Shown: positions 1-63,282, numbered from the whole stretch's first letter. The stretch: DNA of 63,282 nucleotides, filler included, from Octopus bimaculoides (GCF_001194135.2; 5 parts of 4 records of this genome joined end to end with filler, not necessarily neighbours in it); one strand, 5' to 3'. Notes: a model not told the origin generated them from the sequence alone. Program-made: numbers and translations.

Positions 1-78
1 TTTGAAGGAACTTGGTTGCTATTTCTAGAAGGTCAAACAACCACATAGAAACGTCCTTGCTAGCATACACTTTGCTTG

Positions 79-410
79 TTATTCTTCTTCTTGCCTTTAA
101 CCCTCCAACGCGGAGTATAGACCACTTATAATTGAATTCCATGTCGCATAATTTTTCGCTTCTGTACTTATACTCTGCCATGAATGTCCCCCTTTCTCTA
201 GTTCCTTTTGTGTTGATATACGCCACGAGTTCTTTTGCCTACTCCTCTTTCTATATCCATCCGGATTCCACTGTAAAACACTTTTCGCTACATTTGGTGT
301 GTCTTTTCTAATTGTGCTACCAATCCACTTCCACTTTTTCTTAAATATTTGCTCCCTAATCGAAACTTGATTCGTTCTTTGCCATAGCTCAATATTGCTT
401 ATGCTTGTTA
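79..410 (-). mobile_element. 3' end of an RTE-clade LINE (ORF2 C-terminus)
   Basis: Minus strand translates as ISNIELWQRTNQVSIREQIFKKKWKWIGSTIRKDTPNVAKSVLQWNPDGYRKRSRQKNSWRISTQKELEKGGHSWQSISTEAKNYATWNSIISGLYSALEG*, the typical RTE post-RT region (SN.ELW...W.WIG..LRK...L.WNP.G.RKRGR...W). A short (GAA)n tail follows. Confidence 0.8.
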
Positions 411-501
411 TTATGATATCTTCAAATGTCTCGACCTACCTTGCTACATTGAATAATACAATTTCTCAAAACCTTACCAAACTATGATTCTATCTTTACA
501 G

Positions 502-655
502 GCGGCTCATATTGTTTCTCACATGATCAAGTACTCACCAAATGACGTCTTCATGGGTTTAACCAGATCACTCGGTGTTGGCCTCTTTAGTCCTGCTGAA
601 GGACCAACTGTTTTCCCCGAAAATTCTAATCTTGCAGATTATCCAGAATGCTACA
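502..655 (+). CDS. Zinc metallopeptidase gene, first visible internal exon (AAHIVSHMIKYSPNDVFMGLTRSLGVGLFSPAEGPTVFPENSNLADYPECY)
   Basis: Acceptor tctttacag at 493-501 (phase 0) and an open frame. A donor A|gttggt after 655 (phase 1) joins in frame to tag|AC at 2652. The start codon and earlier exons are upstream of the window. The donor position is inferred. Confidence 0.65.
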
Positions 656-690
656 GTTGGTATATTTACCATTATGTTTAACTTTTATAA

Positions 691-1080
691 AGGGTGAAAA
701 TTTCAGAGTTGCCCTTGTTTGGCAAGTAATTTGATATGAGAACAAACAGAATTTGATGATTTTATTTAAGCATTTATTTATTTGGTGTCAAAATTTTCGT
801 CGCACTGTCTGCAACCTGGTCACTGAAACCAAGTAATTTATGTTTAGCAAAGGGTGAAAATTTCATAGAGTTCTACTTGTCTGGTAAGTGAATTTATGTG
901 AGAACACACAGGAGCTGTTAACTTCACTTTATTGTTTTGGGCGTCAAAATGCAGGTCGTATTGCCTGCGGCCTCGTTACTGGCACCAAATGATAAACAAT
1001 TAAGTAAATAGTTTCTCTGTGTGCTCTGAATGGCTAAAATGAGCCTTCCACGCTCTAATTACAAAGGGTGAAAATATTTT
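691..1080. repeat. Degenerate tandem repeat of about 160 bp in an intron
   Basis: AAGGGTGAAAAT recurs at about 690, 850 and 1064. The first two copies stay similar for about 140 bp. Confidence 0.55.
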
Positions 1081-1113
1081 CCATAAACTGCTCAATTTTT
1101 ATTTACTTCTGTA

Positions 1114-1318
1114 AAGTGGTGACCTGGCAGAGTTGTTAGCACGCCGGACAAAACGCTTAGCGACATTTCGTCCGTCTTTACGCTATGTGTTTAAATACCA
1201 CCGAGGTCGACTTTGCTTTTCATCTTTTCGGGGTCGATAAAATAAGTACCAGTGATCGATAAAATCGACTTACACCTCTCCTCGAACTTGCTGGTCTTGT
1301 GCCAAAATTTGAAACCAA
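1114..1318 (+). mobile_element. tRNA-derived SINE (family A); further copies near 6905-7105(-), 26733-27113(both strands), 32875-33090(+), 45050-45210(-) and 45750-45890(-)
   Basis: Head ggcagagttgttagcacgccggacaaaacgcttagc and body gaggtcgactttgcttttcatcttttcggggtcgataaaataagtaccag recur across the window. Confidence 0.7.
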
Positions 1319-2122
1319 TATTTATTCACCTCTGTGCTCAACAAAAAATTTTAAAATAGCTCCTGCTTCTTTGAGTAAATCTAATATTGATTTATTAATC
1401 CACTTTTGTTATCCCAAATAATGAATGCAATGATTTGTGTCTGTTAACCAGTCGGCGTTTTAAAACGCTTTCTTGTTTATCCTTGTTATTCTTTTTACAA
1501 AGCAGCCAATACTAGTTTATTTTTAGTCCACAATTCCAAATAATCATTCAGATATGGCTACGNNNNNNNNNNNNNNNNNNNNNNNNNNNNNNNNNNNNNN
1601 NNNNNNNNNNNNNNNNNNNNNNNNNNNNNNNNNNNNNNNNNNNNNNNNNNNNNNNNNNNNNNNNNNNNNNNNNNNNNNNNNNNNNNNNNNNNNNNNNNNN
1701 NNNNNNNNNNNNNNNNNNNNNNNNNNNNNNNNNNNNNNNNNNNNNNNNNNNNNNNNNNNNNNNNNNNNNNNNNNNNNNNNNNNNNNNNNNNNNNNNNNNN
1801 NNNNNNNNNNNNNNNNNNNNNNNNNNNNNNNNNNNNNNNNNNNNNNNNNNNNNNNNNNNNNNNNNNNNNNNNNNNNNNNNNNNNNNNNNNNNNNNNNNNN
1901 NNNNNNNNNNNNNNNNNNNNNNNNNNNNNNNNNNNNNNNNNNNNNNNNNNNNNNNNNNNNNNNNNNNNNNNNNNNNNNNNNNNNNNNNNNNNNNNNNNNN
2001 NNNNNNNNNNNNNNNNNNNNNNNNNNNNNNNNNNNNNNNNNNNNNNNNNNNNNNNNNNNNNNNNNNNNNNNNNNNNNNNNNNNNNNNNNNNNNNNNNNNN
2101 NNNNNNNNNNNNNNNNNNNNNN

Positions 2123-2123
<1 letters not shown>

Positions 2124-2188
<65 letters not shown>
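2124..2188. repeat. (AAT)n microsatellite
   Basis: Perfect AAT run next to a gap. Confidence 0.95.
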
Positions 2189-2191
<3 letters not shown>

Positions 2192-2195
2192 CAAC

Positions 2196-2379
2196 AACAT
2201 CGAAAAATACCTTAGGAATGAGAACCCAGGTTCGAAATTTACTCAAGACACCTGATGAAGGCTGGAGGGTATATCAGTTGAAACGTCGTGTTAACAACAA
2301 ACAAGATAAGGACAAATATCCGTCAAATGTAAATAATGTAAATAGTGTACATAATTCCTCATCTCTTAAATATAGAACT
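2196..2379 (+). mobile_element. Short repeat of about 185 bp carrying a hammerhead motif, probably a Penelope-like element terminus
   Basis: A second copy at 49420-49582 has the same 5' junction (AAT)n-AACATCGAAAAATACCTTAGG and the same 3' end AAATATAGAACT. Confidence 0.65.
2247..2292 (+). ncRNA. Minimal type I hammerhead ribozyme motif (family 1)
   Basis: Stem I GACAC (2247-2251) pairs with GTGTT (2288-2292). Core CTGATGA is at 2252-2258. Stem II GGCTG pairs with CAGTT (two G-U pairs). GAAA is at 2280-2283, followed by a palindromic ACGT and the cleavage triplet GTC (2285-2287). Confidence 0.6.
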
Positions 2380-2651
2380 ATATATATATACAGGCATACC
2401 TTGGCTTGAGTCGTTTCGATTTAAGTCACTCTCGATTATACGCCGGTTTTCAAAAATAATTTATGGAAAAATATAAATCAAGTTACGTCATTTTACTCGA
2501 CTTTACGTCTGTCCGCCACAAATATTAGAATCGTAAAATCACTAGACTTAAACCACAGTAAATTTCTTATATGAAGACACTTTTGTTGACCATGCGTTCG
2601 ATAATGCTTTTGTATTTTCCCTTGTTCATTATTTTATCCTTGTTTTTATAG

Positions 2652-2860
2652 ACAGATGTTCGGGTAAATGTTCAGTCACGTGTACCTTTGACGGCCGGAA
2701 ATGGCAGTCCATTGCTGGGCTGACCAACACCAGGGCTTGTGTTCTTGCTGAAAATGTCATGTGTTCTCCAGGTGATCCATACGGTCATTCAGAAAGCATT
2801 TTGAACCATGAATTCGGACATCTTGTTCATAGATTTATGCCGCAAATGTGGAAAAATAAG
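2652..2860 (+). CDS. Zinc metallopeptidase exon with the HExxH motif (RCSGKCSVTCTFDGRKWQSIAGLTNTRACVLAENVMCSPGDPYGHSESILNHEFGHLVHRFMPQMWKNK)
   Basis: Acceptor tgtttttatag, open frame containing HEFGH, donor AAG|gtaaag at 2861 (phase 0). Confidence 0.9.
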
Positions 2861-3069
2861 GTAAAGAGTTTCAGTTACATAGCATTCGCATAATCTTTAT
2901 GATTGTCATCACCATCATCGTTGTCACTATCACAGGCGTTTCAGTTAGTTCGATATTCCCTCTTACTGGCGCTCTACTGCGTTTCCCTAAGCAGCAGTGA
3001 CACTATACGTGCAACTTATATGACCGGGACCAAATGAAGAGTTACGTTTTGCTGGATTTGCTTATATCA

Positions 3070-3128
<59 letters not shown>
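3070..3128. repeat. (CA)n microsatellite
   Basis: Perfect CA run. Confidence 0.95.
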
Positions 3129-3131
<3 letters not shown>

Positions 3132-3917
3132 ATTCATTCATTCATACATACATATATACATATACATACGTACAGAAATATATATTTTTATACATGTATA
3201 TCAATTAAAATCAAGGATAATATATANNNNNNNNNNNNNNNNNNNNNNNNNNNNNNNNNNNNNNNNNNNNNNNNNNNNNNNNNNNNNNNNNNNNNNNNNN
3301 NNNNNNNNNNNNNNNNNNNNNNNNNNNNNNNNNNNNNNNNNNNNNNNNNNNNNNNNNNNNNNNNNNNNNNNNNNNNNNNNNNNNNNNNNNNNNNNNNNNN
3401 NNNNNNNNNNNNNNNNNNNNNNNNNNNNNNNNNNNNNNNNNNNNNNNNNNNNNNNNNNNNNNNNNNNNNNNNNNNNNNNNNNNNNNNNNNNNNNNNNNNN
3501 NNNNNNNNNNNNNNNNNNNNNNNNNNNNNNNNNNNNNNNNNNNNNNNNNNNNNNNNNNNNNNNNNNNNNNNNNCAGCAAAGGTACGGCAGTATTTACGGT
3601 ACATACAATGGTTACAACAACGCTTTTTCCATCACCAACAATTTGTGCAACTCCCTGTCGAATGTGATGGGGTCACAAAGAAGATCAAAATGGGAAATGA
3701 CAGCTACGTGCATATAACGAAAGTACCTGAGCTTAAAATTGGCGGAAGGCGTCCTTGCATTCCAAATCCAGGCCTGAAGGAAGCTCACTGCCACATTCAA
3801 GTATTCTAAGCAGAAACACTCCAGGTTACCTCTGTCCTCTTTATGCATAAATATAGAAGACATTTTGTTATTTTTAGTAGCCTAATTTCTAATTCAACAT
3901 ATTTTTTTTCCGTACAG

Positions 3918-4066
3918 ATTGGGGCTGCTTACAGAAATGCCTATAATAGACAACTGTGGACCCTCGGTACTTATGCTATGGCGAATGCCCATGAATACTT
4001 TGCAGAAGCAACAGAAGCATTTTTCTTAGACTCCAAAAGGACGGACGTAACAGGCGGTATGAATAT
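3918..4066 (+). CDS. Zinc metallopeptidase exon with the third zinc ligand (IGAAYRNAYNRQLWTLGTYAMANAHEYFAEATEAFFLDSKRTDVTGGMN)
   Basis: Acceptor ttttttttccgtacag (phase 0), motif Y-x6-EYFAE, perfect donor AT|gtaagt at 4067 (phase 2). Confidence 0.9.
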
Positions 4067-4259
4067 GTAAGTAACAAATGGTTCTGCAAATCTGTCTGCT
4101 TGTCTCTTGTTTTACGCCACTCGCTGTTTAAATTTGCTTGTCTTTCTGTGTCTGTCTAATTATCCGCTTCTCCCTCTCGACTGTCCTGTAAGATTGTTTC
4201 ATCGCTTCAAAAAATGAGATTTCAGCGAGACACAGCTGAATAGTGTACTTCCTTTGTGT

Positions 4260-4335
4260 ACTGTCCGTCTGTCTGTCTGTCTGTCCGTCCGTCTGTCTGT
4301 CTGTCTGTCTGTCCGTCTGTCCGTCTATCTATCTA

Positions 4336-4392
<57 letters not shown>

Positions 4393-4546
4393 CCAGCTGT
4401 CCGTCCGTCTGTCCGTCTGTCCGTCTGTCCGTCTGTCCGTCTGTCCGCCTGTCCGTTCATTTTTTCTGCCTGTCTGTCCGACCGTCCGTCTACCTACGTG
4501 TCTACCTGCGGCGGTGGCGGCAACGACGACGACGACGACGACGACT
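4260..4546. repeat. (CTGT/CCGT)n tetranucleotide array followed by (GAC)n
   Basis: Seen directly; explains the spurious ORFs at 4243-4618. Confidence 0.9.
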
Positions 4547-4591
4547 AAAATCTTCCCTTGTCTGTTAAAACTCTATCTTCTCTGTTATCAG

Positions 4592-4739
4592 GTGCGGTAC
4601 CAACAGAGTGTGTCCTAATGAGAAAAGCGCACGGGAATACCTCAAGAGACATGATCCAGCACTCTACGAAACCTTGGTTTACGCTTATACAGATGGAAGG
4701 CCAAACATGGCCATGGGACTGAAAATATGTGTTGATTAA
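4592..4739 (+). CDS. Zinc metallopeptidase terminal exon (MCGTNRVCPNEKSAREYLKRHDPALYETLVYAYTDGRPNMAMGLKICVD*)
   Basis: Acceptor ctctgttatcag. AT+G completes Met. The R..LK..DP.LY..L motif is typical of this family. Stop TAA at 4737-4739, with a possible polyA signal ATTAAA at 4757-4762. The four exons total 660 nt, i.e. 219 aa plus stop. Confidence 0.88.
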
Positions 4740-4841
4740 CTGTAAACTTTACAGCAATTAAACCTGAACTATATCTATCTGTTTTTCTATCTCTCAGTCA
4801 ATCCAGCCATCCATCCGTCTGTCCGTCCATCTATCTGCTTG

Positions 4842-4844
<3 letters not shown>

Positions 4845-4904
<60 letters not shown>
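4845..4904. repeat. (CTAT)n microsatellite
   Basis: Perfect run. Confidence 0.95.
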
Positions 4905-4905
<1 letters not shown>

Positions 4906-5191
4906 GGATGTCCACAATTTAAAATAGTCAGCTACACAGATCACAAGTTTGTGACGTGTACGCTCGACTTAGATAAGACACATAGGCAGGGTCCCGGTTA
5001 CTGGAAACTGAACGCTTCGCTCTTAGCGCGGCAGGTTTACAGGAACCGGATTAGCGAATTAATTAAGAGGGCGTTAACAGGAGCCATCGTTAACAACCGC
5101 TGGTGGTTTGCCCTGAAAATGGCAATCAAATCGGAATCTATTAGGTTTAGTAAAGAACTAGCGATAGATCGAAATAGAGTAGAGGGAGACT
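4905..5191 (+). mobile_element. Tx1/L1-type LINE ORF2 fragment (end of the APE endonuclease domain)
   Basis: Translates as GCPQFKIVSYTDHKFVTCTLDLDKTHRQGPGYWKLNASLLARQVYRNRISELI. SDH and G.GYWKLN.SLL are hallmark Tx1/L1 motifs. Truncated by a gap. Confidence 0.85.
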
Positions 5192-5826
5192 NNNNNNNNN
5201 NNNNNNNNNNNNNNNNNNNNNNNNNNNNNNNNNNNTTAATTAATTAANNNNNNNNNNNNNNNNNNNNNNNNNNNNNNNNNNNNNNNNNNNNACATAAGGA
5301 TAAGCATATTAAAAGGGGTCCGTGGGAAAACTCATTTAAATGAAAGGATTGGGAACCACTGGTTTAGGCGTTTGCACATCCATGTAGTGAATATGGATAA
5401 CGGCCTATCAGGTGGTTTGTCTTTAATTCCCGCTACAATCTATTTCCTAAAGTGTGAAACTATACAAGTTGAATTTTAGAAAATGTGTGTATATTTTTAC
5501 TGTTCCGTTTATTTGTAAAGAATGTAATACTTTCTTTGACAGAAAATTCGAGCTTTTCGAGATAGCACTCATACATTTATTAACATAGTCGAATAGACTG
5601 ATAATTATTAATATAGTTGATGAATTTAATCAGTGTAGAGAAAATGTAGATTTCGAAATCCATTTTTTTGTAAAAATTCTCTTTTCTCTTAATTAGGAAA
5701 TAAATATTTACTCGTAACCTCCGCAGGACACATGACTTCTGTCAATATCCATTTTTTTTTCTTTTCGGACTCAAACAACTATTTCAGACTTGTTTGCATA
5801 AGTTTTAAATATTCTACTGTTGTTCT

Positions 5827-6203
5827 GTGGAGGCGCAATGGCTCAGTGGTTAGCGCAGCGGACTCGCGGTCATAGGATCGTGGTTTCGATTCCCAGACCG
5901 GGCGTTGTGAGTGTTTATTGAGCGAAAACACCTAAGCTCCACGAGGTTCCGACAGGGGATGATGGCGAACCCTGCTGTACTCTTTCACCACAACTTTTTC
6001 TCACTTTTACTTCCTGTTTCTGTTGTGCCAGAAATTCAAAGGGTCAGCCTTGTAACACTGTGGCTTCCCCGAGAACTACGTTAAGGGTACACGTGTCTGT
6101 GGAGTGCTCAGCCACTTGCACGTTAATTTCACGAACAGGTTGTTCCGATGAACGGATCGACTGGAACCCTCGTCGTCGTAAGCGACGGAGTACCAACAAC
6201 AAC
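5827..6203 (+). mobile_element. Full-length tRNA-derived SINE (family B)
   Basis: tRNA-like head with A box (TGGCTCAGTGG) and B box (GGTTTCGATTCCC), a conserved body and a (CAA)n tail. Confidence 0.85.
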
Positions 6204-6470
6204 CGTTATTCTATGCGTTGATACGTATTTATGTATTCAACAACATATATTTTTTGCCATTTATCCCAAAGAAATCTTCCTCGCAGCTGACACTGTATTT
6301 TATTTTAGCAAGAACATCATTCCCTATAGAAAGGTCATACCTTAATACCTTAGTTTGGGGCAGTTGCTATCACATATGTAATATCTTCAACTGAAATATG
6401 ACATCATTAATATTTCTGTAACACCTTGGAGTTTTAAAAGCTTCACTTTCATTCTTCTTCATTCTTCTTC

Positions 6471-6818
6471 TTTGGCACTCTGTCGCTTACGATGTCGAGG
6501 GTTCCAGTTGATCCGATCAATGGAACAGCCTGAGCACTCCACAGACACGTGTACCCTTAACGTAGTTCTCGGGGATATTCAGCGTGACACGGTGTGACAA
6601 GGCTGACCCTTTGAATTACAGGCACAACAGAAACAGGAAGTAAGAGAAAGTTGTGGCGGAGGAGTACAGCAGGGTTCGCCACCATTCCCTGCCGGAGCCT
6701 CGTGGAGCTTTAGGTGTTTTCGCTCAATAAACACTCACAACGCCTGGTCTAGAAATCGAAACCTTGATCCTATGACCGCGAGTCCGCTATCCTAACCACT
6801 GGGCCATTGCGCCTCCAC
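6471..6818 (-). mobile_element. tRNA-derived SINE (family B), inverted relative to 5827-6203
   Basis: Reverse complement of the same head and body. Confidence 0.85.
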
Positions 6819-7206
6819 TCTTATTCATTATATATTCTGTAACTATCACTTGCTCTCGGACTGCAGAATGTGACAGACCAAGAGAGTCTGACCTTTTTGT
6901 AAATATTGATTTCAAATTTTGGCAGAAGGCCAGCAAGTTTTCGTGGAGGGGGCTAAGACGATTAAATCTGCCCCAGCATTCAACTGGCAGTCGTGTTATC
7001 GACCTCAAAAAGATGAAAGGCGATGTCGACCTCGGTGGAATTTGAACTCAGAACGTAAAGACGGACGAAATGTTGCTAGGCATTTTTCTCGGCGTACTAA
7101 ATATTCTATCAGCTCGTCACCTTAGCCTTTCTATAAATATTAACATCATCCACAGGTTTTCGGCATAAATCTACCCAAGTATAACTACCCAGTGTTTCTC
7201 TCCCAG

Positions 7207-7308
7207 GTCAGAAGTACCGTGGAAATTCGCCGAATATCGAGTACATTCCGAGGAGTTCACGATCGGAGTTCACTACCGGACATCTTCAGATTTGAACACT
7301 TGGATAAG
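7207..7308 (+). CDS. Candidate 102-bp exon (phase 0: VRSTVEIRRISSTFRGVHDRSSLPDIFRFEHLDK), possibly upstream in gene 2
   Basis: Acceptor tgtttctctcccag and donor AAG|gtatta. Two frames are open and the sequence is CpG-rich. Phase 0 would join the 13987 exon, but a scaffold-join gap lies between them. Confidence 0.35.
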
Positions 7309-10300
7309 GTATTATTTAGGAGATGATGTTTAAATGATACCATCCAACTCTTAAAGTCTGTCTGCACAGATCTTAAAAATCCTACCCACTCTTCTCTTCT
7401 TAAAAAGTTAAAGTATATATGTGTGTGTATGTATGTATGTATGTATCTATGTATGTATGTAGGAATGTATGTGTGTAGGAATGTATGTTTGTACGTCAGT
7501 ATGTATGTGTTTGTATATATGTGGGCTATGTATATGTAAATAGGTGAGTTTGTATGTTTCCATAACAGACGCAAAACTTGGTTTTTAATTATGCAAATTA
7601 CCTCATAAAATATCTTGTACTGTTTACTTCGATAAATCTACTTTCTCGCAATCCATCTCTCCCGCTCCCCTTCTCGCTCTCCTTCTCTCACTCTTTCTCT
7701 GTATGTACGCATACATATATACATACTGTATATTCATATATATATATATATATATATNNNNNNNNNNNNNNNNNNNNNNNNNNNNNNNNNNNNNNNNNNN
7801 NNNNNNNNNNNNNNNNNNNNNNNNNNNNNNNNNNNNNNNNNNNNNNNNNNNNNNNNNNNNNNNNNNNNNNNNNNNNNNNNNNNNNNNNNNNNNNNNNNNN
7901 NNNNNNNNNNNNNNNNNNNNNNNNNNNNNNNNNNNNNNNNNNNNNNNNNNNNNNNNNNNNNNNNNNNNNNNNNNNNNNNNNNNNNNNNNNNNNNNNNNNN
8001 NNNNNNNNNNNNNNNNNNNNNNNNNNNNNNNNNNNNNNNNNNNNNNNNNNNNNNATACATATATATATATATTTACATATATATATATACATATATATAT
8101 ACACACACATATATATATATATACACATATATACATATATGTACGTACACACACAAAGACGCAGGAATACACACAAACTCACATGTATACACGGAGAGTG
8201 TGTGTGTGTGTGTGTGTGTGTGAACGGGCGCGTACGTGTGTGCACACGCGTGCGAGTACGTAGGTAAAGATTCTCTGTCACAACACCAATTTTTCCGCTC
8301 TTTGGTCATGGAAGCCATATATTTTCCTATTTTACTGTGATTAATGTTTGTCTCTGTCTATCTCTCTACTCTTCTGTCTATGTATCTGTCAATCTATCCC
8401 TCCTCTCCTCACCCTCTCTCTCTGTATATATATGTATGTGTATATATATATATATATATATGTTCTTTATATATATTATTTATATATTATGTATGTATGT
8501 ATGTATGAATGTATGTATGTATGCATGTATGTATATGTTAAGGCATTGAACATCTACAACCCTTGGTCTTTGGATAGTACGTCATTTATGCGACTGACTA
8601 CCTAGCTGTCATAGTTCGACATCTTGATCAGGGCTGACCCACGGCTAAATAAATATGATGACAGCAATACCAATGACTACAACAACAATATCAATGATAA
8701 CACCAACATAAATAGTGGTAAAGAACAGCCTACTGAAGACGTAGGTTTCTCGTGTCGCTTGACCTGTTAAGAATAAAAAACCAAATCTCTTTCAAATTAC
8801 ACTGTATGGTCTTAGAAAAACGGGCGCATGGAGCGGTGTATATTTAGATATAAGATGTGATAGCGACGAATGGAATTTATTCGATCGTAGGTTTAAATGA
8901 TCAGAATTGATCTGGGACCAAGCTGACGAAGGGCTAAGCGGCAGCAAACACCAACAACACCACTATCGCTACAGACATCACCACCATCACCACGACCACC
9001 ATCAATGCCGTCATCACCAACAATAAAACATGATCTAACGAGGGATCTTGTGCGTGGTCACTCGATTTGCTTGATATAGCCGCCAAATCGCCCTCAATTC
9101 AGTACTTATTGGCTTATAAAAGAACACGCTGGATACTGTGGTTTTGGATTCCCAGAATATTTTTCATCTTTTAATTGTTTCAGTCATTTGACTGCGGCCA
9201 TGTTGGGGCATGAACCGAAATGCTTTAATTAAACAAATCGACTCTAATGCACATTGTTAAGGTTTCGCACAGTGTGACTGAAGCCGAGACCACATACTGG
9301 CAATGCGAGCTTCTTAACTACATAGCTATGGCTGCGTGTACAGAGCGATGAGAAATATAAAAGATGACCATAGTTGGAGTACCTTTCATTATAGGTGTGC
9401 TGGATCAAGTTTGACCTGTGGCTAACCAACAACTTCAACAACATTATAGACACAAACACTGGCAGCACCAGCACCACCATCCACACCATCACCATGACAC
9501 CGTCAGCTTCATCACCATTAACACCAACAGCAGCAGCAGCAGTAACACAAACTCCATCATCAACAGCACCAGCAAAAACATTACAAACTATACCACCCCG
9601 AAACACTACCGATCCCACCACCACCATCAAAACAACAGCAGCACCAACACTATCACAATCAGCATCAACATCAACATCAACAACGTTACAACACCAATAT
9701 CAACAACAACAACTCCAACAACACCGCCACCACCGCCAACAACACTAAAAACATAAGGAGGGCCCACTAACACCGACATCGCCACCAACATCAATAGTAC
9801 TAGCAACACTACTTCCACCACCAGCAGCACTAACGCCACCACCAACGACTCCACTGCCACCACCCAGCCACCACCACCACCACCACCACGAGAGTACCAT
9901 ATCAAAATCGATCAATTATCCAATCAGATACAATTTCCCTGATTTTATATTTGTTTAATTACATCAAAAATTCTTTTTATTCTCATCAAGTGAAATGGCG
10001 GGAAAACAAGGCAAAAATAAACATCGATTATCTCTCTTGTGTCGGACCAACGAAATGGCGCGTAAAACTTAGGTGGGGTGGGAGTGGGGATGCGGTGATA
10101 TGGAGGGTGATGTGACAAGATGGCCAATGTGTTTTGATATTTTACTTGCCTTTGGTGGNNNNNNNNNNNNNNNNNNNNNNNNNNNNNNNNNNNNNNNNNN
10201 NNNNNNNNNNNNNNNNNNNNNNNNNNNNNNNNNNNNNNNNNNNNNNNNNNNNNNNNNNNNNNNNNNNNNNNNNNNNNNNNNNNNNNNNNNNNNNNNNNNN

Positions 10301-10981
10301 NNNNNNNNNNNNNNNNNNNNNNNNNNNNNNNNNNNGCTGCTGCTGCTGGTGCTGGTGCTGGTGCTGGTGGTGGTGGTGGTGGCGGTGGTTGTGGTGGTTT
10401 TGGTGGTAGTGGAGGTGTTGGTGGTGTTGGTGGTAGTGGTGGTGGTGCACACATATGCAATTGGTACCCAGACACACATTACCTCATATAAATATATGCA
10501 CATACAAACATTGATGAAGAGCGTATGTACAGATGTGTGTTTAAGACATTGGCGCACCCCTACGTGCTTCCAGTTTCAATTCTATAGGGTAACACTCTGG
10601 AAAAGAGTCAACTAGCATAGCCTAAGGTCGACTTAATTCTTCTAAGCGAAATTTCGAAGAGAGAAATCGTACGGAAGATCGATAGCAGGACAGCTCTAGC
10701 TTTAAATTTGTAGAAGTCTTAATTCTAGCTCCACATGGATAGCATTAGCAAAGTTTGATCTGTTACGAGAAATCATTCCAATCAGTTCTTCGGTTTGAGG
10801 AAAAGCCCGTTTTCTCCTCTTCTAATCTCACACATCCAATAGGAAAACAGTATTTAATAGAAAACTTTATGTCTTCTGTGTTGGTTTCCAGAAACCCCAA
10901 ATCAACAGGGAGATAATTGCTCAACATTCGATATAAAACAGTAGGAAAGTGTCTATTAAATAGGAATAAATTATGTAAGTG

Positions 10982-10983
<2 letters not shown>

Positions 10984-11053
<70 letters not shown>
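10984..11053. repeat. (AAT)n microsatellite
   Basis: Perfect run. Confidence 0.95.
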
Positions 11054-11055
<2 letters not shown>

Positions 11056-11299
11056 TACAATTAGGTTATTGTTTTATTGGCTTCTGAAGGTTCTTTAACA
11101 ATTAATTTAGGCTGGTTAATGATAATAGGTAAATAATTTACCGGAGGATTATTCTATCAAAGAGATTTTAGAACACCTCGGATGAGTATGTGCATTTGTG
11201 TGTGTGTGTATGTACTTATAATATATATGTACATACATACATATACGCACACCTACAATACACATATGCACACACTAACACGCGCAAACACACACACAC

Positions 11300-11338
<39 letters not shown>

Positions 11339-11804
11339 GAGAGACACGAAAGAGAGAGAGAGAGAGCGGTTATGTGTATGTATAAATGCCTTCCTATATG
11401 TGTGAACGTATATGTTTATGTATACATATTTGTGCATATATGTATATGCGAGCGTTTTGGGGATGTGCGCAAAGAAACAATACAATATTATTAAAAGAGA
11501 AAAATACTAAAGATTGATTAGCTTCTGTTATTGTTTTAAGACGGATGATGTTAATTACTCAAAGATTAACTTGGCAAATGATTAAGTTATAGCAGATTAG
11601 ATTTTAGTTATGAATGGCAAAGACAAACACTTGGTATCATATCAGGTTAAACAATTTAAGGATTCAACAATATGACTGGGAAGAACAGGGTATTTAAATA
11701 ATAATATGAACACCATATCCTGCAAAATCAGTGCTTTATCTATAGTGGTTACTTGGAAAGATACGGATTCTAAAATAATACAAGAATTTATTAAATGAAT
11801 AAGA

Positions 11805-11975
11805 TATGGCTGTGCGGTTAAGAAGCTTGCTTCACAACCATATTGTCTTGAGTTCAATCCCACTGAGAGGCACCATGGAAAAGTATCTTCAACTATAGCC
11901 CCGGGCCGACCGATGCCTTGTGAGCGATCCCTTTTCAGTGAATTGATTAGACAGAAACTGAAAGAAGCCCGCCGT
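11805..11975 (-). mobile_element. Short interspersed repeat (family C); copies near 21575-21735(+), 21905-22055(-), 26430-26580(+), 34000-34095(+), 35330-35475(+) and 48295-48400(-)
   Basis: Shared gggcttctttcagtttccgtctaccaaatccactcacaaggctttgg...gaagacacttgcccaaggtgcc...ggaagcaagcttcttaccacacagcc. Confidence 0.7.
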
Positions 11976-11982
11976 GTATATG

Positions 11983-12042
<60 letters not shown>

Positions 12043-12043
12043 G

Positions 12044-12645
12044 TGTGCGCTGGGTAAATTGTCACAACTTTATATTTTTTATTTCGCGCATGCGCAATCA
12101 TTGTTTCTGATTTTGTCCACTACACAGTATAGTAGGGTCAGTTGGGCACCGTCTGTGAGAAAAACACCACCATGATGCAATTCTCTCTGTCAGAAATTTG
12201 GAAACGACATGCCGTACTTCTTGGCATTCGCGCCGGAAGCTCCAATACGAACATTTCAGAGTGTTTGGGTATCAATCTGAGGACAGTGCAAGCTCAGGGC
12301 ATGTACTGAGAATTGATAAAACTCGAACAAGCAATCAACGTCATGGTGTTTGGAGTGATCACTAGTGATGGCAACGTCATGCTTCCATTCATTTTCCCAC
12401 ACGGCCGCAGACTCAACATGAAGGCCTACATTAAGTGCCCGGAGAAGATAGTGCTACCTGGGTCAAGAGGGTGGCTGCTGGAAGACCCTATGTCTGGCAA
12501 CAGGACTCTGCACCATGTCACACAAGCAAGAGAACCCAGTCGTGGCTGTCAGACAATTCCTGCGACCACATCACTTCTAGAATCTGGCCACCTAACTCCC
12601 ACACTGCAACCCCCTTGATTATTATGTGTGGGGCGCCGTTGAGCT
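12044..12645 (+). mobile_element. Internally deleted Tc1/mariner transposon, DD37D (maT-like) transposase remnant
   Basis: Frameshifted VMVFGVITSDGNVMLPFIFPHG...WVKRVAAGRPYVWQQDSAPCHTSKRTQSWLSDNSCDHITSRIWPPNS../NPLDYYVWGAVE. There are 37 residues between the last two catalytic Asp after correcting one frameshift. Confidence 0.8.
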
Positions 12646-13349
12646 TTTTTTCTTCTTTTTTTCCCCTTGTAATTAAATAGTTTATAAACAAACTGGTTAC
12701 AGTCTGAAAAATGTAGACGCTTCAAGTTATATCAGATATATTATAACTTGTAGTAGATGTATTTTATAACAGATGAATTATAAATAATAGCAAGTGTATT
12801 CCAATTATAAAAGGATGCATTTTAACGGACATGTGCCTATAAAAAAGGAGACAAAAAACGGTCTATAAAACTTACAAACGAGATCTCATTATATGCGGTT
12901 CATTTGTGTATTTAAATGTGTATGTTGCAAAACAATAATTAGGTTATATTAGGAATGTGCTACGATGTAGGAATTAATGCAGGTATAATAACTTGGTGGA
13001 TATATTTTCGAATGTGATAGAATATCTTTCCTTAGTGACGGTACTCTTCGGTTATATCCGGTAACCTTGTTGTTCGAGAAATAGACATCGATAAAATAAG
13101 TAGCAAATTAATACGTAATTAAAGGCAGTGCTCCAGAATGGTTGGAATCCAATAACTGAAAGACGTGGAAGAACAGAAGTATACAATGCAAGTATACGAC
13201 TTTAGTAAACAAACACACATATACATGTAGATATATTATATATTATATATATATTACACAAGTATATATTACATATACATATATATATATACATGCATAC
13301 AACATACATACATATATACACACACATACACATATATACATATGCAAAT

Positions 13350-13419
<70 letters not shown>

Positions 13420-13425
13420 GGATGG
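13350..13425. repeat. (GATA)n microsatellite
   Basis: Perfect run. Confidence 0.95.
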
Positions 13426-13899
13426 ATATTTCTCTGCAAACAAGCATTAAGTTCTCTTTGTGTGTGTATGGGTGAATATATATATNNNNNNNNNNNNNNN
13501 NNNNNNNNNNNNNNNNNNNNNNNNNNNNNTTAATTAATTAANNNNNNNNNNNNNNNNNNNNNNNNNNNNNNNNNNNNNNNNNNNNTTGATTTTTGGGAGA
13601 TATAATCTGTGGTCCATTCTAAGATCTGTGGTTTTCAGTTCTTCGGTTATTTTCATTTTCATAGTATCGTAATTATTAGGTTTCCCTTCGTTATTTCCAG
13701 GCTTTATATTTGTTTTGCCTTCCTTTTCATTCATATGTTTGCCTGTGGTGTTTTGGTTTGGTGCTTTTTGTACACTATTATACATCTCTACGGTCTGGGT
13801 TTGTTGTTTTTTGTTTACTTCGTTTTTGCCGGGAATGTTACGTTTGTCCTCGTGTTTTGCTATCTCAGTGTTTATATTATTATTTGGCATTGCTGTGTG

Positions 13900-13934
<35 letters not shown>

Positions 13935-13986
13935 CATCATTATTATTATTACTATTGTTGTTGTTGTTGTTGTTATTTACTTTCAG

Positions 13987-14084
13987 CATCCTCAGCTGCC
14001 CATCTTTGAGAGTGATGATCTTAAGAAACTCAGCAAAGAAATTGAACTTGCTCGAACTTACCTGTCACAGTGTATGACATACAG
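13987..14084 (+). CDS. Gene 2 internal exon (HPQLPIFESDDLKKLSKEIELARTYLSQCMTY)
   Basis: Acceptor tttactttcag (phase 0) and donor CAG|gtaaga (phase 2). Splices in frame to 15469. Confidence 0.75.
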
Positions 14085-14225
14085 GTAAGATAATAGATGT
14101 TTGTACATACCTGTCACATTGTGTGACACACAGGTGAAATAATAGATGTTTGTACATACCTGTCACATTGCATAATACACAGGTGAGATAACTCATTCAG
14201 ACTTACCTGTGACATACAGGTGAGA
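14056..14225. repeat. 49-bp palindromic minisatellite (about 3.5 units) overlapping the exon 3' end
   Basis: ACAG|GT recurs with GT at 14085, 14134, 14183 and 14220. Each unit contains ACCTGT...ACAGGT. Confidence 0.85.
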
Positions 14226-14377
14226 TAATAATTTGATCAGAGTTCTGTGACCATTTTCGTCGTTGGTCAATGGTATCGTAGAGACAGTAACTTAACAATC
14301 TCTGTTATGCCTGGGTTGTTTCCAGAAGCAAGTCCCTAGCCCCAAGTACACTTAACCACTTTTCCGCCCATGGATGA

Positions 14378-14702
14378 CTGGCACTTCATCAGTTATGATG
14401 ACAAGGGTTCCATGTCATCCAATCAACAGCCTGCTTGTGAAGCTAAAGTGAAAGTAGCTGAGCGCTCCACAGACACAAGTACCCTTAACGTAGTTCTCGG
14501 GGGAGATTCAGCGTGACACAGAGTGTGACAAGGCTGGCCCCTTTTGAATTACAGGTACAACTCATTTTTGCCAGCTGAGTGGACAGGAACAACATAAAAT
14601 AAAGTGTCTTGCTCAAGGACACAATGCACACTGTCAGGAATTGAACTCACGACCTTATAGCCATGAACCGAATACTGTAACCACTAAACCACATGCCTTT
14701 AC
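14378..14702 (-). mobile_element. tRNA-derived SINE related to family B
   Basis: Shares acccttaacgtagttctcgggg...cagcgtgacacagagtgtgacaaggctggccc with 6550-6610. Confidence 0.75.
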
Positions 14703-15468
14703 TTCCACCCATGGGTATGACACAAAGGAGAGATTATACTTTCACAGCATCTATGGAACAATATAACTGTACATATCTGGCTAAGGGTTCCTCCCTCCAG
14801 ATTTTCTGTAGGGGTTTAATCCCTTAGCCTTTTTTTAAATGATTGGTAAATTACCTCAAAAGGCAGCAGGGGTTACTCAGAATTATTCAACCTTATTACA
14901 GCCCTCGTATCTCATTGCTCATTAATGGTTTCACCTCTCCATTAACCATTAACTTCAATTCTGTATGATCAGATGTAATCCCAGCTCTTTCCTCCAAATT
15001 CTTCCTGAAGGACCAAAGTAAAAGACTCTCCATGGTTCCCAACTGTTTTTTTTTTATCAATGGACCCCTTTGGTTACTATTTTATTCTGGTGAACTCCAA
15101 AGGAAGAAACCTAGTTGTTTGTTGCAATAAATAGGGTTTCTATGAGACTTATGGCTTTTATGGGAATAAGGGCTTCTGTGGAACTTAAGGTCTTTATGGG
15201 TCTTGATCTTGCACTGCCTTTATCCCAGGTACCTTTTATGGTCATCTGACAGCCTGGTGTGATACTCTCTAGTCTCATATTCTGGTGTTATACCATCGAC
15301 CTGTGGTATCTCTGAATGAACTCTATTCATTCTTAAGAAGTTCCCTGAGTTAAGGGATCTTTCTAATTGCTTCTAAGCACAACTCTGTCTTACACTTGAA
15401 GATGCTGTCCTCCTGTGAAATATTTTTGAGTTCTCCACCTCTCTGGTTTTTTTCTTTTTTTCTTACAG

Positions 15469-15512
15469 AGACATCTACAGTGACTTTCAGAACTCCAAAC
15501 TGAAATCAACAG
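15469..15512 (+). CDS. Gene 2 small exon (RDIYSDFQNSKLKST)
   Basis: Very strong polypyrimidine acceptor tttttttcttttttttcttacag and donor CAG|gtaaaa. Its 44 nt convert phase 2 to phase 1, matching both neighbouring exons. Confidence 0.8.
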
Positions 15513-15564
15513 GTAAAAACTAGATTTGTTAACCCTCTAATCATATTGTGTCTCAAAATATTTG

Positions 15565-15860
15565 CAATCACCACCACCACCGCCACCACTGCCACCACCA
15601 CCACCGCCACCGCCATCATCATCATGACTGCTACTAACATCATTGTCACTGTCACCATCACCATCATCAGTATCATCTCCACTGCTTCCATCATCATCAT
15701 CATCATCACCATCACAATCATCATCGTCTCCATTACCATTATCGTCGTTGTCATCATCATCATCATCATCAGTAACAACAGCAGCAGTAGCAGCATCTCC
15801 ATCATCGTCATCATCATGGTCATCGTCATCATCATCATCAACATCACCATCACCTCACCT
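15565..15860. repeat. Degenerate (CAT/CAC)n trinucleotide array
   Basis: Low-complexity tract; source of the poly-Ile/Met/Ser ORFs. Confidence 0.85.
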
Positions 15861-15973
15861 TCTATCTCCGCTCATGTTAATATAGTAATATTTATCAAAG
15901 CTTAATCATGCTAACATTATACACACCTGTTGTATAACAATAATTTGATTATATTTACATTATATATACTACT

Positions 15974-16059
<86 letters not shown>

Positions 16060-16317
16060 ATTAACATAATAGGGTAAAAATTTGATATTAATTAATATCA
16101 ATTTAATACCAAGAAACTAGCACATTAAAAGAATCAGAAGGTTCAGAATAAATTTTCTGAGATCCTAAAAGGATTATAGCACTTGTGTATGTAAAAGAGG
16201 CCACTAAAGTGGACAGTTAATATGTTAGAAAAAGATCACTTAAAAAATTCTCAAAGAAAGATTCAGCGGAGCAAAACCAGGCAGGCGAGACCAGTAAAAA
16301 TTATAAATACCTCGGTT

Positions 16318-16384
16318 ATCTGTAGACCATGGTTTCAAAATCAACACTTTCTAACGAAAATATCTGTCTATCATCAGTACAGAC
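16318..16384 (-). ncRNA. Minimal type I hammerhead ribozyme motif (family 2), left arm
   Basis: Reverse complement reads GTCTGTA-CTGATGA-TAGACAGATATTTTCGTTAGAAAGTGTTGATTTT-GAAA-CCATGG-TC-TACAGAT. Confidence 0.6.
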
Positions 16385-16510
16385 GGCTAAAATTATTATA
16401 ATCGAACTAAGACTTTTGAATTTTACTCTTTATAATTGATAGAATCACGTGCACGTTTTCACTTGTTGGAGACAACTAGCACGGGATTCTGTTCGATTAT
16501 AATTTTGGCC

Positions 16511-16577
16511 GTCTGTACTGATGATAAACAGATACTTTCATTAGAAAGTGTTGATTTTGAAACCATGGTCTACAGAT
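16511..16577 (+). ncRNA. Minimal type I hammerhead ribozyme motif (family 2), right arm
   Basis: Stem I GTCTGTA (16511-16517) pairs with TACAGAT (16571-16577). CTGATGA is at 16518-16524. A long stem II includes ATACTTTC/GAAAGTGT. GAAA is at 16559-16562, the palindrome ACCATGGT forms stem III, and cleavage is predicted after GTC at 16570. Confidence 0.65.
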
Positions 16578-16717
16578 AACCAAGGTATTTATAATTTTCA
16601 CTGGTCTCGCCCACCTGGTCTTGCTCCACTGAATCTTTCTTTGAGAATTTTTTAAGTGATCTTTTTCTAGCACATTAACTGTCCACTTTAGTGGCCTCTT
16701 TTATATATATATATATC

Positions 16718-17204
16718 TTCGTACATTGGGCCTCACCGAGGCGATGACTACTGACCGAGACCTTTGGAAATGTGCTGTGCGTGAGAAGACCCGGCAAGCC
16801 AAGTAAGATCGTTGCCAGTGCCCCTGGACTGGCTCTTGTGCGGGTGGCACATAAGATGCACCATTTTGAGCGTGGCCGTTGCCAGTACCGCCTGACTGGC
16901 TTCCATAGGATTTTCGAGCGAGATCGTTGCCAGTGCCCCNNNNNNNNNNNNNNGGCACATAAAAGACACCATTTCGAGCATGGCCGTTGCCAGTATCGCC
17001 TGACTGGTTTTCGTGTGGGTGACACGTAAAAGCACCTACTACACTCTCTGAGTGGTTGGCGTTAGGAAGGGCATCCAGCTGTAGAAACTCTGCCAAATTT
17101 AGATTGGAGCCTGGTGTTGCCATCCGGTTTCACCAGTCCTCAGTCAAATCGTCCAACCCATGCTAGCATGGAAAGCGGACGTTGAACGATGATGATGATG
17201 ATGA
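16718..17204 (+). mobile_element. RTE-like LINE 3' end with 3' UTR and (GAT)n tail; related copies at about 22905-23150(-), 23270-23445(+) and 23500-23730(+)
   Basis: RTLGLTEAMTTDRDLWKCAVREKTRQAK* (stop 16804-16806) has the M..DR..W motif of RTE C-termini. The repeated 3' UTR ends in aaagcggacgttgaacgatgatgatg. Confidence 0.7.
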
Positions 17205-17268
17205 TATATATATATATATATAACTGATCTTTAAAATACTGTTTTCTCTTATTTTCTCAAATTTCTAG

Positions 17269-17873
17269 CCATGTCCTGTTTCGCTACCACATCAAGTCAG
17301 GTCAACCCTGAATCTGAAACGAAAGATACCAACACTCTCAACAAAACCACACCGGGTCCAGCCGTTCCTTGTGTGACCACACCAGGTCAAGCTGTCCTTA
17401 ATCCAGTAATACCTAGTCCACTCACACACAACGAAGTCACTCTTGGTCCAGTTATTCCTGGGGTGACCACTCCAGATCAAGCCATTCTCAATCCAGAAAT
17501 ACACCATCTAGACACACCAAAAACCCCTTCAATTCCAGCTATTCCCAGTCTTGCAACACCAGGTGATTCCGTCCTTAAACCGGTAACATCTAATCCAGTC
17601 ACACTAAATAAAGCCACATCGAGTCCAGCTGTCCTGAGTGTAACCACACCAAGTCAATCCATTCTTAATCTAGTAATACCGAGTTCAGTCTCACTCAGCA
17701 AAATGAAAGCAGGTGTAGTTACTCTCAATCCAGCCCTAACAGATGCAGTTACACCCAGGGAAGCTAAGCCACACTCAAAGGGTGACAAATACCAACAGAA
17801 CAGGGGAAGTCTCCAAGATTATATTTATGGACCAAAAACAAATCTGGGCAAATATTCCAAGATGGAGTTGTGA
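17269..17873 (+). CDS. Gene 2 terminal exon encoding a Thr/Pro/Ser/Val-rich repeat region (AMSCFATTSS...GPKTNLGKYSKMEL*)
   Basis: Acceptor ttttctcaaatttctag. G+CC gives Ala in frame with the 200-codon ORF 17271-17873, which has non-microsatellite codon usage. Confidence 0.75.
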
Positions 17874-18134
17874 GATGATGTATCCTCAACGGGATGGTCA
17901 TTTGGTGGATGCTGTGAAGTGGTATGAACTCAATGTGGTGGTCAGTCAGTGGAGAGTCATGAGATTATGCATTGTCAATGTGGTGGCTACTTGGGGAATA
18001 GACATGAGGTGATGAATCCTCAATGTGGTGGTCAGTTAGCGAAGGGTTGTGAGTTAGGGGGAGGGATAAAGATCCGCTAAGGTTTCCTCAATGTGGTGGT
18101 CAAGAATGTTGTTGCTTCGATCAACTTTAAATAC

Positions 18135-18340
18135 GCTTTCATTTGTTTCGGTCATTTGACTGAGGCCATGCTGGAGCACTGCCTTTAGTCTAGCAAATCG
18201 ACCCCAGGACTTATTCTTTGCAAGCCTAGTACATATTCTATAGGTCCCCTTTGCCGAACCGCTAAGTTACGGGGATGTCAACACACCACCATCGGTTGTC
18301 AAGCAATCTTGGGGTGACAAATACAGACACACAAACATAT

Positions 18341-18345
<5 letters not shown>
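18135..18345 (+). mobile_element. Abundant interspersed repeat (family D); copies near 18975-19200(-), 21360-21545(+), 24700-24890(-), 26260-26400(+), 33785-33980(+), 34250-34400(+) and 35100-35310(+)
   Basis: Shared gactgcggccatgctggagcaccgcc...gaccccaggacttattctt...gccgaaccgctaagttacgggga...gggacaaacacagacacac. Confidence 0.75.
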
Positions 18346-18391
<46 letters not shown>

Positions 18392-18954
18392 AACATAATT
18401 AAGGGATCAGCAAACATTTGTTTCACCATATACCGAAGTTCAGTATATATTTATTAATAAANNNNNNNNNNNNNNNNNNNNNNNNNNNNNNNNNNNNNNN
18501 NNNNNNNNNNNNNNNNNNNNNNNNNNNNNNNNNNNNNNNNNNNNNNNNNNNNNNNNNNNNNNNNNNNNNNNNNNNNNNNNNNNNNNNNNNNNNNNNNNNN
18601 NNNNNNNNNNNNNNNNNNNNNNNNNNNNNNNNNNNNNNNNNNNNNNNNNNNNNNNNNNNNNNNNNNNNNNNNNNNNNNNNNNNNNNNNNNNNNNNNNNNN
18701 NNNNNNNNNNNNNNNNNNNNNNNNNNNNNNNNNNNNNNNNNNNNNNNNNNNNNNNNNNNNNNNNNNNNNNNNNNNNNNNNNNNNNNNNNNNNNNNNNNNN
18801 NNNNNNNNNNNNNNNNNNNNNNNNNNNNNNNNNNNNNNNNNNNNNNNNNNNNNNNNNNNNNNNNNNNNNNNNNNNNNNNNNNNNNNNNNNNNNNNNNNNN
18901 NNNNNNNNNNNNNNNNNNNNNNNNNNNNNNNNNNNNNNNNNNNNNNNNNNNNNN

Positions 18955-18996
<42 letters not shown>

Positions 18997-19270
18997 GTTT
19001 GTGTATCTGTGTTTGTCCCCCCACCATCGCTTCACAACCGATGCTGGTGTGTTTATGTCCCCATAACTTAGCGGTTCGGCAAAAAGAGACTGATAGAATA
19101 AGTACCAGGCTTACAAAGAATAAGTCCTGGGGTCAATTTGCTCGACTATAAAGGCGGTGCTCCAGCATGGCCACAGCCAAATGACTGAAACAAGTAAAAG
19201 AGTAAAAGAGAGTTATTATAAAATAAAAACATACAAATTAGAAAAAAAAAAAAAATAACCAGTACAGTAC

Positions 19271-19346
19271 TGTTTCTACTTTGCAGATTTTCACCTATCG
19301 TGGAGGGTTTTGGAACGTAACACCTGCAATAGTTGAGTGATTACTG
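19271..19346 (-). mobile_element. pogo/Tigger-like terminal inverted repeat fragment
   Basis: Reverse complement reads TA-CAGTAATCACTCAACTATTGCAGGTGTTACGTTCCAAAACCC..., a CAGTA-type end flanked by TA. Confidence 0.5.
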
Positions 19347-20353
19347 TACACCTGTTCATTATATATACACACTCACACTTTATGTCTGTAACTGATAGTA
19401 ATTATTGTTTAGCCCAAGGTCAACTCAGATCAAGCAAATTTTTGATTGAAGGTGTTCAAGAAGTGATCATCCAGTGCTTTTGTACATCTAGGATCACTAG
19501 ATCTAATAATGTCTTTCCTTCCTTCTTATTCGTTTTCTGGAAAAAAAAAACTGTGAGGCTTGAGCTGCTATTTCTGGCAGTTTGATGGGTCATGTAGATG
19601 CTCCCTGTTGGCTGGGTTTGCTGTCCAAGGGATCTTATTAGGGCTGAAGGTAGAAGCATAGAAAACATCATAGCTGTGAGGTGTGGGTTCAATGTGGTGG
19701 TCATTTGACAGAGAGTTGGTAGGTAAGGTGAGAGCTTCATAGGGTGGTCCTTTGGGGGAGGGTTGTGAGGTAATATGGGCTCAATGTGGTGGTCAGTTGG
19801 TGAAGGGAGGTCAAGTCATATATTCTTGATAAAGTGGTCAGTTGGTAGAGAGTTGAAAGATAAGGGACACTCTAGATGGTCACTTCACTCAATCTGCTAG
19901 AAATAGAAGCCAAAACCTCCCTGAAATCATACCCTACTATCTTTTATCAAATAAAAAAAAAGGTACTCATTGGATGTGTTCTTGGATGTCCTTAGAAAGA
20001 CAGGATAAGGTTAGCTAGAAAGCCTCTGACCATCGGCCTGCTTGTTCTAGGTCAGCCTGAAGCTAAACAACATTGCCATTGTAATTCAACAGAACCGGCT
20101 CACTGCTTCATCACAAGGTGGACCAGACCATGAAACGCCAGTGCCCTCTGGATGTCTATTTATACAAAGGTGGCTAACTGCCTACATTTTACAGACAATA
20201 CTCCCATCCGTCTTGATTTTAATAAAGCGTTAAATGAAACAAAAATTATTTTAAGAAGAAACAAACAAATGTAATTTATTATTTTGAAAATGGTGAATGT
20301 CTCTTTTTTTTTTTAAATTTTTATTAAATTTGATCTGTAACCCCACCAACACC

Positions 20354-20384
<31 letters not shown>

Positions 20385-20963
20385 CCACCGCCATCGAAAC
20401 CACCATCACCACTGCCACCGCCATCACCACCACCACCACCACCACCGCCGCTGCCACCACCACCACCACCACTACCACTACACCTCCTCTTGTGAAACCT
20501 CAGAACATTTTTTGGAAATGTCTTTAAATCAGGATAAAGTCAGATAATATAACACTTGTAACCTTGATTAGAACTGGGAAAAGCAAAAGACAGGATGGTC
20601 AAGGAAGGAATGTCTTCAGTCATGGGATCGACAGCAAATTATTTTACATGAATTCATTATGAAGGAAGCTGACTTAAGTCAGAGGATGAACAGTGTGTAA
20701 AAACAACAAAATAATGGGTTAATTAATAAATTCCTCATGTCCCTAATATAGAATTGTTCTGGTGTAATAACGACAAAGTTATTTGATGAAATTCTTCACT
20801 ATTTTCAAAACTAACTGCAATGGAAACAGTGTATATTAATAGAAAAATGGTAAAAAAAAGATTAAATTTGTCGTATTTGTATAACTTGAACTTACTAACA
20901 TTCATAATTAAAAGAAATAAAATCTACAGAGTAATGTTTGTTTGTCTGTTTGTTGTTATTATA

Positions 20964-21191
20964 CAGGGTTTTCAAAAAATCTCTCCGCAGCAAATGTTTT
21001 CTCTCAAGATATATTTCAAAACCTGTGTAGAAGAGTCAGCTTATGTATTGAAAATGAAGGACAACACTTTCATCACCTTTTATAAAGTCTTGTAAAGAGT
21101 CTAATATATTCTTTTGTTGTCTTTTTACCATCTTAGAAATATTTATTTTGCAATAAAACACTTACTGCGGAGAGATTTTTTGAACATCCTG
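20964..21191. mobile_element. Tc1/mariner MITE with TIRs of about 28 bp and TA target duplication
   Basis: CAGGGTTTTCAAAAAATCTCTCCGCAG versus the reverse complement of the end, CAGGATGTTCAAAAAATCTCTCCGCAG. An internal remnant RRVSLCIENEGQHF matches transposase C-termini. Confidence 0.8.
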
Positions 21192-33900: not shown

Positions 33901-36900
33901 ACTTTTGACGAACCGCTAAGTTACGGGGACGTAAACACACCACCACCAATTGTGAAACAGTGGTGGAGGGACATACGGACCCAAAAACTCACACACACGC
34001 GACAGGCTTCTTTCAGTTTCCGTCTATCTAATCAACTCACAAAGCTTTGGTCAACCCAAGGCTGTAGTAGAAGACACTTGCCCAAGATGCCAGATGGTTG
34101 AAAAGCAACGTTTATACTACACATCCGTCTTTCTTACCTACCTGCCTACCTATCTGTGTAGTGTGTATGTATGTATGTATGTATGTATGTATGTATGTAT
34201 GTATGTATGCATGTATGCATATTTCATGTTACGTGAAGAAGCGTTGCAGGACTGCGGCCACGCTGGGGCACTGCCTTGAAGTGTTTACTCGAACAAATCG
34301 ATCCCAGTAATATTCTATCGGTCTTTTTTGCCGAACCATTAAGTTATGGAGACGAAAACAAACCAACATCGGTTGCCAAGCGGTGGTGTAGGACAAACAT
34401 ACACTTACGCTCACACACGCATATACTGAATGCGGAGCCATGTGGTTGGGAAGCAAACTTCTTTATTTCATTTAGATTAGCCATAAGGGCTGTACATAGA
34501 ATGGCAAGAAGCCTGCGCTGGACAAGTACATTAATGAGAAATGAAAAAAGACATGGATGAAAGAAAATGAGAGGGGCACCAGCGCCCACCGACTGGCAAC
34601 CCCTCGAAAACCTTTGTTCAATAATTACAATATGATATTACAACAATAACATCAATAATACAATGTTCAAAAAACAAAACAACCAGTCACAAGTTAATCA
34701 ATTCGCCTCGTCATCGTCACAGCTCCTAAGCAATTTACTTGCTGTCTGCAGACAAGTCCGCATTGATAAGTTGGAGTCTGTGGCGAGGCAGATAAAATCA
34801 TTCTTGTCAAAGTTGGACCTTATTCTTGACAAGATCCTTCTTACCGCACAGCCACGCATTGCTTCTGTAGTTTTCATCGTTACGTCTCTTTTGCAATGAC
34901 GTATTTTTATTTCTTATAATTGAATTCGGTCTTTCAGAAAAGAATAACAGAAATCGAAGAGTATGGCTTAAATATGATTATCACTACTGCACGATGGATC
35001 TGTTTTGATAGAACAAATCTATAATCCAAAGCATTCCAACCATGACCGTCCTGATATTTTTCATGTATCATGTATCTAATAGAATATCTTGTTTTATCTT
35101 TTACTTGTTTCACTCACTAGACAACGGCCATTCTGGGGCACCATCATGATGGGTTCTAGTCAAACGAAACGAACTTAGTACTTATTTCTTTAATCCTGGT
35201 ACATATTTCTATCAATCTCCTGTGCCAAACCACTAAGTTACGGGGACATAAACAGACCAACGCCGGTTTTCAAGCGGTGATGGGGAACAAACACGAATAC
35301 AAGATACACACATATATGTAAATATATGACAGGTTTCAATCAGTTTTCGTCTACTAAATCCACTCACAAGGCTTTACTCGTCACGAGGTTAGAGTAGCGG
35401 ACACTTGCCCAAGGAGCCACTGAGTGGGAGTGAACCCAGATCCATGTGGTCGGGAAGAAAACTTCTTACCACACAATGTTTTTATTTTATTTAGTTGCTA
35501 AGTCTGGAAGAAAGGGAGAGCATTCATGGCATTTCTAGGCCCTCCAAGCCCGGCGAGATTGATGCTCTTCACGAACAGGGTTTACCGATTTTCTGGAGAA
35601 GGACTGGACGTAGTGGTTAGCGCAGATTCTGGGTGGAAGCAAGGTTGGAAACAACATGTGCAATGAAAGGAGACGATTTAGAGCCTTATATAAAAAGGGG
35701 AAGTTTGGCTACTATTTCTAGCAGATAGAGCAACTACGAAGGAAGTAGCAGACATAATTTAAAAACCAGAACTAAAATGTAATGAATTAAATAAAACTGC
35801 AAAACAAGAGTCACAACAAAAAGCAGCAACCTGAAGCTAGTTAACATATAAATATAGGAATTATCTTCATGATATCTTAATTGGATTAATTTTCAAGAGA
35901 TTGTGAAAGAATATTAATTTCAGTCGATTAGGAAAGCGAAATGGGAATGGAATTAGATTACATTTGTAGCGGCGTAAACGAAACGAAATAGCCTCAACCG
36001 AATTGCGGTTCGGCAGGAGATTAGGATATTCTTTCACATGAAGAGAACATACACGCGTGTACGTGCGCGCGCACACACACACGCACACACGCACATGCAC
36101 ACATACATACATGCACATATACATATACACAAGCACAAGCATAAAAATACATATAGAAACACACATGAACATGAATCAACTAGGCAGCCTCTATATGGTC
36201 ACTCGTTGTGCTTGAGATACCCATCGATTCCCACTCAAAAGTCACGAAGATCATGGCTGGATCATGTTGTCTCAGTTATGGCTGGCCTAGCCAAAACGCC
36301 ACTACCACCACCACCACCACCGACAACAACAAGAACAACAGCAACAACAACAACGACAATAGCAATAAACATAGAATCCATCAGAAAGCCTCGACTTAGT
36401 CACTCGATCCACTAGAAATAGCAATTAAATTTTCCTTAAATTAATTCTGCGTCTTGAAAAGCGAGAGACACATACACAATCTAGTCCTCGATGTGCAATA
36501 CCCAAGAGAAGAGATAGGACAAGGGAATTATGAATGGGTTGATTTTGATCATAGACTTGTTCTGGCAGGACTGATGCTACATAACAATAATAACAACAAC
36601 AACAACACGTACATATATACACGCGCTTTCATGTAACCGGTATGTAACCGGAGAACGGCTGGTATGTAACCGGAGAACGGTTGTAAAAACGAGAACCGAA
36701 TTTAGTGAGTTAGCCAGTCGAAGAAGCTCTCTGCTGTAATTCAACCGTTTAAGAAACACATAACGTCACATCAACGAAATATCATACATCACCAGTATTC
36801 AGCATATTATTACTAACTGGATCCAGATCTTCAGATTACACATTCTTTGACTTATAAGATTGTAAATGAGACTAGCAATAGATGAGTAGCTGGTAACATA

Positions 36901-37599
36901 TCATCAACGGGCTGAAGTTTCGGTTCCACTTAATACTTCTATTATACATTTTACATACATCATTTTTATTTTACGAATGTTCCTATTTTATACATTTTTT
37001 AACCAGTTTATTTTTTCATTTGTTTATTATAATAATTAATCAGGAGTCGTTTATATTTTCTAAATGCCTTGTTTACATAATTTATCTTGACTAAACAAGC
37101 ACAAAGCTAAATTCGTATATGGTTGACACAGAATCAATATATTCCCTGGTACAGATGTGAGCATTGATGTATCACTTTCTTAACTCAGATCTACATGCTT
37201 ATCTGATGTGGTTTAATTAATCCCGAAGAGGATTTAAAATTAAATAAAAAGGAGTAATCAGATTAACAGAAATCCGTTAATAAGTTACTGGTGCGTTATT
37301 AGTGAGTTAATGTGTTTTCGTTTTGTTTCAATGCTTTACTATACTGCAGAGGCGCTTGGCTTACTGGTTAGGATACTTGACTCACAATCAAAAGGTTTTG
37401 AGCTCAATTCCTGGACCACATGTTACCAAGCTAGTGAAGGTTGGCTGTACTAGAAAAAATTTAAATCAAGACAATCTGTATGCATAGACAGATGTAAACA
37501 CTTTACCTACAATATTTTCCTAGACAGAAAAGAGATAGCAGCCAGATTAGTTTCGATCCTATGCTGGGATTTCATCAAGGACCACTTTGCGCTTCGGGC

Positions 37600-38320
37600 C
37601 TTTGTCCTCCACAGATTGCAATCTCTAAGAAGAATGAAAGAAAAGAAAGGCAGTTTCACTCATACCAGCTTTTCCATATTGCTAGGGAGCAACACCTCCC
37701 TCTCCATTTCTCCATTCCACAAGTTAAACCTGAAAAATTTGACTGGAAAGATAGTATCTTGTTCACAAGTACGTCCACCATGTAGCCTCTTTCGCCACAA
37801 TGTTGTGACAGAGCGGAAGCTACCTGCCCCTCCTTGAGGAAGGAGGGAGGTGAGATGATCTTTATAAGAGACTTATTGGACAACTGAATCCGTCCTACGC
37901 GCTATAACAGCCGTTCGACGTGGCTCCACAGTCTAGTAATAGCCGGACACTGAACGAGTGAGTGAAGAAAAGTTTCGTCTCTCTCCATGCATCTCAGTCC
38001 TTTAACAAAAAGGATACTTCCTTATTTGTGGAACTTATTCCGAACTGGTAACATCTCCCTCTGTAATAATACCAGGCCAGAGATTTCTGGAAGTTGCTCT
38101 TTGTACCGGGGTTAAAGCCCCACAAAATAAGTTACTGAACCTTCGGAATAAGTTATTTCATTGTCTCCCAGAGTCGTTGCTCTTGTTAGTTACTGACCCT
38201 CTATTATAGACATTCTAGCGACAGTATTGCTCAGTTGTTAGAGGACTCTTAGAATCTTTCAATGTCCCAGTTACCTGATTCACAATGTTAGTCTTCATCT
38301 GGCACTGGGCTGCAGGTCAA
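37600..38320 (-). mobile_element. Decayed Tx1-type LINE ORF2 C-terminus with the zinc finger
   Basis: With stops and frameshifts: FQKSLAWYYYRG / LPVRNKFHK*GSI..LRCMERDETFLHSLVQCPAITRLWSHVERLL*RVGRIQLSNKSLIKIISPPSF, matching the C..C...ET..H.L..C motif. Confidence 0.8.
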
Positions 38321-41300
38321 AGAGACGGTCTGTGGGAGAGCGAGCTTCGCGAACGGTGATCATACCTGTTCACCGGTTATGACCAAATGTATGATTGGGG
38401 GCATTTCAGAAGTGACCATCCAGTCTTTTCAATTAATTCATCGCAAACTAAATTATCCAATGTGCTATTCCATTTTGAAAGACAACTGGATACAATCTGA
38501 GAGATTTGGATTCTGTTTTCAGAAGACGAAGCTACCATATAAGACACTTCCTCGTTAGTTCTTATATCTAAGGGCGTGTAAAACTGATATAGCTCACCAG
38601 TCTTTAAGTAGTTTTTTACGGACTGACTTAAACCCGACTCAGTATAATAAGATAACCAAATACTCGCCAATTATGCACTGTTTCCTCTGCTTATAACACT
38701 CAACTGCACCGCCACTTCTCGCTTCCATTGTTTCTACTGCATCACTCACACCTTTGTACTGATAATTCATCGAAAAACACATTATCTATTCAATTATTAT
38801 GATATTTGCAGGTCAAGTGGCTTGGCTATGGGTACAGTACACAACTGGTACCGGGATACGAATCGCGTGCTCTTCAATCGATAATACAAGCTTCTGGTCC
38901 ATGTGGTTCGTCGTGGATGTCTAAAATAGTTAATGACTTTCTTAATCTAGAAAAGATCAGGAAGGATAAATAATGTTTTGCATCAATGTAATTGAAACAT
39001 TAAAATGATTTATTTCAGTAAATTGATTAGTCTATTCATTAAGTACCACTCATTAAGAAATTAGATTTCGACAATCAAATAAACAGAATAATTTGCGCCA
39101 AGTTCTGAACATGTAGTGCAAAAGATAAACTTATAAATCAGATCGAGATGGTTTCAATACTAGATTGCATCTCGGTCGGAGTTCTTTTACTGTACGTGCT
39201 GCAATTGCTATCAAGTGCGATAAATATCGATTTCGAATTTAGTAGATGGTACTTTATTTTTTATAACCCCACAGAAAGATGAAAGGAAAAAGTTGAACCC
39301 GCCTTCGAAATGTTGAAGGACACAATTAAATACCGGTAGGCATGTAGTCTGATTCTGCCCAACTACCGTCATATAAAAAAAGATACAAACACTACAATAT
39401 TACTTTCTCCTATTTCTAAAATATGGGGTATTTGTACTTTGTAAAAAAAAAAATGAAAAGCTACAAAGAAAGAAAACAACCAACCTAGTAATTTATGAGT
39501 ATCTAAGGTACAGGATGACCATAAAAACCTCGAGAAATTAAAGTAAAGAAAAATAAATACTCAAATTTTAAAATGCCAAAATGTTTGAGAGTTGTTTTTG
39601 AAAAGATTTTAAGTTTTCGGACTGTTTAACTCATAAGTTAGTTCTGAAAATATCCTAGCCGCAGGACAATGAAAAGATTTTTCGATACTTATATTTACAT
39701 GTAGATGTAAATATTGGAAAAAGAAATGCTTCATCTCCGAAGATGAGGTTAATAGTCTGAAAAACTTATAATCTTAGCTTTTTTTATTTGAAAACATTTT
39801 ATTTATATATTTTATTTATATCTTTTATATACCTGATGGAGTCATAGTGTATGAAATCTATTTTAGTTTTCTAAGAGATATTAGTTTAAGTTGATCCCGG
39901 TATTTTACTACTAATTATTTTTATCGATCACAGTAAGATAAAATAAAAAAAATAAAAAAATAATATGTGGCAAAGAAAAGCCACGGTATATCAAAATAGA
40001 TTCAGTAAAACTCTCTACAAACTGAGCAAATGCGTCTGTTCTTAGACTGCCTCCAGTGATATACAAAATAAAGTAAATCTACAGAGACTTGTTCTTAAAA
40101 GTGAGATGTAAAATTCTATACAGTTTTCTCCGAATGTCTTAGCCGCAAGACAATGATAAAGAAGCAACCATTTCTATAAATAGAAACAAAATGGCCAAAC
40201 AGAATTCATATTCAACTAGTTGACGCCACAACGTGCTTCAGCTTTGTTCTACCAACTGTTCACATAATTAATGAATAAATATCAGCAAGCTGTAGAAATT
40301 GTATTAACATTCCTAAGAGATTGCACTGTATTTTAATGGAGATTGTGCAACAAATAAAGAATCAGACTACGTTTTGATCGGTATCTTTCGATTTTTTTTA
40401 GTTGAAATTCTAACGTGGCAAATAGAAACCATAATTAACAATATAATTATCTCAAGTTCAACCAAACCACCATATTTCCTCTCTCTATTACTATAAAACC
40501 AACTCCTACGGTTAAAACAGTTTCAAGATGATTTATATAGCTGATATGATTTATGTAGTCGATATAATTTATGGAGTAAATGTGATTTACATATTGGACT
40601 CGTTTTCGACATGATTTTGGCGTGTAAAAAGTATAAAAAAGTAGTATCCTTCTGAGTTGCCGACTCCGTTTCGATTCTCAATTGATGCAAGTTAGCTTCA
40701 CTGCGCGCCAATAAAAAAGAAAAAAAAAAAAGAAAAAAAAAATGGAAGAAAAGGAAAAAGGCGTGAAAACCCTATTCTGCACTTTCTTTTGAAATATAAG
40801 GCCCTTGTGTATAGTCTAGTTGATATGATTTATTGAGGAGAAAATATTTATATACTGAGTCGGCTATTTTTCCAATAGAGTTTTGATTATAGTGTCAAGC
40901 GCTGCTGAGTCGCAGCAAGTTCCAAGAGAGCTTAGTCTACGATCTCACTACGACACCACACCGTAGTTACTTCACTTCCCATTACCCCCACATTTGCCTT
41001 ATAAATCTGGTGATTTGTGCTGATGTAAGAAATCAATGTAATTTTGGCTTCATTTTCAATATTATCCCCTCGAGAAAACTTTGAAATAAATCATTTCTAT
41101 ACTACCTTTCAAGAGATTTACGCTTGCAAAAACAAAACAGAGCAAGAAACAAAAACGAACAAATAAACAACAAAAACAAAGACAAGAACAAAAAAAGAAA
41201 AAAACATCAAAAACAGCAACACAGTACAATTATATATTTTCCTTTTTTTAGAAAACAACCTTCTTATCTTTAGTCAAAGAGAAGACAAAAGTATCATTGT

Positions 41301-42026
41301 AAAGGAATCGAAATGAAGAGATATTGTAAGTGTCCAAAAAATAAATAGATAAATAAATAAAAAGAAAAGAAAAACTGAAAAAACAAAAACAAAACAATCT
41401 ATGATGTGAAGCACAATTATTTAACAACGTTTCAGAGATAACAAGATAACAAAACTGATATGAATGAAGTGAAATAAATTATATTCATTAACTGAAGTTT
41501 TCTCAGGAAAAATTTGGTTTTTGCAAATTTGCAAAGTTTAAAGTTTCGTATTGCGGAAAAGGTGATATATATATATATATATGTTCGTGCGTGTGTGTGT
41601 GTTTGTGTNNNNNNNNNNNNNNNNNNNNNNNNNNNNNNNNNNNNNNNNNNNNNNNNNNNNNNNNNNNNNNNNNNNNNNNNNNNNNNNNNNNNNNNNNNNN
41701 NNNNNNNNNNNNNNNNNNNNNNNNNNNNNNNNNNNNNNNNNNNNNNNNNNNNNNNNNNNNNNNNNNNNNNNNNNNNNNNNNNNNNNNNNNNNNNNNNNNN
41801 NNNNNNNNNNNNNNNNNNNNNNNNNNNNNNNNNNNNNNNNNNNNNNNNNNNNNNNNNNNNNNNNNNNNNNNNNNNNNNNNNNNNNNNNNNNNNNNNNNNN
41901 NNNNNNNNNNNNNNNNNNNNNNNNNNNNNNNNNNNNNNNNNNNNNNNNNNNNNNNNNNNNNNNNNNNNNNNNNNNNNNNNNNNNNNNNNNNNNNNNNNNN
42001 NNNNNNNNNNNNNNNNNNNNNNNNNN

Positions 42027-42063
<37 letters not shown>

Positions 42064-43329
42064 ACATACATAGTCGCTATTTAAAACAAGGCTGAAGAGA
42101 TCAAATGTCCGTGATAAAAATATCTAGATGTCGCGGAAGGTGTAAATTAAGTAAATATATACGAATTATTTATATATGTATATTTAACATTAATTCTTTC
42201 TGTTAATTTCTTTCCTACTGACATTGGTCATCGTCACAACTAATTACTAATTAGCTGTTGATCACTGTCAGTGGAAACATGCGTCTCTTATACAAATTAA
42301 AATTTATCTTGTGAGGTAAATCACTAGCAGATATTTCAAGCGCACTAACTTAATCATTTCCTGTAGAACAGTCCATAGGTATTTTCATTGAATTCATAAG
42401 ACAAGGTTATTTCGGTTGCATATAAATACGCTCGCTTTATTCTCCGTCTGTATTGCAGTCGTCTTATATTCAACCACTCGTGGCTGACTGCTATTCATAG
42501 TAAGGCTTCACGAGAATCTCTCACTTTCAGCATTGGATAAAGGAGTGGAAATTCGCAGGAATATGGACGTATTTGAGACTTCTTTCTGTTTGTTCATTTC
42601 ACATAGGCATTGGTCTAGTCCTAATTTCTAAGTTGTAAAACGCTCTCAATAAACAAATACCTCAATTAGACGAATTAAGTCGTGTCATCTGATGTTCAAG
42701 TGTATTTAGTTAACACATTAATCAGTATTAGGTATTTTAGGTTTTATAACTTAACTTTTCCAGTGGGGAATTCCTGGTATATTTTCTAAGAGAGGATATT
42801 TTTCGGTTGTATAGAAATGGGCTTAGTTCTTTCTCTTTGAGTGTTCTGACCGCTGTTTTTTTTAGCCCGCTCCTTCGTAGACCACTATTATTTATAGCAA
42901 AGCTTCATAAAAACCTGTCCCTTTCAACCCACGTGAAGGAGCAAAAATTCTCAGAAACATCTAGATGCTCCAGAAGTTCACCATAAAATAAATACATGCT
43001 TTTTGAAATGGATATACACACAGTTCATTTTAAAAAAAATATTTATTTCACATACACATTAATGGTGATCATAATCTCCATTAATTTATAAATAGTTGTA
43101 GAGTGCTCTCAGCGAATAAGTACTCCAATCACGCAAATTAAGATGAGTCTTATGAGGTTCATATGTAACAGACACATACTCTCACACCTGCACATATATA
43201 AGCAACAATGCGATATCATGGCTCAGAGGGCATTCGACTTACTACCAAGGAATTCATTGCTAAGTAGCAGATAGAAAGAGGTAAGAAGAGGAAATGCTAA
43301 ATCTCTCCACTCCTCTTACTGATGGATTT

Positions 43330-43900
43330 GGTTTCGAAAGGTGCAAAGAACTACCCAGAGAGAATGAAGAGCAAAGGACATCCGGTAGTTCTACCGCTAT
43401 GTGCCTTTGTAGTTGACATTATTGCCATAGCCGAAACACCGACAGAAGCACAAGCTCTACTACACTCAACTGTGCACCAAAGCCCTAAAAACTCGTAGAC
43501 TGTCCATAATATATGAGCAATTTAAATAATTCTGCTTTGAAATTGGAGAGAAACTTATTCTAACGATTAAAGAACAGGATTTGGATGTACCTTCGCACTA
43601 TTCCTAAAATACTTCCTAAGGAAAGTATTGAGATTTTGTACCAGCTCGCCACTGTAAAGTAATTCATCATATTGAAGTGGAGAATGGTGCGCCAAAAGCA
43701 GTTGAATTAGGAAGTGGATGCACATGAGCTGCTTGAGAGAAAGAAAGCTATCGTGAAGTACATTGTTGGAAATAGAGCCAGTAGGATAGTGATTTTTCTT
43801 ATTAGTGGCGTACAAAGTGCTTCATTCTGCGGTCAGTATAAAAAAGTGGGGGCTGGAATGACACTACTGAGTGGCATCGATGCAAAAGTTATGCATCGTT
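43330..43900 (+). mobile_element. Highly decayed RTE-like reverse transcriptase fragment
   Basis: LCAFVVDIIAIAETPTEAQALLHS resembles the LAFADDIAL...EAQ.LL motif. Downstream sequence resembles the RTE C-terminus but is broken. Confidence 0.4.
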
Positions 43901-44361
43901 AGAGTATTTTCTAGCAGCATTCAAATAATTCCTCGTAAAGTATACCTGGTGGCATAACTCCACACATACATTATTTATATATGTTTTCAGAATACCTAGA
44001 TGCCCGAATGTCACGACCATAAGAAATAGGTTCTCGGTAAATACCTTCTTAAACAGTCCTAACAAAGCAGAATATTTTTGTCCTTGAAGTCTCCGTTTAT
44101 GGTGTACTATAGTCTCGTGGCAAAAGTTAGTGTTAAATAATAAGAGCCGATTATATATGTAAGCGAAATATCTTCCACTATGCTTCACATAACTAAGTAA
44201 AGAGGGAGTGAATTCTCTGAGTGATATCCAATAAATATAAACTCTCCTTTATGTATTGAATGATCTCGTATTCTGTTTCTGCATATTAAAGTGTATGTGT
44301 GTGTGTGTGCGAATGTATACATACATGCATACATACATACATACATACACACATACGTACA

Positions 44362-44395
<34 letters not shown>

Positions 44396-46771
44396 CATAT
44401 ATATATATCGGTCATACTCCAAGAAAAACTTTTATCCTTATTCGTATTGCCTTTTCTATGTCGTAAATAATATTGAATAATGAGATAAAACAAAGTCTAA
44501 AACAAAAGAAAAATCACTAACTAGTAACCAACTATGCGTAATCTATGTCGATCGTTTATAACCAAAGCAAAAGTTATTGAAGCTCATCGTGATTTAGAGA
44601 GAGATTTAATTATGTAGTGTATATGTTATGGTAATCCGCTAGTTCAAAGAACAAAGGAGGCAAGAATGGCGATATAAATCAAATGAAATATATATATATT
44701 TATACATATATATGAGAAAGACAAAGTTAACTACTGACTGCGTTTGGTGCTAACATATGAAATAAACGATTGGAGGCAGAAAATTACTTCGGGCGAATCG
44801 TTAAACCTCAAATCTGTCCGAAAATCAAAGCAAACAATATAAAACAAAACTATTAACAGATTGCTTAATAAATAAATAAATCAGCCAAAATGTATTGTGA
44901 AACTTGAGGATTGCATCAACGTGATCAGATCTTTGCTGTTCCCTTTTAAAGTGTACAAGAAGTCAACAGTGGTTTTTATGTACAATGATTTTTTTCTTTT
45001 TTAGCTTAGGTATAAAGTCACAATTTCTTTTCGAGGAAATAATTAATTACATCGACCCCAGAATTTTACTGCTACTTCTTTTTATGATCGTTGCCAAAAG
45101 GATGAAAGGCAAACTCAACATTAGCTGAATTTGAATTGATTTAGAACTCGAAACTTGAAATGATTTAGATAAACACTGTAAAACTTAATCGATGATCTAC
45201 CAGTTCATCGCCCTTTCTATCTATCTATCTATCTATCTATCTATTAAGACTGTGAACAAGTTTGAATGATGAAAAGTAACTATACATAGATCTGAGTTTG
45301 TGGCGCAAGTTCGATTTAAAGTTGACGTGGCTTATTACTTATATCTGGCAATTTTATTTATTGTTGGGAAGGTGGCGTCAGGCTATTCTCTTCGGTGATT
45401 ACATGAAGATTTTAAAATCAAAATGACCATGCATTTAGAGTCACATACAAATATTTCTTTACTCTTTTTAGAATACTGGCCTAGAAGCATTCCTGTTTTT
45501 GAACTTCAGGTTTCAAGTTAAAATCTTACCGGTGTTGAGCTTCTCTTTCATTGTTCAGATGTTGATAAAATAAGCACCAATGATATATCGCTTTTCCTTG
45601 TGCTTTCAACCCTTAATAAAGTCGTAGCATCGCCGTCGTGTCATACGGTATGCCTTGGGTATTTTAAAGCTGGAAGACCCTGTCCTTCTCAAAGAATGAA
45701 CACAATCGATTTTTCTATGAAGAGAAAGAGAAGAATTGAATCAACACTGAGTGATACTTTATTTATCGATCCCGAAAGGACGAAGGGCAAAGTTGATCTC
45801 GGCAAAATTTGAATTCAGAACGCAGAGAACTGGAACGAGTATCACAAGACATTCTTTCAAGCGTTTTAATGTCTCTATCAACTCGTTGCTTTCAGTGATA
45901 TACAAGTATCGATCCAATCAATTATATCTCCAACCCCAAACTTACGCAGAATATTTGCTTTTGTATAGTTCAAATAAATTAAAAATGAAACGAAAATTGT
46001 CAAAAGAAATAATTTATTTATGAATTTATGAAATTAACCTTAAACGTGAAATGGAAAATGGTAGCCTTCGTGCTTTTGTTTTTAGAAACTTGAGAGCAAC
46101 GAGTGAAAAAGATCATTCTTAATGAGAATCGTAGCCATGTTTTTATTCGCTGATAACTAGATTCTATTCGCTGCAGGTGTCTCGGCGTACAATAATTTCT
46201 TTTCACATGATACACATGGCTGTTTTTGTTTTGATAAACGAAACAGTTCTATAATCAATTGATTCGGAACTAAGAAAGATGAAACTGAATTATCTTCTCT
46301 CTTGTTTTATCATCTTCCGATTTTATTTCTTCGCCACTTGTATTGATTTGTTTTCGACTTTGTACCGAACCTTAATTTAGAGTCGTTAGGAATGAGCTTG
46401 TGAGGTGTTTATGCCATTTCAACAGTATTAGTATTTCAAAGTCACTTTCACACTATTTTAGTTATTAAGAACATCATTTGAAAGTTTCGTTTTCCAATAA
46501 TATGTGAGTGGGAATGGGTGAAGTCCATCTTGTTGCTATAACGTATTCATGGCAAAATTTAAACTCTATGCGGAAAGTCAGTGAAACGCTCAATCTACTC
46601 AAACTTTGTCATTCCACTCACAAATACATCCGGTGGGTTAACCAAGCGAGGGTTAAGTGCAGCTCCCTCAATACTAAGGTGCGATACCATATATTTTCAA
46701 AAGCTTTGTATGGAACTATTAGGAGGTACAAATAAAAACAGGGATGCTGAATACAACTACTGTAAGAAATA

Positions 46772-46989
46772 AGAAGGGGTGCTGAAAAGTACCTAGCTTT
46801 GGGTAAAAAAAATACAGGAGGGTTAGTTAATTATAATTTTGTTCAACATATTCCCCTCTCAGATTCACACGTTTATTGCAGCGGTCTTTCAGTTTTCCTA
46901 AGCCCTGGAAAAGAACTCGGAAGGTTGGCCTCAAACCAGACCTTTCGCAAGACCTTTAAAGCCAAGAACATTTCAGCCCCCCCCCCTTG
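46772..46989. mobile_element. mariner-derived MITE flanked by TA
   Basis: Left end AGAAGGGGTGCTGAAAAGT and right-end reverse complement CAAGGGGGGGGGCTGAAATGT. TA is at 46770-46771 and 46990-46991. Confidence 0.6.
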
Positions 46990-48606
46990 TATTTTATTTG
47001 GATTATTGATTTACGTGTTGCATGATATTTAAATTTCAGTTCTAGTTTTCAATATATAGTAGCCATAAATAGTAGCCATGCTGTTGTTTCTTTTTAATTG
47101 CAGTATATTAACGTCACACCCTTTCTCGTCTCTCATTTACTTCTCTTTGTCATTTTCTCCATATTCCTCCTCTTAAACTATCGTCACTATGGTTTTACGC
47201 ATTAACGCTAGACGTTTCAGTACATTAGATAAACAATACTGACAAGTTGTTAATTTGTTCAAATGATTAACACATGAGAAAATCTGACACAAGAAGTATT
47301 CATTGTTCAAATTTATAGTTCCAATGAGGTTTCAGATCTGAAGGTTTTAATTACATTATGGAATGAAAATTTCAAAATTATTTATCAGTAAATGCTGAGG
47401 CGAATGACAAATAGTGTAAAATATCTTCTAGTACAGAATATAATGAAAAATAGACCTAGTTCTACACTGTAGTAAACTGGTTCGTAAAACTAACTTTTAA
47501 ATTATTTATTTCGTAGGGATAAGCAAACAATTTTTTAGGGAACAGAATTGAATATAAACCATTTAGAAGTAAAACGTCCTGTAATTCTTATTCGGTGGTT
47601 GCGTGTGCATATTGTTGTTGCTATTGGGTAACCCGGGACAGAGGTGTCACAAGTGTTAGTGGCACCTAATGCAGCAACTAATAGTATTACCTCCTCACAT
47701 GAACCTCTCCCCGTTCAAGACAATACAGAACACTCACCGATGCTCTTTTGCAATAATGTTACACATGAATCGAAATTCTTGTATTTCACGAAATGTAATG
47801 ATATAAACAACTAGTAAAAATTAAAATTATACTTTAAATTACAATATCATATGCACACCATAAATGTATTTATATATTTCATGTAGTTAAAGTGAGAAAT
47901 AACACTAGAATTCGGAGTAAAATCATTGAAAAAACTACATCAAAATTGTGTTGATTTAAACGTTTAAATTCATGTTATATGAGATACATTAATGGATAAG
48001 GCATGCATTTTATACACCACTTTTCATATAAGAACAATGTATTACTATTATAAATAAATACAAATGAAAATCACTGTTTTCTTAGCTTTTCCTAGAGAAT
48101 ATGAATCTTTTGACCAACTTTAGAGTTAAAATAATCATCAACGTTACGTTAATGAACAATTAATTGCTCTAATTACCACTATTATATCAAAATTAAATTC
48201 ACTTGAAAGCAAAATTGATTTGTATAAACAATCAATACATGAACGTTTGAAATGAACTATTTGCACTATATATATATATATATATATATAAGCGCAGGTG
48301 TAGAAGTAAGGTTAAGAACTCACTTTGCAAGTTCATGGTTTCGGGTTCAGTCACACTGCGCGACATCTTAGACAAGTGTCTTCTACTAAAGCTGAGAGCT
48401 GAGAGCTTAGTGAATTTGAGTTAGAAAAATAGGAGCTAAAATTTAAAACTGAACATTTCAACGCTAATATGTCAAAACAGACTGGCGATTTTATTACTCA
48501 AACACACACACACATGCGCGCACACACTCACACACATTCACACACATACTCACACACAAACACGCACGCACATGCACACACAGACACACTTATAAAGATA
48601 TATGTA

Positions 48607-49162
48607 CGAGATGGTATCAAACATTTTTCGGACTATTTATGTAGTGCTTCAACAGATGATAGCACGCGGTTGCGTGCGCTGTCAGAGCTAGCAAGCAGCG
48701 ATCTTCATAGGGCAGTGTGCCGAGTGATAGTGCTGTGCTTACTCCGCAAGTTGTGAAATTTAAGTTTTTGTGATCACATGTATCCCGTAGGCTGCGATTT
48801 TTGTCATGGACAAGAAGTTGGAACAAAGAGCCAATTTGCGTTTAACTTGGGAAATCTGCTACAGAGACATTGACCATGCTTCGGCAAGCTTAGGACTACG
48901 AGGCAATGGGACAATGTTTCGATTGGCACGGGCGCTTCAAAAGGCACGACAGAGCCGCAGCTCATTCAAGAGTATGCTTATCGTTTTTGTTTGGACATCC
49001 ACGGTATTGTGTATTGAGAATTCGTCCCCCAGGGCCAGACCATCAATCGAGAGTTTTTCTACGAAATTTTGAAGCGTTTAAGGGAGGACGTTTGGCGAAA
49101 GAAACCGGATCTGTGGAGCGCGAACAATCAGATTCTTCACGACGACAATGCACCCTGTCATC
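48607..49162 (+). mobile_element. Deleted mariner transposon (left end plus transposase remnants)
   Basis: TA|CGAGATGGTATCAAA end, then MDKKLEQRAN..., KSMLIVF...and, across frameshifts, ILKRLREDVWRKKPDLWSANNQILHDDNAPCH. Confidence 0.8.

Positions 49163-63282: not shown

Follow-up and report, generated by a model that had tools for sequence, protein, structure and literature searches.

The window (63,282 nucleotides, filler included, joined from five parts of four records of the Octopus bimaculoides genome GCF_001194135.2) carries exons 4 to 7 of the seven-exon orthologue of the Octopus sinensis gene LOC115211140. Intact and with canonical splicing, this gene evolves under purifying selection and falls into a mollusc-wide, cysteine-rich clade of the ATLF-like gluzincins, a superfamily of MEROPS M34 type. 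Overall, the data are probably best explained by an octopus orthologue, within this mollusc-wide ATLF-like clade, that specifies a predicted secreted zinc protease, plausibly of bacterial ancestry. The octopus appears to possess a disulfide-rich, and by prediction secreted, zinc protease of a family that is old in molluscs and has its nearest characterised relatives in bacteria, namely the Pro-Pro endopeptidases (PPEPs) and the anthrax lethal factor (LF).

A split gene shared with Octopus sinensis

The four-exon model proposed by a first-pass annotation of the window (Table 1) was confirmed, and its features go far beyond chance. The 660-nt spliced CDS specifies 219 amino acids and a stop, with the HEFGH motif at residues 104-108, a tyrosine (Tyr140) at +32 and the glutamate of EYFAE (Glu147) at +39 from the second histidine of HEFGH, and nine cysteines, among them those of CYNRCSGKCSVTC and CGTNRVC. 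All four exons are preceded by AG, and the non-terminal ones are followed by GT. The donor of the exon at 3918-4066 reads AT/gtaagt, one base before the naive reading.

Table 1. Exons and introns of the metalloprotease gene in the window (positions counted from the first base of the window)
Feature	Position	Strand	Length	Content
Coding exon 4/7	502..655	+	154 nt	AG 500-501, GT 656-657; starts in phase 0, ends after base 1 of codon 52; encodes AAHIVSHMIK...ADYPECY
Intron 4	656..2651	+		interspersed repeat 1114-1326; assembly gap 1 (N run) 1563-2122; (TAA)22 2123-2188
Coding exon 5/7	2652..2860	+	209 nt	CxxxCxxxCxxxC insert, invariant D..R, predicted edge strand; active-site helix with HEFGH (nt 2807-2821)
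Intron 5	2861..3917	+		(CA)29 3071-3129; assembly gap 2 (N run) 3227-3573
Coding exon 6/7	3918..4066	+	149 nt	Tyr140 (nt 3972-3974), predicted oxyanion-stabilising Tyr; Glu147 of EYFAE (nt 3993-3995), predicted third zinc ligand
Intron 6	4067..4591	+		long imperfect (CTGT/CCGT)n array 4261-4453
Coding exon 7/7	4592..4739	+	148 nt including stop	CGTNRVC, R..L..HDP.LY, conserved C-terminal Cys; TAA 4737-4739

The window product aligned without gaps, at 96% identity and 100% coverage (E = 4e-147), to residues 79-297 of LOC115211140 (P0001), a 297-aa protein with a signal peptide. All four exons have the same boundaries and splice sites in the corresponding locus (L081) of a 165-Mb O. sinensis chromosome, where the counterpart of exon 4 lies at 25018-25171. 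Exons 1-3, with the codons of the signal peptide and of two beta-strands at the N-terminus, fall outside the piece: only 501 bases precede exon 4 here, and in O. sinensis the distance from exon 4 up to exon 3, the nearest of the three, is about 4.5 kb. Both runs of N are intronic: their flanks are colinear with L081 at 86-95% identity (around gap 2, window 2548-3008 with L081 28622-29080 and window 3574-3762 with L081 29695-29882), no exon of the 297-aa orthologue maps to the O. sinensis intervals matching the two gaps, and the protein alignment passes without gaps through both junctions (ECY/N/RCSG and WKNK/IGAAY). The CDS is 96.2% identical to that of O. sinensis, with dS 0.118, dN 0.019 and dN/dS 0.16.

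The two N gaps, the missing 5' exons and the mostly bacterial make-up of the family had raised the idea that the sequence is a contaminant from bacteria or what is left of a dead pseudogene. This idea is rejected as close to impossible. It is contradicted by the GT-AG introns, which contain animal transposon-type repeats and microsatellites, by the colinearity with the O. sinensis chromosome, by the exon structure kept in three mollusc classes (it is common to limpet and chiton), by the intact frame and by the low dN/dS. The claim that this is a real, split animal gene is upheld by the introns with their repeats, the colinearity and the common exon structure.

Placement in the ATLF-like superfamily

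The product had been read as a gluzincin of the ATLF/PPEP type rather than an astacin, MMP, ADAM or M13 protease, and this assignment held at the superfamily level from the following lines of evidence. First, Pfam ATLF (PF07737) is the top family for the window product, scoring 24.8 bits with the fragment and 26.7 bits with the full-length orthologue, both slightly short of the curated gathering cut-off of 27.4. The same family matches 13 of 19 relatives (M90 matches eight of them), and its cut-off is exceeded by some relatives from Verrucomicrobiota and Planctomycetota; the bacterial proteins P0035 and P0021, which the family profile recovers at E = 3e-82 and 2e-119, reach 42 and 41 bits. Second, the histidines, glutamates and tyrosine of the active site (H, E, H, Y, E) are invariant in 19-21 mollusc and bacterial sequences. 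Third, the PDB sequences matched in profile searches were only LF, PPEP-3 (9g0j; PMC12828418) and PPEP-2, in all of which HExxH, Tyr and Glu line up with those of the mollusc family; LF was the sole significant match (E = 4.5e-4, mixed profile), and the PPEPs gave E values of 0.01-1. Fourth, the AlphaFold2 model (pLDDT 81.5, pTM 0.79) comprises an alpha/beta subdomain at the N-terminus, which includes an edge strand, and a helical C-terminal subdomain, HEFGH lying within the predicted helix 179-191 of the orthologue. The 16 top Foldseek matches of this model were PPEP-2 and PPEP-1 (probability 1.00, E 1e-4 to 5e-3), headed by PPEP-2 (E 1e-4, TM 0.59-0.62 by target), and then came LF (E = 0.15); the model resembles the PPEP fold to a moderate degree, with a TM of about 0.4 by query (0.6 by target), an rmsd of 5-6 Å and 12-18% identity.

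The metzincin motif HExxHxxGxxH and the aspzincin motif GTxDxxYG are absent from the window product, Pfam returned no astacin, M10, reprolysin or M35 match at E ≤ 10 (ATLF and M90 only), and no metzincin occurred among the Foldseek or PDB sequence matches. Furthermore, the third ligand is the glutamate of EYFAE, aligned with E735 of LF, which also counts against an ordinary metzincin (astacin, MMP, ADAM) or an M35 aspzincin. These readings are thus rejected as highly improbable. They were backed only by the automatic names of some orthologues, 'Peptidase M12B domain-containing' and 'Lysine-specific metallo-endopeptidase domain-containing'.

Peptidase M90 (MtfA, PF06167), the family of a cytoplasmic bacterial aminopeptidase, showed a weak match (19.8 bits for a cut-off of 26.2; E = 6.7e-4). 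This match covers only 48 residues, the region spanned by the HExxH helix and the Glu-ligand helix, and M90 is absent from the Foldseek matches; membership in M90 was therefore rejected.

The nearest non-animal relatives are ATLF-like proteins of Verrucomicrobiota and Planctomycetota (e.g., P0019, P0035 and P0040; 30-39% identity). The resemblance to standalone bacterial members that the first-pass annotation had perceived is well founded, as the motifs it quoted recur in these proteins. W/D..R..G, EENV...GDPY..E.IL.HEF.H, LW...Y...N..EYFAE and R..L...DP.L are common to the mollusc protein and these bacterial relatives. Unlike the mollusc protein, these bacterial relatives have no introns, no conserved set of disulfides and no Cys-rich insert, and they often occur as fusions with VHL-beta, PKD or DPP-IV/S9 domains, or as tandem repeats.

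Predicted chemistry and comparison with PPEPs and lethal factor

PPEP-1 (Zmp1) of C. difficile, PPEP-2 of Paenibacillus alvei and PPEP-3 of Geobacillus belong to MEROPS M34 (EC 3.4.24.89), and their S-loop (Lys/Arg and Trp/Tyr) and diverting loop enforce cleavage between prolines. The catalytic tyrosine and glutamate ligand are Y178 and E185 in PPEP-1, and Y728 and E735 in LF, a 776-aa, four-domain toxin delivered by the protective antigen. The mollusc protein resembles the PPEPs, its best structural matches, in its two subdomains, its HExxH on the active-site helix, its aligned EYFAE region, the +32/+39 spacing, which equals that of PPEP-1 as first noticed, and its predicted secretion. It differs from them in its low sequence identity, in a Cys-rich insert, some 45 residues long and apparently at the place of the S-loop, and in an extra Cys-containing C-terminal loop, whereas PPEPs have no disulfides. 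As for LF, its HEFGH, Y728 and E735 align with HEFGH, Y140 and E147 of the mollusc protein and the Tyr-to-Glu distance is seven in both, but LF has about five more residues after HExxH and nothing in the mollusc protein suggests cleavage of MAPKKs or toxin delivery. PPEPs are confined to two orders of Firmicutes, Clostridiales and Bacillales (PMC8610288); the gene studied here is molluscan and its product shares only 12-18% identity with them, so that we do not count it as a PPEP by close sequence or taxonomic range.

By homology with the PPEPs, for which the roles of the active-site residues have been described (PMC12828418), and with LF, we propose that the product operates as a secreted, monomeric zinc endopeptidase. 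The zinc ion would be coordinated by His104, His108 and Glu147 (His182, His186 and Glu225 in the full-length protein), while Glu105 would activate the water molecule and Tyr140 would stabilise the tetrahedral intermediate. The substrate would bind in extended conformation and run antiparallel to the predicted edge strand (RACVL).

It is improbable that the product is instead a catalytically inactive binding protein, i.e., a pseudoprotease. Such a loss of the motif has occurred in the amphioxus protein P0097 (a ZP/TSP1 matrix protein with HGFAQ instead) and in the Solemya protein P0134, which lack the catalytic residues, and therefore not every member of the superfamily is an enzyme. Yet HExxH, the tyrosine and the glutamate ligand are intact in the window gene and in nearly all clade members, with 90-100% conservation, and the dN/dS value also argues against this reading.

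The suggestion that the protein is secreted and disulfide-bonded gained indirect support. The orthologue has a hydrophobic, signal-like N-terminus, hydrophobic N-termini are found in all full-length paralogues, and eight of the nine cysteines (C128, C132, C136, C140, C167, C250, C256 and C295) are kept in 90-100% of 44 clade members. These eight cysteines probably form four disulfides, which would staple the mollusc-specific insert (CxxxCxxxCxxxC and the invariant D..R). This insert fills the region before the edge strand and is the part of the AlphaFold2 model with the lowest confidence (pLDDT 50-77). Since it appears to occupy the place of the specificity-determining S-loop of the PPEPs, the substrate specificity is expected to differ from Pro-Pro cleavage. 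A function in glands, skin or defence, as suggested in the first-pass annotation, is conjectural.

Distribution and possible bacterial origin

The Cys-rich clade occurs in cephalopods, gastropods, bivalves and one chiton, and its named members are all molluscs. Octopus, Lottia and the chiton Liolophura share their exon sizes and phases (154/209/149/~148; 0,1,0,2), indicating that the gene was resident before the molluscan classes split. The clade is monophyletic in neighbour-joining (NJ) trees, the exact 52-tip clade being recovered in 19 of 50 bootstrap replicates of a crude NJ analysis. The family itself is mainly bacterial: its profile matches 4121 clusters (50% identity), and 80 related loci are nearly all from MAGs or genomes of Verrucomicrobiota and Planctomycetota. 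A literature search returned no publication on the mollusc family.

Another ATLF-like subfamily, hereafter type B, is present in echinoderms, a coral (Porites), an annelid, a sea spider, amphioxus and molluscs. Similarly to the window clade, type B consists of intron-bearing genes of marine invertebrates, the products of which are predicted to be secreted and, in most cases, retain the same catalytic motifs. Unlike the window clade, type B proteins often harbour a ShKT domain, have no CxxxCxxxCxxxC insert and resemble bacterial sequences much more closely. Within type B, the genes of starfish, periwinkle and amphioxus have one phase-1 intron in common, and so type B is itself old in animals.

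From the above, we propose that the mollusc clade most likely goes back to a gene that was taken up from bacteria before the split of the molluscan classes and that would later have acquired introns, disulfides and a signal peptide. This bacterial origin, postulated in the first-pass annotation as an ancient transfer, is plausible but unproven and may have involved more than one event, because type B exists, has other introns and groups separately among bacteria; as a wider animal subfamily, it makes the history more complex than a single transfer. Because type B spans several phyla, vertical descent with heavy loss and divergence can also be considered, in which case early animals had an ATLF-like gene and the mollusc clade would be a fast-evolving type B paralogue that arose with no separate transfer. 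The common phase-1 intron of type B fits this scenario, and NJ trees are prone to long-branch artefacts that could mislead. Nevertheless, we regard it as unlikely for the following reasons. First, the window clade and type B have no intron position in common in the catalytic domain. Second, in a joint NJ tree the two animal clades lie apart, with bacterial sequences between them. Third, in a search with an amphioxus query, type B proteins and bacterial PKD-domain proteins alike showed 40-57% identity to it; the closest bacterial relatives of the window product share only about 30% identity with that product. Fourth, the homologue searches gave no named match from fungi, plants, vertebrates, insects or nematodes.

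Returning to the acquisition of a bacterial gene, we tentatively consider, with slightly more credence than vertical descent, that at least two transfers from bacteria to animals took place. The one that preceded the radiation of Mollusca would have led to the window clade, with its six introns, its signal peptide, its four disulfides, a Cys-knot-like insert in place of the specificity loop and several paralogues per genome, and thereby to a secreted protease of new specificity. If so, this specificity could be directed, for example, towards proteins of the extracellular matrix, of mucus, of prey or of pathogens.

The split gene and its assembly gaps

The first-pass annotation had described a split animal gene whose four exons encode 219 residues. 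All four exons are present in the sequence, flanked by AG and GT (see the table), and their splicing gives 660 nt, corresponding to 219 residues followed by TAA. The reported HEFGH was found at residues 104-108 (nt 2807-2821), Tyr140 and Glu147 of EYFAE stand at +32 and +39 from the second His, and the nine cysteines, among them those of CYNRCSGKCSVTC and CGTNRVC, are all there.

The continuity of the gene across the two runs of N's (gap 1, 1563-2122; gap 2, 3227-3573) was tested first, and was confirmed by the following lines of evidence. First, P0001, the full-length Octopus sinensis orthologue (LOC115211140, 297 aa), matches the spliced product with 96% identity over 100% of the latter's length (E=4e-147), and this alignment is free of gaps over both exon junctions that span the N runs. 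Second, the window is colinear with positions 24918-32414 of L081, the genomic locus of P0001, the introns being 86-95% identical and the P0001 exons lying at 25018-25171, 28726-28934, 30208-30356 and 32127-32274. Third, no exon of P0001 occurs in the L081 intervals that match gap 1 (about 26454-27984) or gap 2 (about 29081-29694), and therefore both gaps fall within introns and conceal no coding sequence. The length given to gap 1 may be too small (about 620 bp in the window versus about 1530 bp in O. sinensis).

Exact exon mapping showed that the O. sinensis gene comprises seven coding exons (40/55/139/154/209/149/148 nt) over 22 kb, of which the window carries exons 4-7; the boundaries of these four exons and their splice dinucleotides agree exactly between the two species. 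In O. sinensis, about 4.5 kb separate exon 4 from exon 3 on its upstream side, and only 501 bases are available there in the window part, so that the missing 78 N-terminal residues lie outside this part; by analogy, exons 1-3 would be some 4.5-15 kb upstream. In P0001, these residues form a signal-like MERVFLFTVGLLASVQA and two beta-strands. The coding sequences of the two species are 96.2% identical (dS 0.118, dN 0.019, dN/dS 0.16), and the window gene is intact and under purifying selection. Judging from dS, the gene probably derives from an Octopus species distinct from O. sinensis. Contamination and a pseudogene were both rejected on the basis of the canonical introns, the colinearity with O. 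sinensis, the intact frame and the dN/dS value. Together, the spliced exons, this colinearity and the boundaries common to both species uphold the core claim of a split animal gene.

Features of the first part of the window (positions 1-5191)
Feature	Position	Strand	Remarks
LINE-like ORF2 C-terminal tail	60-400	-	motif resemblance only: ..KWKWIGSTIRKD..VLQWNPDGYRKRSRQKNSWR..
Coding exon 4	502-655	+	AG before, GT after
Interspersed repeat	1114-1326		intron 4
(TAA)22 microsatellite	2123-2188		directly abuts gap 1
Interspersed repeat	2138-2383		intron 4
Coding exon 5	2652-2860	+	AG before, GT after; carries HEFGH
(CA)29 microsatellite	3071-3129		about 100 bases before gap 2
Coding exon 6	3918-4066	+	AG before, GT after; donor AT|gtaagt; carries Tyr140 and Glu147
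Imperfect (CTGT/CCGT)n array, 190 bp	4261-4453		intron 6
Coding exon 7	4592-4739	+	AG before exon; ends in TAA
(TCTA)16 microsatellite	4842-4905		downstream of stop codon
LINE-like APE-type endonuclease domain end, open frame leaving window part	4915-5191	+	motif resemblance only: SYTDHKFVTCTL..GPGYWKLNASLL

Family assignment, active site and disulfides

The Pfam search of the window product returned ATLF (PF07737; 24.8 bits, E 2e-5, below the cut-off of 27.4), M90 (19.8 bits) and no other family, and the NCBIfam search gave no family for it. P0001 reached 26.7 bits against ATLF (cut-off 27.4); among 19 aligned relatives, ATLF was matched by 13 and M90 by eight. Two bacterial proteins, P0035 and P0021, match the family profile at 3e-82 and 2e-119, and score 42 and 41 bits, respectively, against ATLF, which is above its cut-off. 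A direct phmmer search of the window fragment against the PDB yielded nothing meaningful (best E=1), and therefore profiles were needed. When compared with all PDB sequences, the family profiles matched only anthrax lethal factor (E 4.5e-4), PPEP-3 (9g0j) and PPEP-2 (6fpc), with HExxH, the Tyr and the Glu of ..E[YF]FAE.. aligned in each case; the identity of 9g0j as PPEP-3 and the roles of its His/Glu/His, Tyr190 and Glu197 are taken from PMC12828418.

In both the structure model and the exhaustive search, P0001 stood proxy for the window product. Its AlphaFold2 model, built on the 19-sequence alignment, has a pLDDT of 81.5 and a pTM of 0.79. The best 16 Foldseek matches of this model among PDB structures belong without exception to PPEP-2 or PPEP-1/Zmp1 (E 1e-4 to 5e-3; TM 0.57-0.64 by target), lethal factor ranks after them (E 0.15), and the lower matches are noise. 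The metzincin and aspzincin readings were rejected, the HExxHxxGxxH and GTxDxxYG motifs being absent from the protein. From the Pfam, profile-to-PDB and Foldseek matches and the absence of these motifs, we conclude that the window protein is an ATLF-like (M34-type) gluzincin, as the ATLF/PPEP-type reading had it. We also conclude that it is not a PPEP proper, because it is only 12-18% identical to the PPEPs and its Cys-rich insert occupies the region where they carry the S-loop.

By homology, we propose that the zinc would be bound by His104, His108 and Glu147 (orthologue H182, H186 and E225), that Glu105 would act as the general base, that Tyr140 (orthologue Y218) would stabilise the oxyanion, and that the predicted edge strand RACVL (orthologue residues 157-161) would pair with the substrate. 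The five catalytic residues are invariant in every aligned mollusc and bacterial sequence. Two residues inside the insert (PE..N.LAD..C...C.G.C..TCTFDGRK), D65 and R67 in the numbering of the window product, are likewise invariant, in the bacterial sequences too. This insert is the least confident region of the P0001 model (pLDDT 50-77), and is the obvious candidate for the element that would determine substrate specificity.

Eight cysteines (orthologue C128, C132, C136, C140, C167, C250, C256 and C295) are 90-100% conserved in 44 members of the window's clade, across which the ninth (orthologue C159, window C81) is not conserved. The bacterial relatives lack the conserved set, and each of the full-length paralogues has a signal-like N-terminus. 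Taken jointly, these observations favour a secreted enzyme that contains four disulfides, which makes the secreted, disulfide-bonded version put forward earlier probable.

Animal and bacterial relatives, and the origin of the gene

The exhaustive profile search of 1.84 billion cluster representatives gave 4121 matches at E<=1e-3, including 553 at E<=1e-30. Taxon names are known for a sample of these matches only; among 30 of the best matches that were looked up, all those named are molluscan (Mytilus, Haliotis, Aplysia, Ostrea, Patella, Nucella, Babylonia, Solemya and the chiton Liolophura) except one amphioxus protein. With the mollusc-clade profile, the named matches are exclusively molluscan down to 1e-83, the next being bacterial-type at 1e-35, and they include at least four octopus paralogues located on different chromosomes or scaffolds. 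In neighbour-joining trees (Kimura distances, 200-205 columns, 50 replicates), which are crude and indicative only, a single clade (52/166 tips) unites all named molluscs with the unnamed Cys-rich proteins, which are about 300 aa long, the bootstrap for this exact membership being weak (19/50). Octopus, the chiton and two paralogues of Lottia have exons of the same sizes and phases in the catalytic region (154/209/149/145-151 nt; 0, 1, 0, 2); therefore, the introns are older than the split of the molluscan classes, and the antiquity of the family in molluscs is supported. The Lottia gigantea genes P0008 and P0007 (locus L082, 6832-9374 and 10001-12322) are tandem neighbours with identical exon structure, indicating a local duplication. 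A clade member from Solemya velum (P0134), which has TAFAE in the HExxH place and no Tyr/Glu pair, is a probable pseudoenzyme, judging from its sequence.

The nearest bacterial relatives (80 loci, L001-L080) belong nearly all to Verrucomicrobiota and Planctomycetota, and are often domain-fused or tandemly repeated (e.g., P0040, P0021, P0228 and P0233). The fusions involve C-terminal DPP-IV and S9 prolyl oligopeptidase, N-terminal VHL-beta (PF01847) and PKD domains, and in some cases two to three tandem copies are present. Fusion to a dipeptidase that acts after proline might point to substrates that contain Pro.

A search with the amphioxus domain revealed a broader second animal subfamily (type B, P0246-P0354), the proteins of which often carry a ShKT domain as well. 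It is represented in Branchiostoma, in echinoderms of five genera, in the coral Porites, in the annelid Ridgeia, in the sea spider Pycnogonum and in numerous molluscs. The notion of a mollusc-only family was abandoned because this search found relatives in several other phyla. Type B members share 40-57% identity with the amphioxus query, a range into which bacterial PKD-domain proteins also fall, and the scores of the two groups are interleaved. The intron positions inside the catalytic domain differ between type B and the window's clade; one phase-1 intron just after the domain is common to the starfish, periwinkle and amphioxus type B genes (loci L084, Asterias; L085, Littorina; L086, Branchiostoma), and in Asterias the entire domain lies in a single 819-nt exon. 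The joint neighbour-joining tree sets the window's clade (52 tips) apart from the type B clade (51 tips), with bacterial sequences in between. The Branchiostoma belcheri protein P0097 (1451 aa), a membrane protein with Ig, ShK, TSP1, fn3 and ZP domains, carries two nearly identical ATLF-like domains devoid of the catalytic residues (HGFAQ replaces HEFAH, and Phe replaces Tyr), and looks like a pseudoprotease recruited to a matrix protein.

A bacterial transfer followed by domestication of the window's gene is plausible, because the family is overwhelmingly bacterial and patchy in animals, and none of the sampled named matches of the profile searches is vertebrate, insect, nematode, fungal or plant. 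If true, such a transfer was probably either a much older event or more than one. A possible alternative is a single early-animal gene that subsequently underwent duplication, loss and fast evolution. Under transfer and domestication, the animal branches would be a clean case in which to study how a secreted protease of bacterial type becomes domesticated as it gains introns, is stapled by disulfides and has a loop replaced.

The lethal-factor/PPEP family is prized for its unusual specificities, and to our knowledge the biochemistry of the superfamily is known solely from a handful of Firmicutes enzymes. For the PPEPs, specificity has been profiled by mass spectrometry with combinatorial peptide libraries (PMC10413326). 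The present data add a conserved, selected and multi-copy animal branch that all the major classes of molluscs possess, and another that extends over marine invertebrate phyla. They suggest that a new specificity is to be discovered in this superfamily, and point to putative secreted effectors of cephalopods and bivalves that may act, for example, in feeding, in mucus, in immunity or in the remodelling of matrix. Our literature search for this family in animals (the window's clade and type B), which was partly off-target, found no paper. The databases list these genes solely as "uncharacterized protein" and under automatic names that disagree with one another (ATLF, M12B, lysine-specific metallo-endopeptidase); unannotated enzyme families can hide as split genes of gappy assemblies. 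In the accessible part of a published survey, PPEP domains are confined to two Firmicutes orders (PMC8610288), and a survey of polymorphic toxins reports ALF-type metallopeptidase toxin domains only in bacteria (PMC3482391). What would be new is a branch of the ATLF-like gluzincins in animals, with introns and disulfide stapling, in which the specificity loop appears to be replaced.

Repeats and flanks

Both flanking transposon-like translations (60-400 and 4915-5191) were without a Pfam match. The colinearity with the O. sinensis locus does not extend to window positions 1-401, and so these may be a lineage-specific insertion. The repeat at 1114-1326, present in at least 10 copies of both orientations within 42 kb of L081 (72-83% identity), looks SINE-like; it has no tRNA or Rfam match, and the Rfam and tRNA scans found nothing credible. 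The assembly gaps were probably caused by the microsatellite repeats.
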